In this document: positions 1 to 64,000 of the stretch, in pieces
How positions within the stretch are numbered: the first letter of the stretch is position 1
How the letters are laid out: each line of letters opens with the position of its first letter
Assembly (NCBI GenBank): GCA_037200905.1
Contig: JBBCGN010000005.1
Coordinates: 29,535 to 93,534, forward strand
Direction of reading: 5' to 3'
Source of the DNA: a bacterium
GTDB lineage: Bacteria; Patescibacteriota; Minisyncoccia; Phycocordibacterales; UBA9973
DNA length: 64,000 bases
Program-made: the position numbers and the translations under genes
The notes under the pieces: model-generated
The model's database searches: none
Seen by the model: only the letters and a program-made list of their open reading frames with translations
Told to the model about the DNA's origin: nothing

Positions 1-162
1 GAAGCCCTCATGGCTGCAACAGAAGGCCTCGCTTCCAAGGGCGAACTGCTCCACCCGGTACGCATGGCTTTGTCGGGCCGCGACCAATCGCCTGATCCGT
101 TCACCATCGCCTACGCCATTGGCAAAGATGAAACCATTGCACGATTACAAAAAGCCATATAA
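1..162 (+). CDS. gltX: glutamyl-tRNA synthetase, C-terminal fragment (5' end outside window)
   Basis: Frame 1 is open from base 1 to TAA at 160-162. The tail ...GELLHPVRMALSGRDQSPDPFTIAYAIGKDETIARLQKAI resembles the conserved GltX C-terminus. Only 53 aa are available. Confidence 0.45.
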   Translation, partial: EALMAATEGLASKGELLHPVRMALSGRDQSPDPFTIAYAIGKDETIARLQKAI

Positions 163-1429
163 GCGCCTCGCGGCGCTCGTGATGCTGTCGGCGGTGTTCG
201 TGCCGATCCTTTTCGTGCGCGCCCAGACGGCCCAGGACATCCAGGCGAAGATCGAGCAGCGCAATGCCGACATCGCCGCCCTCGAAAAAGAAATCTCGCA
301 GTACCAGGGCCAGCTCAATACCCTCGGCCAGCAGAAAAGCTCGCTCAACAATTCGCTGGCCGAGCTTGATTTGAACAGGAAGAAGCTCAACGCCGACATT
401 TCCGTGACCGGCAAGAAGATCGAGAACACCAATGCCACCATCTCCACCCTCGGCACCCAGATCGTCAGCAAGGAGGATGCCATCGAGAACGACAAGGAAG
501 CCATCAAGCTCGGCTTCCGCTCGCTCGACGAGCTCGAGACCACCAACGCCGCGGCCACTATCCTGTCGCGGGCCAATTTTTCCGACGTGTGGAACGACAT
601 CGACAACATCATCACCGTGCGCGACAACGTGCGGGACAAGATCGTGGAGCTCCAGCATATCAAGGGCGACCTCGAGGTGACCCGCACCGACACTACCAAC
701 GCCCGCGACGAGCTGGTGAAGCTGAAGGCCCAGCTTGCTGACCAGAAGAAGATCGTCGACCAGAACACCGCCGAGAAGAACAAACTGCTGGCCCAGACCA
801 AGGACAACGAAGCGAACTATCAGAAGCTCTTGCAGGACCGCGTGGCCAAGAAGACGACGTTCGAGAAAGAGATCAGCGACTACGAATCGCAATTGAAATA
901 CATTCTCGATCCTTCGAAATTGCCGGGCGGCGGCGTGCTCTCCTGGCCGCTCGACAACATCTACGTCACCCAGCTCTTCGGCAAGACCGAAGCCGGCAAG
1001 CGCCTCTATGCCACGGGTTCGCACAACGGCGTGGACTTCCGCGCCAGCGTCGGCACGCCGGTGAAAGCCATGGCGGACGGCGTGGTAGCCGGCACGGGCG
1101 ATACGGACGTGCAGTGCCCGGGCGTGTCTTTCGGGCGCTTCGTGCTCATCAAATACGACAACGGCCTGGCCAGCACCTTCGGCCATTTCTCCCTCATCAA
1201 AGTGGCCAAAGGGGACAGGGTAGTGCGCGGCCAGGTAGTGGGCTATTCGGGCGCCACGGGCTACGTCACGGGCCCGCACCTGCACGTTTCTATCTATGCT
1301 CGGGACGCCGTGGATCTACAGACCCTGCCGTCGAAGTCCTGCCCGGGGCACGTCCTGACCCAGCCGATCTCGCCGACGAACGCCTACCTCGACCCGATGA
1401 TCTATCTGCCCCCGTACAAGGCTCCCTAG
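128..1429 (+). CDS. M23/LytM-family peptidoglycan endopeptidase with N-terminal coiled coil (EnvC-like)
   Basis: ORF 119..1429. ATG at 128 gives a signal-like N-terminus (KKPYKRLAALVMLSAVFVPILFVRAQ). A long Q/K/E-rich coiled coil follows. The C-terminus carries M23 motifs HNGVDF ... GYVTGPHLHVSIY. Confidence 0.88.
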   Translation: MKPLHDYKKPYKRLAALVMLSAVFVPILFVRAQTAQDIQAKIEQRNADIAALEKEISQYQGQLNTLGQQKSSLNNSLAELDLNRKKLNADISVTGKKIENTNATISTLGTQIVSKEDAIENDKEAIKLGFRSLDELETTNAAATILSRANFSDVWNDIDNIITVRDNVRDKIVELQHIKGDLEVTRTDTTNARDELVKLKAQLADQKKIVDQNTAEKNKLLAQTKDNEANYQKLLQDRVAKKTTFEKEISDYESQLKYILDPSKLPGGGVLSWPLDNIYVTQLFGKTEAGKRLYATGSHNGVDFRASVGTPVKAMADGVVAGTGDTDVQCPGVSFGRFVLIKYDNGLASTFGHFSLIKVAKGDRVVRGQVVGYSGATGYVTGPHLHVSIYARDAVDLQTLPSKSCPGHVLTQPISPTNAYLDPMIYLPPYKAP

Positions 1430-1498
1430 GCCTTGCGTTATTGCTTTATCCTTGTTAGTCTCTAGAAGAACTTTCTCATAAGCAGGAATCCTAAATCC

Positions 1499-1530
1499 AG
1501 TCCGCCGATGTCTATCGGCGGACTTTTTAT
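1499..1530 (+). terminator. rho-independent terminator after the M23 peptidase gene
   Basis: AGTCCGCCGAT-GTCT-ATCGGCGGACT forms a perfect 11-bp stem and is followed by TTTTTAT. Confidence 0.65.
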
Positions 1531-1536
1531 GTTAAA

Positions 1537-1695
1537 ATGGAAAGTATGGAAAAGAGGCCGAAAAATCAGCAGGGAGGATTTCTGCAGCTCATCATCGTCT
1601 TCATCGTGGCCCTGTATCTCATGAACCGCTACAATATCACTCTGACCGTCTTCATCAACTGGTTCGTCGAGGCCTGGCACAATGTTGTCCGTTAA
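1537..1695 (+). CDS. small hypothetical membrane protein (52 aa)
   Basis: Below the ORF-track cut-off. Translation is MESMEKRPKNQQGGFLQLIIVFIVALYLMNRYNITLTVFINWFVEAWHNVVR, with one clear hydrophobic helix. It is bracketed by two terminator hairpins. Confidence 0.35.
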   Translation: MESMEKRPKNQQGGFLQLIIVFIVALYLMNRYNITLTVFINWFVEAWHNVVR

Positions 1696-1713
1696 ATAAA
1701 AAATAAGAGGCAT

Positions 1714-1746
1714 GAAAAGCACGCCCTCATAAAGCGTGCTTTTCCG
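1714..1746 (+). terminator. rho-independent terminator
   Basis: GAAAAGCACGC-CCTCATAA-GCGTGCTTTTCC is a hairpin followed by a T-run. Confidence 0.5.
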
Positions 1747-1907
1747 TTTCCAAATGCATGCGGCTCATTGGTCGTCTGTGAGTCTCATGCAAGTCCGGTG
1801 TTGGCGTGGGTCGTAAGTATTCACCTTACCCCACGTTTTAGATAGCCGACCGACTGCGCGGAATATTACGGCCTGTCGTTCCTGATAACATGACTTCCCT
1901 CGTCAGC

Positions 1908-1932
1908 CGAAAAAGAGGGGAAGCGGCTCCCC
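1908..1932 (-). terminator. terminator-like hairpin on minus strand inside an unassigned gap
   Basis: The minus strand reads GGGGAGCCGCTTCCCC followed by TCTTTTTCGG. No convincing gene is found upstream of it. Confidence 0.35.
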
Positions 1933-2274
1933 TTGAAATCCTGATGATAAATCCTCTGCAGATATCTCTCTATCCCCAAAATATTTTTCCAGGAATTTTT
2001 TTCTGGCGCGCGGCAGGAGAGTAGAGTGAGATGATGAGCCAGGCCATAGTACAGGTCATTTTAGAGCCTTGGCCCGAGAGACCCTTTGAGCCTAGCTACA
2101 TGTCTCAAAAGGTATATTGTGCGACACATCTATATAATATAAACCTCTATTCCCTCACATATGAATCGGCACAGAATGGGCAGCGTAGAAACCCTCTCCT
2201 TTTCTCTTTCCGTGCGGGAATTTTTTCCGGCAGGAATAAATGACATCAATACTTCCCTTTGGTATACTTTTAGT

Positions 2275-2646
2275 ATGAAAAAACCAAAAATCACGCTCAG
2301 GTCAATTTTTATCATTTTGGATATAATTGGTGTCGTGGTTTTGATTCTCTATTATGTAGTGCAGCATCCTCATGTACTTAATAGAGGCTATATAAGCGGT
2401 ATGGATGACCAATGTCCGGCCACATGGATGGGAAATAAATTCTATGATAGTTATGACCGCGAAGTTATCTTCGACGACCAGCATTTCTGCAATTATAGCG
2501 GTGTAGTCACTGGTGCACAGTGCGATGCCGAAGGCGGATATTATGTTTCAGATCGGCATGGCGCATGGTGCCAGAAATGGATCAATGACAATAAAACGGT
2601 GCTTTCTATAGCAGATTCGACTCAAGATTTGGGTGGCCGGTTCTAG
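2275..2646 (+). CDS. hypothetical membrane-anchored Cys/aromatic-rich protein
   Basis: Part of ORF 2161..2646. The in-frame ATG at 2275 gives MKKPKITLRSIFIILDIIGVVVLILYYVV (N-terminal TM). The region is visibly AT-rich. No family was recognised. Confidence 0.45.
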   Translation: MKKPKITLRSIFIILDIIGVVVLILYYVVQHPHVLNRGYISGMDDQCPATWMGNKFYDSYDREVIFDDQHFCNYSGVVTGAQCDAEGGYYVSDRHGAWCQKWINDNKTVLSIADSTQDLGGRF

Positions 2647-2648
2647 GA

Positions 2649-3068
2649 CTATTTGCAGCTCGTGGACTTGGTAAAGCCTGCAGCTTCCGCTTCGGTGGCG
2701 GTAGAAAAGTAGATCCTGTTCTCCTGCTTGATGGTCTTGCCGCCGGAGCAGCCGATGGAATAATATTTGTGTCCGATCTTTGAAGCGAAAAACGGCTTGC
2801 CGGCGGCGCTGGTCGAGCCAACGGTTGTCGAGGCCTTAGGAGTGATTTTAGGGGCTTCCAAAGTGGCTTGGGCTGATGCAGGTATCGTATCCGAGGCTCC
2901 GAGAACGTTCCCTGTCTGTTCCGGGTATGTGACGGTGATGCCAGCCATGGATTCATCCTTGGACAAGCGTCCCAGGCCGAACGAACCCGTGCCGACCAAA
3001 ATGACGATCAGAATGATAAAAAAGTTCTTCCCCTTTTCGCTGTCTAGAAATTTTTTAAATTTAGACAT
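2649..3068 (-). CDS. hypothetical membrane-anchored protein with small C-terminal Cys-containing module
   Basis: ORF of 139 aa. It has an N-terminal TM (NFFIILIVILVGTGSFGL) and an S/T/A-rich linker. The C-terminus KIGHKYYSIGCSGGKTIKQENRIYFSTATEAEAAGFTKSTSCK resembles small metal-binding-like tails I recall from other secreted proteins. This is not verified. Confidence 0.6.
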   Translation of the reverse strand: MSKFKKFLDSEKGKNFFIILIVILVGTGSFGLGRLSKDESMAGITVTYPEQTGNVLGASDTIPASAQATLEAPKITPKASTTVGSTSAAGKPFFASKIGHKYYSIGCSGGKTIKQENRIYFSTATEAEAAGFTKSTSCK

Positions 3069-3082
3069 TTGATTGTGTTAGT

Positions 3083-3613
3083 TTATAACCATCGTACAGG
3101 GTTTGCTTCTGCTGAAGCTCTTCCTTTGAGTGCTTGCATTTCTTGCTCATCTGCAATCTGTATTTTCCTTTTTTCACTCTCTTTGTAATCTTCTTCCTCA
3201 AGTACTCGTTCTTCGTACAAACTTTGATGCATTGCATTTGCAGCAGCTTCAATCATGGATATGGCATTATGAGCATCGCTAGTTTTTGTGTGTTTGAGTG
3301 TTTGTACTTTTATAAGAGCATTTAAGATACCCTTTGCATCCAACATCCAAATCTTTATTTGTGCTTTGTTTCTTTTCCCTTGTTCCTGTCCTTTGAGATA
3401 TTGCCACAGTGAAAAGCAAAGCAATAAGATGTTAAGTATAGTAGAAAATATAGACCACCACGCCCCTGGTCCCACTTGATATGCACTGGGATTAATCCAT
3501 TTGTAACTGATTGCTGATAGGGTGAGAGTAATTGAAATCACTGAGCTAATCAAAGCTGTGATAAGGAATGGAAGCCAGTTTGATTTTTTCTTAATTTCGT
3601 TAGAGTTTTCCAT
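3083..3613 (-). CDS. hypothetical two-TM protein with charged helical C-terminal half
   Basis: Part of ORF 3083..3664. The ATG at 3613 (MENSNEIKKKSNWLPF...) lies 8 nt after the stop of the upstream gene. The region is AT-rich. Two hydrophobic helices are followed by an E/K/Q-rich tail. Confidence 0.5.
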   Translation of the reverse strand: MENSNEIKKKSNWLPFLITALISSVISITLTLSAISYKWINPSAYQVGPGAWWSIFSTILNILLLCFSLWQYLKGQEQGKRNKAQIKIWMLDAKGILNALIKVQTLKHTKTSDAHNAISMIEAAANAMHQSLYEERVLEEEDYKESEKRKIQIADEQEMQALKGRASAEANPVRWL

Positions 3614-3620
3614 TTTATTA

Positions 3621-4064
3621 TTATTCCTTTTCTTCTGTTCCCAAAAATGCAGTAGCGAAACCATCGACTTTGTAAATCAAATTCTGATCCGCTACAAACA
3701 TGTCGAAAAAAGCACCAAAAGATTCTTTGGTATATCTACCCGTATGTATTGCTTCGAGTCTTAAGACAGCTTTGTCGTTTTCAATCTCATAATAAATCTT
3801 TACTATCGTAAAAATTTTATTTGCTCTGTTCATTACGGCATCCATCTCAGGAGAGAATTTCCTTTCAGTTGTTAGATTAACACGAAACATAATAAAGGAC
3901 GGAAAAAGTTCAAAAAATACAACGCTGTTTTTTTGAATGTGTTTCCCTACCCAAATATCCTTTTCATTGGCATTTTCAGATTTTAATTTCTCTGTAGAAT
4001 AGCCAAGAAATTTTAAATGAGAAGCTATGTTTTCTATTGAACCTGTCATATGTGTATCCCGCAT
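3621..4064 (-). CDS. hypothetical cytoplasmic protein, possibly YbjN-like fold
   Basis: ORF of 147 aa in an AT-rich region. The pattern IENIASHLKFLGY ... VVFFELFP ... AVLRLEAIHTG ... FGAFFDMF is reminiscent of YbjN/sensory-transduction-regulator-like proteins. This is a weak by-eye call. Confidence 0.5.
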   Translation of the reverse strand: MRDTHMTGSIENIASHLKFLGYSTEKLKSENANEKDIWVGKHIQKNSVVFFELFPSFIMFRVNLTTERKFSPEMDAVMNRANKIFTIVKIYYEIENDKAVLRLEAIHTGRYTKESFGAFFDMFVADQNLIYKVDGFATAFLGTEEKE

Positions 4065-4133
4065 TATAGGATATATTATTTTTAATGTAAAGAGCTACCT
4101 GCATTAATCGAATAAACTAAGAATTAGAATCTC

Positions 4134-4162
4134 TTGATTTATAACCTCATATCGTGTATACT
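4134..4162 (+). promoter_or_regulatory. sigma70-type promoter for rpmA
   Basis: TTGATT (4134-4139), a 17-nt spacer, then TATACT (4157-4162), 34 nt upstream of the rpmA ATG. Confidence 0.5.
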
Positions 4163-4195
4163 GCCTGAGCTTAGAAATAACCCAATAAACACAAT

Positions 4196-4471
4196 ATGGC
4201 ACATAGAAAAGCTGGCGGAACCGCCAAAAACTTAAGAGATTCAAACCCAAAGTACCTCGGTACGAAGCTTGCCGACGGCCAAAAGGCCCAGGCCGGCTCT
4301 GTCATCATCCGCCAGCGCGGCACGGCTATCATGGCCGGCACCAACGTCGGCATCGGCAAGGATCATACCCTCTTCGCTCTGGTGCCGGGCGTCGTCAAAT
4401 TCGGCTCTCGCCGCAAGACCTCCTTCAACGGCAAGACTGTGGTAAAGAAAGTGGTGAACGTGGTCGCTTAG
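4196..4471 (+). CDS. rpmA: 50S ribosomal protein L27
   Basis: [43 protein letters not shown]... is the canonical L27 N-terminus, and the length (91 aa) fits. Confidence 0.96.
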
Positions 4472-4472
4472 C

Positions 4473-5070
4473 CTAAATAGTCCACGTCCAAGACGCAAAT
4501 TTGCTAATTTGGAATAAGAAAGCCCCCGCTATGGCGGGGGCTTCGGCTTTCGTGTAAATCACTTCGTCCGTCGGTGTGTCGGCGGGCTTTTCTCTCTGTG
4601 CCGGCTCTGTGCTAATAACATCCTCCTTTTCTTTTGCGTCAGGCTTCAGCTGTGGCGATACGGTGATGACCAGGCTGTCCTTTCCCCGTGTCCAGTGGAA
4701 AATGAACTGAGTATCATCCTTCCATCGCGGATTGAGCTCCTCCCCGGACTCGGTCCAATGCGTGAAGATCTGGCCGTTCACCAGCCAGGTCTTCGGGTTA
4801 TGGAGCTTCTCATGCTGATACATGAAGTACTTCGGCGAGTACCAGAAGTAGAGTTCGCGCTTGCCGGCGATGTAGGCTTCCCAGCCGTTCGCTACCGAAA
4901 TCTTCGGCGAATCGGCTTTGGCCGGGTCGGCATACCGGACATTGTCCAGGCTTAATCTTTCAGTGTCTGCCTTCGTAGAAGGCAGGTGCATGCCTCCTTG
5001 GGCCCGGGCGGGGTTCACCGAGAATGCGATCAGTCCGAATGACAAGATACAGAGATTGCTTTCGTCTCAT
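4473..5070 (-). CDS. secreted hypothetical protein (paralogue of 5142..5607), one apparent frameshift near 5037
   Basis: ORF 4473..5045 plus an upstream ATG at 5070. Joining the frames gives a signal peptide MRRKQSLYLVI/GLIAFSVNPARAQ. It shares an ELYFWYSPKY-type block with the next gene. Confidence 0.55.
4521..4542. terminator. hairpin between convergent rpmA and the downstream minus-strand gene
   Basis: AGCCCCCGC-TATG-GCGGGGGCT is a perfect 9-bp GC stem. It lies within the last codons of the minus-strand ORF. Confidence 0.45.
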
Positions 5071-5141
5071 GGGCAAAGAAAAAGCCCCCTCTTTCGAAGG
5101 GGCCGGTCGCACGACATCAGGGGCTTCGCGGTACATTTTTC

Positions 5142-5607
5142 TCATGCGAGCATCACTGCTTTGTCTTCGGGAGGAGCGGGAGCCGGGCCTTCATTCTCGT
5201 TCCCTTTCGGCCTGATGCGCTTCTTCTTCAGATGCCGGGGCAGCTTTTTGCCATGGATCTGTATGAGCATGATCTCCTTATGGCCCTGCCGCCAGATATA
5301 GACGCGCTCGGCGTCTGCCGGGCGCCCTTCGTCCGGAAACTGGATGCTGGTAAAGAGATGATAGCGCCGCCGCCCTACCAGAAAGCGCCTGTTGCCGAGG
5401 ACATACACGTATCGCATGGGGCCTTCCGCCGCTCTGGAGCTCGGACATGGTTTTCGCCGAGTACCAGAACGTGAGTTTCTTGCAGTCGATTTTCGGCTTC
5501 TTCGCGCTGTCTGCTCCCCTGCCGGGAGCGGCGGACAGCGCCTGCCCTCGGGCGAGCGATGCGGAAAGGATAAACAGCAAGGCGAGAAAAATCTTGAAAT
5601 TTTTCAT
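5142..5607 (-). CDS. secreted hypothetical protein (paralogue), apparent frameshift near 5420
   Basis: ORFs 5278..5685 and 5142..5417 join into one product. It starts MKNFKIFLALLFILSASLARGQ at 5607 and carries KLTFWYSAKT, compare ELYFWYSPKY in the neighbouring gene. Confidence 0.45.
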
Positions 5608-5706
5608 GTCGCAGGGTTTTAAAGGTGGAGAATGTTGTTTCTTTATTTTGCAAAAAACAAAATAAGGTCTTTCGACCTTATTCATACCACATATCAGTTA
5701 GAAAGG

Positions 5707-6151
5707 CTAGGCCCGCTCGATGACCAGCTTGAAGGATGATTTCTTGCCCTTGATATCGATTGGGATGTCGTGCTCGCCCACTTCTTTGATAGGCTTTTCG
5801 ATCTTGAGGAATTCTTCGCTGATTTCCGCATGGTGCTGGGCATGCATGGCTTCCACGATTTCTTTCTCGTGCACGGCCCTTGAAGAGGTGGCCAGTCTCG
5901 TCGGCTTTCTCGGAGAGGGTCACCACCTTGTCCTTGATGGCTTCCAGGTTCTTCATGAGCAGGTCGTCGCGGACTTCCCGTTCAACCTTGATCTCCTTCT
6001 GGCGCAGTTCGAGGGCGGCGATGGATTTCACTGTGGCGAGCTCTGCGAACTTGCGCGGCAACAGGAAATTCATGGCGTAGCCATCATTCACTTCTTTGAC
6101 ATCGTATTTTCGGCCGACTCGCGGCACATCCTGCAGGAATATTACTTTCAT
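5707..6151 (-). CDS. rplI: 50S ribosomal protein L9, one apparent frameshift near 5877
   Basis: The N-terminus MKVIFLQDVPRVGRKYDVKEVNDGYAMNFLLPRKFAELAT is typical L9. After ...HLFKG the correct continuation AVHEKEIVEAMHAQHHAEISEEFLKIEKPIKEVGEHDIPIDIKGKKSSFKLVIERA* is in another frame. Confidence 0.85.
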
Positions 6152-6169
6152 ACTTCTATTTGTAGCTTT

Positions 6170-7417
6170 TTATTTGATCGCTGTCCAGTGCTGGAGCAGG
6201 TCTACGGCTTTGTCGAGCTGGGGGTCGCGCTTGGCGGCAGCATCGTCCTTGGTGAAGTCCACTTTGACGTCGGGAGTCAGGCCTTTCAAAGAAATGGATG
6301 TGCCGTTCGGGGTGAGCCACTTGGCCACGGTGATCTTGAAGAGCGTGTCGGGAGTAAGGTTGATGACTTCCTGCACCGAACCCTTGCCGTAGCTCTGCGT
6401 GCCGACCAGAATGGCTTTCTTCTGGTCCTGCATGGCGCCGGCCACGATCTCGGATGCGGAAGCGGAACCGCTGTCGATCAGGATGGCGAATTTCAGATTG
6501 TCACTGAAGATATCATAACCCTTGGAGCGATAGGTCTTCTCTTCCCCGCTCTTGCCGTGTCCTCGGTGACGATGGCCTTGCCGGTCGGCAGGAACCAGCT
6601 CGAGATGTCTACGGCCGCGTCGAGATAGCCGCCCGGATTGCCGCGGAGGTCGAGGACCAATTTATCGGTCTTTGCGGCGACGAATTTCTTCATGGCATCG
6701 CGGAAGAGCTGTGCGGAGTCGGACGAGAAGCTGTAGAGGCGGATGACGAAGACGCCGTCCTTGCGCATCTCGTGTCGATGGTCGGGATCTTGATGGTGTC
6801 GCGCACGACGGAAATCTCTACCGGCTCGGACTCGCCTTCGTGGAGGATGGTGAGCTTTACAGTGGTGCCCTTGTCGCCGCGGATGAGCTTGATGGCCTCG
6901 TCGATGGAAACGTCGGAAGTATATTTGTCGTCGATCTTCAGGACCATGTCTCCGCTCCGGATGCCGGCCTTTTCCGCAGGGGTATCCTTGAGCGGAGCGA
7001 TGACGGTCAGGATCTTGTCCTTGACCCCCACTTCCATGCCGATGCCGGTAAAATTGCCCGCGATATCCCCCTCGAAGACCTTGGCCTCGTCCGGCTTGAA
7101 AAAGACGCTGTACGGGTCGTTTAAAGAGCCTACAAGGCCCGAAATGGCCCCATAGATGCGTTCCTGGTCAGTTATGGCGCTGGCGCTCGGGTACTTCTCG
7201 TTGATGGTATTCCAGGCTCCCAGAAGGGGCCGAAGTCCGCGGTGGTGGCCACCTGCGGCTCCTTGTTCTCGATGCCGGTGACTTTCTCGATGGCCGAGCG
7301 GTGGGTGACGCCGACGTAGACGCCGAGGGCGAAAAAGGCGATCACGAGCAAAATGACCAGGCCCTTTTCCCTGCCCCGCAGCGGTTCGGCCGGCTTGTCC
7401 TTAATTTCGTTCTCCAT
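6170..7417 (-). CDS. ctpA: S41 carboxy-terminal processing protease (PDZ + S41), at least 3 apparent frameshifts
   Basis: ORFs 7172..7417, 6690..7037, 6493..6768 and 6170..6445 concatenate into one protein. It has an N-terminal TM, a PDZ domain (GIGMEVGVKD...PAEKAGIRSGDMVLKIDD), DLRGNPGGYL, and SGSASASEIVAGA...SYGKGSVQ. Confidence 0.82.
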
Positions 7418-7652
7418 ATTCGCTTGCCGGCTGTTCGCGGCCGAAGTCGCGGTTCTCGCTGAAATTGTCGAACGTCTGCCTGCCGGTGCGCACCTTGTGC
7501 TCGCGATACAGCACGTAGCCGAAATACGCCAGGCCGACGCCGGTTACGACGAAGAAGATGTTCTTCCAGGCGATGGGAAAGCCGAGATACGGCAAGACCG
7601 CGATCCAGACCCCGAAAGCCAAAAGTATGCGTGCGCGTTGCATGGAGTCCAT
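7401..7652 (-). CDS. small hypothetical membrane protein (83 aa)
   Basis: The ORF has two hydrophobic helices (RILLAFGVWIAVLPYLGF, IFFVVTGVGLAYFGYVLY). It overlaps the ctpA start by 17 nt, which looks like an operon arrangement. Confidence 0.5.
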   Translation of the reverse strand: MDSMQRARILLAFGVWIAVLPYLGFPIAWKNIFFVVTGVGLAYFGYVLYREHKVRTGRQTFDNFSENRDFGREQPASEYGERN

Positions 7653-7698
7653 TATACTAGACCGCGAGTTCGGAGCGCAACTTGATTTTGTCCGATTG

Positions 7699-9435
7699 TC
7701 ATTTGAAATATTCCGGAGTGTAGATGTTCATCCAGTCGAAGAGCTGGCGGGCCACTGCCGGAGCGCCGACGCCGTTGGTCGAAGGGCGGCTTCCATCATG
7801 ATGACGAAGGCGTATTTCGGGTGCTCGTACGGGAAGAAGCCCATGACCCAGGAGTTCACTTTGTTCTTCTGGACGCCGAGCTGGGCGGTACCGGTCTTCG
7901 ACGCGATGTCTACGTACGGCACGTCGAGCACGGCCGAGGTGCCGCCCTGGACGGATGCGCGCATGCCTTCGTGCACGACATCGAAGTCGGCGCGCGGCAG
8001 ATTGACAATCGGCAGTCTCTTTTTCTCTGGCAGTGTCGCCGAGGATGAAATGCGGAGTGACGAGCGTGCCGTAGTTCGCGATGGATGCTGCGGCGCGGGC
8101 CATCTCCATCGGCGTGACCTGGAAGCCGTACTGGCCGATGACGGTGTGATACGTGTCGCCGACGCGCCACGGATCGCCTTTGAAATTCTGCGCCTTCCAC
8201 TCGGGGCTTGGGATGGTGCCGGAATTCTCGTCCGGCAAGTCGACGCCCGTCTCGGTGCCGATGCCGAAGAGCCGCGCGTATTTCTCGATGTTGGCGATGC
8301 CCAAGCCCTTCTGGGCCTGGTAGCCGCCGCCGATCTCATAGAAATACACGTCGGAAGACACGGCAAGGGCTTGGCGCATGTCCACCCAGCCCTGGGCCCG
8401 CCAGTCCTTGAACACGGATTCTTGCTTCGGATCATACGGGTTCGGGATGGATATCGAGCCGGTGGAAAGGATCTTGGTAGCGGGGTCGATGACGTTCTCG
8501 TTGAGCGCGCCCATGGCCATGAACGGCTTGATGATGGAGCCGGGAGTGTAGAGGCCGGAAATGGTCTTGTCCATGAAGACCTTGCGCTTGTCCTCGAAAT
8601 AGCCCTTGATGGCCGTCGCGTCCTTTCCGAGGGAAAGGATCTCGGAATTGTATTCCGGGTAGCTCGTCGAAGTGAGCACTTCGCCCGTCGTCACGTCCAT
8701 GATGACACCTGCGCCGCCCGCGAAGAGATTGCTCTCGGAGAGTGCCTTGATCTCGTCGTAGAGGGTGTGCTGGATGCGCGAGTCGATGGTGGTGACGAGA
8801 TCCGCTCCCCGCTCCGGAGCATTGACGATGTTCTCGGACTGGATGCTGCCGCCCGCGTCGGTCTCCACGATCTTCAGGCCGTTGGTGCCCTTCAGCTCCT
8901 CGTCGTACTGCTTTTCCAAGCCGTCCTTGCCGATGAAATCCGTCTGCCAGTAGCGCCCGCTCTTGTCCGCGGAGGGATAGCCCACATAGCCTAGGAGATG
9001 GGCGAAGCCGTCAGGCAGATACGAGCGGATAGGAAAATCATTCTGCGCTGCTGGCTCTTGCGGCTCTTGCGTCGCGTCGGGAGCGCTTTCCGCTTTCTTG
9101 TTCCAGACGAGCTCCTTGCGGTTGCGGTCGTAGATGATGCCGCGGTCGGCGAAGATGATCTCCTTCTCGAGAGTGTTCTGCTCGCTCCGCATGAAATACG
9201 CCTCGCCCTTGTGTATCTGCAGGTAGCCGAGGCGGCCGGCGAAGGAGATCGCTGCCAGGGCGAAGAAGGCGCCGAGGAACCAGAGGGTGCGCTTCGGTAT
9301 GGGCTTCTCGATCCTGCCCTCGAACTGCTGCTGGTTGAAATTCGCCAGGTTCTCGGCATCGAGAAAGATCTCGTCGGGCTCGACGAAGTCGTTGCGGTTC
9401 CGTATTTTATTTTTGCGCAGTATCTTTCTGATCAT
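7699..9435 (-). CDS. penicillin-binding protein 2 / FtsI-class transpeptidase, 2 apparent frameshifts near 8040 and 7790
   Basis: It has an N-terminal TM, a PBP dimerisation region, and the motifs SIIK (SxxK), SSD and KTGT. KTGT and the true C-terminus appear only after switching to the frame of ORF 7728..8435 and back. Confidence 0.85.
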   Translation of the reverse strand: MIRKILRKNKIRNRNDFVEPDEIFLDAENLANFNQQQFEGRIEKPIPKRTLWFLGAFFALAAISFAGRLGYLQIHKGEAYFMRSEQNTLEKEIIFADRGIIYDRNRKELVWNKKAESAPDATQEPQEPAAQNDFPIRSYLPDGFAHLLGYVGYPSADKSGRYWQTDFIGKDGLEKQYDEELKGTNGLKIVETDAGGSIQSENIVNAPERGADLVTTIDSRIQHTLYDEIKALSESNLFAGGAGVIMDVTTGEVLTSTSYPEYNSEILSLGKDATAIKGYFEDKRKVFMDKTISGLYTPGSIIKPFMAMGALNENVIDPATKILSTGSISIPNPYDPKQESVFKDWRAQGWVDMRQALAVSSDVYFYEIGGGYQAQKGLGIANIEKYARLFGIGTETGVDLPDENSGTIPSPEWKAQNFKGDPWRVGDTYHTVIGQYGFQVTPMEMARAAASIANYGTLVTPHFILGDTAREKETADCQSAARRLRCRARRHARIRPGRHLGRARRAVRRHRVEDRYRPARRPEEQSELLGHGLLPVRAPEIRLRHHDGSRPSTNGVGAPAVARQLFDWMNIYTPEYFK

Positions 9436-9438
9436 TAT

Positions 9439-9707
9439 TTAGTCATGACTATAGAATTTCAATTTCTTCTTGGCCGCTTCAACGATGACGAACACGAAGA
9501 CTGCCACGATAGACGTGACGAAGGTGACGTTGAAGAATCGCGGCGCGCCGACGCCGTAGAGGAGGTCGAGGATGGCGAGGGCGACGATGCCTTCGATATA
9601 GAAGCGGAAATATATCATGCCGAAAAGCACGAGCACGGCCGTCACCCACAGCGGATGAAGAGCATGGACAATACCAGTCCTATTCCGAAAAAGATTCGCA
9701 GCGCCAT
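9439..9707 (-). CDS. small polytopic membrane protein (MreD-like position upstream of the PBP), apparent frameshift near 9655
   Basis: ORF 9439..9645 joins with the ATG at 9707. The product reads MALRIFFGIGLVLSMLFI/PLWVTAVLVLFGMIYFRFYIEG... Function is inferred only from its position next to PBP2. Confidence 0.4.
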
Positions 9708-9745
9708 AGTCTTATCTTACACGGCGCAGAGTGAAATGACAAAAT

Positions 9746-10205
9746 TTAGAATATCAAGCGTATCAGATACCGTATGGCCCAGAGCACGATGAGGAATGAC
9801 AAGCCGTAAAAGAGGATCTGGCTGCCGAGGACGGTGTCGAATACGCCGGTGAAGAAGTGCTCGATGTGCTTGGCAACGGGCAGGAGGCGCTCGTGAAAAG
9901 TCGGATGCTCCCCTTTCTCGGCCGCGTCGAGGGATGACGAGCTCGGCCTCGAGATCCGTCTTCTTCGCATCGAGCTTGCGGTCAAGATCGAGGCGGAAGT
10001 CTTCGGTCACGGCATAGGCGGAACGGATGGAATTCTGTATGAAGGCAGGCGTGTGGTCCACGATCCAGGCCCAGGCGCGCGGAAAGAACGACGTCACGCC
10101 GCTCTCGATCTTCGCATCGGTGTCTTCGCCCTCTGCCCTGACGGCTCCCGCGGGCGCGGCGGCAACGACGATGAGGATCATGAAGAGGACCAAGTTCTTT
10201 TTCAT
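9746..10205 (-). CDS. hypothetical secreted/membrane protein, apparent frameshift near 9935
   Basis: The start MKKNLVLFMILIVVAAAPAGAVRAEG looks like a signal peptide. The C-terminal TM (ILFYGLSFLIVLWAIRYLIRLIF) is in the frame of ORF 9746..9985. Confidence 0.45.
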
Positions 10206-10785
10206 GAGATGATTATACCACTTCGCAAAATAAAAAGAGCAGTGCGCGCGGCGCAAGGCTCTTTTCAGGATTCAATAATAGTCGGTCGCAATGATGCGAA
10301 TGATCGTTGGGGGCTGCGGAAACGGCACGAAAGCGTTGCGGAAGTTTGTCGGCTTTTCAAGCATGGTCGGCGGTCGCGTCATTTCGAAGAAAAGACTTTT
10401 CCAGGAAACTTTTTTGCGTCTCCGTACTACGATGTAACACATGATTTGCTTTTTAGGATTATGAAAAAGAATGCTCCCCCGCAGTATACGACAGGAAGCG
10501 GGTTTTTGCAAAGCCTGCCGGGAAATAAAACAGGGCCGGATAGAAATCCGACCCTCGCTGATCTACTTGCTGTTATATGCTGATATCACTGAGAAAAGAA
10601 CTAAGGAAGGGTCGGATAGAAATCCAACCCTGTTTTTAAAGCCAATATCCTATGAAAAACCGTTTTCAATATAGCATAACCGTATGCGTTCGGCAATAGG
10701 TTTCCATAGGAAATCAAAAAGGGGCCGGAAAATATTCCGAGCCCCTGTACCCGCTGTCCCTATGAAGAATTGTATATAATCTCGT

Positions 10786-10866
10786 TTAGGCCGAATTGAA
10801 ATCCAGCCTATTCTTTGCAGCCCTATATGGATATTGATAGGTATCCATATAAGGATGCATCGGACC
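10786..10866 (-). ncRNA. candidate small RNA (promoter + two hairpins), function unknown
   Basis: It lies downstream of the 10873-10901 promoter. The minus-strand transcript would contain the hairpin 10821-10854 (12-bp stem, 1 mismatch) and repeat copy 10788-10809. No plausible ORF is present. Confidence 0.25.
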
Positions 10867-10872
10867 GCATAC

Positions 10873-10901
10873 ACTATAATCCAAATCACTCCGTATGTCA
10901 A
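10873..10901 (-). promoter_or_regulatory. sigma70-type promoter inside the hairpin-repeat region
   Basis: The minus strand reads TTGACA (10901-10896), a 17-nt spacer, then TATAGT (10878-10873). Confidence 0.4.
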
Positions 10902-11056
10902 GAGGCACAACAAGAAGAAACCCAGAAGAAATTCAGAGAAAAAAGAAAGGGCCTGGATTGAAATCCTGGCCCGTGCTAAATCCGTACCCTATGAAAGAAT
11001 TATTGCGTAGTTTTCTTTTAGCATCATAGCAGACCCGAGAGCGCTGTCAAGATGTG

Positions 11057-11456
11057 TTAGACCGGCTCGGCGCAGTGCGAGCAGCGCTTGGCCCCGATGG
11101 GAATCTCGGACAGGCACTCCGGACATTTCTTGGTAGTGGGATCTGCGGGCGGTTCTTTGCGGGAGCGCGCGATGAGCAGATTCATGGGCTTGACGACGAA
11201 GAAGAATATCGTAGCGGCGACGAGGATGAACGAAATGAGGGCGTTCAAGAAATGTCCGAACATGAAGGTGCTGCCGTGGACGGTGAAAGAGAGCCCGCTG
11301 AAGTCGGGAGTCTTGGCGATGGCGGAGATGAGCGGCGTGATGATATCCGAGGACGAGCGCGGAAACGACGGTGCCGAAGGCCGCGCCGACGACCACGCCC
11401 ACCGCGAGGTCCACGACATTGCCGCGAAGCAGGAACTGTTTGAAATCTTTAAGCAT
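11057..11456 (-). CDS. mscL: large-conductance mechanosensitive channel MscL with C-terminal zinc-ribbon-like tail, apparent frameshift near 11355
   Basis: [35 protein letters not shown] is the canonical MscL N-terminus. The continuation ...[10 protein letters not shown]...[24 protein letters not shown]... is in ORF 11057..11419. The tail reads [24 protein letters not shown]. Confidence 0.88.
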
Positions 11457-11476
11457 AGCCGTATTGTATCACGGGA

Positions 11477-11788
11477 TTATTTCTTGTAAATATTCTTAGG
11501 CTTTGCCGCTCCCCTTTTCTTCTTGGCTTTCTGTATGTTTATGCAGATGAAAAGGATGCCGAGGAGAGCCGTGCTCGCGAGCAAGAGCGTCAGGGGCACG
11601 CTCGAGGCGCCGGTGCCGTCGGCGGCATCGACGGGCACAACCGCGTCCATCTCCATGGTCGGGAGCGATGAAATGACTTGGGCTTTTGTCTGTGCCGGAG
11701 TCTCCGCCGCCCTGCCCGCGATCGGCGCAGAGAGGAATAATGCGACAAGCAGGACGGAAAAAATGCTCATGAAGGATTTCATGAGCAT
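11477..11788 (-). CDS. small secreted protein with C-terminal membrane anchor
   Basis: An in-frame ATG at 11788 within ORF 11477..12028. The product starts MLMKSFMSIFSVLLVALFLSAPIAGRAAE (signal) and ends PLTLLLASTALLGILFICINIQKAKKKRG (TM plus basic tail). Confidence 0.5.
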   Translation of the reverse strand: MLMKSFMSIFSVLLVALFLSAPIAGRAAETPAQTKAQVISSLPTMEMDAVVPVDAADGTGASSVPLTLLLASTALLGILFICINIQKAKKKRGAAKPKNIYKK

Positions 11789-11805
11789 AGTATAACAATT
11801 ACTTT

Positions 11806-12747
11806 TTATAATTTCACGATGCTGTAGTCGTCGAACTGCACATCCATGAAATCCGTGCGGATGCCGCCATAGCCTGCGGCTTTGATCGGCGCGCCGCCGT
11901 AACTCTTGCCGTCGTCTTCGGCCTGGGCCGCCAAGACCCATTTGCCTGTGCGATCTTTGTCCACGTACAGCTTTATGGTGACTGTGCCATCGGCATTCGT
12001 CACCACAACGCTCCGCAACCCTATCCATGAATTTTCCGGCAAGAGGTTCGGATTTTTCTTGTTGTCGTACATACCCGGGAAAAGCGGCACGTATGCCATG
12101 GTGTAGTATGTCTTATCAATCTTCTTCTTTATGACCGCATAGCCGTCCACGCGGATGCCGGTGTAATAGAGATTGAACTCGTCCTGGTAGCGGTTGAAGA
12201 GCAGGAGGCCGTTCGAGGCGTTCCTGTTCGGGCTTGCGCTCAGGTTATCTTTCGTAATTTTAAAATACGCCTCTTGCTGCAGGTTCTGGAATTCCATCCG
12301 CGAGACCAGACGGAAAATATTCTGCGGATAATAGCCATTGTCCGTGTCGAGCGGATTTGAGGCGAGGAATGCCGTGCGGAAATAATCTTTTTCCGGCAAC
12401 GGTCCGGCCACGGTGCTCGCTATGCCGTTCTGGCTGTAGAAATATGCGCCCGAACCGATCCACCACTCCTTGCTCTTGCTTTCGCTGATGTCCCCTGTTT
12501 CGACCACAGTATAGCTCGTGCTGAAATCATCTAAAAATTTTGTAATGCTCGGTGCCGGCATCGGAGGAGTTGGTTTCGGTACGGATGAAGCAACGGGCGT
12601 AATGTCCGGCTCGCTCGGTGCCGTCGCAGGTTCGGTTACCGCATGTGGCGTTTCGAGCTGCGCTTTCATTTTGGAATTGACATACAGCCCCGCGAACGTA
12701 GCGACGGCTATGGCTAGAGCTGAGAAAAGAATAATCTTGTATTTCAT
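11806..12747 (-). CDS. secreted hypothetical protein, likely beta-sandwich, paralogous to the C-terminal modules of the upstream deacetylase
   Basis: ORF of 313 aa. It has a signal/TM MKYKIILFSALAIAVATFAGL and a P/T-rich linker. The C-terminal ...GYGGIRTDFMDVQFDDYSIVKL style resembles lectin/glucanase-like folds. This is a by-eye call only. Confidence 0.6.
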   Translation of the reverse strand: MKYKIILFSALAIAVATFAGLYVNSKMKAQLETPHAVTEPATAPSEPDITPVASSVPKPTPPMPAPSITKFLDDFSTSYTVVETGDISESKSKEWWIGSGAYFYSQNGIASTVAGPLPEKDYFRTAFLASNPLDTDNGYYPQNIFRLVSRMEFQNLQQEAYFKITKDNLSASPNRNASNGLLLFNRYQDEFNLYYTGIRVDGYAVIKKKIDKTYYTMAYVPLFPGMYDNKKNPNLLPENSWIGLRSVVVTNADGTVTIKLYVDKDRTGKWVLAAQAEDDGKSYGGAPIKAAGYGGIRTDFMDVQFDDYSIVKL

Positions 12748-12762
12748 CCTGATCTGATTCTA

Positions 12763-14843
12763 TCAGAATAGCCGAAGACTAGAAAGAAGTGACTTCGATG
12801 CTGTTGACCCTGAAATCAGCGATCTGTTCGTGCCGAAATCGATGCCTACCGAACCGTGTGCCGGTACTTTGCTGTCGCTCGAGTCGAGTATGATCTGGCC
12901 GTTGATGAGGCACTGCATGCGGGCGGCGCGCGATCTCATCGTGAAGTTCCATGGGTTGTATGAGTTTATCCTGACGTCTTTGTTTTCAGCCAATATCTCT
13001 TTTGTTCCTGCCACTACTTTGAACATTGTGACGTCCTTGCCATGATCCGTGAACGTACATGCGGTGTAGTTGTCGGCGTCTTGGTATCGGGTCATGAGCG
13101 TGAAGTCGCTCCTGCCGAGCCAGACGCCTGCAGTGACGGAATAGTCGTTCCACGGAGTGGAATTGTCGAGTATGGAGAAGCGGTTTGCTACCGTGGTCCA
13201 GTCGTATTTCTTCATGCCAGTCGAAACATACGGCATGGTCGGGTCGTCGTAGTATCCTTGCGCTTCGAGCTCGTTCGAAGAGTCACCTGCGGCAACGCTT
13301 GCTATTGGTACTGGCTGCAAGGCTTTTGGCTCCGCATCAAGCGAGCTGATAGTGAAGCTGTGAATGGTAGCATGCGCTTCTTTCGCGTCCCAGACGGAAA
13401 GGCCGCTTGTGCCGCGAGTGAGCGTGGTCGGTGCGCCGTTCGTGACAGTGACGCCGTTGAATGCAGCGCTGACGACGCCCCTCCAGATGCGGATAGAGAT
13501 GTCGGCCCTACTGACTGGCTTCGGCATGTCGTAGGAAGCGATAGTCCTCTCCTTGCCATTTACGCGTTCGATGAGGGACGCATATTTGTTGCCCCAGTCG
13601 AGAGCGATAAGGTTGTCCTCGTTCTTGTAGTACGCGAGGATTGATGTGGACTGCCCTTCTTCGCGGGTCACAGACATTTCTATGTCGTAATTCTTCCACT
13701 CTTCGTCGCCGATGAGCACGCGAGCAGAGGAATGGCAGGGCTCGAGATGAGGCTGATGCCGTTCGTGGTGTCGAGGTTGCCGTAGAGCAATTCAGTCTTG
13801 TTCTTTACCTGCATTGCATCTGCGGGGTTCGGGTACGACAGGTTCGGCTTGGTCGGCGCGAACTGATCGAGGGCGGTTTCAAGGTCGCTCGCGGTCATAT
13901 TCTTGACTTCGAGGCGCTTGATGTCGGTCTTGTCGGTATCTTTATAGTTATAAAAAGTGTCGAGGGCCTTGTTGTCCTTGTCACCTGCTTCGATGAAAGC
14001 CAGCCTGAAAGTTTCGGACACGACCTTCCTATTGAAAGCGCCGGCATCCGGATAGTTCGACTGATCGTCGTCGCCGTAGTGATTGAGCGGCACCGCGAAA
14101 TACTGGGCATCTATGCCGAGGTAATTCTTCAGGTCATGCAGATTGTTCAAATAGTCGAGGCTGACGCGCTGCTCGAAGTTTGCCACACTCTCGAGGTCCG
14201 TCGTCGGAGAATACAAACGTGAAGTGAGGTATACGCCGATATCGCCTTTCGCATCGTTGACGAATTTGTCGTGAGAGTTGCGGCCGTGCGCCTCTATCTC
14301 CCATCGGCCGGAATCGCGCATGTACTTGAGTTCGCTCCATGAGAGGAAGAACGGATCGTTTGAGAGCATGGCGGGGCGCAGTGACCGGGAATATGGTAGC
14401 CTTGAATCCGAGCTTCTTGAAGACTTCGTCAGAGGCGTAGAAGCTGTCACGTCGTCCGTCATCGAAGGTGATGATGACAGGCTTCGGAGGCAGTATGAAT
14501 TTTCCTTCTCGGAATGCGTCGTAGTCGGCGATAGATATGGTCTGATAGCCGTTGCGCTTGAGCATCTCCATCTGGGCGACGAAGTTCTCGCGCGTAGTAT
14601 TGGTGCCCAGATGCCCCGGCCGGCGATGATGCCGTGGTACATGAGTATCGGCACGCCTTGCGCGGGCGCGAGGTCAGAGACGTCTTCGGCGACGAGATCC
14701 TCGGGCGGGGTGTAGCTGTACGTATATGCGTGCGTGCGGATGGCGATGAGGAATTTCGTGGCGAGCGGAAAGAGGTATGTGACGATTCCCACCACGAGGG
14801 CGATGACTGCGAACAAATAAAAATATTTCTTATATGTTTTCAT
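12763..14843 (-). CDS. membrane-anchored polysaccharide deacetylase (NodB/CE4) fused to two beta-sandwich modules, at least 3 apparent frameshifts
   Basis: ORFs 13680..14843, 14134..14571 and 12763..13719 join into one product. It has an N-terminal TM, PILMYHGI, the NodB motif ITFDDGRRDSFY, and a tail continuing ...LISSPAIPLLA/LIGDEEWKNYDIEM... Confidence 0.7.
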
Positions 14844-14848
14844 GAAAT

Positions 14849-16080
14849 TTATCTGGTGCCCCAGCCGGTTTTCTTAAGGGTAAAAAGCGCGTACGGCATC
14901 TGCCACAGGAATACGGTGACGAACAGGAATGAGAAGAGCGGCATGTACATCCAGTTCTCGAGGCCGTGATAGACCCGCACGAAGAGCGCGAAGACGGTGC
15001 CGAGGAGCAGGAAGCCGCACATGAATACGAGGAAGAGCACCGGATTATGGGTGATGATACTGCGCGCGAGGATCACCGCAGCCAGTATCGGGCCGACGAT
15101 CGGGAAAGAAAAGTTCACATAGAAAGCGAAGCTCGCGAGCGGGTGGCGCTTTTTCCACATGAAGAGTCCTGCGAATGCGCCTTCGCGGATCCAGGATTTC
15201 TTCCAGCGGAGCTGCTGCTTGAGGTAGGTCTTGAATTTCTCTGGTACCGTCGTGGTGGCCTGTGCGGCCTGGCAGTAGACGATGTCCCAGCTCTTGCGGA
15301 GGACGTAGTTCGTCAGTCCGCGGTCGTCGCCGAAGGTAGATTTCGAGCCGAAGAACTTGTGCTCTCTCCAGGCCTCGACGAGGGGCTCGACCGCAGACTT
15401 GCGGTAGGCGCTGAAGCATCCCGGGCAGCAGGTTACTGATTGGTGCACGCTCTCGCTCGCCTTGTAGACGTCGAACGAGACGGCGTACTGGATGGACTGC
15501 ATCTTGGTGAGCAGGTCGCATTGATATTTTCCACTTTCGTGTTTCCGGCGACTGCGCCGACTTTCGGGTTGGCCATGAAGTGTTCTGCCAAATGACGGAT
15601 GCCGTCTACCGCGACGAAAGAGTCGGAGTCAATAAAGGTAACGATTTCGTATTTCGCTTCGTTGATGCCGACAGCCATGGCTTCACGCTTGCCGAGGTTT
15701 TTGGGGAACGAAATGACTTTTACATGTTCTGCGCCGTAGGTATCGCGGGCGCGGTGCATTTCCGCGAGAGTGCCGTCGGTCGAGCCGTCGTCGATGACGA
15801 TGCACTCGATGATGCCCTGGTATTCGCTTGCCATGGCAGTGGAAATAGTTTTGAAAATTCCTCCCTCTTCGTTTTTGCAGGCGATGACGACGGATACGTT
15901 CGGGTATTCGCTCGCGGAGTATACAGCGGTGTGGTCATCCTTATGGAGGTATGCGTATGGCAGGCGCGAGATCAGGAAGAGCGTCGCGATCAATCCGTAG
16001 ATAGTCCAGAACGAAGGCACGAGGGCCATGTTTGCGATGAAGACTACTTTGTACAGGATCAGTCCGGTCAGAAGGGGCAA
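14849..16080 (-). CDS. processive GT2 synthase of the hyaluronan-synthase/NodC/chitin-synthase type, one apparent frameshift near 15515
   Basis: ORFs 15433..16080 and 14849..15502 join. Motifs present: VVIACKNEE, VIDDGSTDGT, FIDSDSF, CCPGCFSAYRK, FGDDRGLTNY, and KQQLRWKKSWIRE (QxxRW). Several C-terminal TM helices follow. Confidence 0.8.
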
Positions 16081-16180
16081 GAAAGAAAAATCATGATGAA
16101 TGATTCCTTTACGATGCTGAAAACGCGGTCCCAGCCTGTGAAATTTTCTGTATTTTTAAGTATGTATGCTTTCATAAATA

Positions 16181-17427
16181 TTATCGGCCGATGCCTTTGT
16201 ATGATATGTCTGCCGCGACGAATTTATCCTTTGGCAGACAATTACGACCGTCGATGATGACACGTACGCCTTTGCTCATGAAATATTCGGGAGTGAGCTC
16301 TTTGAAGACTTTGTGAGCGGTAGGCGATGATTGACTACCTTTGCACCGAGCAGCGCGTCCTCGAGAGTCTTCGCGGTCGACTTGTCGAGCACGTACGGAT
16401 CGTACGAGGTGACATGCGCGCCGATTTCTTCCAGGTGCTCGATGATCTCGAATGACGGGCTCTCGCGGCAGTCTTCGATGTTCGCTTTGTATGCGAGGCC
16501 GAGGACGGTCACTTTCGTGTCCGCGATATCGACGCCAAGCTTCTCGAGTTCTTTGACCGCGAGGCCGACAGCGAACTTCGGCATGCCGTTGTTCACGGTG
16601 CGAGCAAGCGCAAGGAATTCATGGTTGAAGCCGTTCTGCTTTGCGTAATCGATCAAGTAGTACGGGTCGACCGGGATACAGTGTCCGCCGACGCCAGCGC
16701 CTGGGTAGTGAGCCATGAAGGCGAAAGGCTTGGTGGCAGAGCCGTTGATGACATTGACAACGTCGATGCCGAGCTTCGAGAATGACATGGCGAGCTCGTT
16801 CACGAATGCGATATTCACGTCACGGAAGGCATTTTCCACGATCTTTACGGATTCAGCTTCTTTGAGCGAACCCATTTCTTTCACTTCGCCGTCTATGATA
16901 GAGCGATAGAGTTCTGCGGCCATCTTGAGGCCGGCAGCATCGAGCGCGCCCACGACGCGAGGGATATTCCGGACGGTCCATTTCTCGTCGCCGGGATTGA
17001 TGCGTTCAGGACAGTGCGCGAGATAGAAATCTACGCCGGCTTTGAGGCCGGATTCTTTTTCGAGTATTGGCAGGGCGACTGTCTCGCAGACGCCCGGGTT
17101 CACCGTAGATTCGAGGACCACGAGCTGGCCCTTCGAGAGGTATTTGGCCACGCTTCGGCATGCGCCGACGACCGGTTCGAGATTAGGCAGCTTGGTGTCG
17201 TACACAGGAGTAGGTACGCAGATGATGATGGCAGCAGCATCCTTGATGGCACTGAAGTCATCTGTCACGGTGATCGGCGCATCTTTGAGCTCGGCGATCT
17301 TCTTCTGGCTGATTTCGACGCCGATGACATCGTAGCCCTTTTCGGCGGCGAGCAATGCCAAAGGCAGTCCGACGTATCCGAGGCCGACAATCGCGACTTT
17401 TTTGTTGTTCTCCATATTTTTCTCCAT
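16181..17427 (-). CDS. nucleotide-sugar dehydrogenase (UDP-glucose 6-dehydrogenase family), apparent frameshift near 16322
   Basis: VAIVGLGYVGLPLALLAAEKGYDV is a Rossmann motif, and GVGGHCIPVDPYYL carries the catalytic Cys. The true C-terminus AHKVFKELTPEYFMSKGVRVIIDGRNCLPKDKF...GIGR* is recovered in another frame. Confidence 0.82.
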
Positions 17428-17664
17428 ATACTTTACTGGTAATACAAGCTATTGACTAATCTATTAATATGTGAGCTAGAATATCATATTATATATAAAA
17501 AGTCAAGTTTTATTGCCCTTTTTTCCGGATTCGGCCGGATTTCCCGCATACCTTGACAAAGAAGGCTGAAATACCGCGAATACTGTTCGCTGAAACGATG
17601 CCGGGGCTATGCCGTCTTATCTAGTAAGGTCGAGTTTTTTGACAGGCCTGCACGGATTACTTAT

Positions 17665-19272
17665 ATGAAAAAAGTACAAGCACAACAAGAGACCGGGCAC
17701 GTAAACGTCTTTTTCTCTGCGTTCTTCAATATTCTGTGCATCCTTCTGGTGGTCGCCCTATCACTCTTGTTCCTGCGCTTCCTCTCAGCTATCTCTATGT
17801 GTTCTCATACCGCATGGTGGCCATCTTCCTGATCGCCATCTTCCTGTCGAACATCTTTGCGAAATTAATAAAGAACATCTCTCCCATTATGAAGAAAAAG
17901 CTCTTGTCTGACCGTACCGTCAAAATACTGACCTATATCGCCCTGTATGCCGTCCATGGGCTGGATCGTGGCGTCCGTATTCGTGCTCAAGGCCACCGAG
18001 GGTCAACCAGTTTCCCGTCCTTCGCGGGATCATCATACTCTTCGCGACCGTACTTCTGGCAAAATACTTCCTCTACATGATCGTCAGCCGTGGCACGACG
18101 TGGTGAATTTCTTCTATAACAAGAAGCATCGCGCCGAGATCGAGGCATACCGTCCGCTCGTCTCGGTGATGATACCCGCCTGGAACGAATCGCAGGGCAT
18201 CCTGAACACCATGAAGACGGTGCTCTTGAGCACGTACCGTAACATGGAGCTCGTGGTGGTGAACGACGGCTCGACGGACGACTCCGACAAGCTCATCAGG
18301 AATTTCCTCGCCGATTATGAGAGCTGGACGGACGGAGTGAACGACATCCGCATCATTTACGACTACAAGTCGAACGGCGGCAAGGGCCGGGCGCTCAACC
18401 GCGCCATCGAGCTCTCGCACGGCGACATCATCATCTCGATCGACGCCGATTGCATCGTGCTGCCGGATACCATCGAGAACTTCGTATCTTGCTTTTCCAA
18501 TCCGCGCGTCATGGCCGCTGTCGGCAACGTGAAGATCGGCAATACCACAAAGATCATCGGCGTCATCCAGTACCTGGAATACCTGTTCTCGTTCTATTTC
18601 AAGAAGGCCGAGTCCATCTTGAACACCATCTACATCATCGGAGGCGCGGCCGGCGCCTTCGCCGCGAAGTCTTCGAGAAGCTCGGCGTCTACAATACCAC
18701 CAACATCACCGAGGACATCGACTTGTCCGTGCGCATCCAGGACGCCGGCATGAAGATCGTCTATGCCGACCGGGCCGTGGTGTTTACCGAAGGCGCGAAC
18801 GACATCGCCGGCCTGCGCAAGCAGCGCTTCCGCTGGAAAGCTCGGCCGGTTCACCACGTTCCGCGACTTCAAGCATCTGTTCTTCAGCACCGACAAGAAG
18901 CACAACAAGATACTGACGTGGCTCATCCTGCCGCTCGCCATCTTCGGCGAGATGCAGATATCGCTCGAGGTCTTCTTCCTGGCCTTCCTGTACCTCTACG
19001 CCTTCCTGACGAACGATTTCACCTCGTTCCTGTCCGGCGTGGCCGTAGTCGCTACCATCTTCTTCGTGCAGATGTTCTTCGACGACAGGAAGAATCACTC
19101 GTTCTCCTTCTATATCCTCGCGCCCATCGGCTGGCTGCTCTTCTACCTGACCACGTTCATCGAGTGGAGCGCCTTCTTCGCGTCCATCAAGTCGACGATG
19201 CTCCACAAGATGCCGAAGTGGCAGCGCTGGAAGCCGCGAGGGCCTGGCCAAGGACCTGATACAAAATTATGA
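17665..19272 (+). CDS. GT2 polysaccharide synthase (PgaC/IcaA-like), about 4 apparent frameshifts
   Basis: Fragments 17665.., 17736..18080, 17947..18753, 18450.. and 18763..19272 join. Motifs present: SVMIPAWNES, VVNDGSTDDS, SIDADC, GGAAGAF(RREVFEKLG), QRFRWK (QxxRW), and a C-terminal TM bundle. Confidence 0.72.
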
Positions 19273-20940
19273 CAAGAAACTCATCGTTCAAGAATAAGAT
19301 AAGTGATTTCCGGCCGCGCTTCCGCGAAGGGAAATTCTTCAAGGACAGGAAGAATGTCTTTCTCTTTTCGTGCGCCATGCTGGCGGTCATCATCGTGGCC
19401 CTCGTCATCGGCTTGCGGCATGAAAATCCTGGCATCGTGGCCACGAACGAAGGCGATCCTGCAGACCTCGCCCTCGCCCAGTTCCAGGACAAGAAGACGA
19501 GTACGCCGTCGACCGCGATAGACACGAGCGCATCAGCGAACAAGGGCAAGAAAGGCAAGGCGAATTCGGCAGCTCCCAAACGCGCCGCGGCCGGCAGCCT
19601 GCGCCCTGTCGCTCTCGCTCTCGCCCCGGCAGAAGGCTATCGTCTCCGGCGGAAATATCGACTACGCCATGACGCTCACGAACAGCGGCTCCGTGGCCTG
19701 CCAGAATGCCAGCATCTCCTCTATTATGCCGATAACGAGACATTCGTGTCCGCGAGCCCTGCCGCTACTTCGTCCAATTATTATTGGAGCATCGGCACGC
19801 TGGCGGGCGGCGCCCAGAAAACTTTTTCTATGACTACTACCAGCAATGATTCCGGCGCAACGAGCGTGGATACCGAAGCCTGCGCCACTGCGGACAACGG
19901 CCAGGATTCCTGTTCCGATTCTTCCGTCGCTTTCGGCAGCGCCGTAGTGGCAAATACCGATGCTCCCGCGGTCGCAAAGACCGGCGGCATCACCTTGCCG
20001 AAACTTTCCGGACATATTCCCTGCCAAGCAAACGGCTGCACCTGTCGCTCTTGGTGACAGAGAATACGGCACATGGGTCTGGGTCACGCCCGACGCGCAT
20101 CACCAAGACGTATGCGAATACCGTCGTCGATGCCGCCGCGGCGAACAGGATCAATGCCATATACGTGACGTTTGACGACTATCTTGAGATCAACGCCCTG
20201 CCTGCCGGCGCGAACAAGGATGCGAAGATAAAAGCGTATTCGGATGCCGTGCAGAGCTTCGTCGAGATCGCCAGAGCCAAAGGCATCGCTGTCGATGCCG
20301 AGGCCGGTGCTCGCGACTGGGGCGAGCCGGGAAAACCACAGCAAGGCTTTTGCCATCATCGACTACGTAGCTTCGTACAATGCGACCCACCCGAATGCTC
20401 CGATCCGCGGCTTCCAGTTCGATGTCGAGTCGTACCTCCTGCCTTCATATGACAATGACAAGGCCGGCACGCTGACGAAATTCGTCTCGCTCGTCGCGGA
20501 GACGGCCGCGCACATGAGCGGCATGAACTGCGCTTTGCCGTCGTCCTTCCGCACTTCTACGACGGGGCCATCGGCTGGACGCCGAGCCTGACGTATGCCG
20601 GCACTTCAGGCCATGCATTCGAACAGGTGCTCAATATCCTCGACAAGCGCGCCCGACAGTTCCATCATCATCATGGCGTACAGAAACTTTTCAGAAGGTA
20701 CCAACGGTTCGATCGATCTCTCGAACGCGAAGTAAATGAAGCATCAGGCGCGGGGCATACCACGCGCATCATCGTGGCTCAGGAGACGGGTAATGTCGAT
20801 CCGGACTATGTCACTTTTTATGGCATGACAAAAAATCAGTATCTCGCCAAGTGAATCTGATCATCAATGCATTCAGCGGCCAGTCCAGATTCGGAGGCAT
20901 CGCCGTGCACTATATCGATCCGTTTCTCGAGCTCAACTAG
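19269..20940 (+). CDS. membrane-anchored surface protein: DUF11-like repeat + TIM-barrel-like putative glycoside hydrolase domain; at least 6 apparent frameshifts
   Basis: Fragments 19269.., 20051.., 20244.., 20627.. and a final piece ending ...GGIAVHYIDPFLELN* join. One segment (TLTNSGSVACQNASIS..YYADNETFVSASP...YYWSIGTLAGGAQKTF) looks like a DUF11 repeat. The domain call for the remainder is weak. Confidence 0.5.
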
Positions 20941-20950
20941 GAGAGAGCTT

Positions 20951-21486
20951 TCAGATTTTCCGCCGCCCTCGTCGCGGAGGATCTTGTGCGCCAGGCCCCA
21001 TGTTCACCGCTTCTTCGGCAGTGAGTATGGTGCTGCGCCGCATGAGTTCGAGTATTTTCTTGATAGTGAATTTTCCTCCCGTGGCGTCGGAAATGACCGA
21101 CGCGTACTGCAGGTCTTTCAGCGGTCTTCCTTGAGCATGTTTTCCATCTCGAGCGTGGTAAAGCGCTTGCCGCCCTCGAACGTCCTGCCGCCCAGGTGCA
21201 ACAGCATGGTCGTGTTCGGCATCAGGTACCGCTTTTCTCCCGCCAGGAAGACGATAATGCCGGAGGAATCTACGTCGCCGGTACCTATGGTGCAGAGCTT
21301 CGGACGGAGCAAGGTCTTTACCGTATCGTAAAATGAGAGCCCGATGCCTGTCGGCCCTCCGAACGAGTTCACGAGGAGATGTATCGGAGCCTGCGGATCT
21401 TTCTGCAATAATTCTTTCATGCCTCCGAGCACGTGCTCGAGATTGCCGTAGCTCACTCCGCCGAACCACTCGAGCGTGCGGCTCAT
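20951..21486 (-). CDS. ClpP/serine-protease-like (ClpP-crotonase fold) protein, at least 1 apparent frameshift near 21120
   Basis: IHLLVNSFGGPTGIGLSFYDTVKTL...IGTGDVDSSGIIVFLAGEKRYLMPNTTMLLHLGG parallels ClpP blocks (GG...Y D, Ser, His). The C-terminal part is in the frame of ORF 20951..21469. Confidence 0.6.
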
Positions 21487-21654
21487 GTCGGGAACATATG
21501 ACGGCTGGTTTTAAATGTGCGTGCAGTTTTCACTGCTGTGTTTGAACGTGTATTCATTTATTCTCTATGTAATTTTTATGATAATACAACGTATTATATC
21601 TTCGGCAAAAAGCTCTGCAAGCGCGACAGTAGAATACGAAAACCTGCATGCATG

Positions 21655-21684
21655 AAAAGAAAAACCCTCTCCGTAAGAAGAGGG
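21655..21684 (-). terminator. rho-independent terminator of the KGG-repeat gene
   Basis: The minus strand reads CCCTCT-TCTTACGG-AGAGGG followed by TTTTTCTTTT. Confidence 0.55.
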
Positions 21685-21746
21685 AAAAGCTTCGCTTTTT
21701 TTGAGATATGTAATTGTATAGAGTTAGGAAAAATGAAGTTCGGGCT

Positions 21747-21989
21747 TTACCAGTTGTTGTCTTTGGTGGTATCGCTCGTATTCGTATTGCTGTTGTTGCT
21801 TCGGGCCTGGCCGCCCTTTCGTCCCGCTTCTCTCGCCTCTTCGGAATCGAATTCATGCGCGTTGCCGCTCTGGTGCGCAGCCTTGCCGCCCTTGCTCGCT
21901 ATTTCCCTCTGCTCGTTCTCGTCCATCGCGGCAAAGCCTCTCTTGCTGCGATTCGTGTTGTCATTGTTAATGTTGTTGTTATTGTCCAT
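21747..21989 (-). CDS. general stress protein with KGG repeats (YciG/Con-10-like)
   Basis: RGFAAMDENEQREIASKGGKAAHQSGNAHEFDSEEAREAGRKGG matches the KGG stress-protein repeat. The ATG at 21989 is preferred because the ORF-track start is a TTG. Confidence 0.82.
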   Translation of the reverse strand: MDNNNNINNDNTNRSKRGFAAMDENEQREIASKGGKAAHQSGNAHEFDSEEAREAGRKGGQARSNNSNTNTSDTTKDNNW

Positions 21990-22224
21990 ATGATTTTGCA
22001 ATCACGTCGCGCAAGTCCTATGGGCGCGACGCTACTCGATTAAATAATTAGTAAGTGTGCTGCGCGCAGCTGCCTGCTGCAATTATTGCTTATAATTATT
22101 CGACCTTCATATACGGAGCCGACACTATTCATATCCTCTTACAAAAAATATGTGGTGTAATTTGGAAGACATAATCCTGCGGAATGTAATTCGGAATTCC
22201 GGGTCTTTTTTATTGCGCAAAACA

Positions 22225-22250
22225 AAAAACGCCCCATCGGGCGTTTTTCT
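22225..22250. terminator. bidirectional terminator hairpin
   Basis: AAAAAACGCCCC-ATC-GGGCGTTTTT has an A-run upstream and a T-run downstream. It lies 9 nt past the stop of the minus-strand DUF1059-like gene. Confidence 0.6.
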
Positions 22251-22258
22251 TTTTGTTG

Positions 22259-22506
22259 CTATACGGTCGCTGCTGGAGCTTCCGGTGCTGCGTCTTCGGG
22301 GGTAGCTTCCCAATCAGCCTTGAATTTGGCTGACCAATTCAACCATTTTCGGGTCGTCCATCGGGGTCCGCTTGATGTCGGCAGCCATTTCAGGATGCTT
22401 TTCCTCGACGTGCTGCATGCCTTTTGTCATCATTTCTTCGGATGTTGCGGCAGAGACCTTCTCTTCGCACGGTCCGCCCATCTGGGGCGCATGTCATTGT
22501 TTTCAT
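22259..22506 (-). CDS. DUF1059-like small protein, 2 apparent frameshifts
   Basis: Joining the frames gives MKTMTCAQMGGPCEEKVSAATSEEMMTKGMQHVEEKHPEMAADIKRTPMDDPKMVELVSQIQ.ADWEATPEDAAPEAPAATV. The pattern MK..C...G..C....A.T.EE......H....HP is as I recall for DUF1059. Confidence 0.55.
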
Positions 22507-22564
22507 AAGTTTTAAATTTAGTTTAGTTAGTATGCTAAGTCTTTCGACCGCACACAGTATAGCA

Positions 22565-23146
22565 CTAGCCCTGCTTCTTGAGCCAGGCTACCATCTTGTC
22601 GAAGGTGGCGGGCCTGCGAAGCCGTCGGCCTTGAGGCCCTGGTCTTTCTGGAACGACGCCACGGCTTTCTGGGTGCTCGCGCCGTAGTCGTTGTCGATCT
22701 TGTTCGAAGTCTTGAAGTAGAGGTTCAGGAATTTCTGCACGTTGCCCACGCTCGCATCGGCCTCTTTGGCCTTCATGGTCACGCCTTCTTCGACAGGGCT
22801 TGCAGGGCGGTGATGAGGCTCTGATTCTTGTATGTCGTCCCTGTCGTTGCCGGTTTGCTTGGAGCCGGCGCCGGAGGCTGGTCAGCCTCCGGCTGGGACG
22901 CTGGCATCGGGTTCGCGTCTACTGCCGGCAGAGGGTTTGCCGGCTGGGGCGCTACGGCGCTGATCTGTCCCGACATGTCCGCCATCTGGTCTTTCAGGGC
23001 GGCATTTTCCGCCTGCAGCTCTTTCATCATCTGCGCCGTCTTGAACTCGCTGCGGATTGCAGGCTGGTGGCGGCCCAATAGCCGACGAGTCCGAGCACGC
23101 CGAGGACGGCTACGATAAACAATGCGGACTTCAACGTATCTATCAT
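22565..23146 (-). CDS. membrane-anchored protein with C-terminal peptidoglycan-binding (PG_binding_1-like) domain, 2-3 apparent frameshifts
   Basis: It starts MIDTLKSALFIVAVLGVLGLVGYW (TM), followed by a coiled coil and a P-rich linker. The PG-binding-like part reads VGNVQKFLNLYF...DNDYGASTQKAVASFQKDQGLKADGFAGPATFDKMVAWLKKQG*, the last part recovered in a shifted frame. Confidence 0.6.
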
Positions 23147-23286
23147 GCTTCTTATTATATCACTGAAATCGGAGCAATACAGCACCGGAGAGTTGTCCTT
23201 GACACTGATTGAAAATGATGTAGCATGAGAACGAAACAACATCCGTCCCGTCACAGCACGGGGCATAACTTTTAAAACATAGTTCT

Positions 23287-23596
23287 ATGCAAACAAAAAA
23301 AATCACAGCGAACGCTGTGCACCCTCTTGCGGATCACTTTATCAAGCCGATCGGCAATTGGTCAGAATGGATGAGGACGATGGTGTCTTGCCACATCCTA
23401 CGATGAGTTGCTGGGCTTGCTGCATTGCGGTTTTGACGTAGTCATACGCGAAAGTAATGGATCTGAATTTTATCACGACGAATGCCTGCAATTCTATTTC
23501 CAAGTCGCCAACGGCTGGTATGACGGCAAGCCGTATAGGCTTAGGTGTCGCTTTGGGCCTCTGATTTCTCTTTGGCCTTTGGCGGTGTTACCCTAA
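23287..23596 (+). CDS. hypothetical protein, one apparent frameshift near 23400
   Basis: The ATG at 23287 (MQTKKITANAVHPLADHFIKPIGNWSEW...) joins ORF 23408..23596. The total length mod 3 equals 1, consistent with a single indel. No family was recognised. Confidence 0.3.
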
Positions 23597-23665
23597 AATC
23601 CGGTTAGTAAATAAATTTAAGTTGTACAGGGATACTACTATATATGGGCCGGAAACGCAAGCATA

Positions 23666-23694
23666 TAAAAAACCCGTCAGATAGGACGGGTTTT
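23666..23694. terminator. bidirectional terminator hairpin
   Basis: AAAAAACCCGTC-AGATAG-GACGGGTTTTGG. It overlaps the last codons of the minus-strand ORF. Confidence 0.55.
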
Positions 23695-24744
23695 GGCTTT
23701 GTCTTTGAACATTTTCGGCCGGTATTCTTCGAAGAATTGCATGAAGACCTCGTTCGTCAGCTTTACGTCTTCTTTCACATTCTTGTGGAGCCAGTCGTGC
23801 ATGTAGAGGTTCTGAGCGATCAGCATCTTGGAAAATTTCAAGAAAGAGAAATTTTGCTTTTGCATGGCTTTCAGAAGCGTCTTTTTGAAATCTTTGTGGC
23901 TGAGCCATAAGATGGGGTTGTGTATTGCCACGCTCGTGTGCTCTATCATTACCCCTTTCGGGGCAATGGCATAATCCACATCCTTGCTAGGCGTAACCCA
24001 GACAGCCTGGGCCCTATAGTGTTCCGGCATGTCTTCGGCCGTTTTGGCGGATGCCAGGATGCGGTTGTAGACAATGATTTGATGCTTCTGTACGAATGTA
24101 GAGAAGTAGTTCACATACATATACGCGCTTTCTCCTTTGCTGTAGGAATTGATCATCCTGTACGAAAATACTTCGTCGTATTTCTGTACGAGTTCCGGCA
24201 GGAGGCACAGATCATTGCGGAATGTTTCCGTCAGAATCTCATGGAACAGGGTCGTCTTTATGAGATTGCTGCGTATGGTCACTTCGATATCGCCTTTGTC
24301 GCTTTGCACGAAATACCAAGGCACGATGGCGTCGATGATATCCTGTATGACTGATACGTCTTCGCGCTTCACGATGGGACTGCCGGGCACTAAGGAAAAT
24401 CCGATTCTTTTCGGCACGATTTTCTGTTCGGCGAGAAATGTTCTGTATCTCTTCTGCAAACAGTTTTGCGTTGCCGGGCAGGCGGACGCCCTTGGCAGTT
24501 TCAAACCGGCTCATATGTATGATTTCCGGGTGCGAGAGCGTCGGCGCAAGGCCGAACGATGAAGTGAAGTGCAGATCGTATTCATGGCCTTTTTTCTTGT
24601 AGGCGTGTTCGAGGAAAGAAAATGTTTCTTGGACTTTCGGATCGATGGCAGTGGCTATCGGCGAGTCATCTCGGCGGGCGAGAGGACAGGCGGGCAGCCT
24701 TGTTCGCAGGTCTTTTCAGCGGGAAAGAGTTCGATGGAGTGCAT
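23677..24744 (-). CDS. AT-rich orphan protein (about 355 aa), two compensating apparent frameshifts in the 5' quarter
   Basis: ORF 23677..24504 plus the ATG at 24744 (MHSIELFPAEKTCEQGCPP...). A middle piece lies in the frame of ORF 24239..24514 (…AYKKKGHEYDLHFTSSFGLAPTLSHPEIIHMSRFETAKGVRLPGNAKLF). No family was recognised. Confidence 0.5.
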
Positions 24745-24857
24745 GTGTTTTTATTTAGTTTTAAAGAATAGTTTTTTCGGATTTAAATCTACCAGAAAAA
24801 CCCAAATTTGTCAAGTAGGGTAAAGGTATTTTCAATTCTGGCTCCCGAAAATTTATG

Positions 24858-24886
24858 TTGTAAAATTGATGCATCGGGAGTATACT
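24858..24886 (+). promoter_or_regulatory. promoter placing the TSS at or next to the ATG (leaderless)
   Basis: TTGTAA (24858-24863), a 17-nt spacer, then TATACT (24881-24886). The ATG at 24894 is only 7 nt after the -10 box. Confidence 0.45.
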
Positions 24887-24893
24887 AGAGGCA

Positions 24894-25520
24894 ATGATTA
24901 TCACGTATTTCGGCAAACAATTTTTCAAGGTGGCCCAGGGCGAGATGGTCATCGCTTTCAACCCTGTCAGCAAAAGCTCGAAAACGGGGCATCGCCGCGA
25001 AGTTCGGTTCCGATATCGCGCTCGTCACTACCAATCATCCTGACTACAACGGCGTCGAGCAGCTCTCGCACGGCGAGCGTGCTCCGTTCATCATCAGTCT
25101 CCCGGCGACTACGAAGTGAAAGAAATTTTCGTCAAAGGCCTGCTCGCCGAAGCCATGATCGGCGGCAAGAAATTCATCGATACTATCTATACGCTGACGG
25201 TGGACAATATCAACATCGTCTTTCTGGGCGCGCTTTCTACCGAAGACCTCGAAAAGGATGCCCGCGAGGAGATCGCCGAGCCCGATATCCTCTTCATCCC
25301 GATCGGCGGCAACGGCCTGCTCGATGCCAAGGCGGCTGCCAAGCTCGCCTCGAGCCTCGAGCCGAAGCTTGTCATACCCATGGACTACGATGCCGCTTCT
25401 CTGAAAGCCTTTCTCAAGGAGATGGGCGACGAGAAAGCCGAGACGGTGGACAAGCTCACCCTCAAGCGCAAGGATCTGGAAAACAAGGAGGGCGACGTGG
25501 TAGTATTAGCACAAGCATAG
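24894..25520 (+). CDS. metallo-beta-lactamase-fold hydrolase (UPF0173-like), 2 compensating apparent frameshifts
   Basis: MIITYFGKQFFKVAQGEMVIAFNP... then (shifted frame) ...FGSDIALVTTNHPDYNGVEQL..., and ORF 25116..25520 ends ...ILFIPIGGNGLLDAKAAAKLASSLEPKLVIPMDY. Confidence 0.65.
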
Positions 25521-25532
25521 CGCATCAATGCC

Positions 25533-25872
25533 ATGACACACCCCATCATCCACAGATTGCGAAAACATCCGGAGCACGTGCGAAGAAAGATCCTCTTCGT
25601 GGCGACCGCCGTATCGTTCGGCATCCTCTTGGTGCTCTGGGGCATCAGCGCCGGATACCGGGTGGCGGACGTGCAGACCAAGACCGCCATCAAGTCCGAC
25701 CTGAAGCGCCATCAAGTCCGACCTGAAGCCGTTCGCCATGCTCAAGGCGAGCGTCTTCGACAGCGCGGGCAAGCTGACCTGGCCGTTCGGCAAGAAAGAA
25801 ACGCCGGGCGCTATCGTGCCCGGCGATGGCGCGTCTATCGAAGCTAACGGCACGGATGCAGCGAATCAATAG
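25533..25872 (+). CDS. small membrane protein upstream of gyrA, disrupted by a 22-bp tandem duplication
   Basis: [42 protein letters not shown] contains a TM. Removing one copy of the 22-bp repeat restores a 105-codon ORF ending ...[16 protein letters not shown] at 25872. Confidence 0.55.
25686..25729 (+). repeat. perfect 22-bp tandem duplication (2 copies)
   Basis: GCCATCAAGTCCGACCTGAAGC at 25686-25707 is repeated exactly at 25708-25729. Confidence 0.95.
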
Positions 25873-25874
25873 GT

Positions 25875-28334
25875 ATGGCAAAAAAGATCGAACAACCAGC
25901 GGAAGAGATTCCTCACGTTAATATTCTCCCCGTCGATATCGTGGCGGAAATGAAAGAATCCTACTTGGCGTATGCCATGTCGGTTATTACTGCGCGCGCA
26001 TTGCCTGATGTCCGCGACGGCCTCAAGCCGGTCCACCGCCGCATCCTTTTTGCCATGAACGAGCTCGGCCTCGCTTCCACTGCGCGTTTCCGCAAGTCTG
26101 CGCTCGTAGTGGGCGATGTGCTCGGAAAATACCATCCGCACGGCGATACCGCAGTATACGACTCCATGGTGGGCATGGCCCAGGAATTCTCGTACCGCTA
26201 CCCGCTGGTCCTGGGCCAGGGAAACTTCGGCTCGATCGACGGCGACAATGCCGCGGCCATGCGCTATACCGAGGCCAAGATGTCAAAAATCTCTTCGGAG
26301 TTCTTGCGCGACCTCGAGAAGGAGACGGTGGATTTCCGTCCGAACTATGACCAGACCCGCAAGGAGCCGACCGTTTTTCCCACTGCGGTACCAGGACTCC
26401 TTTTGAACGGCACGCTCGGCATCGCCGTCGGTATGGCCACAAACATTCCTCCGCATAACTTGGCGGAAGTCTGCGACGCTACAAACCACCTCATCGACAA
26501 TCCTGAAGCCACCACCGAAGACTTGATGGAATTTATAAAGGGTCCTGATTTCCCGACGGGCGGTATTGCCTACGGCTACAAAGACATGTTGCATGCGTAT
26601 TCGAGCGGCCGCGGAGGCGTGGTGTGCCGTGGCGAAGCGGAAATCGTCGACAATGAAAAAGGCAATTCTCAGATCATCATCACGTCCATCCCGTACCGCG
26701 TGAACAAATCGAACCTTATCGTTTCCATCGCCGAACTGGTGCAAGAAAAAAAGCTCGAAGGCATCAAGGGCCTGCGCGACGAATCCGCCAAGGACATACG
26801 CGTGGTCATCGATCTCAAGAACGGCATCGTGCCCGAAAAAGTCCTGAACTATATCTATAAGAACACTCAGCTCGAATCCAATTTCAATTTCAATATCGTG
26901 GCTCTCGTCGACGGCGTGCCGCAGACGCTTTCCCTCAAATCCATCCTTTCCGAATTCATCTCCCATCGCAAGGAGATCGTCAGACGCCGCACCATCTATG
27001 ATCTGCGCCGTGCCGAAGAGCGCGAGCACATCCTGCTCGGACTCAAAAAAGCCCTCGACAAGATCGATCGCGTCATCACCATCATCCGCGGCTCGAAGAA
27101 CTCCGAAGCGGCAAAGGAGAACCTCATCAAGGAATTCAAATTCTCTGATCTGCAGGCGACCGCTATCCTCGAGATGCGCTTGTCCAAGCTCGCAGGCCTC
27201 GAACGCAAGGCGGTGGAAGAGGAACTGGCAGAAAAACAGAAATTCATCGCCGAAATGAAAGAATTATTGGCGAGTCCGAAGAAGATTCTTTCTACTATCT
27301 CAAGAGAGCTCAAGGAAATCCGCGAGAAATACGCCGACGAACGCAGGACAAAGATCATCAAAGGGGGAGTGAAGGAGATTTCCGACGAAGACCTCATTCC
27401 TGACAAGGAAACCGTGCTCGTGCTCACTGCAGGCGGCTACGTAAAGCGCACCGATCCGAGCGAATACCGCGCCCAGAAGCGCGGCGGCGTCGGCGTAGTG
27501 GACCTCGAGACCAAGGAAGAAGATTTCGTCACCATGCTCGTGTCCGGTTCCACTCACAGCGATCTTTTGTTCTTCACGAACCTGGGCAAGGCATACCAGA
27601 TGAAGATGTACGACATACCGGAAGGCCGCCGCGCCACCAAGGGCAAGTCCATCATGAATTTCCTCTCTCTTTCCGCTGACGAAAAAGTAAACTCCATCTT
27701 GTCCATGCCGAAAGAAGCAAAGAACAATTCCGTATCGCTGATGCTCATCACCAAGGACGGCACCGCCAAGAAGATGTCTTCGGCCTCGTTCAAGGACGTG
27801 CGCAGGAGCGGCATCATCGCCATCCGCCTCGAAAAGGGCGACAGCCTCGTCTCGGCCCTGCTCACCGACAAGAGCGATGACGTCATGCTCGCCACTTCCG
27901 GCGGCCAGTCCATCCGCTTCAAGGAGTCCGACATCCGCGAGATGGGCAGGACGGCCGGCGGCGTGCGCGGCATCAAGCTCGCCAAGGGCGACATCGTCAT
28001 GGGCGTCGACGTCATCAGGGGCGGGAAAGACGACGGCTTCTTCCTGACCATGAGCGACAACGGCTTCGGCAAGAAGACCGCTCTCAAGGAATACAAGGTC
28101 CAGAAGCGCGGCGGCTCCGGCATCAAGACCGCCAAAGTCACCGCGAAGACCGGCAAACTGATGGTGGCCAAGGTTCTCGCAGGCACGGAAGAAGAATTGA
28201 TCGCCATGTCGAAGAAGGGCCAGGTCATCCGCACCGCCCTCAAAGACATCTCCGCCCTCGGCCGCCAGACCCAAGGGGTGACCATCATGCGCCTGCGCGC
28301 CGGAGACAGCATCGCGTCACTGGCATGCGTCTAG
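25875..28334 (+). CDS. gyrA: DNA gyrase subunit A
   Basis: Intact ORF of 819 aa. Motifs present: [42 protein letters not shown], and a C-terminal beta-pinwheel repeat region. Confidence 0.97.
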
Positions 28335-28395
28335 CATTTTCCTGTGCATAAGATCCCTCGTGTTTTCCAGACGTACAAATGGTACAATAGAGGAT

Positions 28396-28924
28396 ATGTT
28401 TTCTGACCCGCTGAAAAATTTAAGAGCCTTCGGCTTGCGGGAAGATATGATTGTCGCCGATCTCGGCGCGGGGACGGGCTTTTACGCCCTCGCCGCGGCG
28501 AGCTTAGTGCCTTCGGGCAAAGTCTACGCGATCGAGATCCAGAAAGATTATCTCGCGACGATACAAAACAAGGCGAAAGAGGCGAAAGTCGCCAATCTCG
28601 AATGCATCTGGGGGCAACATCGAAAAGCCGGGCGGCACCAAGCTCGGAGATGCCGCTATCGATGCGGTCATCGCTTCCAACGTATTCTTCCAAGTCGAGA
28701 ACAAGGACCGCTTCATCGAGGAAGCCAAGCGCATCCTGAAGCCGGAAGGCAGGATCCTTTTCGTCGACTGGTCGGAGAGTTCCGCTCTCGGCCCCAAGCA
28801 GGCTGCGTTGGTGACCAAGGAGAAAGCTCGCGAACTTTTCGAGACCAAGGGCTTCGTATTCGACCGCGACATTGACGCGGGCGAGCACCATTATGGTATG
28901 ATATTCAAAAAACCGGCCATATGA
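28396..28924 (+). CDS. class I SAM-dependent methyltransferase, one apparent frameshift near 28613
   Basis: IVADLGAGTGFYALAAA is SAM motif I. After ...NLECIWG the continuation NIEKPGGTKLGDAAIDAVIASNVFFQVENKDRFIEEAKRILKPEGRILFVDW... is in another frame. Length mod 3 equals 1. Confidence 0.7.
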
Positions 28925-29001
28925 ATCCCGTTAGAGATCCATCAATCTTTATGAACCAAGCAAAACTATTACAAACTATGCAAAGTAATTTCTAACGGGA
29001 T
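28925..29001 (+). promoter_or_regulatory. 11-bp perfect inverted repeat whose right arm covers the SBP start codon
   Basis: ATCCCGTTAGA (28925-28935) pairs with TCTAACGGGAT (28991-29001); the ATG is at 29000. A 24-codon ORF (28921-28995) lies between the arms. Confidence 0.35.
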
Positions 29002-30292
29002 GAAAAAGAATAATTTCCAACTGATTATGATAGCCGTATTCATGGTCGCCGCGCTGATCGGCATGCTGGTGTTCGCCGGCAAGATCAAGATCGGCAAGGA
29101 TCCGGCCGGCTCGGGCGGCACGGTCATCCTCTGGGGGACGGCCAATGGCGGCGATCTCAGCAAGGCCATCGAGGATTTCAACCGCGATAATCCGGCCTTC
29201 ACCGTCAAGTACGTCCAGAAGAACGCCGATACCTTCGACCAGGACCTCCTGTCCGCCCTCGCTTCCGGCGTCGGGCCCGACATATTCTTCCTGCCCGACA
29301 CCCTGGCCTACAGCTACCGCAACAGGATCACCAGGGTGCCGTATACGACCTATCCGCTTTCCGCGTACAAGACGAAATTCGTCGGCGCGGGGGAAGTCTT
29401 CCTGACGTCGCAGGGCATCCTGGCGTTCCCGATGTCCGTCGATCCCATGGTCATGTACTACAACAGGAGCATGCTCGACGCGAACGGCATCGTCTATCCG
29501 CCGCAGTATTGGGACGAATTTCCCAATCTCGTGAGCATTCTCACCAAGAAGGACGACGCCAAGAAGATCATCTCGAGCGCCGTGGCTCTCGGGCAGTTTT
29601 CCAACGTCGCGCACGCCAAGGATATCCTGTCCACGCTCTTCATGCAGGCCGGCAGCCCCATCGTCACCGAACAGAACGGCCAGTTCGTCTCCGCCATGCT
29701 TGATGCTCCCGACTCCGCCCGGCTCGCCGACATCCTCAATTTCTATACGCGATTCACCGATCCCGTCAACGCGAATTATTCGTGGAACAGATCCTTGCAG
29801 GATTCGCGGAGCGCCTTCAGCGCCGAGACCCTCGCGTTCTATTTCGGCTACGCGAGCGAGCTGCCGTATCTCTTGAACAAGAATCCCAATCAGAACTTCC
29901 TGGTGGCGCCGATGCCCCAGCTCCGCAACAGCAATACCAAGATCACCGAAGGCCATGTCACCGGCCTCGCCGTCTCGGCGTTCTCGCAGAATTTCACTTC
30001 GGCTTTCACCGCCGCGAGCCTGATGTCCACCGGCGACTTCGCCGCTGCCTACGCCCAGGCCACCGGCAGCGTGCCGGTCAGGCGCGACCTGCTCGTCGGG
30101 AAGCCGAGCGACGCGTATACGCCGACGTTCTACAATTCCGCGCTCTTCGCCAAAAGCTGGCTCGATCCGGCGCCCGTCACCTCTGACGCCATATTCTCCG
30201 GCATGATCGACGCCATACTGGCCAATACCCTCAGCGCCGATCAGGCCATCAAGGATGCCGCCAACAAGCTAGCCTTCGCCCTTGCCAAATAG
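29000..30292 (+). CDS. extracellular solute-binding protein (ABC-transporter family 1, sugar-type), no cognate permease/ATPase nearby
   Basis: Intact ORF of 430 aa. It has an N-terminal TM/signal and sugar-SBP-like blocks such as ILWGTANGGDLSKAIEDFNRDNPAFTVKYVQ...DIFFLPD. This is a by-eye family call. Confidence 0.72.
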   Translation: MKKNNFQLIMIAVFMVAALIGMLVFAGKIKIGKDPAGSGGTVILWGTANGGDLSKAIEDFNRDNPAFTVKYVQKNADTFDQDLLSALASGVGPDIFFLPDTLAYSYRNRITRVPYTTYPLSAYKTKFVGAGEVFLTSQGILAFPMSVDPMVMYYNRSMLDANGIVYPPQYWDEFPNLVSILTKKDDAKKIISSAVALGQFSNVAHAKDILSTLFMQAGSPIVTEQNGQFVSAMLDAPDSARLADILNFYTRFTDPVNANYSWNRSLQDSRSAFSAETLAFYFGYASELPYLLNKNPNQNFLVAPMPQLRNSNTKITEGHVTGLAVSAFSQNFTSAFTAASLMSTGDFAAAYAQATGSVPVRRDLLVGKPSDAYTPTFYNSALFAKSWLDPAPVTSDAIFSGMIDAILANTLSADQAIKDAANKLAFALAK

Positions 30293-30296
30293 CCTT

Positions 30297-30797
30297 ATGG
30301 AACGCTATACGAAAAAATATCGCTTCGCCGCCGTCCTCATGACCATCGCTCTCGGCATGGCGTTCGCCGCGCCGGTATTCTTCGCCTACGCCCAGAATCC
30401 CAGTCCTACGACGGGAGATTCCACTGCCGGCAAGGGCCTCGTGCCCTGCGGCAAGGAAGTATACAAGGCGCAAGAGAAGATGGTCACGATCAACGGCACG
30501 CAGGTGGATGCCAAGGGCACCATCAAGGATCCCTGCACCCTGAAGACCTTGCTCGACATGGTCAACAATGTCGTGCACTTCATACTCTTCTTCATGGTGG
30601 TGCCCATCGGTGCCATCATGATGTGCTACGCGGGCTTCCTGCTCGTGACTGGCGGCGGGGAAGAGGCGAGGAAGACGAAAGCCAAAGAACTGATCTGGAA
30701 CGTGGTCTGGGGCCTGGTCATCGCCATCGCGGCCTGGCTCATCGTCGAGACCATATTGAAGCTGCTCGGCTATGACGGTTCCTATTTCGGATTTTAA
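30297..30797 (+). CDS. VirB2/TrbC-like small secreted two-TM 'pilin' paralogue 1
   Basis: Signal peptide ...APVFFAYAQ|N, a Cys pair (LVPCG...DPC), then two TM helices separated by the charged loop GGGEEARKTKAKE. The ATG at 30297 is preferred because the ORF-track start is a TTG. Confidence 0.7.
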   Translation: MERYTKKYRFAAVLMTIALGMAFAAPVFFAYAQNPSPTTGDSTAGKGLVPCGKEVYKAQEKMVTINGTQVDAKGTIKDPCTLKTLLDMVNNVVHFILFFMVVPIGAIMMCYAGFLLVTGGGEEARKTKAKELIWNVVWGLVIAIAAWLIVETILKLLGYDGSYFGF

Positions 30798-30822
30798 CAA
30801 TCTAACGTATAATTAAGAAGCC

Positions 30823-31245
30823 ATGAAGCATATCAAAACCAAAGGACTGATCGCTCTCGCCATCCTCTATGTCGCCCTCCTGTTCCCGTTCGCCGCCCTG
30901 GCGCAGAATCCGTCGCCGGCTCCGAGCGACTGCAATCCGTGCCCTTCGTCCGGCGCCACACCCTCCTCGCAGACATCCTCGAGCGCCGGCAGGATCTGCA
31001 ATCCCATCAATTGCGACCTGCCCGCCTATATCAAGACGATCCTGACCGGCGTCATCAAGATCGGCATACCGGTCATAACGCTTGCCATCATCTACTGCGG
31101 CTTCCTCTTCGTCAGCGCTCGCGGCAACGAGAAAGAGCTTCAGGTCGCCAAGCGCGCCCTCATGTACACCCTCATCGGCGCGGCAGTATTGCTCGGCTCC
31201 TGGGCTTTGGCGCAGCTCATCTCCGATACCGTGCTCGCGCTCTGA
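30823..31245 (+). CDS. VirB2/TrbC-like 'pilin' paralogue 2
   Basis: Signal peptide ...FAALAQ|N, a Cys-rich segment (CNPCP...CNPINC), and two TM helices with the loop SARGNEKELQVAKRA. Confidence 0.7.
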   Translation: MKHIKTKGLIALAILYVALLFPFAALAQNPSPAPSDCNPCPSSGATPSSQTSSSAGRICNPINCDLPAYIKTILTGVIKIGIPVITLAIIYCGFLFVSARGNEKELQVAKRALMYTLIGAAVLLGSWALAQLISDTVLAL

Positions 31246-31269
31246 TCCTTATCATTACTCATAAGCTCT

Positions 31270-31821
31270 ATGAAACACATATTAAAAAATAAATTCATAC
31301 GAATACCTGTAGCTCTCTGCATGGGCCTCGCCGTCTTCTTCGCGGGCGTAGCCATACCTCTGCATGTGACGTTTGCGCAAGGTTCATGCACCAATCCTAT
31401 CGATACCAATGAAAGCGATTGCATCTCGAACGGCGCGCAATGGATACCCGCAGGCGGAGGCGGGTGCAGGAGGCGGAGGAGGTGGCGGCGTGACCGTCAC
31501 GCAGTCCCACCGGCAGCTGCAGCACCCTCAAGGCCAATCCCAAGCCTCCAGGACCTGATCTGCTACGTCGTGGACAGCCTCATCGCCGGCGTGGTGCCGC
31601 TCATCTTCGCCCTCGCCATCGTCATGTTCGTCTGGGGCGTGGTGCGCTACGTCATCGGCGCGGACGACGAGAAGGAGAGGGAGCGAGGCAAGCAGTTCAT
31701 GATCTGGGGCATCATCGCCCTCGCGGTCATGGTGAGCGTCTGGGGCCTGGTGCATCTCGTCACCAATACCTTCGGATTGTCTACCGGCGGCCAGACCTAT
31801 ATTCCACAGGTCAGGCAGTAA
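31270..31821 (+). CDS. VirB2/TrbC-like 'pilin' paralogue 3 (GGN low-complexity insert)
   Basis: Signal peptide ...HVTFAQ|G with Cys residues. The two-TM core reads FALAIVMFVWGVVRYVIGADDEKERERGKQFMIWGIIALAVMVSVWGLVHLVTNTFGL. Confidence 0.7.
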   Translation: MKHILKNKFIRIPVALCMGLAVFFAGVAIPLHVTFAQGSCTNPIDTNESDCISNGAQWIPAGGGGCRRRRRWRRDRHAVPPAAAAPSRPIPSLQDLICYVVDSLIAGVVPLIFALAIVMFVWGVVRYVIGADDEKERERGKQFMIWGIIALAVMVSVWGLVHLVTNTFGLSTGGQTYIPQVRQ

Positions 31822-31940
31822 ACGGCTCTTGCATTCGTTCCGGCTGTGGTATAATTGTCGGGAGAAGTATTATTAATATTATAGGTCGTATCGTCATTAT
31901 CAGTTTATTAGTTGTCCCGCCTCCGGCGGGACGGGAATTT

Positions 31941-32360
31941 ATGAAAAACACATTAGTTAAGTTGTCTGGTTTCGCAGCTGGTTTGGGAACCGCGGTCGCT
32001 ATTCCGTTGTTGGCGTTCGCTCAGGGCGTAGGCACTCAGTCGGGCAGCATCGCGCCGACTAAGTGCAATAGCGGTACTATTACCGACATTCAGAGCTTCG
32101 TTTGTAAGCTTAACGAGATCTTGAGCGCGCTGTTGCCGTTCTTGGTTACCCTCGGCATCATCTACTTCGTCTGGGGCGTCGTTTCCTATGTCATCGCTGA
32201 CGACGAAGAGGCGAAGAAGAAGGGCCGCGATCGCATGATCTACGGCATCATCGGCTTGGTTGTCATCGTCGGTGTCTGGGGCCTGGTATCATGGGTTACC
32301 ACTACCTTCGGCTTGAACAACAACACCACGCAGATCATATATCCGACCGTACCGTATTAA
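31941..32360 (+). CDS. VirB2/TrbC-like 'pilin' paralogue 4
   Basis: Signal peptide ...LLAFAQ|G and a Cys pair. The core reads TLGIIYFVWGVVSYVIADDEEAKKKGRDRMIYGIIGLVVIVGVWGLVSWVTTTFGL. Confidence 0.72.
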   Translation: MKNTLVKLSGFAAGLGTAVAIPLLAFAQGVGTQSGSIAPTKCNSGTITDIQSFVCKLNEILSALLPFLVTLGIIYFVWGVVSYVIADDEEAKKKGRDRMIYGIIGLVVIVGVWGLVSWVTTTFGLNNNTTQIIYPTVPY

Positions 32361-32378
32361 TTCCTAAGACTGTACGCA

Positions 32379-32723
32379 ATGGATCTCTTATTCCCGAACG
32401 TAGCGCATGCTGAGACTGTGGACCAGTTCATAGCCAACGTCGATAGGCTCATCATCAATCCGCTTATCGTGCTCTTGTTCGCCTTGGCTGTCATCTACTT
32501 CCTCTGGGGCATGTTCATGTTCTTGGCCAACGCCGACAACGAAGAGAAGCGTTCTGTGGGCAAACTGCACATGATCTACGGGGTTATCGGCATGACGATC
32601 ATGGTAGGAGTGTTCGCAATCATGCACGTGGTTCTCGATACCCTCAGCATCGACGGCATCAATCCCGAACAAGGTTCCGTGCAATTGGATGATTACAACC
32701 CGTCCTATCCGCCCGCTCCATAG
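32379..32723 (+). CDS. VirB2/TrbC-like 'pilin' paralogue 5 (short pre-sequence)
   Basis: MDLLFPNVAHAE|T..., with the core LFALAVIYFLWGMFMFLANADNEEKRSVGKLHMIYGVIGMTIMVGVFAIMHVVLDTL. Confidence 0.65.
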   Translation: MDLLFPNVAHAETVDQFIANVDRLIINPLIVLLFALAVIYFLWGMFMFLANADNEEKRSVGKLHMIYGVIGMTIMVGVFAIMHVVLDTLSIDGINPEQGSVQLDDYNPSYPPAP

Positions 32724-32826
32724 CCCGCGTACGAACAGGGAATGCGAGAGAAACAAAAAAGCCATCACTATATCATAGTGATGGCTTTGCGTTTGCGCGG
32801 ATTATCGGGCGCAAGCGCGATGTTTC

Positions 32827-33603
32827 TTAAGGAACTAATTGCCATTTGATGTACGACTTGTCATCCACGGCATAATACTCGTAGGCCTCTCCTCCGGGAT
32901 ACCGGAAGAAGGCGTACCATTTCTTGGCCCAGTCCTTGTCGTTCGGCGTGATGTCGTACAGGACATTGCTCCGGTCTTTGACCAGCACGTACGTGCCCCT
33001 GCCTGTCGGCGCGGGGATTTCCGTATGCCTGCCGTCGATCCAGAGGGTCACCGGCTTCTCGGCCGTGGCCATGCCTTCTCCGCTTTTCGGATACAGGGAG
33101 TCGCGCCGGGCCTGGGCTTCTCTTCTCGGCTTGCTGATGGAATCAGCAAGCCGTGCGGCCTCGCGCTGTTGCGCTTTGACTATGGCGTCCACCTGCTCTT
33201 TAGCTCCTTTGTTCTGCAATTCCAGATGGTAGACGAATAGCATCGCTACTATCAATGCCAGAAGAAAGGCATTGTCCGTCTGGCCGAAAACTACGGCAAG
33301 AAGGATGCAGATGATGATCGCAATGTTCGACAAGATGAAGAAATCAAGAGAACCCCACCACGCTTCCCATGCGTTGGGAGCGACGGATCGTATCATCAGC
33401 ACGATCAGGGCGTACCCGATCAGGCAGAGCGCCAGGATCAGGATTTTCTTTCCCGTGAAGAGCACTGCTGTTCCGGTTTTCCGGAGAATTCCCGCAAGCG
33501 CGGCTCCGGCTTTTCCGGGCGCGCTGCTCTTTCTTCTGCCTGAGCGTTTCGTGCCATAAAGGATGAACGCCACAAGGATCAGTATGATCATAATGTTAAG
33601 CAT
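32827..33603 (-). CDS. hypothetical polytopic membrane protein with C-terminal soluble domain
   Basis: Part of ORF 32827..33645. The ATG at 33603 is preceded by GGAGG with 6-nt spacing and overlaps the stop of the upstream gene by 8 nt. Confidence 0.55.
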   Translation of the reverse strand: MLNIMIILILVAFILYGTKRSGRRKSSAPGKAGAALAGILRKTGTAVLFTGKKILILALCLIGYALIVLMIRSVAPNAWEAWWGSLDFFILSNIAIIICILLAVVFGQTDNAFLLALIVAMLFVYHLELQNKGAKEQVDAIVKAQQREAARLADSISKPRREAQARRDSLYPKSGEGMATAEKPVTLWIDGRHTEIPAPTGRGTYVLVKDRSNVLYDITPNDKDWAKKWYAFFRYPGGEAYEYYAVDDKSYIKWQLVP

Positions 33604-35008
33604 GAGTTGCCTCCTTTTTTGTATGCTCCGTGATCGCGTCTGCAACCATCAGAGACAGTTTTTTGAACAATTCTTCGTTTGCTTGAGTGAATGATGCGCC
33701 GTCGCTCATGCGGCTGGTCAAGTACGTGTGCTTGCCGTACTCGTAGGCTTTGATTTCCGCGTCTATCAGTGCGATAGTCTTGGCATCGATGCCTGCGTTG
33801 GCAGCGACGTCGAGCTTGGCTTTCAACGCTTCAGCATTGGCTACGCCCTTGCTCTTGATCGCAGCAGCTTCTCCTTGTCCGACTTTCGTCAGGTCTACAA
33901 GCTTGCCTTCTGCGAATTCTTTCATCTTGAGAGCGTCGCCTGTGCCTTCCAGCGCTTTCTTCTGCGCCGTGAAGCCTTCTGTTACGACGGCATTCACTGC
34001 GGCATGCACTGAAGGCGGACCCCCGAGAGATTTGACTCTGGCATCGATGACTTTCAATCCGAGGCCGTAGACCGGCTCATCATCGTCGTCAGTCAAACGG
34101 GCAATATCTTCGATTGCATTTTCTAATTTCTGGTCGAGCCATTTGGAAGTCTGCAAATGAAGGATTTGAGCATAGGTATACTTCTTGAATTCGGTGTTCA
34201 CCATGCTCTGGGCGGCATTTGTCAGCTGCTTGCCCGCTTCGATGAACCGTTCATGGGGATCATTGCCCCTGGCATTGCGCCGATAGAGGAAATAGTCATC
34301 TATTACCACGATGATGGGCATGTTCGGCGTGAGCGTCACCTGCTTGCTGTTCACATCGCTTTCCATGTTCTCTCTAAACGCTTGCTTCTGCGCGTCAGTC
34401 ACTACATCGTCCGGGTATGGAAATGTGGACCAATGCGCTTGCGCGAGTGTCGGAGTCGCCGTAGTGATTTCTGAGAAGCGATATTTGCCTTCGCTCGCCC
34501 ATGACTTGAGAAGGTCTTCTTTATTGCCTTCTTCGATATCCCTGTGGCCTTTCTTCAACTCCTTCTCGACTTCTTCGTTGCTGATGCCTTTTATCTCATA
34601 TCTGCGGCGTGAAAGCGAATCAGTCTCGATGCGCACGAATCCGGGGAAGGCGAAGTACAAAGTGCCTCCTTTCAGATTGTTCAGAAGGGGAATTGCTCCT
34701 CCGAACATCGGTAGTCCGTATGCGCCGCCGATTTCTTCGGGCTGGAGCGTACGGGCAGAAATCTTGAATGCCAGGAATGGCCAGAGGACGAATGCGATCA
34801 GCCAAGGGTTGATCGCGATACCTGTCGTAATGTGCGTGACGGGATCGACGGTAGTCGTTTTTATCGGGAAGATAATCCATCCGAGGATGATTATGATCCA
34901 GAAGAGCGATGCTCCAAAGATGTTCAAGAACCAGTAGAGGAACGGTCGTTCCTTGATAGGCCGCACGGCGCTTGCCGGTGCCAGCCTCCTTCTCCTATAC
35001 GTTGCCAT
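33596..35008 (-). CDS. membrane protein with divergent SPFH/band-7-like C-terminal half
   Basis: Intact ORF of 470 aa with an N-terminal TM pair. The tail GLGLKVIDARVKSLGGPPSVHAAVNAVV...AQKKALEGTGDA...GQGEAAAIKSKGVANAEALKAKL resembles the SPFH/flotillin Ala/Glu-rich region. This is a by-eye call. Confidence 0.5.
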   Translation of the reverse strand: MATYRRRRLAPASAVRPIKERPFLYWFLNIFGASLFWIIIILGWIIFPIKTTTVDPVTHITTGIAINPWLIAFVLWPFLAFKISARTLQPEEIGGAYGLPMFGGAIPLLNNLKGGTLYFAFPGFVRIETDSLSRRRYEIKGISNEEVEKELKKGHRDIEEGNKEDLLKSWASEGKYRFSEITTATPTLAQAHWSTFPYPDDVVTDAQKQAFRENMESDVNSKQVTLTPNMPIIVVIDDYFLYRRNARGNDPHERFIEAGKQLTNAAQSMVNTEFKKYTYAQILHLQTSKWLDQKLENAIEDIARLTDDDDEPVYGLGLKVIDARVKSLGGPPSVHAAVNAVVTEGFTAQKKALEGTGDALKMKEFAEGKLVDLTKVGQGEAAAIKSKGVANAEALKAKLDVAANAGIDAKTIALIDAEIKAYEYGKHTYLTSRMSDGASFTQANEELFKKLSLMVADAITEHTKKEATHA

Positions 35009-35133
35009 GTTTTGTCTCCTTTTTGTTTTTTGTTATGTAAATTGATTTGTCAAAAGGGAAGCCGACGCGAGATGCTCGTATCAGCTCCGGATCTGACAAA
35101 TCAATTAGTTTTCAAAGGGCACCCTTACCTATA

Positions 35134-35162
35134 TAGTATAGCACAAAGAAACAAAAAAGTCA
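35134..35162 (-). promoter_or_regulatory. sigma70-type promoter for the 35008 operon
   Basis: The minus strand reads TTGACT (35162-35157), a 17-nt spacer ending in TGC, then TATACT (35139-35134). Confidence 0.5.
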
Positions 35163-35209
35163 AGCCGTTCGGGCCTGACTTTTTCTTATGTCATAAGGGT
35201 AATTTGGGA

Positions 35210-36076
35210 TTATTCGTGCTCCGAATGTTCCGCGTGAGCGTGAGGATCTGCCACTTCTTCGCCTTCCTTCTTTTCCTCCTCTTCCTTCTTCTGGAGATAG
35301 TATTTCCTCCAGAGGATGACGCCGAGCAGGATCACGATGGCGAGGAAGAGCCATGCCAGGAAGCCCCACGGGAAGAAGCCGCTCGAAGCGTTCGCCGGCT
35401 GGTTTTTCACCGTTGTCGTCGAAGTATTGGTAGTATTGGTAGCAGTGGTGGTCGTGCCTGAGCCGTCCGCGTTGCTGGCAGCTATCGTGCCGTCAGGATT
35501 GGTGATGACATCGGCATTGCCTATGACCGGGGTGCCGTTGGTGACATTGAACGTCGTGACGTTCGAGATGCCTCCCGGGCTCGGCGTAAAGACGGTGATA
35601 GGATAGCTGCCGATAGCGGCCATATCAGCGTCGTTCAGAGTTACAGAGAGCTGCGTGCCGCTGACGAAAGTGGTCGTCCTGTCTGCGCCGTTGTAGCGCA
35701 CGATAGAAGCAGGCACGAAGTTCGCGCCGATGACGTTGAGGGAGATCTTGCTCGAGCCCATGGCGATGGCGCCGGGAGTAATCTTGTAGACTACCGGAGC
35801 CGCACCGTTTACGGAGCCGTAAGCATTTGCGCCGTTCGTGCCGTTTGAACCATCAGCGCCATTGGTACCATTTGAACCGTTCGTGCCGTAATAATTCTGA
35901 TTTGAAGTACCGCCGTTGTTCATACCGTTTGAAGGGGTCGAATTGCCGTAATATTGGATGTTGACCGTGCCGGCATTTTGCGCCAAAGCGCTGTTTGGAA
36001 AGGCGAGGGAAAGAGCACCGAGGGCCAAAAGGACCGAAGCGCTGACAATTATTGTGTTTTTCTTAATTGTATCCAT
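35210..36076 (-). CDS. cell-surface protein with G-x-N/collagen-like triplets, IPT/TIG-like domain and C-terminal TM anchor
   Basis: MDTIKKNTIIVSASVLLALGALSLAFPNSALAQ is the signal peptide. GTNGSNGTNGADGSNGTNGAN is a triplet repeat. PVVYKITPGAIAMGSSKISLNVIGANFVP...VRYNG...QLSVTL looks IPT/TIG-like. The C-terminus has a TM and an E/K/H-rich tail. Confidence 0.65.
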   Translation of the reverse strand: MDTIKKNTIIVSASVLLALGALSLAFPNSALAQNAGTVNIQYYGNSTPSNGMNNGGTSNQNYYGTNGSNGTNGADGSNGTNGANAYGSVNGAAPVVYKITPGAIAMGSSKISLNVIGANFVPASIVRYNGADRTTTFVSGTQLSVTLNDADMAAIGSYPITVFTPSPGGISNVTTFNVTNGTPVIGNADVITNPDGTIAASNADGSGTTTTATNTTNTSTTTVKNQPANASSGFFPWGFLAWLFLAIVILLGVILWRKYYLQKKEEEEKKEGEEVADPHAHAEHSEHE

Positions 36077-36084
36077 ATATTTAT

Positions 36085-36113
36085 AGTATAGCATAAAGAA
36101 GCTAAAAAGTCAA
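36085..36113 (-). promoter_or_regulatory. sigma70-type promoter; ATG 8 nt after the -10 box (leaderless)
   Basis: The minus strand reads TTGACT (36113-36108), a 17-nt spacer ending in TGC, then TATACT (36090-36085). The start codon begins at 36076. Confidence 0.55.
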
Positions 36114-36196
36114 TACCTTAGCAGGCTTGCAAAAAGGCTGCTTTATAAGGCTATTATCGGACATTGCCCGGTAGGTATGCTATACTATGCGCATCT

Positions 36197-37207
36197 ATGG
36201 AATCGCCCAATGCCCTCTGGCACCTGCCAGGCGGAGAGCAGAAAATCGAGGAATACGTGCGCCGCATCCGGGCGGGCGAGTCCAAGGAGGCTATCTTCGA
36301 GGGCCTGCCGGAATCTTTCAAGTCCGGCATCGAGATGCGGCTTGCTTCGCTCGAAGCGAAAGAAATAACAGATGCGTCCAAAGAAGAAAAAAAGGACATT
36401 GAACAAAGACAGATTGAAGAATTGAGGAAAAAACTCGGCGCAGACCAGGTCCCCGGGTTGAGCATGGAGGAAAGAAAAAAATTGCAGGGCTGGCCGGCGA
36501 GCTATGAATTGGCGAAAATCGCAAAGCAGCAGGGCATTGATCTTTCAAAAATATCGCGGGAAGAGTATGTCGATTTCGCCATACAAAACTCTCTGGCGAT
36601 CGACGATGGTCAGCTGCGGGTGGCTCCGTGGCAGCGTATGGGAACTTCTGTCGAGGAGATCGTGGCGGGGAACAGGGAAAGGAAGGCGCTCATCAATCCG
36701 GAATCAGAAAAATCTTTCGCACGGTTTTCCCACGACACTCAGGCGAAAGCGGGCACGGAAGATCGTTTTTTGGGCGAGAATATAAAAGTCCGGCAAGGAA
36801 CGAAAGATTCCAACTCATGGCTGTTCTTCGGAATCAACAAAGGCATCGCTCAAAATACCAATGAAACTTTCAAATCGTATGTTTCGGTCAAAGATCTGAA
36901 CACATTGACCCCCGAAAGATTCAAGCAATTCATGGCTGCGCTGCGGGATGCGGGATATAACGGCGATATAAAAATCTTTCAAGACATGTCCGAGCAAGGA
37001 ATCCGGCTCAATGACCAGATCGTGATGCACGGCGGCTCAGAGGCGGATGCGAAGCTCGGGCTTGAAGTTGCAGAGAAATTCTTTGGTGCCGACTTGGACG
37101 AGAAGAGCCTCGGAAAAGATGAAGTTATCGACGGGAAGAATATGAGTTACAGCCAGATCCTCGCGAAAAGGATCGCGGATGCCGTGCGTCCGCACAAATC
37201 TCAATAA
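36197..37207 (+). CDS. hypothetical cytoplasmic protein
   Basis: Part of ORF 36164..37207. The ATG at 36197 (MESPNALWHLPGGEQ...) lies 10 nt after a TGCTATACT box. No family was confidently recognised. Confidence 0.55.
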   Translation: MESPNALWHLPGGEQKIEEYVRRIRAGESKEAIFEGLPESFKSGIEMRLASLEAKEITDASKEEKKDIEQRQIEELRKKLGADQVPGLSMEERKKLQGWPASYELAKIAKQQGIDLSKISREEYVDFAIQNSLAIDDGQLRVAPWQRMGTSVEEIVAGNRERKALINPESEKSFARFSHDTQAKAGTEDRFLGENIKVRQGTKDSNSWLFFGINKGIAQNTNETFKSYVSVKDLNTLTPERFKQFMAALRDAGYNGDIKIFQDMSEQGIRLNDQIVMHGGSEADAKLGLEVAEKFFGADLDEKSLGKDEVIDGKNMSYSQILAKRIADAVRPHKSQ

Positions 37208-37211
37208 TTTG

Positions 37212-37293
37212 TGCTGGAGGAGGGACTCGAACCCTCAAGCCTTGCGGCACTAGTTCCTAAGACTAGCGCGTATACCAATTCCGCCACTCCAGC
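37212..37293 (-). tRNA. tRNA-Leu (anticodon TAG)
   Basis: The minus strand reads GCTGGAG-TG-GCGGAATTGGTATACGCG-CTAGT-CTTAGGA-ACTAG-long variable arm-GAGGG-TTCGAGT-CCCTC-CTCCAGC-A. The cloverleaf was folded by hand. Confidence 0.9.
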
Positions 37294-37344
37294 ATAAGCA
37301 TAAGTATATTCCTTATTTGCTATAATGATACTATAATAATTCCT

Positions 37345-38865
37345 ATGAATCTTCAATCCGGGGCGAAGGCGGCGAGTCCGAAGGCTATCTACTATGACGG
37401 AACCTGCCCCATGTGCACGGTGCTCATGGATAAGATCGGCAGTTCGAAAGCGGGAGAGAGCTTTGATATGAAAGATGCCACGAGCGAGCCTCTGCCGCGT
37501 GCGATATCGAAGGAAGCCGTCGAGCGGGGAATCCATGTCGTCGATGCTGACGGAACGGTCCATAAGAATTCCCAGGCCATTCTCTCGATCATGGCGGAAT
37601 ATCCGCGCTGGAAATTCCTTGCCAGGATCGGCAAGCTGCCGGTCATCCGCCAAGCGCTCGAGGCGGGGTATCGGCTGATTTCATTGCACAGGCATTTCCT
37701 GTTCGGCAGGGCGAGCCGCATCTTCTGGCTCAAAGTCGTGGTAGCGGCCGGACTCTGCGCCGGACTTATTTCCTCGTTCAGGCTGTGGGCCGGCGCGCGG
37801 TCATTTCCTCTGGTGCCCGCGTTCCGGTTCTTGCCGGCTCTGCCTCCTGCCGCAGCGACGATCCTCTTCGGATTGCTTCTTGCTCTCTTGCTTGCCGTGA
37901 TCTTCGTGCCGAGGCCGCGGAAGCTGATCATCTGCATCTCCGCTATCGCGCTAATTTTTGCCGTCGGCGACCAGATGCGCTGGCAGCCGTGGTTCTATCA
38001 ATATGCATTCATGCTCGGATCACTGGCATTCTTTTCCTGGAATCCTGGAGACGAGCAAGGCGGCCGGAAGGCGCTCAATACGAACAGGCTGATCATCGGC
38101 AGCATTTATTTCTTCAGCGGGCTGCAGAAGGTGAACGTCGCCTTCATGGGCAGCATCTTTCCGTGGCTCATCGCCCCGGTCGCGAAATTCTTTCCGGCGC
38201 AGGCCGCGCCGGTGCTGTACGCGTTCGGCATCCTGGTGCCCTTCATGGAGATGGCCATCGGCATCGGCCTCTTCAGCAAGAAGTTCCGCACGTATGCCGT
38301 CATCGGCGCGCTCCTGATGCACGGTTTCATCCTCTTTTCCATCGGCCCGTTCGGCCACGACTGGAACAGCGTCGTCTGGCCATGGAACATCGCCATGATG
38401 CTCCTGGTGCTCATCCTGTTCTACAAGGCCCGGGATTTCTCTTTCCGGGATCTTGTCTGGATCAGGCGCTTTCCGTATCAGAAGGCGGTGCTGGTCCTGT
38501 TCGCCGTCATGCCGATAGCCAGCTTTTTCAATATGTGGGATTCATATCTGTCTTCGACGCTATACTCGGGAAACACCAACAGCGCGAGACTCTCCGTGAG
38601 CGATAGTGTGGCAGAGAAGCTGCCGGCAGGAGCGAGACAATATCTCGCTGAGAGCAGGAGCGGAGGAAAAATATTGGATTTCTCCACCTGGTCCTTCGCC
38701 GAGCTGAACGTGCCTCCGTATCCCGAGACCAGAATATTCAAAGCTGTCGGCAGATACGCCTGCCGCTATGCCGATGCTCCTTCCGACGTTCTTCTCGATA
38801 TATACGGAAAGCCGACGATGTTCAATCGCGGTTGGCCCACGACGTATACGTGTAGAGATTTGTAG
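37345..38865 (+). CDS. DCC1-like thiol-disulfide oxidoreductase (DUF393) domain fused to a large polytopic membrane domain
   Basis: Intact ORF of 506 aa. The N-terminus IYYDGTCPMCTVLMDKI... is the DUF393/DCC motif. About 8-9 hydrophobic helices follow. Confidence 0.65.
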   Translation: MNLQSGAKAASPKAIYYDGTCPMCTVLMDKIGSSKAGESFDMKDATSEPLPRAISKEAVERGIHVVDADGTVHKNSQAILSIMAEYPRWKFLARIGKLPVIRQALEAGYRLISLHRHFLFGRASRIFWLKVVVAAGLCAGLISSFRLWAGARSFPLVPAFRFLPALPPAAATILFGLLLALLLAVIFVPRPRKLIICISAIALIFAVGDQMRWQPWFYQYAFMLGSLAFFSWNPGDEQGGRKALNTNRLIIGSIYFFSGLQKVNVAFMGSIFPWLIAPVAKFFPAQAAPVLYAFGILVPFMEMAIGIGLFSKKFRTYAVIGALLMHGFILFSIGPFGHDWNSVVWPWNIAMMLLVLILFYKARDFSFRDLVWIRRFPYQKAVLVLFAVMPIASFFNMWDSYLSSTLYSGNTNSARLSVSDSVAEKLPAGARQYLAESRSGGKILDFSTWSFAELNVPPYPETRIFKAVGRYACRYADAPSDVLLDIYGKPTMFNRGWPTTYTCRDL

Positions 38866-38968
38866 AGAGTTATTGCGTATGGTCACAAGTATTTTTCTGC
38901 TGAAAAATCTCGCGACCCCGCCTCGGCACCGTCGTGCCTGCGGCTCGCACAAAACATCCCATGTTTTG

Positions 38969-39041
38969 TGCGCCCTGAAGGGATCGAACCTTCGACCTTA
39001 TCCTTAAGAGGGATCTGCTCTACCAGCTGAGCTAAGGGCGC
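38969..39041 (-). tRNA. tRNA-Lys (anticodon CTT)
   Basis: The minus strand reads GCGCCCT-TA-GCTCAGCTGGTAGAGC-A-GATCC-CTCTTAA-GGATA-AGGTC-GAAGG-TTCGATC-CCTTC-AGGGCGC-A. Confidence 0.88.
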
Positions 39042-39069
39042 ATGATTGTATTTTTAAATTTCCTGCCGG

Positions 39070-39151
39070 TGCCCGAGGTGGGGGTCGAACCCACATCCCT
39101 TGCGAGACACGATTTTAAGTCGTGCGCGTATACCAGTTCCGCCACTCGGGC
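39070..39151 (-). tRNA. tRNA-Leu (anticodon TAA)
   Basis: The minus strand reads GCCCGAG-TG-GCGGAACTGGTATACGCG-CACGA-CTTAAAA-TCGTG-long variable arm-GTGGG-TTCGACC-CCCAC-CTCGGGC-A. Confidence 0.9.
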
Positions 39152-39200
39152 ATTATCTTAACATTTTTCCTAAAATATTTCCAATCCCTTTCTTTTAGGG

Positions 39201-39272
39201 AGGCCTGGGGCGGAATTGAACCGCCGCATATTCCTTTTGCAGAGGAACGCCTTACCACTTGGCTACCAGGCC
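39201..39272 (-). tRNA. tRNA-Cys (anticodon GCA)
   Basis: The minus strand reads GGCCTGG-TA-GCCAAGTGGTAAGGC-G-TTCCT-CTGCAAA-AGGAA-TATGC-GGCGG-TTCAATT-CCGCC-CCAGGCC-T. The discriminator is U, as expected for Cys. Confidence 0.9.
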
Positions 39273-39284
39273 GTATTCTTAATC

Positions 39285-39608
39285 CTACTTTTCCCGGAGC
39301 AACTCGTCAATCTTCTGACGGTTCTTCTCGCCGCGGTCTATCTCTATGTCGAGGAAGGGCACCACTTTCGTCTGCATATGCTTCTTCAGGTATTCCCGGA
39401 TGTCGCCGCGCTTGCGCTTGGCGAACTCGAGAGCCTCAGCCTCCTTCTTCTCCGGCAGTACGGTCATGAATACCGTGGCGCGCTTGAGGTCGGGAGAACA
39501 GGTGGCGCCGGTGATGGTGATGAGCGAGGTCCTATTGGTTTCCGCCGCCAAGAACTTCGCGGTGAGCTCTTTGATGAAGTTCGCTACTTTTTCCTGTCTC
39601 TGTGTCAT
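39285..39608 (-). CDS. rbfA: ribosome-binding factor A
   Basis: ORF of 107 aa directly downstream of infB. VANFIKELTAKFLAAE...TITGATCSPDLKRATVFMTVL matches the RbfA pattern. Confidence 0.85.
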   Translation of the reverse strand: MTQRQEKVANFIKELTAKFLAAETNRTSLITITGATCSPDLKRATVFMTVLPEKKEAEALEFAKRKRGDIREYLKKHMQTKVVPFLDIEIDRGEKNRQKIDELLREK

Positions 39609-39620
39609 CTAGTTGGTCAT

Positions 39621-41132
39621 CTATTTCTGTACTACGGCGAAGGATTCGATGATGTCGCCCGGAGCCACTTCGATCTTCGACTCGATCATCATGCCGAATT
39701 CGTCGCCTTCGAGGACGGTACTTGTTTTTGATTTGCTCTTTTCGAGGTTCACGATCTTGCCGCGGCCGATCTCGAAGTCGCGGCGCACGATCTTTACCGC
39801 GCCGTCGAGAGTGATGGCGCCTTCGGTGACTCTGCCTCCGACGATCTGGCGCTCGCGGGTTCTGCTGAAAGCCTTGATGATCTTCGCCCGGCCGTTGATC
39901 TCCACGGTGTCGATCTTCGGCTTGCGGGCTTCCATCTCGAGGGCGAGCCACTCGGTCATCTTGTAGATGATGTCGAAGAAAGAGATAGCGATGCCTTTCG
40001 CGTCCGCGAGGTCGGTGGCGTTCTTGTCAGCTTTCACATTGAAGCCGATGACGAGGGCTTCCGCTCCCGAGGAGACGTTCTTGATATCCGATTCGCCGAT
40101 CGGGCCGACGCCTTTCTGCACGATGCGGAACTCGGCGCTGTCGCTCTGTATCTTGCCGATCTCTTTCTCGATAGCCTCGATCGAGCCCCAGACGTCAGCC
40201 TTGAGGATGATAGGCAGGATCTTCTTGTCGCCGTGATGGCCACCTTTTTCGGCATCCTTGGCGCCGGCCTTCTTGCTGGCGAAATCTTCCGCATACTCGA
40301 GAGCATCGGATTTCTTCTTGAAGGCTTTGAATTCCGCGCCGATCTTCGGCATCTTGTCAAAACCGACGAGCCGGATAGGGGAAGAGAAGGTGGCGCTGTC
40401 GATGACTTTGCCTAAGAAATTTTCCATGATGCGCGTGCCGCAGGTGCTGTCTTCCACGGCCACGGTCATGCCGCGGCCCAAGGTGCCGTTCTTTATGATG
40501 AGCGTGGCTTCCGTGCCGCGCTTCGGATCGAGGTTCGCTTCGATGACGATGCCGGACGCTTCCGCGCTCGGGTCGCCGGTGAAGCCTTCGAGCTCGGCGA
40601 GGATGTTCACGAGCGAGAGCAGGTTGTCGATGCCTGCGCCGGTCTTGGCGGAAATCTCCGCGCTCGGTATCTTGCCGCCGTAGTTCTCGAGATAGATCTC
40701 GTTCTCGGCGAGGTCTGCCTTGGTCTTCTCGACGTCCGCGCCAGGCTTGTCGATCTTGTTGATGGCGACGATGGCCGGAGTGGAGCTCTCGACGATGGTG
40801 CGCCATGCCTCGATAGTCTGGTTCTTCACCGAGTCTTCGGCAGAGACGACGAGGATGGCGATGTCGGCTACGCGGGCGCCGCGAGCGCGCATCTCGGAGA
40901 AAGCTTCATGGCCGGGAGTGTCGAGGAAGGTGATCTTTTTGTCGCGGCCGTTTTCGTCCTTGTGGATGACTTCGTACGCGCTGATATGCTGGGTGATGCC
41001 GCCCGCTTCTTTTTCCGTCACATTGGTCTTGCGGATGTAGTCGAGGAGGGTAGACTTGCCATGGTCGATATGCCCCATCACGACGACGATGGGCGGGCGT
41101 TCTATTGAGTTTTGTTTATTTTCTGTTTTCAT
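39621..41132 (-). CDS. infB: translation initiation factor IF-2 (short form)
   Basis: [27 protein letters not shown]...GGITQHI...DTPGHEAF...NKIDK are GTPase motifs G1-G4. The IF-2 C-terminal domains follow. 503 aa. Confidence 0.95.
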
Positions 41133-41225
41133 GTCTGTTCTCTCTCAAGGGAAGCTGTAAAGTTTTTGCCTGCGGGCACTGGCTGCGTCTTGTCCGCCAG
41201 AAAATTTTGCAGCTCCTCTCGACTC

Positions 41226-41681
41226 TTATACCTGGGCCTTCTTCAGGACTTCTCTCTCTTCCGCGGTGAGCTCGTAATCGGATTTGCCGCCTTTGATCGG
41301 CTTGGCGAAGACGCTCATGCGGTCTCGGGAATACAGGCTCGAGAATACCACGCCGTCGCCTTCTTCGTTCAGCATGCCGATGGCGAAGCTCTGGTTCGAG
41401 CCCTGGTCGGCGAAGGGATTGAATCGTACCGTCTCGAGTCCTCGGACGCTTTTCTTGAGCTTCTGGTGCACCGTGGCGATCTCGCGTTCTGCAGAATCCT
41501 TTGCCGCGCGCAGTCGGTCGATATCTTCGCGCAGATCAATGATGACATCCTCCAAATTCTTTGCTTTCTTGCCGGCGAAGAATCTTTTCAGGCGGCCTTC
41601 GGTGCGTATCATCCAAATCGCTTCGATCAGGAAGATCAGGCCGAGCAGAACAAAAAGAGCTATTTGAAGCTTTGTATTCAT
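41226..41681 (-). CDS. DUF4446 family protein
   Basis: An N-terminal TM and coiled coil are followed by VRFNPFADQGSNQSFAIGMLNEEGDGVVFSSLYSRDRMSVFAKPIKGGKSDYELTAEE, which matches my recollection of the DUF4446 core. Confidence 0.7.
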   Translation of the reverse strand: MNTKLQIALFVLLGLIFLIEAIWMIRTEGRLKRFFAGKKAKNLEDVIIDLREDIDRLRAAKDSAEREIATVHQKLKKSVRGLETVRFNPFADQGSNQSFAIGMLNEEGDGVVFSSLYSRDRMSVFAKPIKGGKSDYELTAEEREVLKKAQV

Positions 41682-41705
41682 TGTTTTTCAATATATACTA
41701 TTTTC

Positions 41706-42959
41706 ATGGCTAAATCAAATGCCTCCGCGCCGAAAAATCCTAGAAAAATCTATCTCGATCATGCTTCGGCGACGCCAGTAGACCCTGGCGCGGCGCGCAT
41801 CATGCACCGGGTGTCGGAGGCTTTTTTCGCGAATCCGAGCGCCATCCATGAGGACGGCGTAGCGGTAAAAAATGCTCTGGCCGCGGTCCGTGCCGCCGTA
41901 GCCGAACCGCTCGGAGCGCACAGCGATGAAATTATTTTCACCAGCGGCGCCACGGAGAGCAATAATCTGGCAATAACTGGAATTGTAAATGCTTCACAAG
42001 ATGAAAATTTTTTCAGGGGCTCGGCCAGACCGTTCAAAAATTCTCATTTTGTTCCGCATATCATCACGACAAACATCGAACATGCGTCCGTGCTCGAAGC
42101 CTGCAAATATTTGGAAAAGACAAAACAAGCCCAGGTGACGTATGTACCGGTTGAGCCGAACGGCATCGTCGATGCGAAGAAAATAAAAAAAGCTCTGAAG
42201 AAGAATACCGTGCTCGTTTCGGTGATGTACGCCAATAACGAGATCGGCACTATCCAGCCGCTTCGTGAGATTGCCAAGGAGATTCGCCATTTCCGCAAAG
42301 ATAGCAAGAATTCCGCTTTGCCGTATTTCCATACCGATGCTACCCAAGCGACGAATTATTTATCCATGAATGCAGAAAAGCTCGGCGTCGATCTCTTGTC
42401 TTTCAATGCCGCAAAGATCTACGGCCCGAAAGGCATAGGGGCGCTTTGGAAAAAAAGAAGCATTTCGCTCGCCCCGATCATGCATGGCGGCGATCAGGAA
42501 TACGGATTGCGCTCCGGTACCGAGAATATCGTTGCTGTTTCCGGTTTTGCCGAAGCTCTGGCTGTAGCGGAAGATATGAAAGTCAAAGAAGTAAAACGGC
42601 TCACGGTACTGCGGGATTATTTCATAAAAAAATTGCAGGCTCTCGATAAAAGAATCATTTTGAATGGCGATGCGGAAAGCCGCTTGCCGAACAATGTGAA
42701 TATCACTAGTGCGAATATGCCGAGCGATCTGTTGATCATCGAGCTTTCGGCTCGCGGCATCATGGCGAGCGCGAAGAGCGCCTGCAAATCCGGCGACGGC
42801 AAAGCATCGCATGTCATAGCTGCCATCCGTCCCGATGCCAGAGAGCTCGACGGCTCATTGCGCTTTACTCTCGGCAGAGGAACGACAAAGGCCGATATCG
42901 ACCACACTGCCAAGGCTCTCGAGCAGATTTTGAACAAACTGAAGAAGTGGTATAATTAG
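41706..42959 (+). CDS. cysteine desulfurase (NifS/IscS class V aminotransferase)
   Basis: An in-frame ATG at 41706 within ORF 41112..42959. Motifs present: IYLDHASATP, FTSGATESNN, HIITTNIEHASV, and SFNAAKIYGPKG (PLP lysine region). 417 aa. Confidence 0.9.
   Translation: MAKSNASAPKNPRKIYLDHASATPVDPGAARIMHRVSEAFFANPSAIHEDGVAVKNALAAVRAAVAEPLGAHSDEIIFTSGATESNNLAITGIVNASQDENFFRGSARPFKNSHFVPHIITTNIEHASVLEACKYLEKTKQAQVTYVPVEPNGIVDAKKIKKALKKNTVLVSVMYANNEIGTIQPLREIAKEIRHFRKDSKNSALPYFHTDATQATNYLSMNAEKLGVDLLSFNAAKIYGPKGIGALWKKRSISLAPIMHGGDQEYGLRSGTENIVAVSGFAEALAVAEDMKVKEVKRLTVLRDYFIKKLQALDKRIILNGDAESRLPNNVNITSANMPSDLLIIELSARGIMASAKSACKSGDGKASHVIAAIRPDARELDGSLRFTLGRGTTKADIDHTAKALEQILNKLKKWYN
42001..42047 (+). 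repeat. short palindromic element inside the cysteine desulfurase ORF (related to 56545..56647)
   Basis: ATGAAAATTTTT (42001-42012) pairs with AAAAATTCTCAT (42036-42047) at 11 of 12 positions. They flank TCAGGGGCTCGGCCAGACCGTTC. The 25-nt stretch 42016-42040 is identical to 56603-56627. Confidence 0.75.
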
Positions 42960-42977
42960 TCCTAAGCAATTTGTACT

Positions 42978-43142
42978 ATGATGACCGAAGAAGAAAAAGC
43001 GAAAAAGATAAAAGAGATTTACGATGAAGCCGTTGCGAAACTGGATACTCTTGCAAGAAAGCGCAGCGAGATCGTCAAAGACTATATCAAAGAACTTGAG
43101 AACAAGAAGATAGAGGCGCTTAGGAGCAATTTAGGATTATAA
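42978..43142 (+). CDS. small coiled-coil protein (54 aa)
   Basis: Below the ORF-track cut-off. Translation is MMTEEEKAKKIKEIYDEAVAKLDTLARKRSEIVKDYIKELENKKIEALRSNLGL*. It is tightly spaced between its neighbours. Confidence 0.35.
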   Translation: MMTEEEKAKKIKEIYDEAVAKLDTLARKRSEIVKDYIKELENKKIEALRSNLGL

Positions 43143-43160
43143 ATTAATTAACATATCCCT

Positions 43161-43718
43161 ATGGAAAATGAGAAAGATTTGCTGAAGAAAGATTTGAGCA
43201 CGCTTGAGAAGAAAGAAGACATAGAGAAATTCATTGAAGATACGGAAATTATGGGAGGGCATGAGGATATCGTGGCTTCTGCGAAGGAAAAAATTTCCCA
43301 GCTCGAAGTAAAAGCGTCCGGCATTGAAACTACTCCCGCACGGGCAGCCCAAGTCGAGAACCTGGGCGGCAATACTGAAATTGTTGCGGAAAAAACGAAA
43401 GAAGTTGACGCAGAAATAGCAAACGTCAAAGCGGATGCTGAAAAGCAAATAGCAGAGATTGAAATTCAAAATTTAAAGAAAGAGGTCAGCAGGGAAAAAA
43501 TCGTACCGGGAGCCGTGTTTGATTGCAGGATGTCTAACGGCGCGATCCTCGAAGTGAGGGTGGAAAGCAAAATACAGAAGACTGCAGAAGCTATTCCTCG
43601 AGAATATGTCAGAATTCAGGCAACGCGAGGGGATTTGAATACCGATGTCACGCTGGATCAGTTGATCGAGAAAGAACCGGAACCGGAACAGAAAGAGGAA
43701 GAGAAAAAGCCCGAATAA
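43161..43718 (+). CDS. hypothetical acidic coiled-coil protein
   Basis: ORF of 185 aa, E/K-rich. No family was recognised. Confidence 0.5.
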   Translation: MENEKDLLKKDLSTLEKKEDIEKFIEDTEIMGGHEDIVASAKEKISQLEVKASGIETTPARAAQVENLGGNTEIVAEKTKEVDAEIANVKADAEKQIAEIEIQNLKKEVSREKIVPGAVFDCRMSNGAILEVRVESKIQKTAEAIPREYVRIQATRGDLNTDVTLDQLIEKEPEPEQKEEEKKPE

Positions 43719-43789
43719 GAAAAGAAAGAGGATAAAGAAAATCCCGATAAGCTTGCTGAAGAAGAAGCCAAAGAACAATAAAGCCATAC

Positions 43790-44251
43790 ATGAATACGCC
43801 CGAGACATATATCAGGAAACTCCACCCGCATCCGCTCGCGTTCTTCGGATTCTATTTCGGCGGCCTGTTCTTCATCGTTGCCGGACTGTTGCTGCAGCAT
43901 TATCTGCCATTCATGGGCTTCATCGTGGTCGTGCTCGGCGTCTTCGTGCCGGTGCTCGGCGAACTCTTGCGCCATGCGGAAACTTTTTATATTCTCGAGG
44001 CAGGGGTAGAACGAACGTATGATTTTCTTTCGAGCTCGCGGGCTTTTGTCGACTTCGGAAAAATCCAGGACCTCACCGTGAACCAGGGCATTCTCCAGCG
44101 CATCTTCAGCATCGGCAATATGGCATTCGACACCGCCGGCACGGGCAAGGTGGAACTGCGTTTCTATGCTGTCAGCGATCCGTATGCTCTCGAAAAAATC
44201 ATCCGCGACAAGATGGCCCGACCGACGCAAGTCGAGCATGTCGCCTCGTAG
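43790..44251 (+). CDS. bacterial PH-domain membrane protein (YdbS/YdbT-like, bPH_2)
   Basis: Two N-terminal TM helices are followed by ...FGKIQDLTVNQGILQRIFSIGNMAFDTAGTG..., typical of bPH_2/DUF304. Confidence 0.7.
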   Translation: MNTPETYIRKLHPHPLAFFGFYFGGLFFIVAGLLLQHYLPFMGFIVVVLGVFVPVLGELLRHAETFYILEAGVERTYDFLSSSRAFVDFGKIQDLTVNQGILQRIFSIGNMAFDTAGTGKVELRFYAVSDPYALEKIIRDKMARPTQVEHVAS

Positions 44252-44302
44252 CTTTTCTCTTTTCGGCTTTTAAAAGCTTGACAAACGTGCTATAATCGAG
44301 GC

Positions 44303-44857
44303 ATGGACATCAAAGACCTGAATAAATCACAGCTTATTCTGCTTGCCATCCTTCTGAGCTTCGTCGTGTCTATCGCCACGGGCATCACCACGGTGACGCT
44401 CATGGAGCAGGCGCCGAATTCGGTCACTGTGCCCATTACCCGCATCGTGCGCGAGACCGTCGAGAAAGTCGCTCCGGCCGCCGCCGATACGAGAAGCAAT
44501 GCGCCGGCTCTCTCCGACGACGAGAAGAAGCTGCTCGAGGACCTCAAAGCCATCAAGCCGCTGACCGTGACGCTCTATCTGAAAGGAGATACGGAAGCCG
44601 CGGACAAAGTTCTCGGCACCGGCCTCTTTCTCGGAGACAATAAAGTCGTCATCGCTTCGCTCGTAACCGCACCCGCCGATGGACAGACGTATGTGGTCAA
44701 AAGCGTTCTCGGCGAGCAGAATATCGTGAAGCTCACGCAGGAAAAAGATTTCACCGTCGTAGAGCTCGCGCAAACCGCCACTCCGGCTGATCCGAGTAAT
44801 GCCTCTCCGTCTGATACGTCATCAACTGGAGACGCCGCAGGCGGAGCTGCGCAATAA
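44303..44857 (+). CDS. hypothetical membrane-anchored protein
   Basis: ORF of 184 aa with the N-terminal TM LILLAILLSFVVSIATGITTV. GTGCTATAAT ends 6 nt before the ATG, implying a leaderless mRNA. Confidence 0.5.
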   Translation: MDIKDLNKSQLILLAILLSFVVSIATGITTVTLMEQAPNSVTVPITRIVRETVEKVAPAAADTRSNAPALSDDEKKLLEDLKAIKPLTVTLYLKGDTEAADKVLGTGLFLGDNKVVIASLVTAPADGQTYVVKSVLGEQNIVKLTQEKDFTVVELAQTATPADPSNASPSDTSSTGDAAGGAAQ

Positions 44858-44897
44858 ATAAAGCACCACAATAAAAAGTAATCACGTATACATACAT

Positions 44898-47585
44898 ATG
44901 CCACCACTACAAAAATTTACAGCCAAAGCAAAAGACGCCATCAAGAAGGCTCATGAGCTTGCTATAGAGCGCGGCATCAACCACGTCTCTTCGTCGCACC
45001 TCTTGGCCGCGCTGCTCCTCCAGGAAGAGAGCATCGTCAATTCCATACTCGACAAGCTCGAAATCGATACCATGCTCCTCACTGACGCGGTGCTCGAATC
45101 CATCGAGATGCCGGAGACGCAGAGCACGCTTTCGCCTTCGTACCAGATATATCTCAATCCCGATCTCGCGCAGTCTATAGAGCATTCGGTAAAGCTCGCG
45201 GAATTCCTGAAAGATGATTTCGTCTCGACCGAGCACCTCTTCATCGCCATGCTCGAAGTGCAGGGCGAAGCCCGCGAGATCCTTTCGCAATTCCGCATCC
45301 ACAAGGAAACGGTCTTGAAAGTCCTCGAGGAATTGCGCAGCCAGAACATCACCGATGTCGGCGGCGAGCCGAAGCGCTTCCGACTGCTCTCGAAATTCAC
45401 TCGCAATCTCACCAAGCTCGCGAAGGAAGACCGTCTCGATCCCGTCATCGGCCGCGACACCGAGATCATGCGCATCATGCAGATACTTTCCCGCCGCACC
45501 AAGAACAACCCGATACTGATCGGAGAAGCGGGCACCGGCAAGACTGCGGTCGTCGAAGGCTTGGCCCAGCGCATCGCCAAAGGAAACGTTCCGGAATCCC
45601 TCAAGGAAAAGGAACTCGTCTCTCTCGATCTGGGTTCGCTCATCGCCGGCACCAAATACCGCGGCGAATTCGAAGAGCGGCTGAAAGGCATCATGAAAGA
45701 GATCGAGCGTTCCGACAACAAGGTCATCCTTTTCATCGACGAGATCCATACCATCGTCGGCGCGGGCGCGGCCGAAGGCAACATGGACGCGTCGAACATG
45801 CTCAAGCCCGCCCTCTCTCGCGGCGAGCTGCGCGCGATCGGCGCCACCACGCTCCGCGAATATCAGAAGCATATCGAGAAGGATCCGGCCTTGGCCCGGC
45901 GCTTCCAGCCCGTCTATATCGACGAGCCGGAAACGGAAGACGCCATCGCCATCCTTCGCGGCCTCAAGGAAAAATACGAGCTCTTCCACGGCGTGCGCAT
46001 CACCGATGATGCCATTCTCGCCGCGGTAAATCTCTCGACCCGCTACATCACCAACAGATTCCTGCCGGACAAGGCCGTCGACCTCATCGACGAGGCTTCT
46101 TCGTCGCTCAAGATCATGCTCGAGAACAAGCCGCCCGTCCTCGAAGACGCGCATCGGAAGATCATGCGCTTGGAAATCGAGAAGGAAGCTCTTAAGACAG
46201 AGATCGAGAACGGCGACAAGGGAGACAAGACTCTGAAGACTCGCATCAAGGAAATCGACAAGGAAATCGGCAACCTGACCGAGAAGACCAAAGAGCTCGA
46301 GCTCAAATGGCAGAACGAGAAGGCCACCGTCATGGAAATCCGCACCATCAAGAAAGAGCTCGACAGCATGCGCGTCGAAGCCGAACAGGCTGAGGTCCGC
46401 GCTGATCTTTCCCGCGCCGCCGAGATCCGCTACGGCAAGATCCCGGCGCTGAAGAAAGATCTCGACCAGAAGCTCGTCCGCCTGCAGAAGCTCCAGAAGT
46501 CCCGCCGCATCCTGAAAGAAGAGATCACTGCCGAAGATATCGCGGAAGTAGTGTCCCGCTGGACGGGCATTCCGCTCACCAAGATGCTCGAAGAAGAGCG
46601 CGCCAAGCTCGAGAAGATGGAAGAGGAGTTGGGCAAGCGCGTCATCGGCCAGGATGCAGCCATCAAGCGCGTCGCCGACGTCATCCGCCGCTCGCGCGCC
46701 GGCATCAGCGATCCGAACAAGCCGATCGGCTCATTCATATTCCTCGGCCCGACCGGCGTAGGAAAGACCGAACTCACCAAAGCTCTCGGCCAGTTCATGT
46801 TCAATGACGACCGCGCTCTCATCCGCGTGGACATGTCCGAATACATGGAGCGCCACAGCGTCTCCAAGCTCATCGGCTCGCCGCCCGGCTACGTCGGCTA
46901 CGACGAAGCCGGACAGCTCACCGAAGCGGTGCGCCACCGCCCGTACGCCGTCGTGCTCTTCGACGAGATCGAGAAAGCCCACCCTGAGGTCTTCAACATG
47001 CTGCTCCAAGTCCTCGACGAGGGCCGCCTGACGGACGCGAAAGGCCGCGCGGTGAATTTCAAGAACACCATCATCATCATGACGTCGAACATCGGCTCGC
47101 AATTTATCGAGAAGATGGAATCGATCGGATTCTCCAACAATTCCGAGAGGCAGGACTACGGCGCGGTCAAGGACAAGGTCAGCGATGCGCTCAAGGACCA
47201 CTTCCGTCCGGAATTCCTCAATCGCCTCGACGAGATCATCGTCTTCGATATCCTCTCCGAGGCCGCCATCAAGGAGATCGTGAATCTGCGCATCAAGGTG
47301 GTCCATGACCGTCTGGCCACGAAGGGCATCGGCTTTGAGATTTCCGAGAACGCGCTGGCGCACCTCGCCAAGGGCGGCTACGATCCGCACTACGGCGCGC
47401 GACCGCTCAACCGCCTCATCCAGACTAAGATACTGAACCCCGTAGCTTCCTACATCATCTCGAGCGGCGTGAAGAAAGGGGATACGGTCATCGTCGCGGT
47501 CAAGAACAACGAGCTCGCCATCGAGACCAAGCGCGGCAAGGTAAAGAGCCCGCTCTCGCCCCGGCCGACGAAATCGAAAGCGTAA
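44898..47585 (+). CDS. clpB: ATP-dependent chaperone/disaggregase ClpB
   Basis: Intact ORF of 895 aa. It has a Clp_N domain, two AAA+ modules ([18 protein letters not shown]), and a long coiled-coil M-domain between them. Confidence 0.95.
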
Positions 47586-47589
47586 TCAT

Positions 47590-47616
47590 AAAGCCCCGGG
47601 TCAGTCCGGGGCTTTT
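47590..47616 (+). terminator. rho-independent terminator after clpB
   Basis: AGCCCCGG-GTCAGT-CCGGGGCT followed by TTTGCTTT. Confidence 0.6.
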
Positions 47617-47627
47617 GCTTTGCGGAA

Positions 47628-47660
47628 ATAAAAAAGCCCCGAACACAATCTGTGCCGGGG
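47628..47660 (-). terminator. rho-independent terminator of the lipoprotein gene
   Basis: The minus strand reads GCCCCGG-CACAGATTGTGTT-CGGGGC followed by TTTTTTATTT. Confidence 0.5.
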
Positions 47661-47679
47661 CTAAACCTATCCTAAACCA

Positions 47680-48495
47680 TCACGAAATTTCTTCTTTGTA
47701 CGTTCCACTGGTTCCTACGCTAACACTTTTCTCTTCTTTGGTGATTTCGATTTTGATATCACCGATGTTTCTGCCGGCTTTCTGATAGATGTTGATGCTC
47801 TGCGCGGGTATCTCGGCTTTGAATCCTCCAAACTCTACCTTGATGCCGTTCGGAGACTTCTGCATCTGTGCCAAGAGGGTGACTGCGCCTGCCCAGTCGT
47901 CTTTGCTGACGGTCTCATTCGTTTCTGATGTCTGGCTCTTTGTCGTGGTGCTGTCTCCACTACTCATGGCCTCTTTCAGTTTTTCCTTAAGGCCTGCGTT
48001 GGCTGGTGTTTCTTTTGCCTGATTAGTGCTCGCAGATTCGGTTACCGATGTTGTTGATGAAGTTGCGTCAGTCTTCGAATTCGGTTGGACCTTCTTATAA
48101 AGCCAAACCAGAAACAATACTGCAGCTGCGATCGCCAGGAGCTTCATGATGTCCCAGAACCAATCTGAACCATAATATGGCACAGGAGTCGGAACGGGGG
48201 TAGGAATCGGTTGTACTGCATTTTCGTCGCAGTCCACTTTCACTGTCTTGGTGAAGTGCAATGGCACTGCTTCGTAGCCCGTCTTGAAGAAATCCAATTT
48301 GTCTTTCTTCAATCTTTTCATGTCGCAACTGTAGCGCGGACTTGTTTTCATGTGATACGTGGGTATGCTTACCATAGTATCGAGATGCACTACCACAGAC
48401 TTTGTCTGGGGAGCATATCCGGTTCTGGTATTGGAATTACAGCTTGCGAGCATGATGCATGCCGCAAGAAAGGTCAGAAGGGAAGTTTGCTTCAT
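47680..48495 (-). CDS. hypothetical lipoprotein with internal TM and S/T-rich region
   Basis: MKQTSLLTFLAACIMLASC contains a lipobox L-A-S-C. The region is AT-rich. A TM (IMKLLAIAAAVLFLVWLY) follows. No family was recognised. Confidence 0.6.
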   Translation of the reverse strand: MKQTSLLTFLAACIMLASCNSNTRTGYAPQTKSVVVHLDTMVSIPTYHMKTSPRYSCDMKRLKKDKLDFFKTGYEAVPLHFTKTVKVDCDENAVQPIPTPVPTPVPYYGSDWFWDIMKLLAIAAAVLFLVWLYKKVQPNSKTDATSSTTSVTESASTNQAKETPANAGLKEKLKEAMSSGDSTTTKSQTSETNETVSKDDWAGAVTLLAQMQKSPNGIKVEFGGFKAEIPAQSINIYQKAGRNIGDIKIEITKEEKSVSVGTSGTYKEEIS

Positions 48496-48545
48496 TTTTA
48501 ACTGGTTTTATTCGTGAGTATTTAGGTTTAAAGAACTATGGGTAT

Positions 48546-48574
48546 ATTATAGCACCATTTTGTTAATTTGTCAA
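48546..48574 (-). promoter_or_regulatory. consensus sigma70 promoter for the lipoprotein gene
   Basis: The minus strand reads TTGACA (48574-48569), a 17-nt spacer ending in TGC, then TATAAT (48551-48546). Confidence 0.65.
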
Positions 48575-48725
48575 GTAAAAAAGCCGTATAAAATAAAGGC
48601 TTTTCAGGACTCGACCCTTACAGGGTCTGTACACCTTTCGCATCGTACTCGCCAAGGCTCCGTGCGATAGGCTCAAGGTCTTCTCGTCCTCTCACGCAAA
48701 GCTTCCGCTTTGCTCACGGCACATG

Positions 48726-48748
48726 CAAAAAACGCCCTTGCGGGCGCC
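48726..48748 (-). terminator. terminator hairpin just downstream of tRNA-Leu(CAG)
   Basis: The minus strand reads GGCGCCC-GCAA-GGGCG followed by TTTTTTGC. Confidence 0.55.
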
Positions 48749-48760
48749 TTATAGTGCATG

Positions 48761-48844
48761 TGCCGTGGAGAGGACTCGAACCTCCAAGGGGTTGCCCCCA
48801 CTACTACCTGAAAGTAGCGCGTCTACCAATTTCGCCACCACGGC
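48761..48844 (-). tRNA. tRNA-Leu (anticodon CAG)
   Basis: The minus strand reads GCCGTGG-TG-GCGAAATTGGTAGACGCG-CTACT-TTCAGGT-AGTAG-long variable arm-GGAGG-TTCGAGT-CCTCT-CCACGGC-A. Confidence 0.9.
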
Positions 48845-48897
48845 ATACGAATCAAATAATAGTCCAAAAACCCTATTTTTACTAGGTGGAAGATATA

Positions 48898-48926
48898 TTG
48901 ACTTTTAGCATAAAGTATGCTATTAT
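48898..48926 (+). promoter_or_regulatory. sigma70-type promoter for the 48945 orphan gene
   Basis: TTGACT (48898-48903), a 17-nt spacer ending in TGC, then TATTAT (48921-48926). Confidence 0.5.
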
Positions 48927-48944
48927 GTATGAAAATTCTTTGTC

Positions 48945-50198
48945 ATGACAAATACAAAAAACCTTACAGATTCAAACATCAGCTTGTTACAAAAATTCGT
49001 TGAAAGACAAGGCACTGATGCTCACTGCTATACAGTAAGCGGACGGGTCTTTCCCAGCGGCCCTAAAATGGGCATCAATATCCTTTACATCGGTCACTAC
49101 CGCTCGATGGAAACTATCGGTGAGATTCTCAATGGATTAGGACATTTTGGCGGTTCAGTTATTTTTCAGCAGAATTACGGCGCAAACATGTGGATGCAGA
49201 CCGGACAGATAGATCTGATCGTAGCATTAGATACTGAAGCCGGCGAAGCAGATTGGCTCGGCAAATGCTATGACGCCGGTCGCAAGTCTAACGCTCCATT
49301 ATGCGTAGAATTCTTAGTAGGAAGAGAATGCGGCCTCGATGAAAACTTTAAGGAGAAATTCACAAAATTCATGAAGGATGAATTTTATTCTCTTCGAAAT
49401 GCTCTCGAAGCTGAACCTTCCAAAGAACGCGTCCGCAAGCTTACTGACCCTGAAATCGGCTGGAAAGGTAAAGAATTTCTTGCCGAACTGGTGATGTCAA
49501 AAGGCCTTGCATCGTACCTTCAAAGCATCGGTATGACTGATCCGAAACTGGTCTATAAAGGCACAGTTAGGGATTTGGTTTATAACTTTGTAATGATGGT
49601 AGATGGCAAACCGACATTTGCCGCTACGGAAAACCAGGAATTCAACGCTGAGATTAAATTCATTCTCGAACAGCTCGGCTACTTGCCGCGTCCGAAGATC
49701 GAAAGAGGAGCAGTGCAGATTGACCTCAACGCTCCTCTGAGCGACGATGCGATCACCACAGTACTTGCAAAAAGTATTGACATGCATGCTCATCAGGTCG
49801 TTCTGAATGTAGACAAGAAAGAGGTTCGGATTATCCGCGGAAAACGTCCTAATGTTACGACCGACAAGAAGTTCGACGTCGTAAATTTCAATTTTAAGAA
49901 TCTGCGGAAGCTCATCGATGGAAAGACTGATATCAACCAATGGTTTGAAGACGGTCATCATTTTGACTTCAGCAGTTCCAAAACGGAAGAATCACCGCAG
50001 CCTGTACCGAAACGCGGTCTCATTAAAGGATGGATTCCAAAGATGTATGAGTATCGCGATATCATTGTTGATCGCGAGCTTATCGAAATGCTTATCAAAG
50101 TGGAAGAAGCTACATGCATTCCTCACTTTGCGTATGAAGCATTGCACGGAAGTTTCTACGGCAAGAAAAGCATGATCCCATTGCAGCAAATTGCATAA
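48945..50198 (+). CDS. AT-rich orphan protein (417 aa) between two tRNA genes
   Basis: Intact ORF. The composition is visibly AT-richer than the flanking housekeeping genes. No motif was recognised by eye. Confidence 0.6.
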   Translation: MTNTKNLTDSNISLLQKFVERQGTDAHCYTVSGRVFPSGPKMGINILYIGHYRSMETIGEILNGLGHFGGSVIFQQNYGANMWMQTGQIDLIVALDTEAGEADWLGKCYDAGRKSNAPLCVEFLVGRECGLDENFKEKFTKFMKDEFYSLRNALEAEPSKERVRKLTDPEIGWKGKEFLAELVMSKGLASYLQSIGMTDPKLVYKGTVRDLVYNFVMMVDGKPTFAATENQEFNAEIKFILEQLGYLPRPKIERGAVQIDLNAPLSDDAITTVLAKSIDMHAHQVVLNVDKKEVRIIRGKRPNVTTDKKFDVVNFNFKNLRKLIDGKTDINQWFEDGHHFDFSSSKTEESPQPVPKRGLIKGWIPKMYEYRDIIVDRELIEMLIKVEEATCIPHFAYEALHGSFYGKKSMIPLQQIA

Positions 50199-50206
50199 CA
50201 ATTCAC

Positions 50207-50240
50207 AAAAACCGCTTCTCGATTGAGAAGCGGTTTTTTT
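50207..50240 (+). terminator. rho-independent terminator (A-run/T-run flanked, usable on both strands)
   Basis: AAAAACCGCTTCTC-GATT-GAGAAGCGGTTTTTTT has a perfect 9-bp stem. Confidence 0.7.
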
Positions 50241-50249
50241 AATTTCTTG

Positions 50250-50332
50250 TGCGTCGGGAAGGATTCGAACCTTCGTAGCCCGGAGGCGACAGATTTACAG
50301 TCTGTTGTAATTGACCACTCTACCACCGACGC
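50250..50332 (-). tRNA. tRNA-Tyr (anticodon GTA)
   Basis: The minus strand reads GCGTCGG-TG-GTAGAGTGGTCAATTAC-A-ACAGA-CTGTAAA-TCTGT-long variable arm-GAAGG-TTCGAAT-CCTTC-CCGACGC-A. Confidence 0.88.
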
Positions 50333-50453
50333 AAGTACAGATAAAATACCATAAAACCCGCTGTTTTGCACCTTTTTGCTTTAATCTTCTTCGTATGTTA
50401 TTATATATGCAAATCCCCGGGGGATTTTTTGTTTACCCTAATCATCTATTCAT

Positions 50454-52271
50454 ATGGAAATACGAAACATAGCAATCATAGCCCACGTCGACCACGGCAA
50501 GACAACCTTGACCGACGGTCTCATGAAGCAGAACGGCGGCGCCCAGGACGAAGGCCTCTCGATGGACTCGAATGCCATCGAAAAAGAGCGCGGCATCACC
50601 ATCTATTCCAAGAATACTTCGATCGTCTACAAAGGCACGAAGATCAACATCGTTGATACTCCCGGCCACGCCGACTTCGGCTCCGAAGTGGAGCGCGTGC
50701 TCCGCGCCATCGATTCCGTGCTCCTCCTCGTCGATGCCGTCGAAGGCCCGATGCCTCAGACTCGCTTCGTATTGAAGAAGTCTCTCGAGCTCGGACTGAA
50801 GCCCATCGTCGTCATCAACAAGATCGACAAGCCTGCTGCAGACGCGCACCGCGTGCACGAAGAAGTCCTCGAACTCTTCTTCGAGCTCGGCGCCACCGAC
50901 GAGCAGGCGGACTTCCAGACCATCTACGCCATCGGCAGGGAAGGCAAGGCTTTCAAGAACCTCGGAGACGACTCGAAGGATTTTTCCCCGTTGCTCGATC
51001 TCATCCTCGAGACTGTGAAGCCGGCATCCGGCCGCGAGAGCGAAAAGATGTCCGCACAGGTCTTCAACCTCGCCTACGACAACTTCCTCGGCCGCATGGC
51101 TATCGCCCGCATCTATTCCGGCAAGGTGGTTTCCGGCTCTACCATTTTCGTCAAGGGCGAGCACGGCACCCGTACCGGCCGCATCACCAAGCTCTTCACC
51201 TTTGAAGGCATCTCCCGCAAGGAGGTAACGGAAGCGACTGCAGGCGACATCGCCCTCGTGGCCGGCATTCCTGACATCTTCATCGGCGAGACCCTCTGCG
51301 AGGACGAGTCAGTGCAGGAAATGCCGCATATCGCCATAGACGAGCCGACGCTTTCCCTCAACTTCTTGGTCAACGATTCTCCGTTTGCCGGCAAGGAAGG
51401 CAAATTCGTCACCTCACGGCAGATCAAAGAGCGATTGGAGAAAGAGATGGAGATCAATGTCGGACTCAAGGTGGATTTCTCTCCCGATCAGGGCCAAAAG
51501 ACTGAAGCGAAGTCCGGTCCGAGCTTCTTCCGCGTCTACGGCCGCGGCGAGCTCCATGTCGCAGTGCTTCTCGAAAATATGCGCCGCGAAGGGTTCGAGA
51601 TGCAGGTCTCGCAGCCGGAAGTCATCATCAAGGAAGAGAACGGACAGAAGACCGAGCCGTATGAAGAGCTCGTCATCGACGTGCCGATGGATTCATCAGG
51701 CACAGTCATCGAGAAGATGGGCAAGCGCCGCGGCATCATGAAGAACATGTCCGAGAAGAACGGCATCGCCCGCGTAGTCTTCGACATCCCGACCCGCGGA
51801 TTGCTCGGCTACCGGGGCGAATTCATCATCGATACCAAGGGCGAGGGCATCATGTCTTCCCGCGTGACCGGTTTCCGCGAGTATGCGGGGGAGATAAAGA
51901 AGCGCGACTACGGATCCATGGTTTCCATGATCAACGGCAAGGCAGTGGCCTTTGCCCTTGCAAATCTGCAGGAACGTGGTATACTATATATCGATCATGG
52001 GACCGAGGTGTACGAAGGCATGGTCATCGGCAATGTGCTCAAAGGCGAGGATATGTCGGTAAACCCTACGAAAGGCAAGCAATTGACCAACATGCGCGCC
52101 TCCGGCACGGACGAAGCCATCGTGCTCAAGCCCGCATTTACCCTCAGTATCGAGAGAGGATTGGAGATCATGAGCGGCGACGAGTACCTCGAAGTCACTC
52201 CGACATCGGTCCGTCTGCGAAAAAAGTACCTGACAGAGCTTGATCGCACCAAAGCCCAGCGGGGAAAATAA
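50454..52271 (+). CDS. typA: translational GTPase TypA/BipA
   Basis: Intact ORF of 605 aa. Motifs present: [31 protein letters not shown], and [23 protein letters not shown]. Confidence 0.95.
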
Positions 52272-52378
52272 CAGCCCAGAAAGCACGTAGGCTGAAGGCC
52301 AGTAATTAGACCATATAATTTGACACACATACAACCAGTGTGTATACTAAAAGAGATATAAAATAATTTTTTTAACAC

Positions 52379-53407
52379 ATGTCATCAATCACATTCAAGC
52401 CGAAACAAGTTACCAAGAAAATCACGTCGAACCTGCACGACAGGGCTCGCGACGTCATCATGAACCGCTTCGGCCTGACCGCTGATGCTGACAAGAAGAC
52501 TCTCGAAGAGATCGGCAAGAAATACAACATCACCCGCGAACGCGTCCGCCAGATCGAGGACGTGGCTATCGCCCAGGTGAAGAAGTCCGATGCTTTCAAG
52601 GCTGAATCCGCAGTATTTGACGAGCTCAAGGAGCTCATGTTCTCGCTCGGTTCCATCGTGGCGGAGCACGAGCTTCTCGGCCGCATTTCCAAGGACAAGG
52701 CTACCCAGAACCACATCAATTTTTACCTCGTGCTCGGCGATTCTTTCAAGAAGCACCGCGAAGACAATCATTTTCATGCCCGCTGGAGCGTCGATGACGA
52801 GCTCGCGACCCGCGTGCACGACTCGCTGAAGAGGCTCTATGCGAGCCTGAACGACGAAGACCTCGTGCCCGAGACCGAGATGATCAAGAAGTTCTTCGAT
52901 CACATGAAGGAGATCTCCGAAGAATACAAGAACGAGGAAGTGGCAAAGAGATGGCTCTCCATGTCCAAATCAATCTCGAAGAACCCGCTCGGCGAATGGG
53001 GCAAGACCACTTCTCCGAACATCCGCACTCGCGGCGTGAAGGATTATGCTTTCCTGGTCATGCGCCGACACGGCTCACCGATGCACTTCCGCGAAGTGGC
53101 CGACGCTATCACCAAGACCTTCGGCAAGAAGACCCACTACGCTACCACGCACAACGAGCTCATCAAGGATTCACGCTTCGTGCTCGTCGGCCGCGGGCTC
53201 TACGCCCTCGCCGAATGGGGCTACAAGACCGGCATCGCCCGCGACGTCATCAAGGATATCCTGAAGAAAGAAGGCCCGCTGTCCAAGGAAGATGTCGTCG
53301 ATCGCGTCATGAAAGAGCGGTATTTCAAGAAGAACACTATTCTCGTCAACCTCGTCAATCCGAAATACTTCAAGAAGAACAAGAACGGCCTCTATACCGC
53401 CGTCTAA
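52379..53407 (+). CDS. DNA-binding protein with sigma-70 region-4-like HTH and C-terminal HARE-HTH-like domain
   Basis: KKTLEEIGKKYNITRERVRQIEDVAI is region 4-like. The C-terminal YAFLVMRRHGSPMHFREVADAI...LIKDSRFVLVGRGLYALAEWGY resembles the HARE-HTH of the RNAP delta subunit. Confidence 0.65.
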   Translation: MSSITFKPKQVTKKITSNLHDRARDVIMNRFGLTADADKKTLEEIGKKYNITRERVRQIEDVAIAQVKKSDAFKAESAVFDELKELMFSLGSIVAEHELLGRISKDKATQNHINFYLVLGDSFKKHREDNHFHARWSVDDELATRVHDSLKRLYASLNDEDLVPETEMIKKFFDHMKEISEEYKNEEVAKRWLSMSKSISKNPLGEWGKTTSPNIRTRGVKDYAFLVMRRHGSPMHFREVADAITKTFGKKTHYATTHNELIKDSRFVLVGRGLYALAEWGYKTGIARDVIKDILKKEGPLSKEDVVDRVMKERYFKKNTILVNLVNPKYFKKNKNGLYTAV

Positions 53408-53417
53408 TGCCAATGCG

Positions 53418-53445
53418 AAAAAGCCCCTGCCAAGGGGCTTTTTTC
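53418..53445 (+). terminator. rho-independent terminator
   Basis: AGCCCCT-GCCA-AGGGGCT followed by TTTTTC. Confidence 0.65.
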
Positions 53446-53498
53446 TGGCGTCCGCGCCTTACGTTTTCCCTGCTTTTGTATTACAATAGTGCATAATC

Positions 53499-54737
53499 AT
53501 GCTTTCATCATTCACGTCGCTGTTTGTCCCATTCTTCCATATTCTCAATTTCGTGCCGTTCGCCGTCTGGCTCGGCATCGCCACATTTTTCCTGGGCTAC
53601 GCCGCCCGCAAGGTCTGGCTGCATTACGTGCAGACGGAATTCATCTCCGGCATCGAATGGGTGCTCATCGAGATCATCCCGCCGCGCGAAGTCTTGCGCT
53701 CGCCGCGGGCCATGGAGCTCTTCTTCACCAATGCCCTCTACCAGTACAGCCCGAAGGGCGCGCCGGAAATGTGGTGGCGCGGCGAAGTGCAGCTGTGGTT
53801 CTCTTTGGAAATAGTTTCCCTCGAAGGCCAGGTGCATTTCTTCATCCGCACCCCGTCGCGCCTGAAGGAGCTCATCGAGACGCAGATCTACGCCCAGTAT
53901 CCCCAGGCCCAGGTGAAAGTGGCGGAGGATTACGCCCTCGCCGTGCCGGAAATCTCCATGGAGAGCGAGCACAATCTCTGGGGCTGCGAATTCAAGCTCG
54001 AGAAGCCCGATGCGTATCCGATCAAGACGTATGTCGATTTCGGCCTCGACAAGGACCCGAAGGAGGAGTACAAGATCGACCCGATCTCGCCGGTGGTGGA
54101 GCTCTTCGGCTCTCTCAAGAAGGGCGAGCAGATGTGGCTGCAGATCGTCATCACCGCCGCCAAGAAGAAATACATGCACGAGGGCAAGGAGATCGACTGG
54201 GTGGAAGAAGGCCATCATATCCTTGAGAATATTTCCAAGCCGTACACCAAGGATGCCGAAGGAGTGAAAGAGGTCAAGGTGCCGAAATGGCTCGAGTCCG
54301 TCGTCGACGGCATCAACCTAAAGACGCTCAAGCTCGGCTTCGAGTGCGGCATCCGCTTCTGCTACGTGGCCAAGAAGGAGGCCTTCAACACCAACAGCAA
54401 GAAGAACAGCCGCCTCATCTTCCATCAGTATGCCAATCCGTACCTGAACCAGTTCGGCCGGCTCAACTCCACGAGCATCGCTTCGCTCTTCTTCGCCGTG
54501 CCGCAGAAGAAGATCCTCAAGAAGGCGAACAAGTTTCTCAACGAATACCGCGAGCGCTCATTCTTCTATCCGTCGCTCCGCCACAAGCTCACCTCGAGCC
54601 AGCATTCTCATACATTCATCTTGAACACCGAAGAATTGGCAACGCTGTTCCATTTCCCCGGACAGGTGCTCAAGGTGCCGACTCTCGAGCGCATCGAATC
54701 GAAAGAAGCTTCTCCGCCGACGAACCTTCCTATCTAA
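53499..54737 (+). CDS. conserved-looking hypothetical membrane protein ending in ...TEELATLFHFP...
   Basis: Intact ORF of 412 aa with an N-terminal TM pair. The C-terminal motif FILNTEELATLFHFPGQVLKVP is noted. The family is not securely recognised. Confidence 0.6.
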   Translation: MLSSFTSLFVPFFHILNFVPFAVWLGIATFFLGYAARKVWLHYVQTEFISGIEWVLIEIIPPREVLRSPRAMELFFTNALYQYSPKGAPEMWWRGEVQLWFSLEIVSLEGQVHFFIRTPSRLKELIETQIYAQYPQAQVKVAEDYALAVPEISMESEHNLWGCEFKLEKPDAYPIKTYVDFGLDKDPKEEYKIDPISPVVELFGSLKKGEQMWLQIVITAAKKKYMHEGKEIDWVEEGHHILENISKPYTKDAEGVKEVKVPKWLESVVDGINLKTLKLGFECGIRFCYVAKKEAFNTNSKKNSRLIFHQYANPYLNQFGRLNSTSIASLFFAVPQKKILKKANKFLNEYRERSFFYPSLRHKLTSSQHSHTFILNTEELATLFHFPGQVLKVPTLERIESKEASPPTNLPI

Positions 54738-54740
54738 TCT

Positions 54741-55628
54741 ATGCAGCGCTTATTCAAGAATTCCATCTTTGCCGGCGTCGTGCTCATCGTCATCATCTTT
54801 CTCGGCTATGTTCTCTTTTTGGCCGCGCCGCATTCGTTCGCGCCGGAGACAATATTCACCGTGGAGCAGGGCAAGAGCTTGCGCAGTTTGTCGCTCGCGC
54901 TCAAGGATTCCCATTTGATAAAATCCCGCGTCGCATTCGAGGCGTTCGTCATCGCTTATGAAGGGGAGAAACATATCGTGCCCGGCGATTATCTCTTCGA
55001 CAACAAGCTGCCGGTATTCGAGGTAGCGCGGCGCATCTCGCGCGGCGACCACCATTTGCCGCCGGTGAAAGTCACCATCCCCGAGGGATTCACCGATGCC
55101 GATGCCGCGGCGGCTTTTGCCGCCAAGCTGCCGAATTTCAATCAGTCGAATTTCTTTACGCTGGCAAAGGGAAAAGAAGGCTTTTTGTTTCCCGATACCT
55201 ATTTCTTCCTCAATACCAATACCGAGACCGAGGTCATCGCCCTCATGAGCGAGAACTATGAGAAGAAAGTAGCGCCGCTCCGGCCGCAGATCGCCGCCAC
55301 GGGACACGCCGAGAACGAGATCATCACCATGGCCTCGCTTATCGAAGGCGAAGCAAAGGGCGATGCCGACCGCGCCGTCATCTCCGGCATATTGTGGCAG
55401 AGGATAAAAAACGGCATGATGCTCCAAGTGGACACCGATCCGGAGACGTATCATATGAAAGGCCTGCCGGCGCATCCTGTGTCGAATCCCGGGCTCGAAG
55501 CCATCAAAGCCGCCATGTATCCGACCGCATCGCCCTATCTCTTTTACCTGCACGATGACAGCGGCACTATTCATTACGCAAAAACTTTTACGGAGCATAA
55601 GGCCAACAAGGCGAAATATCTGAAATAA
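54741..55628 (+). CDS. mltG: endolytic murein transglycosylase MltG (YceG-like)
   Basis: An N-terminal TM is followed by ...PEGFT..., ITMASLIEGEAKGDADRAVISGILWQRIKNGMMLQVD, GLPAHPVSNPGLEAIKAAMYP and YLFYLHD. Confidence 0.88.
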   Translation: MQRLFKNSIFAGVVLIVIIFLGYVLFLAAPHSFAPETIFTVEQGKSLRSLSLALKDSHLIKSRVAFEAFVIAYEGEKHIVPGDYLFDNKLPVFEVARRISRGDHHLPPVKVTIPEGFTDADAAAAFAAKLPNFNQSNFFTLAKGKEGFLFPDTYFFLNTNTETEVIALMSENYEKKVAPLRPQIAATGHAENEIITMASLIEGEAKGDADRAVISGILWQRIKNGMMLQVDTDPETYHMKGLPAHPVSNPGLEAIKAAMYPTASPYLFYLHDDSGTIHYAKTFTEHKANKAKYLK

Positions 55629-55629
55629 T

Positions 55630-56157
55630 ATGAAGAAACATAATCTGGCATTCATCGACATAGAGACGACCGGGCTCAATGTCACCAAGAACGAGATCAT
55701 CGAGATCGGCTGCGTCATCGTGACGCCGGATTTCGGGCTCGTCGAAGAATTCGATTTGAAGATAAAGCCTGAGCATATCGAGCATGCTGACCCTGTCGCA
55801 CTCAAGGTCAATCATTATCATCCCAAAGATTGGGTCTTTGCGTATACTCTCAAGGAAGCCATGCAGATATTCGCCGACAAGGTGAAGAATTGCATCATGG
55901 TAGGGCAGAACGTAGCCTTCGATTCCGGTTTTCTCGAGTACGCGTTCATACAGACGGGCATCAAGAACAGCATGCATTACCACAAGCTCGATACCATCTC
56001 CATGGTCTGGGCCAAGCTCCACCGCGAGCCGGACCTCGAGCACTTTTCCCTGCGCGAACTCTGCGCCCGTTTCGACATCGTGAACGAGAACGCCCACACC
56101 GCGCTCTCCGACGCTCGCGCTACGTTCGAACTTTACAAAAAGCTCATGAGCCTATAG
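55630..56157 (+). CDS. DEDDh 3'-5' exonuclease (DnaQ/epsilon-like)
   Basis: AFIDIETTGL (Exo I), VGQNVAFDSGFL (Exo II), and HTALSDARATFELY (Exo III, H-x4-D). Confidence 0.88.
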   Translation: MKKHNLAFIDIETTGLNVTKNEIIEIGCVIVTPDFGLVEEFDLKIKPEHIEHADPVALKVNHYHPKDWVFAYTLKEAMQIFADKVKNCIMVGQNVAFDSGFLEYAFIQTGIKNSMHYHKLDTISMVWAKLHREPDLEHFSLRELCARFDIVNENAHTALSDARATFELYKKLMSL

Positions 56158-56164
56158 GCTGAAT

Positions 56165-57298
56165 ATGATGAAGAAAATGACCGTATTCGTCGGCATGTCC
56201 GGCGGCGTGGATTCGTCCGTGTCCGCGGCATTGCTCAAAGAGGCCGGCTACGACGTAGTCGGCGTATTCATCAGGACTTGGCATCCTGATTTTTTGGCAT
56301 GCAACGAAGAAGAAGATCGCCGTGATGCCATGCGCGTAGCGGCGCATCTGGATATTCCATTTCTTACCTTTGATTTTGAAGATGTATATAAGAGGGAAGT
56401 GGCTGACTACATGATCTCTGAATATAAGAAAGGCCGTACGCCGAATCCTGACGTGATGTGCAACAAGGAGGTGAAGTTCGGCGCCTTCCTCAAGAAAGCC
56501 CTATCGATGGGCGCTGATTTCGTGGCGACGGGGCATTATGCGGTGAGAAAAAATTCTTCAGTGTTTTTTTCAGGTCCTCGGTTCTCCTCGCCCCAAATCC
56601 GAGGGGCTCGGCCAGACCGTTCAAAAAACACTGAAGAATTTTTTCTCGGCAAGGGTGCTGACCCCGCCAAAGACCAGAGCTATTTCCTTTGGACGCTGAC
56701 GCAGGCCCAACTTTCAAAGATACTTTTTCCTGGGGGTCATCTGCAGAAAAGCGAAGTCAGGAAACTGGCGGCGAAGTTTAAATTGCCAGTAGCGGAGAAA
56801 AAAGACAGCCAGGGCATCTGCTTCCTGGGCGAAGTGGATCTGAAAGAATTCCTGAAGCACTACATCAAGGAAAAGAAAGGCGATGTCGTCAATGAGAGCG
56901 GAGAAGTCATCGGCCACCACGACGGCGCGGTGTTCCATACCTTGGGCGAGCGGCATGGTTTTACCATTACCGAAAAGACTCCGCATGACAGTGCCTATTA
57001 TATCGTCGGCAAGGACATGAAGAAAAATACTTTGACGGTATCGCAGAATAGGAATACTGAAACCGCCGCGCAGCGTTCTATATACAAGATTTCAGATACG
57101 AATTTCTCGACAGTGCCTACTGATAAAAAATATACCGCACAAATCCGCTATCATGGAGAATTCTTACTGTGCGCTATCAAGACAAGCACCAAAGGCAAAG
57201 CCGAAGTCTCATTTGATCATCCCGTACTCGTGGCGGCAGGGCAGTCTATCGTGCTCTATGACGGCGAAATTTGTCTCGGCGGCGGCATAGTGGCATAA
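56165..57298 (+). CDS. mnmA: tRNA 2-thiouridine(34) synthase MnmA (carries an in-frame palindromic insertion)
   Basis: VFVGMSGGVDSSVSAALL is the PP-loop. NPDVMCNKEVKF, ATGHY, KDQSYFLW and DSQGICFLGE are also present. 377 aa. Confidence 0.93.
   Translation: MMKKMTVFVGMSGGVDSSVSAALLKEAGYDVVGVFIRTWHPDFLACNEEEDRRDAMRVAAHLDIPFLTFDFEDVYKREVADYMISEYKKGRTPNPDVMCNKEVKFGAFLKKALSMGADFVATGHYAVRKNSSVFFSGPRFSSPQIRGARPDRSKNTEEFFLGKGADPAKDQSYFLWTLTQAQLSKILFPGGHLQKSEVRKLAAKFKLPVAEKKDSQGICFLGEVDLKEFLKHYIKEKKGDVVNESGEVIGHHDGAVFHTLGERHGFTITEKTPHDSAYYIVGKDMKKNTLTVSQNRNTETAAQRSIYKISDTNFSTVPTDKKYTAQIRYHGEFLLCAIKTSTKGKAEVSFDHPVLVAAGQSIVLYDGEICLGGGIVA
56545..56647 (+). repeat. 103-nt palindromic element inside mnmA (25-bp perfect inverted repeats + 53-nt core)
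   Basis: GAGAAAAAATTCTTCAGTGTTTTTT (56545-56569) is the exact reverse complement of 56623-56647. The core contains the hairpin CCTCGG...CCGAGG and the 25-mer shared with 42016-42040. Confidence 0.85.
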
Positions 57299-57391
57299 AT
57301 AGTTGCTATATGGAGCACCATATAGCAACGGCACTCGGACATTATACAAATTGATTTGTATATGCTCCTCGTTTGTTGCTATACTAATGAC

Positions 57392-57871
57392 ATGGAAAAT
57401 TTATTCTCTGGCCCGACGTTTGATATCGCTCTGCGCCTTTTCATCGCCGTGATACTCGGCATGGTTATCGGCACCGAGCGCGTCTGGGCCCACAAGACTG
57501 CGGGCCTGCGCACCTACGCCCTCGTCTCCATGGGTTCGGCGCTCTTCGTCATCATCTCGAGCCAGATGGTCGCCGCCTATGCGGGCTTTCCCGGCCTGAA
57601 CCCGCTCATGATCGTAGCCCAGATCGTGGTTGGCATCGGCTTCCTCGGCACCGGCCTCATCTTCAACAAGGACTCGCATGTCATGGGCCTCACTACGGCC
57701 ACGGGCCTGTGGGTGGCGGCTGGCATCGGCATGGCCGCGGGCTTCGGCCTCTACGGCATCGCGCTCATCGCCACGGTACTCACTATCTTCGTCTTCACCA
57801 TTCTCTGGTTCGTAGAGGAGAGGATCAAGCGCACCAAACTCTTCGCCGATTCCGAAGAAGATGCGCATTAG
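57392..57871 (+). CDS. MgtC/SapB family membrane protein
   Basis: An in-frame ATG at 57392. ALRLFIAVILGMVIGTERVWAHKTAGLRTYALVSMGSALF is the MgtC signature region. Confidence 0.8.
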   Translation: MENLFSGPTFDIALRLFIAVILGMVIGTERVWAHKTAGLRTYALVSMGSALFVIISSQMVAAYAGFPGLNPLMIVAQIVVGIGFLGTGLIFNKDSHVMGLTTATGLWVAAGIGMAAGFGLYGIALIATVLTIFVFTILWFVEERIKRTKLFADSEEDAH

Positions 57872-57987
57872 GGCGCCGCTATTGCTAAAACAGAATATTT
57901 GTGTTATGATAAAACAGAATACGGTTTTTTGGTTTTCCATTTCCAAACCAAGCTGACCCATCAGTGAATGGTCAAAGTGTTCCTTGT

Positions 57988-58275
57988 ATGAATATACGTT
58001 CAGTTCCTCTGGGAGAAATTGAGAAGAAAGTCCAGCTCTCTGTCCTGAAAACAGGTGATGTATTCCGTTTCGGCGGCTTCACCTATGAAGAAGCGATGAC
58101 GAACAACAATGATGCTTCTTTCTACATGGTCGTAGAGATAACTCCGAAGAAAACGGGTCGTGTCAACATCGTTTCGATGGATGGCAAACATCTTCTCGAA
58201 AGGGACGAAAGCCATCTTGTCATCAGGCACGATGTAGAGCTGTATATAAAGCCTGCAGAGACAGAAAAAGGCTAA
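57988..58275 (+). CDS. small hypothetical protein (AT-rich)
   Basis: Part of ORF 57964..58275, with an internal ATG at 57988 (MNIRSVPLGEIEKK...). No family was recognised. Confidence 0.4.
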   Translation: MNIRSVPLGEIEKKVQLSVLKTGDVFRFGGFTYEEAMTNNNDASFYMVVEITPKKTGRVNIVSMDGKHLLERDESHLVIRHDVELYIKPAETEKG

Positions 58276-58290
58276 GCAAAAATTTATTTT

Positions 58291-58320
58291 AAAAACCGTA
58301 GCAATACGGTTTTTATTTTT
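58291..58320 (+). terminator. rho-independent terminator
   Basis: AAAAACCGTA-GCAA-TACGGTTTTTATTTTT. Confidence 0.6.
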
Positions 58321-58367
58321 TCCTAAAACTTTTATCTTTGGGGCTTTTGGTATACTATAGGCATCAT

Positions 58368-60125
58368 ATGACATCGGAAGACATACGCAGCCGGTTCCTG
58401 AAATTCTTCGAGAGCCGCGGCCATAAGCTAGTGCCGTCAGCCTCCCTCGTGCCGGAGAACGATCCTTCGGTGCTCTTCACTACGGCCGGCATGCAGCAGT
58501 TCAAGCCGTACTATACCGGTGCAAAGAATCCGGAAGCAGATTTCAATTCGAAGAATGTCACGACCGTGCAGAAATGCGTGCGTACCGGCGATATTGATGA
58601 AGTCGGCGACGATACGCATCTGACGTTTTTCGAGATGCTCGGCAATTTCTCGTTCGGCGGATACTGGAAGAAAGAAGCCATCGCGTACGCCCACGAATTT
58701 ATCACCAAAGAACTCGGCCTGGCTATCGATTACGTTTCCATATTCAAGGACGACGAGAGCGGCATTCCTGCTGACGAAGAGTCTCGCGAGATTTGGAAAT
58801 CAATCGATTCAAATCTGACGGTTACAGAGCACAAGAAAGAAGATAATTTCTGGGGCCCGACAGGGGACGAGGGTCCCTGTGGTCCGACGACGGAAATATA
58901 TATCAATGGTGTGGAGATCTGGAATATCGTTTTCAATGAGTACTACAAGACCAAAGAAGGGCAGTACACGCCGCTCGAAACAAAGGGCATTGATACGGGC
59001 ATGGGCTTAGAGAGGCTGTTGGTGCAGGCTGGCGCGGGCGTCAATAATGTCTACGAGACGGACCTGTTCGATCCTGTGCTTGAAATTCTCAAGAAGCTTT
59101 CGCTCGGCGGCGAGTATCATGAACAGAATGCCCGGATAGTCGCCGACCATGTCAGGACGTCCATCATGCTCGTGAGCGACGGCGTTCTGCCTTCGAACAA
59201 GGATCAGGGGTACATATTGAGGCGCTTGATCAGGCGGGCCCTGGTAAGGATCAGGCCGCTCGCCGGTTCTTTCGCCCATGAAGCAGTTCATGCATCTGCG
59301 AGTCCTACCGGCCTGGAAATTGAGCCAGCAGGCTCCAGGTCTGTTTTTCATGAAATCATCGAAGGTTTTTTTGAAATCTATAAGAACACTGCATACCTGA
59401 ACGAGAACAAAAAACATATCAAGGAAGTTATTTTCGATGAAGAAATTAAATTTCGGAAAGGTCTGGAAAATGGTTTTAAGGAAATAGATAAAGGAACTAT
59501 AGATCCGTTCATTTTGTGGACTACTCATGGATTTCCTATAGAGCTGACCATGGAGATTGCGAAGCCGAAGGGCATACATATTGACCTTGAGGATTTCAAC
59601 AGGAAAATATCAGAGCATCAGAAACTCTCACAGACTGCCTCTGCCGGCATGTTCAAGGGCGGATTGGCGAATCATGAGCCTGCTACGGTTGAATTACATA
59701 CCGCGCATCATTTATTGCTCGCAGCCTTGCAGGAAATCGTCGGCCCGAGCGTAAAACAGCGAGGAAGCAATATCACCGAAGAGCGCCTGCGCATGGATTT
59801 CGTCTGTGATCATAAATTGACCGACGAAGAAAAACAAAAAGTCGAAGCCTGGGTCAATGACAAGATCGCGCAAGGCTTGAACGTCGTCCGCCGCGAGATG
59901 CCGCTTGCCGAAGCCGAGAAGATCGGCGCCGAGATGGAATTCGGCGCGAAATATCCCGAGACAGTGTCCGTGTACTTCATCGAAGACAAAGACGGCAATC
60001 ATATTTCCAAAGAATTCTGCGGCGGGCCGCATGTCTCGAACACTTCCGAACTCGGCCATTTCAAAATTTTGAAAGAAGAAGCAGTCTCTGCGGGCGTGCG
60101 CCGCATCAAAGCGGTGCTCGGGTAG
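58368..60125 (+). CDS. alaS: alanyl-tRNA synthetase, short form (catalytic + editing domains, no C-Ala/DHHA1 extension)
   Basis: MTSEDIRSRFLKFFESRGHKLVPSASLVPENDPSVLFTTAGMQQFKP, FEMLGNFSFG, the editing-domain HHLLLAAL, and ...FCGGPHV. The protein ends soon after GVRRIKAV. About 585 aa. Confidence 0.92.
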   Translation: MTSEDIRSRFLKFFESRGHKLVPSASLVPENDPSVLFTTAGMQQFKPYYTGAKNPEADFNSKNVTTVQKCVRTGDIDEVGDDTHLTFFEMLGNFSFGGYWKKEAIAYAHEFITKELGLAIDYVSIFKDDESGIPADEESREIWKSIDSNLTVTEHKKEDNFWGPTGDEGPCGPTTEIYINGVEIWNIVFNEYYKTKEGQYTPLETKGIDTGMGLERLLVQAGAGVNNVYETDLFDPVLEILKKLSLGGEYHEQNARIVADHVRTSIMLVSDGVLPSNKDQGYILRRLIRRALVRIRPLAGSFAHEAVHASASPTGLEIEPAGSRSVFHEIIEGFFEIYKNTAYLNENKKHIKEVIFDEEIKFRKGLENGFKEIDKGTIDPFILWTTHGFPIELTMEIAKPKGIHIDLEDFNRKISEHQKLSQTASAGMFKGGLANHEPATVELHTAHHLLLAALQEIVGPSVKQRGSNITEERLRMDFVCDHKLTDEEKQKVEAWVNDKIAQGLNVVRREMPLAEAEKIGAEMEFGAKYPETVSVYFIEDKDGNHISKEFCGGPHVSNTSELGHFKILKEEAVSAGVRRIKAVLG

Positions 60126-60169
60126 CTTTTCCATAGTTTTTCTCCGCTTTCTCATGGTATACTTTTACC

Positions 60170-61345
60170 ATGGGCTTTTTCTCTGCGGCAAAAAAGAAAG
60201 ACGAGATCGCGCTCGTTTTCGACGTCGGCTCTTCGTCCGTCGGCGCGGCGCTTTTTCTCATGCAGTCGTCCGGCGCGCCGAAGATACTGTTCTCCCTGCG
60301 CGAGCAGATACCCCTCCAGGAGGAGCTCGACTTCGACGCCTATCTCGCGAGTACCATGCGCGCCTTCGAGACGGTGGCGCAAAAGGTAAGCGTGGCCGGC
60401 AAGGGCGCTCCGACAAAGATCTTTTGCACGCTTGCGGGATTGTGGACCGCCTCGCAGACCAAGACCGTCAAGTACAAGAACGACATGCCATTCATATTCA
60501 ACAAGAAGCTGGCGGACAGCCTGATGGACAAGGAGATCACCGTTTTCGAGAAAGAGCATGTCGAGCGCCTCAAGCATTCCGACAACAAGGTCCGACCCAT
60601 AGAGTTCAAGAACATGAAGACTATGCTCAACGGCTACCCGACGGCGAACCCGCTCAACCAGAAGGCTAAAGATCTCGAAATGCATATCTTCATCTCGCTC
60701 GCGAACGAGCAGATCCTCGGGCATATCGAGGAGTCGGTCTTCAGGCATTTTCATTCCAAGGAAGTGAAGTTCGCTTCGTTCCTGATGTCGTCGTTCGCGG
60801 TAGCCCGCGACATGTTCGTGCACCAGGACAATTTCCTGCTCGTCGACATCGGCGGCGAGATCACCGACATCTCCATGATCAAGAAGGACGTCCTGCAGGA
60901 GTCGCGGTCGTTCCCGATCGGCCGCAATTTCATCATCCGCGGCGTGGCTCGCGAGCTCAAGTGCTCTCTCGCCGAAGCTCAGTCTTTCATCTCGCTCTAC
61001 AAGGACGGCCACGCCGCGGAATCGACGGAGAGGATACTCGAGCCCGTCCTTACCCGTCTCAAGGCCGAGTGGCTCGCGAGCTTCCAGGAGGCGTTGGCGA
61101 ACCTGTCGAACGACATTTCCATCCCCGCTACCATCTTCATCACCATAGACGGAGAGTTCGTGGAATTTTTCTCCTCGACCATCAAGAACGAGCAGTTCAA
61201 CCAGTACACCCTGACCGAATCCAAGTTCCGCGTCATCTTTCTCGGCACCGAAGCCCTGCACGGCATCGCCGAATTCGATCCGGCTGCCCTCCGCGACGCC
61301 TTCCTCATCATCGAATCTATTTACATTGCCCGCTTTCTCCGTTAA
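60170..61345 (+). CDS. actin-like ATPase of the FtsA/PilM family
   Basis: ALVFDVGSSSVGAAL (phosphate 1) and LLVDIGGEITDISMI (phosphate 2) are ASKHA-fold motifs. 391 aa. Confidence 0.65.
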   Translation: MGFFSAAKKKDEIALVFDVGSSSVGAALFLMQSSGAPKILFSLREQIPLQEELDFDAYLASTMRAFETVAQKVSVAGKGAPTKIFCTLAGLWTASQTKTVKYKNDMPFIFNKKLADSLMDKEITVFEKEHVERLKHSDNKVRPIEFKNMKTMLNGYPTANPLNQKAKDLEMHIFISLANEQILGHIEESVFRHFHSKEVKFASFLMSSFAVARDMFVHQDNFLLVDIGGEITDISMIKKDVLQESRSFPIGRNFIIRGVARELKCSLAEAQSFISLYKDGHAAESTERILEPVLTRLKAEWLASFQEALANLSNDISIPATIFITIDGEFVEFFSSTIKNEQFNQYTLTESKFRVIFLGTEALHGIAEFDPAALRDAFLIIESIYIARFLR

Positions 61346-61354
61346 AATATATCC

Positions 61355-62662
61355 ATGCCAAAGAACACTCTCGACGATATGGTGAGAATAAAGAGTACGA
61401 GGAGGGAAACCGCTTCGGAAAAGAATCTCGATGCCGAAGTCGACGATAAGTTCAATTCCTACTACAACAATCTCTCCCGCAGGGAGCAGCGCGCCGAGCG
61501 CGGCATGCGCACGAGGGAGCCGGGCGGCAAGTCGAGGAACTCGCTCTGGTTCGTCGCTCTCGTGTCGGCGCTCTTCCTCTTCTTCGCCGTCTCATTCCTC
61601 TTCACGAGCGCTACCGTCACCATCCATCCGAAGCAGAAAGACGTGCCGCTCAACGAGACCGTCACCGCCATCAAGGATTCCAATACCGATACCCTGCCGT
61701 TCGACCTCACCGTCATATCCGGGGAGGAGACGGCCGTCTTGCCGGCCGGCAGCACTACCGCGACGCCGATATCGGAAAGCGCCACGGGCACCGTGGTCAT
61801 CTACAATGCCTACAGCGCGGCCGCCCAGCGCCTCGACATAAACACCCGCCTCGAAGGCTCGAACGGCAAGCTCTACAAGACCGTGAAGCAGGTGACCGTC
61901 CCCGGCATGAAGGGCAGCACTCCGGGCTCGGTGACTGTGGACATCTATGCGGCGGAGCCGGGCGAGGGCTACAACAGCGGCCCGCTCGATTTCAAGATTT
62001 TCGGCTTCAAGGGTTCGCCGAAATATGCCAAGTTCTACGCCCGGTCGAGCGGCGACATCGCCGGCGGCCTGGTCGGCACCCAGACGGCGGTGACGGGCGA
62101 CGCGTCGGGCGGCCAGACTTTGGCCAGCCTCAAGGCGAAGCTAGAGGACGAGCTCTTCGCCAAGATCAGCGGCCAGATACCGGCCGGCTTCGTGCTCTTC
62201 AAGGATGCCGTCGTTCTTACCCTGAACGACGTGGTGACGGACACGACCTCCTCGAACAGCCAGGCTTCCGTCACTATCAAGGGCACGCTCTACGGATTCC
62301 TCTTCAACGAGGCCAAGCTTACGAAGAAGGTCCTCGAAGGGGCGGTCCCGGATTTCGACGCGAATCCCGTCCGCATCTCCAACCTCAAGGACCTGGACTT
62401 CTCCATTCCCGGAAAAGATGCGCTCGACTTCAGTAACGTCAGCACCATCGTCTTCAATCTCTCCGGCACGCCGCACTTGGTCTGGGACGTCGATACCGCA
62501 AAGCTCGCCGCCGACGTGGCAGGGAAGAAGAAAAAGGATTTCAATAGCGTTCTCGGCCAGTATCCGAACATCGACACCGCGAGCGTCGTTATCCGGCCCG
62601 TGTGGAAATTCTCTTTCCCGACCGACGCGGCGGACATAAAGATAGTCAATACGGCAGAATAG
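61355..62662 (+). CDS. hypothetical single-pass membrane protein with large extracytoplasmic domain
   Basis: Intact ORF of 435 aa with the TM LWFVALVSALFLFFAVSFLF. It lies 10 nt after the FtsA/PilM-like gene. No family was recognised. Confidence 0.6.
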   Translation: MPKNTLDDMVRIKSTRRETASEKNLDAEVDDKFNSYYNNLSRREQRAERGMRTREPGGKSRNSLWFVALVSALFLFFAVSFLFTSATVTIHPKQKDVPLNETVTAIKDSNTDTLPFDLTVISGEETAVLPAGSTTATPISESATGTVVIYNAYSAAAQRLDINTRLEGSNGKLYKTVKQVTVPGMKGSTPGSVTVDIYAAEPGEGYNSGPLDFKIFGFKGSPKYAKFYARSSGDIAGGLVGTQTAVTGDASGGQTLASLKAKLEDELFAKISGQIPAGFVLFKDAVVLTLNDVVTDTTSSNSQASVTIKGTLYGFLFNEAKLTKKVLEGAVPDFDANPVRISNLKDLDFSIPGKDALDFSNVSTIVFNLSGTPHLVWDVDTAKLAADVAGKKKKDFNSVLGQYPNIDTASVVIRPVWKFSFPTDAADIKIVNTAE

Positions 62663-62673
62663 AGCCGGAGCAT

Positions 62674-62702
62674 TTGACGCCGCGCTTTCTCTTTGTTAGA
62701 AT
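62674..62702 (+). promoter_or_regulatory. sigma70-type promoter for infA (very short leader)
   Basis: TTGACG (62674-62679), a 17-nt spacer, then TAGAAT (62697-62702). The ATG at 62714 is 11 nt after the -10 box. Confidence 0.5.
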
Positions 62703-62713
62703 GACAACCATAC

Positions 62714-62947
62714 ATGAGCGACAATAAAGACGAAAAACTTCTGGTGGCAAAAGGCATTGTCACCGAGGCGCTGCCTTCTACGCTGTTCCGGGTGAAAATC
62801 GAAGATTCGGGCGACGAAGACAAGGAAATCCTCGCATATCTGTCGGGCAAGATGCGCATGCATCGCATCAAGGTGCTCATCGGGGATTCGGTGGAAATGG
62901 TCCTCGATTCCTACGGCGGAAAGGCCAGGATCGTGAAGCGCCTCTGA
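62714..62947 (+). CDS. infA: translation initiation factor IF-1
   Basis: GIVTEALPSTLFRVKIED...ILAYLSGKMRMHRIKVLIGDSVEMVLDSYGGKARIVKRL is a typical IF-1 S1-fold sequence. Confidence 0.93.
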   Translation: MSDNKDEKLLVAKGIVTEALPSTLFRVKIEDSGDEDKEILAYLSGKMRMHRIKVLIGDSVEMVLDSYGGKARIVKRL

Positions 62948-63067
62948 GGGGGTTGTAATTTTTAAGGCAATGGTGTATCATAGTACTCACGGTTAGTAAA
63001 ACGCCATACAGTCTTGAAAAATAAGGGTTTTATCCTTGTTTTTCTTTTGCACTTATATCGAACTTTT

Positions 63068-63178
63068 ATGAAAATCAAAGCATCAGTCAAGAAAATATGC
63101 GATAACTGCAAGCTCGTACGCCGAGCGAGGCATTTGCGCGTGATTTGTATTAATCCGAAACACAAGCAGAAACAATAA
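63068..63178 (+). CDS. rpmJ: 50S ribosomal protein L36
   Basis: Below the ORF-track cut-off. Translation is [36 protein letters not shown], the canonical L36. Confidence 0.93.
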
Positions 63179-63180
63179 TC

Positions 63181-63561
63181 ATGAGAATCCTCGGAATCAC
63201 AGTACCAGACGAAAAGCGATTGGAATACGGACTGACTGTCCTGTACGGCATCGGCATTTCCGCCGCCCGCAAGATACTTGACCAGGTCGGCATCGACCGC
63301 GGCACCAAATCGAAGGATCTCACTCCCGAACAGGAGAACAAGATCCGCGCCATCGTCGAAGGCATCACCATCGAAGGTAACCTGAAGCGCGAAATTTCCG
63401 CGAACATCAAGCGCCTGAAAGACATCAAGAGCTACCGCGGCGTCCGCCACATGAAGCGCCTGCCGGTACGGGGACAGCGAACGAAGACAAATTCCCGCAC
63501 TATCCGCGGCAATGTCCGAAAGACCATGGCATCCGGCAAGAGAAAGGAGACTAAGACATAA
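63181..63561 (+). CDS. rpsM: 30S ribosomal protein S13
   Basis: MRILGITVPDEKRLEYGLTVLYGIGISAARKIL...SYRGVRHMKRLPVRGQRTKTNSRT is canonical S13. Confidence 0.96.
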   Translation: MRILGITVPDEKRLEYGLTVLYGIGISAARKILDQVGIDRGTKSKDLTPEQENKIRAIVEGITIEGNLKREISANIKRLKDIKSYRGVRHMKRLPVRGQRTKTNSRTIRGNVRKTMASGKRKETKT

Positions 63562-63609
63562 TCAAGCGTCGCGCCGAAAGGACTTACGCGACGTGATTTG
63601 CAAAATCAT

Positions 63610-64000
63610 ATGACAAAGACAAACGACACAACAGAAGAGAAAGAGAAGGAAGTTTCCATCGAAACTCCGGCCGAAGGAGCAGAAGTAAAAGCTGCGCCTG
63701 GAGCAAAGGGGGGCAAGAAGAAAGTAGTTTCCGGCATCGTCTTCGTAGATGCGACATTCAACAACACCAAAGTGCTTTTCGCAGACAAGGGCGGCAACAC
63801 GCTTTTCTGGTCTACCGCAGGATCTCTCGGATTCAAGGGCGCCAAGAAGGGTACGCCGTTCGCAGCCTCGAAAGTCGGCGACCTGATCGGCTCGAAGGCC
63901 ATGCAGCTCGGCGTGAAGGATTCCGACGTCGTAGTGCGCGGCGTAGGCAGCGGCCGCGAGCCGGCGATCAGAGCATTCATGGCCAACGGCATCGAGATCA
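63610..64000 (+). CDS. rpsK: 30S ribosomal protein S11 (3' end outside window)
   Basis: ATG at 63610. ...GIVFVDATFNNTKVLFADKGGNTLFWSTAGSLGFKGAKKGTPFAA...VRGVGSGREPAIRAF... is canonical S11. The frame is open to the window edge. Confidence 0.92.
   Translation, partial: MTKTNDTTEEKEKEVSIETPAEGAEVKAAPGAKGGKKKVVSGIVFVDATFNNTKVLFADKGGNTLFWSTAGSLGFKGAKKGTPFAASKVGDLIGSKAMQLGVKDSDVVVRGVGSGREPAIRAFMANGIEI

What the first reader, a model, noticed from the sequence alone, without database searches (positions are those of the whole stretch)
56545..56647. 103-nt palindromic element with perfect 25-bp arms sits in frame inside mnmA (RPE-like)
56545-56569 (GAGAAAAAATTCTTCAGTGTTTTTT) is the exact reverse complement of 56623-56647. 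The 53 nt between them contain a second hairpin (CCTCGG...CCGAGG). The unit lies inside the mnmA ORF between the conserved ATGHY and KDQSYFLW blocks and has no stop codon. It is translated as ...KNSSVFFSGPRFSSPQIRGARPDRSKNTEEFF... From my memory of E. coli and B. subtilis MnmA, this loop is roughly 25 residues longer than usual. Its 3' core GGGGCTCGGCCAGACCGTTCAAAAA (56603-56627) recurs identically in an unrelated gene (42016-42040) in a different reading frame (GARPDRSKN here, RGSARPFKN there). Conservation is therefore at the nucleotide level, not the protein level. This is the signature of a small palindromic or mobile repeat tolerated in frame in housekeeping proteins, as established for Rickettsia palindromic elements. 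I am not aware of this being described for CPR-type genomes.
Basis: partly seen in the sequence, partly recalled or inferred. Interest (0 to 1): 0.78.

Follow-up and report, generated by a model that had tools for sequence, protein, structure and literature searches.

The report
Translated hairpin repeat inside CPR genes
A short hairpin-forming DNA repeat has been copied into the coding sequence of many essential genes in one group of ultra-small (CPR/Paceibacteria) bacteria; it appears to be read through as an extra floppy protein loop and looks like an undescribed, oddly built counterpart of the Rickettsia palindromic elements.

Summary

**What the repeat is.** The 103-nt palindrome in mnmA and the 25-mer in the cysteine desulfurase gene are two copies of a dispersed repeat. 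Its conserved unit is T5-7 / CAGGTCCTCGG / variable inner hairpin / GCCAGACCRTTC / A4-7 (38-65 nt).

**Distribution.**
- An exact-pattern scan of 185,579 species genomes gave about 64 hits in Paceibacterota/Nomurabacteria MAGs, plus about 16 chance-level hits in other phyla.
- Density is about one copy per 40 kb.
- About three quarters of copies lie inside housekeeping genes (PheT, LeuRS, UvrA, RecJ, IscS, MnmA, TsaD, KsgA and others).
- Copies occur in both orientations and in all five stop-free frames. No copy splits a gene.

**Unusual features.**
- Every copy sits inside its own 10-25-nt inverted repeat made of local sequence. There are no shared terminal repeats and no direct target duplication.
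- In relatives, the same MnmA loop hosts roughly a dozen unrelated hairpin families.

**Best reading.** This is selfish palindromic DNA tolerated in surface loops. Replication template switching probably builds and maintains the stems; that step is inferred, not shown.

It is RPE-like in behaviour but is not a member of the RPE family. I found no prior description for CPR bacteria.

The parts
56165..57298 (+). Host gene mnmA (tRNA 2-thiouridine(34) synthase), 377 aa. The element encodes residues 127-161.
   Evidence: ORF. Homologues and Pfam domains PF03054/PF20259/PF20258. Solved MnmA structures match at E = 1e-78 to 4e-84.
56545..56563 (+). Left outer arm GAGAAAAAATTCTTCAGTG. It is copy-specific and not part of the repeat family.
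   Evidence: It is the exact reverse complement of 56629-56647. Outer arms differ between copies but stay complementary within each copy.
56564..56570 (+). T-run (7 T). This is the family-conserved 5' boundary and pairs with the A-run.
   Evidence: The T:A pairs are invariant in 43 of 43 aligned copies.
56571..56581 (+). Conserved 5' block CAGGTCCTCGG.
   Evidence: It is nearly invariant in the CPR copies, including positions my search pattern did not require. L053 shares 24 of 24 nt here in reverse orientation.
56582..56609 (+). Variable inner region (subtype CTCGC...GCTCGG). It carries the inner hairpin, whose 3' arm CCGAGG is at 56599-56604; the 5' arm CCTCGG (56576-56581) lies in the conserved 5' block.
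   Evidence: Inner-region subtypes recur across genomes. The iscS copy lacks 30 nt of this region.
56610..56622 (+). Conserved 3' block GGCCAGACCGTTC.
   Evidence: The GGTC/GACC and GG/CC pairs are invariant in 42-43 of 43 copies.
56623..56628 (+). A-run (6 A). This is the family-conserved 3' boundary.
56629..56647 (+). Right outer arm CACTGAAGAATTTTTTCTC (copy-specific).
41706..42959 (+). Second host gene: class-V aminotransferase / IscS-NifS-type cysteine desulfurase, 417 aa from MAKSNAS. The insert covers residues about 100-114.
   Evidence: ORF. PF00266 at E = 5.5e-57. Coordinates.
41997..42051 (+). Second, short copy of the element. It consists of arm CAAGATGAAAA, T6, CAGG, GGCTCGG, CCAGACCGTTC, A5 and arm TTCTCATTTTG.
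   Evidence: Exact 25-mer match. Covariance-model hit 41987-42063 at 38.8 bits, E = 4e-7. Fold of -19.8 kcal/mol, z = -2.9. Coordinates.

Best explanation
**What it is (shown).**
- The palindrome is one copy of a dispersed, non-autonomous, hairpin-forming repeat family of Paceibacteria (Nomurabacteria-like CPR bacteria).
- The conserved unit is T5-7 / CAGGTCCTCGG / variable inner hairpin / (G)GCCAGACCRTTC / A4-7.
- It occurs about once per 40 kb.
- About three quarters of copies lie inside unrelated housekeeping genes, at variable loop positions.
- Copies occur in either orientation and in any of the five reading frames that have no stop codon.
- In MnmA the insert sits at the tip of a beta-hairpin and is predicted to be disordered.
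- Each copy is wrapped in its own 10-25-nt inverted repeat made of local sequence.

**How it works (inferred).**
- It is selfish DNA with no role in MnmA chemistry. It persists because only insertions that keep the frame, avoid stops and fall in tolerant loops survive.
- Inserts tend to lie where A-rich Lys/Asn codons are followed by T-rich Phe/Leu codons. That arrangement is a natural AnTn quasi-palindrome.
- The T-run/A-run ends, together with that quasi-palindrome, let the region snap back into a hairpin during replication. Template switching within the hairpin then copies one flank onto the other. This would extend and perfect the stem, giving 25 of 25 here.
- The same process could flip the core between its arms, and could replace one core with another copy's core.

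**Sub-claim confidences.**
- Dispersed selfish repeat that is translated: about 0.8.
- Template switching as the origin and maintenance of the stems: about 0.5.
- Template switching, rather than a transposase, as the means of spread: about 0.3.
For: **Dispersal and clade restriction.**
- 83 pattern hits were found. About 64 are in Paceibacterota/Nomurabacteria MAGs. About 16 are in unrelated phyla, which matches my own estimate of about 17 chance hits.
- Twelve further copies lie within the same 8-kb loci.
- Only 3 hits were found in 900 kb of more distant CPR mnmA loci.
- The window holds 2 copies.

**Nucleotide-level identity.**
- The six-frame translations of this copy reproduce the peptide motifs seen in orthologues.
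- L053 has 24/24 and 20/20 identical nt in reverse orientation, although its MnmA is about 63% identical.

**Hosts.** Pfam identifies PheT, RecJ, the cysteine desulfurase (three different sites), UvrA, LeuRS, Ile/ValRS, TsaD, GatA, CCA-adding enzyme, KsgA, an FAD oxidase, MOFRL, SOD and MnmA.

**Read-through.**
- 48 copies are spanned by ORFs of at least 150 aa. Frame counts are 15, 14, 8, 7 and 3, with one unclassified.
- Orientation is 30 forward to 18 reverse, close to the 3:2 expected from the number of open frames.
- The 16 copies without a long spanning ORF include 14 in spacers and 2 cut short by a locus end or a 149-aa ORF. The five spacer copies examined in detail lie between complete neighbouring genes, so no gene is split.

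**Position in the protein.** Residues 131-157 have pLDDT below 50 and lie between strands 125-129 and 160-163. Solved structures lack the segment.

**Copy-specific stems.**
- Flank complementarity scores 12.0, against 5.3 for displaced controls and 4.5 for the chance hits.
- All four pair types occur at 11 outer-stem positions.
- Arms average 13.9 nt and are 88% Watson-Crick.
- Other insert families have the same build.

**DNA-level rather than mRNA-level stem.** On the sense strand there are 18 G.U pairs against 31 A.C pairs.

**AnTn context.**
- Empty sites read AAT AAA AAT TTT....
- The inner ends of left arms are 49% A and those of right arms 47% T.

**Presence/absence and turnover.**
- Empty and filled MnmA loops occur among relatives about 70% identical.
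- IscS is filled at site 1, 2 or 3 in different genomes.
- LeuRS, KsgA and MnmA carry opposite orientations at one site.

**Precedent.** Template switching as a maker of perfect coding palindromes is discussed in PMC6649704.
Against: **Mechanism not observed.** No transposition or template-switch event has been seen.

**Core conservation is high for decaying junk.**
- At orthologous sites the core is 91-96% identical, while the host flanks are about 41-75% (PheT, IscS site 2, RecJ).
- The invariant blocks are asymmetric.
- Together these suggest a trans-acting factor recognises the core, or that the core has a function.

**Concerted evolution is weak.** Within-genome similarity of the inner region is only modestly raised (0.66 against 0.53).

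**Length bookkeeping is ambiguous.**
- The mnmA copy fits core plus one 19-nt arm (84 nt).
- The iscS copy and P0007 fit core only.
- Two different reconstructions of the empty mnmA site both give 15 aa.

**Ascertainment bias.** The seed set was found with an exact pattern, which inflates the apparent conservation of the required positions.

**Translation is inferred, not measured.** It rests on frame and stop statistics, not on RNA or peptide data.
Confidence: 0.62

Rival explanations
1. It is a conventional MITE. In this reading the core is a deletion derivative or target of a transposase encoded elsewhere in these genomes (for example a single-strand HUH/RAYT-type or IS200/IS605-type enzyme that recognises imperfect hairpins). 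The arms are then secondary.
For: - The terminal blocks are invariant and asymmetric, with imperfect terminal symmetry (TTTTT..GGTC at both ends).
- Most copies are intact rather than decayed.
- Sites differ between genomes.
Against: - There is no direct target-site duplication next to the runs (0.21 against 0.32 in shuffles) and only a marginal signal outside the arms.
- About 1.4 Mb of related DNA holds no solitary ends and no IS-sized pairs.
- No viral copies were found.
- Copy-specific inverted flanks are not a product of known cut-and-paste chemistry.
- The sample of DNA is small, so a parent element could easily have been missed.
Confidence: 0.2
2. It is a functional nucleic-acid element. 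In this reading the conserved core, held on a long stem, is a binding site or structural signal that the cell uses on DNA (cruciform or hairpin) or on RNA. It sits inside genes because CPR genomes have almost no intergenic space.
For: - The core is 91-96% identical at orthologous PheT, IscS and RecJ sites, although host flanks and arms have diverged.
- Compensatory arm changes occur at orthologous sites.
- Intergenic copies have the same build.
- IscS and MnmA, two steps of one pathway, are the most frequently occupied hosts.
Against: - Copies occur in both orientations relative to the host gene, at the ratio expected from open frames alone.
- There is no G.U excess on the sense strand.
- Orthologous sites can be empty, or can hold different subtypes or entirely different families.
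- No known RNA family matches.
- The density of about one per 40 kb fits no known genome-wide signal.
Confidence: 0.12
3. The insert is not translated. In this reading it is removed from the mRNA or bypassed by the ribosome, as with the byp elements of Magnusiomyces mitochondria or T4 gene 60.
For: - The hairpin is very stable (-54.8 kcal/mol).
- CPR bacteria are known for intervening sequences in rRNA genes (my own knowledge).
Against: - All 48 intragenic copies keep the host frame and carry no stop.
- Only the five open frames are used, and the frame with two TGA codons never occurs inside a gene.
- No gene is split by a copy.
- A removed or bypassed element would not be under these constraints.
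Confidence: 0.03
4. It is a lineage-specific functional protein loop of MnmA, conserved at the amino-acid level.
For: Some orthologues share the peptide KNSSVFFSGPR..SKNTEEFF (P0012).
Against: - The same DNA is read in other frames and on the other strand in other orthologues, giving unrelated peptides.
- The loop is predicted to be disordered.
- The same DNA occurs in unrelated proteins.
Confidence: 0.01
5. It is an assembly or amplification artefact (a palindromic chimera).
For: Perfect palindromes can arise from MDA or from assembly errors (my own knowledge).
Against: - The identical protein is on three contigs from NCBI and Logan assemblies.
- The same core sits at the same site in dozens of MAGs from unrelated studies.
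- The reading frame is preserved.
Confidence: 0.01

Closest known systems
Rickettsia palindromic elements (RPE; Ogata et al. 2000, as summarised in PMC10969869)
   Same: - Both are small palindromic, hairpin-forming repeats.
- Both are dispersed in a reduced genome.
- Many copies are inserted in frame into unrelated housekeeping genes, at positions compatible with the protein fold.
- No transposase is known for either.
   Different: - RPEs are about 100-150 bp. This core is 38-65 nt.
- Each RPE family encodes one conserved peptide. This element is read in five frames and on both strands.
- RPEs lose identity over time. Here the cores stay 91-96% identical at some orthologous sites.
- The copy-specific inverted flanks were not mentioned for RPEs in the sources I read.
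- The phylum is different (Patescibacteria, not Alphaproteobacteria).
Coding palindromes in nematomorph mitochondrial genes (PMC6649704)
   Same: - Both have perfect or near-perfect inverted repeats inside translated genes.
- Both show gains and losses between species.
- The arms appear to be actively kept identical, and template switching has been proposed as the cause.
   Different: - The nematomorph repeats have no conserved dispersed core.
- Their arms encode conserved parts of the protein, and the repeats do not lengthen the gene.
- Here a conserved core is inserted and the arms lie in variable loops.
Bacterial MITEs (Correia/CREE, ERIC, RUP, BOX and others)
   Same: Both are short, non-autonomous, structured repeats, sometimes intragenic, that give in-frame fusions.
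   Different: - MITEs have family-wide terminal inverted repeats and direct target-site duplications, and usually a related IS. None of these was found here.
- Here the outer inverted repeat differs in every copy.
REP/BIME elements with RAYT transposases (PMC3733652)
   Same: Both are imperfect palindromes of tens of nucleotides with conserved asymmetric positions, which suggests recognition as a hairpin.
   Different: - REPs are extragenic, carry a GTAG or CGTC head, occur in hundreds of copies and co-occur with a RAYT gene.
- This element is mostly intragenic and has no such head.
- I could not test for an associated gene.
Mitochondrial GC-clusters, double-hairpin elements and byp elements of fungi
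   Same: Both are GC-rich hairpins that invade AT-rich coding sequence in compact genomes.
   Different: - Byp elements are bypassed in translation and may break the frame. Here the frame is always kept.
- The genetic system and the sequences are different.

Membership tests
Rickettsia palindromic elements (RPE) | Palindromic sequence predicted to form a stable hairpin | tested here: met
   The region folds at -54.8 kcal/mol with z = -7.1.
Rickettsia palindromic elements (RPE) | Dispersed copies inserted in frame in unrelated protein-coding genes | tested here: met
   48 copies are spanned by ORFs of at least 150 aa, in at least 14 different host families.
Rickettsia palindromic elements (RPE) | Size about 100-150 bp | tested here: not met
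   The conserved unit is 38-65 nt. With arms, whole copies are about 60-105 nt.
Rickettsia palindromic elements (RPE) | Each family encodes one conserved peptide (a single frame) | tested here: not met
   Five frames on two strands are used, with counts 15, 14, 8, 7 and 3. The RPE property is taken from the review read.
Rickettsia palindromic elements (RPE) | Sequence similarity to RPE consensus sequences; restricted to Rickettsia | not testable with these tools
   I had no RPE consensus sequence to compare. The taxon differs: all non-chance hits are in Patescibacteria MAGs.
MITE | Terminal inverted repeats shared by all copies | tested here: inconclusive
   Only the T-run/A-run and GGTC/GACC are shared and symmetric. 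The long outer inverted repeat is copy-specific.
MITE | Direct target-site duplication | tested here: not met
   The longest direct repeat next to the runs averages 0.21 nt, against 0.32 in shuffles. Outside the arms it is 0.79 against 0.53, with the largest shuffle at 0.79.
MITE | A related autonomous IS with the same ends | tested here: inconclusive
   About 1.4 Mb held no solitary or widely spaced end blocks. Whole genomes were not available.
REP/RAYT | Extragenic location, GTAG or CGTC head, associated RAYT gene | tested here: not met
   About 75% of copies are intragenic and the consensus has no GTAG or CGTC head. I did not test for a RAYT gene.
Translational bypass (byp) or spliced intervening sequence | The insert breaks the frame or carries stops, and is absent from the protein | tested here: not met
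   The frame and open reading are kept in all intragenic copies, and no gene is split. I could not test for absence from the protein.
Any Rfam RNA family | Match at the family's gathering score | tested here: not met
   Only weak generic-hairpin hits appeared, all far below their thresholds.

The most novel reading that the evidence does not exclude
These are a new class of selfish hairpin DNA that needs no transposase.

- A conserved core with T-run and A-run ends would be copied between sites by replication template switching.
- It would build its own stem out of the host's coding sequence.
- The core could be flipped and swapped in place, and kept intact by hairpin-templated conversion.
- This would explain why one MnmA loop has been colonised by about a dozen unrelated hairpin families.

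A variant of this reading: the invariant asymmetric core is the recognition site of an undiscovered CPR protein that acts on DNA hairpins.
Probability: 0.25. Interest if true: 0.85.

Novelty: new variant of a known kind. Interest (0 to 1): 0.7.

Why it matters
- **Selfish DNA in minimal genomes.** CPR/Patescibacteria genomes are among the smallest and most streamlined known, yet here selfish DNA lives inside essential genes (aminoacyl-tRNA synthetases, UvrA, RecJ, IscS, MnmA).
- **A second, independent case.** This is a second example of the phenomenon that made RPEs famous, with enough copies and families to study how proteins absorb random loops.
- **Annotation and modelling.** The elements explain part of the unexplained length variation and the low-confidence loops in CPR proteins. 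They will confound alignments, domain calls and structure models.
- **Markers.** They could serve as lineage markers.
- **A replication question.** The copy-specific stems and the orientation flips point to a strong template-switching or hairpin-conversion activity in these organisms. That is a testable statement about CPR replication and repair.

Tried and rejected
1. **Pathway-specific regulatory hairpin for s2U34.** Both window hosts belong to the IscS-to-MnmA sulfur relay, so I considered a pathway-specific signal. I rejected it as the main explanation because the element occurs in at least 14 unrelated host families, in spacers, and on both strands. The over-representation of IscS and MnmA remains unexplained.
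2. **Known RNA family, including SRP-like.** No match.
3. **Viral vehicle.** No hits in viral contigs.
4. **IS-sized parent or solitary ends.** None in about 1.4 Mb.
5. **Direct target-site duplication.** Not found.
6. **Stem selected in the mRNA.** There is no G.U excess on the sense strand.
7. **Strong concerted evolution within genomes.** Only weak (0.66 against 0.53). Discrete subtypes are shared across genomes instead.
8. **Length bookkeeping to decide whether an arm is an added inverted copy of the flank.**
   - The mnmA copy fits (84 = 65 + 19 nt).
   - The iscS copy and P0007 fit core only.
   - Two reconstructions of the empty site are equally good.
   - I left this unresolved.
9. **Split genes.** The spacer copies examined in detail lie between complete neighbouring genes.
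10. **Failed call.** One Pfam call failed because of a bad reference and was repeated.
Full report
**1. Observation**

The sequence is as described.
- 56545-56569 (GAGAAAAAATTCTTCAGTGTTTTTT) is the exact reverse complement of 56623-56647, with 53 nt between the arms. It is the longest perfect local inverted repeat in the window.
- The region folds at -54.8 kcal/mol, against -29.8 +/- 3.5 for dinucleotide shuffles (z = -7.1).
- CCTCGG (56576-56581) pairs with CCGAGG (56599-56604).
- The element is in frame and stop-free inside a 377-aa ORF (56165..57298), which is MnmA.
- The 25-mer GGGGCTCGGCCAGACCGTTCAAAAA occurs exactly twice (42016-42040 and 56603-56627), with zero expected by chance.
- The second copy lies in a class-V aminotransferase/cysteine desulfurase gene, in another reading frame.
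- That second copy sits in its own short hairpin and also shares TTTTTTCAGG on the 5' side. It lacks 30 nt of the inner region.

**2. The insert is nucleotide-defined and lineage-specific**

MnmA relatives (Paceibacterota/Nomurabacteria, 65-73% identical) are 350-428 aa long.
- Between the ATGHY and KDQSYFL motifs, a few relatives have 15 residues (for example AQNKKNSLVKGKDPS). Most have 34-67. This protein has 43.
- The peptide motifs in these loops are the six-frame translations of our 103 nt:
  - FFSGPR..PDRSKN (this frame)
  - FSQVLGSPRP (+1 frame)
  - FLNGLAEP..RTEDLKK and RGPEK (reverse strand)
- In locus L053 the element is present in reverse orientation with 24/24 and 20/20 identical nucleotides. 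Its MnmA is about 63% identical to ours.
- Solved MnmA structures have 11 residues where ours has 34.
- In an AlphaFold model, residues 131-157 have pLDDT below 50. They lie between strands 125-129 and 160-163, at the tip of a beta-hairpin.

**3. A dispersed family**

I scanned one genome for each of 185,579 species with TTTCAGGN{7,37}CCAGACCRTTCAAAA. This gave 83 stretches.
- About 16 are in unrelated phyla. By my own calculation, roughly 17 are expected by chance. These hits lack the other features of the family.
- About 64 are in Paceibacterota/Nomurabacteria-type MAGs. Some are labelled Saccharibacteria by their depositors.
- Several genomes have 2-5 hits on different contigs.

I built a covariance model from 43 copies.
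- It finds only the two copies in the window.
- It finds 12 additional copies within the 8-kb loci, which is about one per 40 kb.
- It finds only 3 in 900 kb of more distant CPR mnmA loci.
- No viral contig carries the element.

**4. Hosts, frames and orientation**

Forty-eight copies are spanned by ORFs of at least 150 aa.
- Pfam identifies the hosts as PheT, RecJ, the cysteine desulfurase (three different sites), UvrA, LeuRS, Ile/ValRS, TsaD, GatA, CCA-adding enzyme, KsgA, an FAD oxidase, a MOFRL protein, SOD and MnmA.
- A few of these copies (PGK, RF1, one RecJ) lie at the extreme 5' end and may be upstream of the true start codon.
- Five frames are used, with counts 15, 14, 8, 7 and 3 (one copy unclassified).
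- The sixth frame contains two TGA codons and is never found inside a gene.
- The orientation ratio is 30:18, close to the 3:2 expected from the number of open frames alone.
- Of the 16 copies without a long spanning ORF, 14 fall in spacers; L084 is truncated by the locus end inside PheT and L145 has a 149-aa spanning ORF. The five spacer copies examined in detail lie between complete, different genes: FtsI|MurF, MurE|MurD, Xth|methyltransferase, ComEC-like|GlyA and Dut|ArgRS.
- No gene is interrupted. This argues for translation through the element and against splicing or ribosomal bypass.

**5. Anatomy**

The alignment and RNAalifold show five parts, from the outside in:
- an outer stem of about 11 pairs in which every pair type occurs (15-24 of 43 copies differ on both sides at each position)
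- an invariant T:A stem
- an internal loop
- invariant GGTC/GACC and GG/CC pairs around a CTC bulge
- a variable apical hairpin

The inner region falls into discrete subtypes that recur across genomes:
- CYGGGTCCC..CCCCRG
- the short form AAAAAATCC
- CTCGC..GCTCGG, as in this window
- GTCGCC..GGCTCAA

The outer stem is specific to each copy.
- Flank complementarity scores 12.0 for 62 CPR copies, 5.3 for displaced controls and 4.5 for the chance hits.
- Arms average 13.9 nt beyond the runs and are 88% Watson-Crick.
- There is no direct target-site duplication.
- There are no solitary ends and no IS-sized parent in about 1.4 Mb.
- In this window, 19 nt of each 25-nt arm are copy-specific.

**6. 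Evolutionary behaviour**

- Sites are gained or lost between genomes. The window's desulfurase is filled at site 1 only, while L085 and L108 are filled at site 2 and L146 at site 3.
- At LeuRS, KsgA and MnmA, the same site carries the core in opposite orientations in different genomes.
- At the PheT, IscS-site-2 and RecJ sites, orthologous cores are 91-96% identical. The host flanks are about 41-75% identical and the arms 47-93%.
- At the PheT site the arms show compensatory changes: GGCAGGGTC/GACCCCGCC, GGCAGAGTC/GACTCTGCC and GGCAAAGTC/ACTTTGCC.
- At other orthologous sites, different subtypes are present.
- Within-genome similarity of the inner region is only slightly raised (0.66 against 0.53).
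- In relatives, the MnmA loop holds roughly a dozen different peptide-motif families.
- More distant CPR lineages carry unrelated inserts there that fold at -40 to -78 kcal/mol.
- Several of these families recur elsewhere on the same contigs, with the same build of conserved core plus copy-specific arms.

**7. Mechanism**

*Shown:* this is a dispersed repeat conserved at nucleotide level. It preserves the reading frame, sits at loop positions and has copy-specific stems.

*Inferred:*
- Empty MnmA sites read AAT AAA AAT TTT....
- The inner ends of left arms are A-rich and those of right arms T-rich.
- So inserts lie where Lys/Asn codons meet Phe/Leu codons, which is a natural AnTn quasi-palindrome.
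- Together with the element's T-run and A-run, this gives a snap-back structure.
- Intra-hairpin template switching during replication is a known route from quasi-palindromes to perfect inverted repeats (discussed in PMC6649704). It would extend and perfect the arms, and would produce compensatory changes without selection.
- The same process could invert the core and allow one core to replace another.

Evidence bearing on this inference:
- G.U pairs on the sense strand (18) do not exceed A.C pairs (31). This argues against selection for an mRNA stem.
- The mnmA copy is 84 nt longer than the 15-aa baseline, which equals core with runs (65 nt) plus one 19-nt arm.
- The iscS copy and P0007 fit core only. 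Two reconstructions of the empty site are equally good.
- So whether arms are added or overwritten is unresolved.
- The high conservation of the asymmetric core keeps two rivals open: a transposase or nuclease acting in trans, or a cellular function.

**8. Comparison and novelty**

The behaviour is that of Rickettsia palindromic elements. Membership fails on three counts:
- size
- the single conserved peptide frame reported for RPEs
- taxon

It is not a classical MITE, because it has no direct target duplication, no family-wide long terminal repeats and no detectable parent. It is not a REP, because it is mostly intragenic and has no GTAG or CGTC head. It matches no Rfam family.

The nearest parallel for the stems is the coding palindromes of nematomorph mitochondria, which lack a dispersed core.

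Six full-text searches found no description of such elements in CPR/Patescibacteria. That library does not cover subscription-only papers.

**9. Verdict**

- I rate it a new variant of a known kind: in-frame palindromic selfish repeats, here with a short conserved core and stems built from local sequence.
- Translation and mobility are inferred from sequence statistics. Reads, transcripts and peptides are the missing direct evidence.

Noticed in passing
window 10522-10972: A non-coding stretch of about 550 nt holds four copies of a different small GC hairpin (GGGCCGGATAGAAATCCGACCC-like, family D7). Their spacing is 76, 113 and 228 nt. No Rfam family matches.
   Followed up: partly
window 21971-22033 and 63565-63628: Two adjoining inverted-repeat segments (34 nt at 91% and 31 nt at 77%) lie 41.5 kb apart. 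Both are at gene boundaries. They may be a shared promoter, leader or terminator module.
   Followed up: partly
window 48681-48780: A very stable local fold (-56.9 kcal/mol; GC-corrected z = -5.5) abuts and overlaps tRNA-Leu(cag) at 48760-48844. It has 13-nt perfect arms at 48715-48727 and 48755-48767.
   Followed up: no
window 31590-32620: Three tandem paralogous segments (repeat families D1, D3, D8 and D9; about 71-76% identical; spacing about 536 and 336 nt). They look like a small family of short hydrophobic proteins.
   Followed up: no
L003 10908-10983; L046 10814-10915: MnmA has a second insertion hot spot, in the variable region after VSQN (about residue 295). L003 carries there the multi-hairpin family that L001 has in the first loop. 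L046 has a weak copy of the present family there.
   Followed up: partly
P0001-P0120 loops; L001-L080 loops: The single MnmA beta-hairpin tip carries roughly a dozen different insert families among relatives about 70% identical. Examples are LSHGSHSVLNM.., FALGDKRTGNP.., GRFRPKGGGKPKN, FELPEGPxPV.., KNSSLYPQAGSDTSSF and GVGGGNSK..GTPPPQGG. Most are predicted to form strong hairpins.
   Followed up: partly
L109 (UvrA), L153 (KsgA), L105 (PheT): Single proteins carry two inserts from different families or at different sites. UvrA and KsgA each have a GVGGGNSK/PLGGGGR-type insert in addition to the present element. PheT in L105 has two copies of the present family.
   Followed up: no
L092 5126-7999; L131 4830-8000: LeuRS carries an inserted NUDIX domain, and the Ile/Val-type tRNA synthetase carries an inserted histidine-phosphatase domain (Pfam). 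These are whole-domain insertions in CPR aminoacyl-tRNA synthetases and are unrelated to the hairpin element.
   Followed up: no
loci L081-L160: The cysteine desulfurase (three sites) and MnmA together account for about a third of the intragenic copies found. They are consecutive steps of the tRNA s2U34 sulfur relay. This may reflect tolerant loops and shared ancestry of sites, but I did not test it against a genome-wide background.
   Followed up: no
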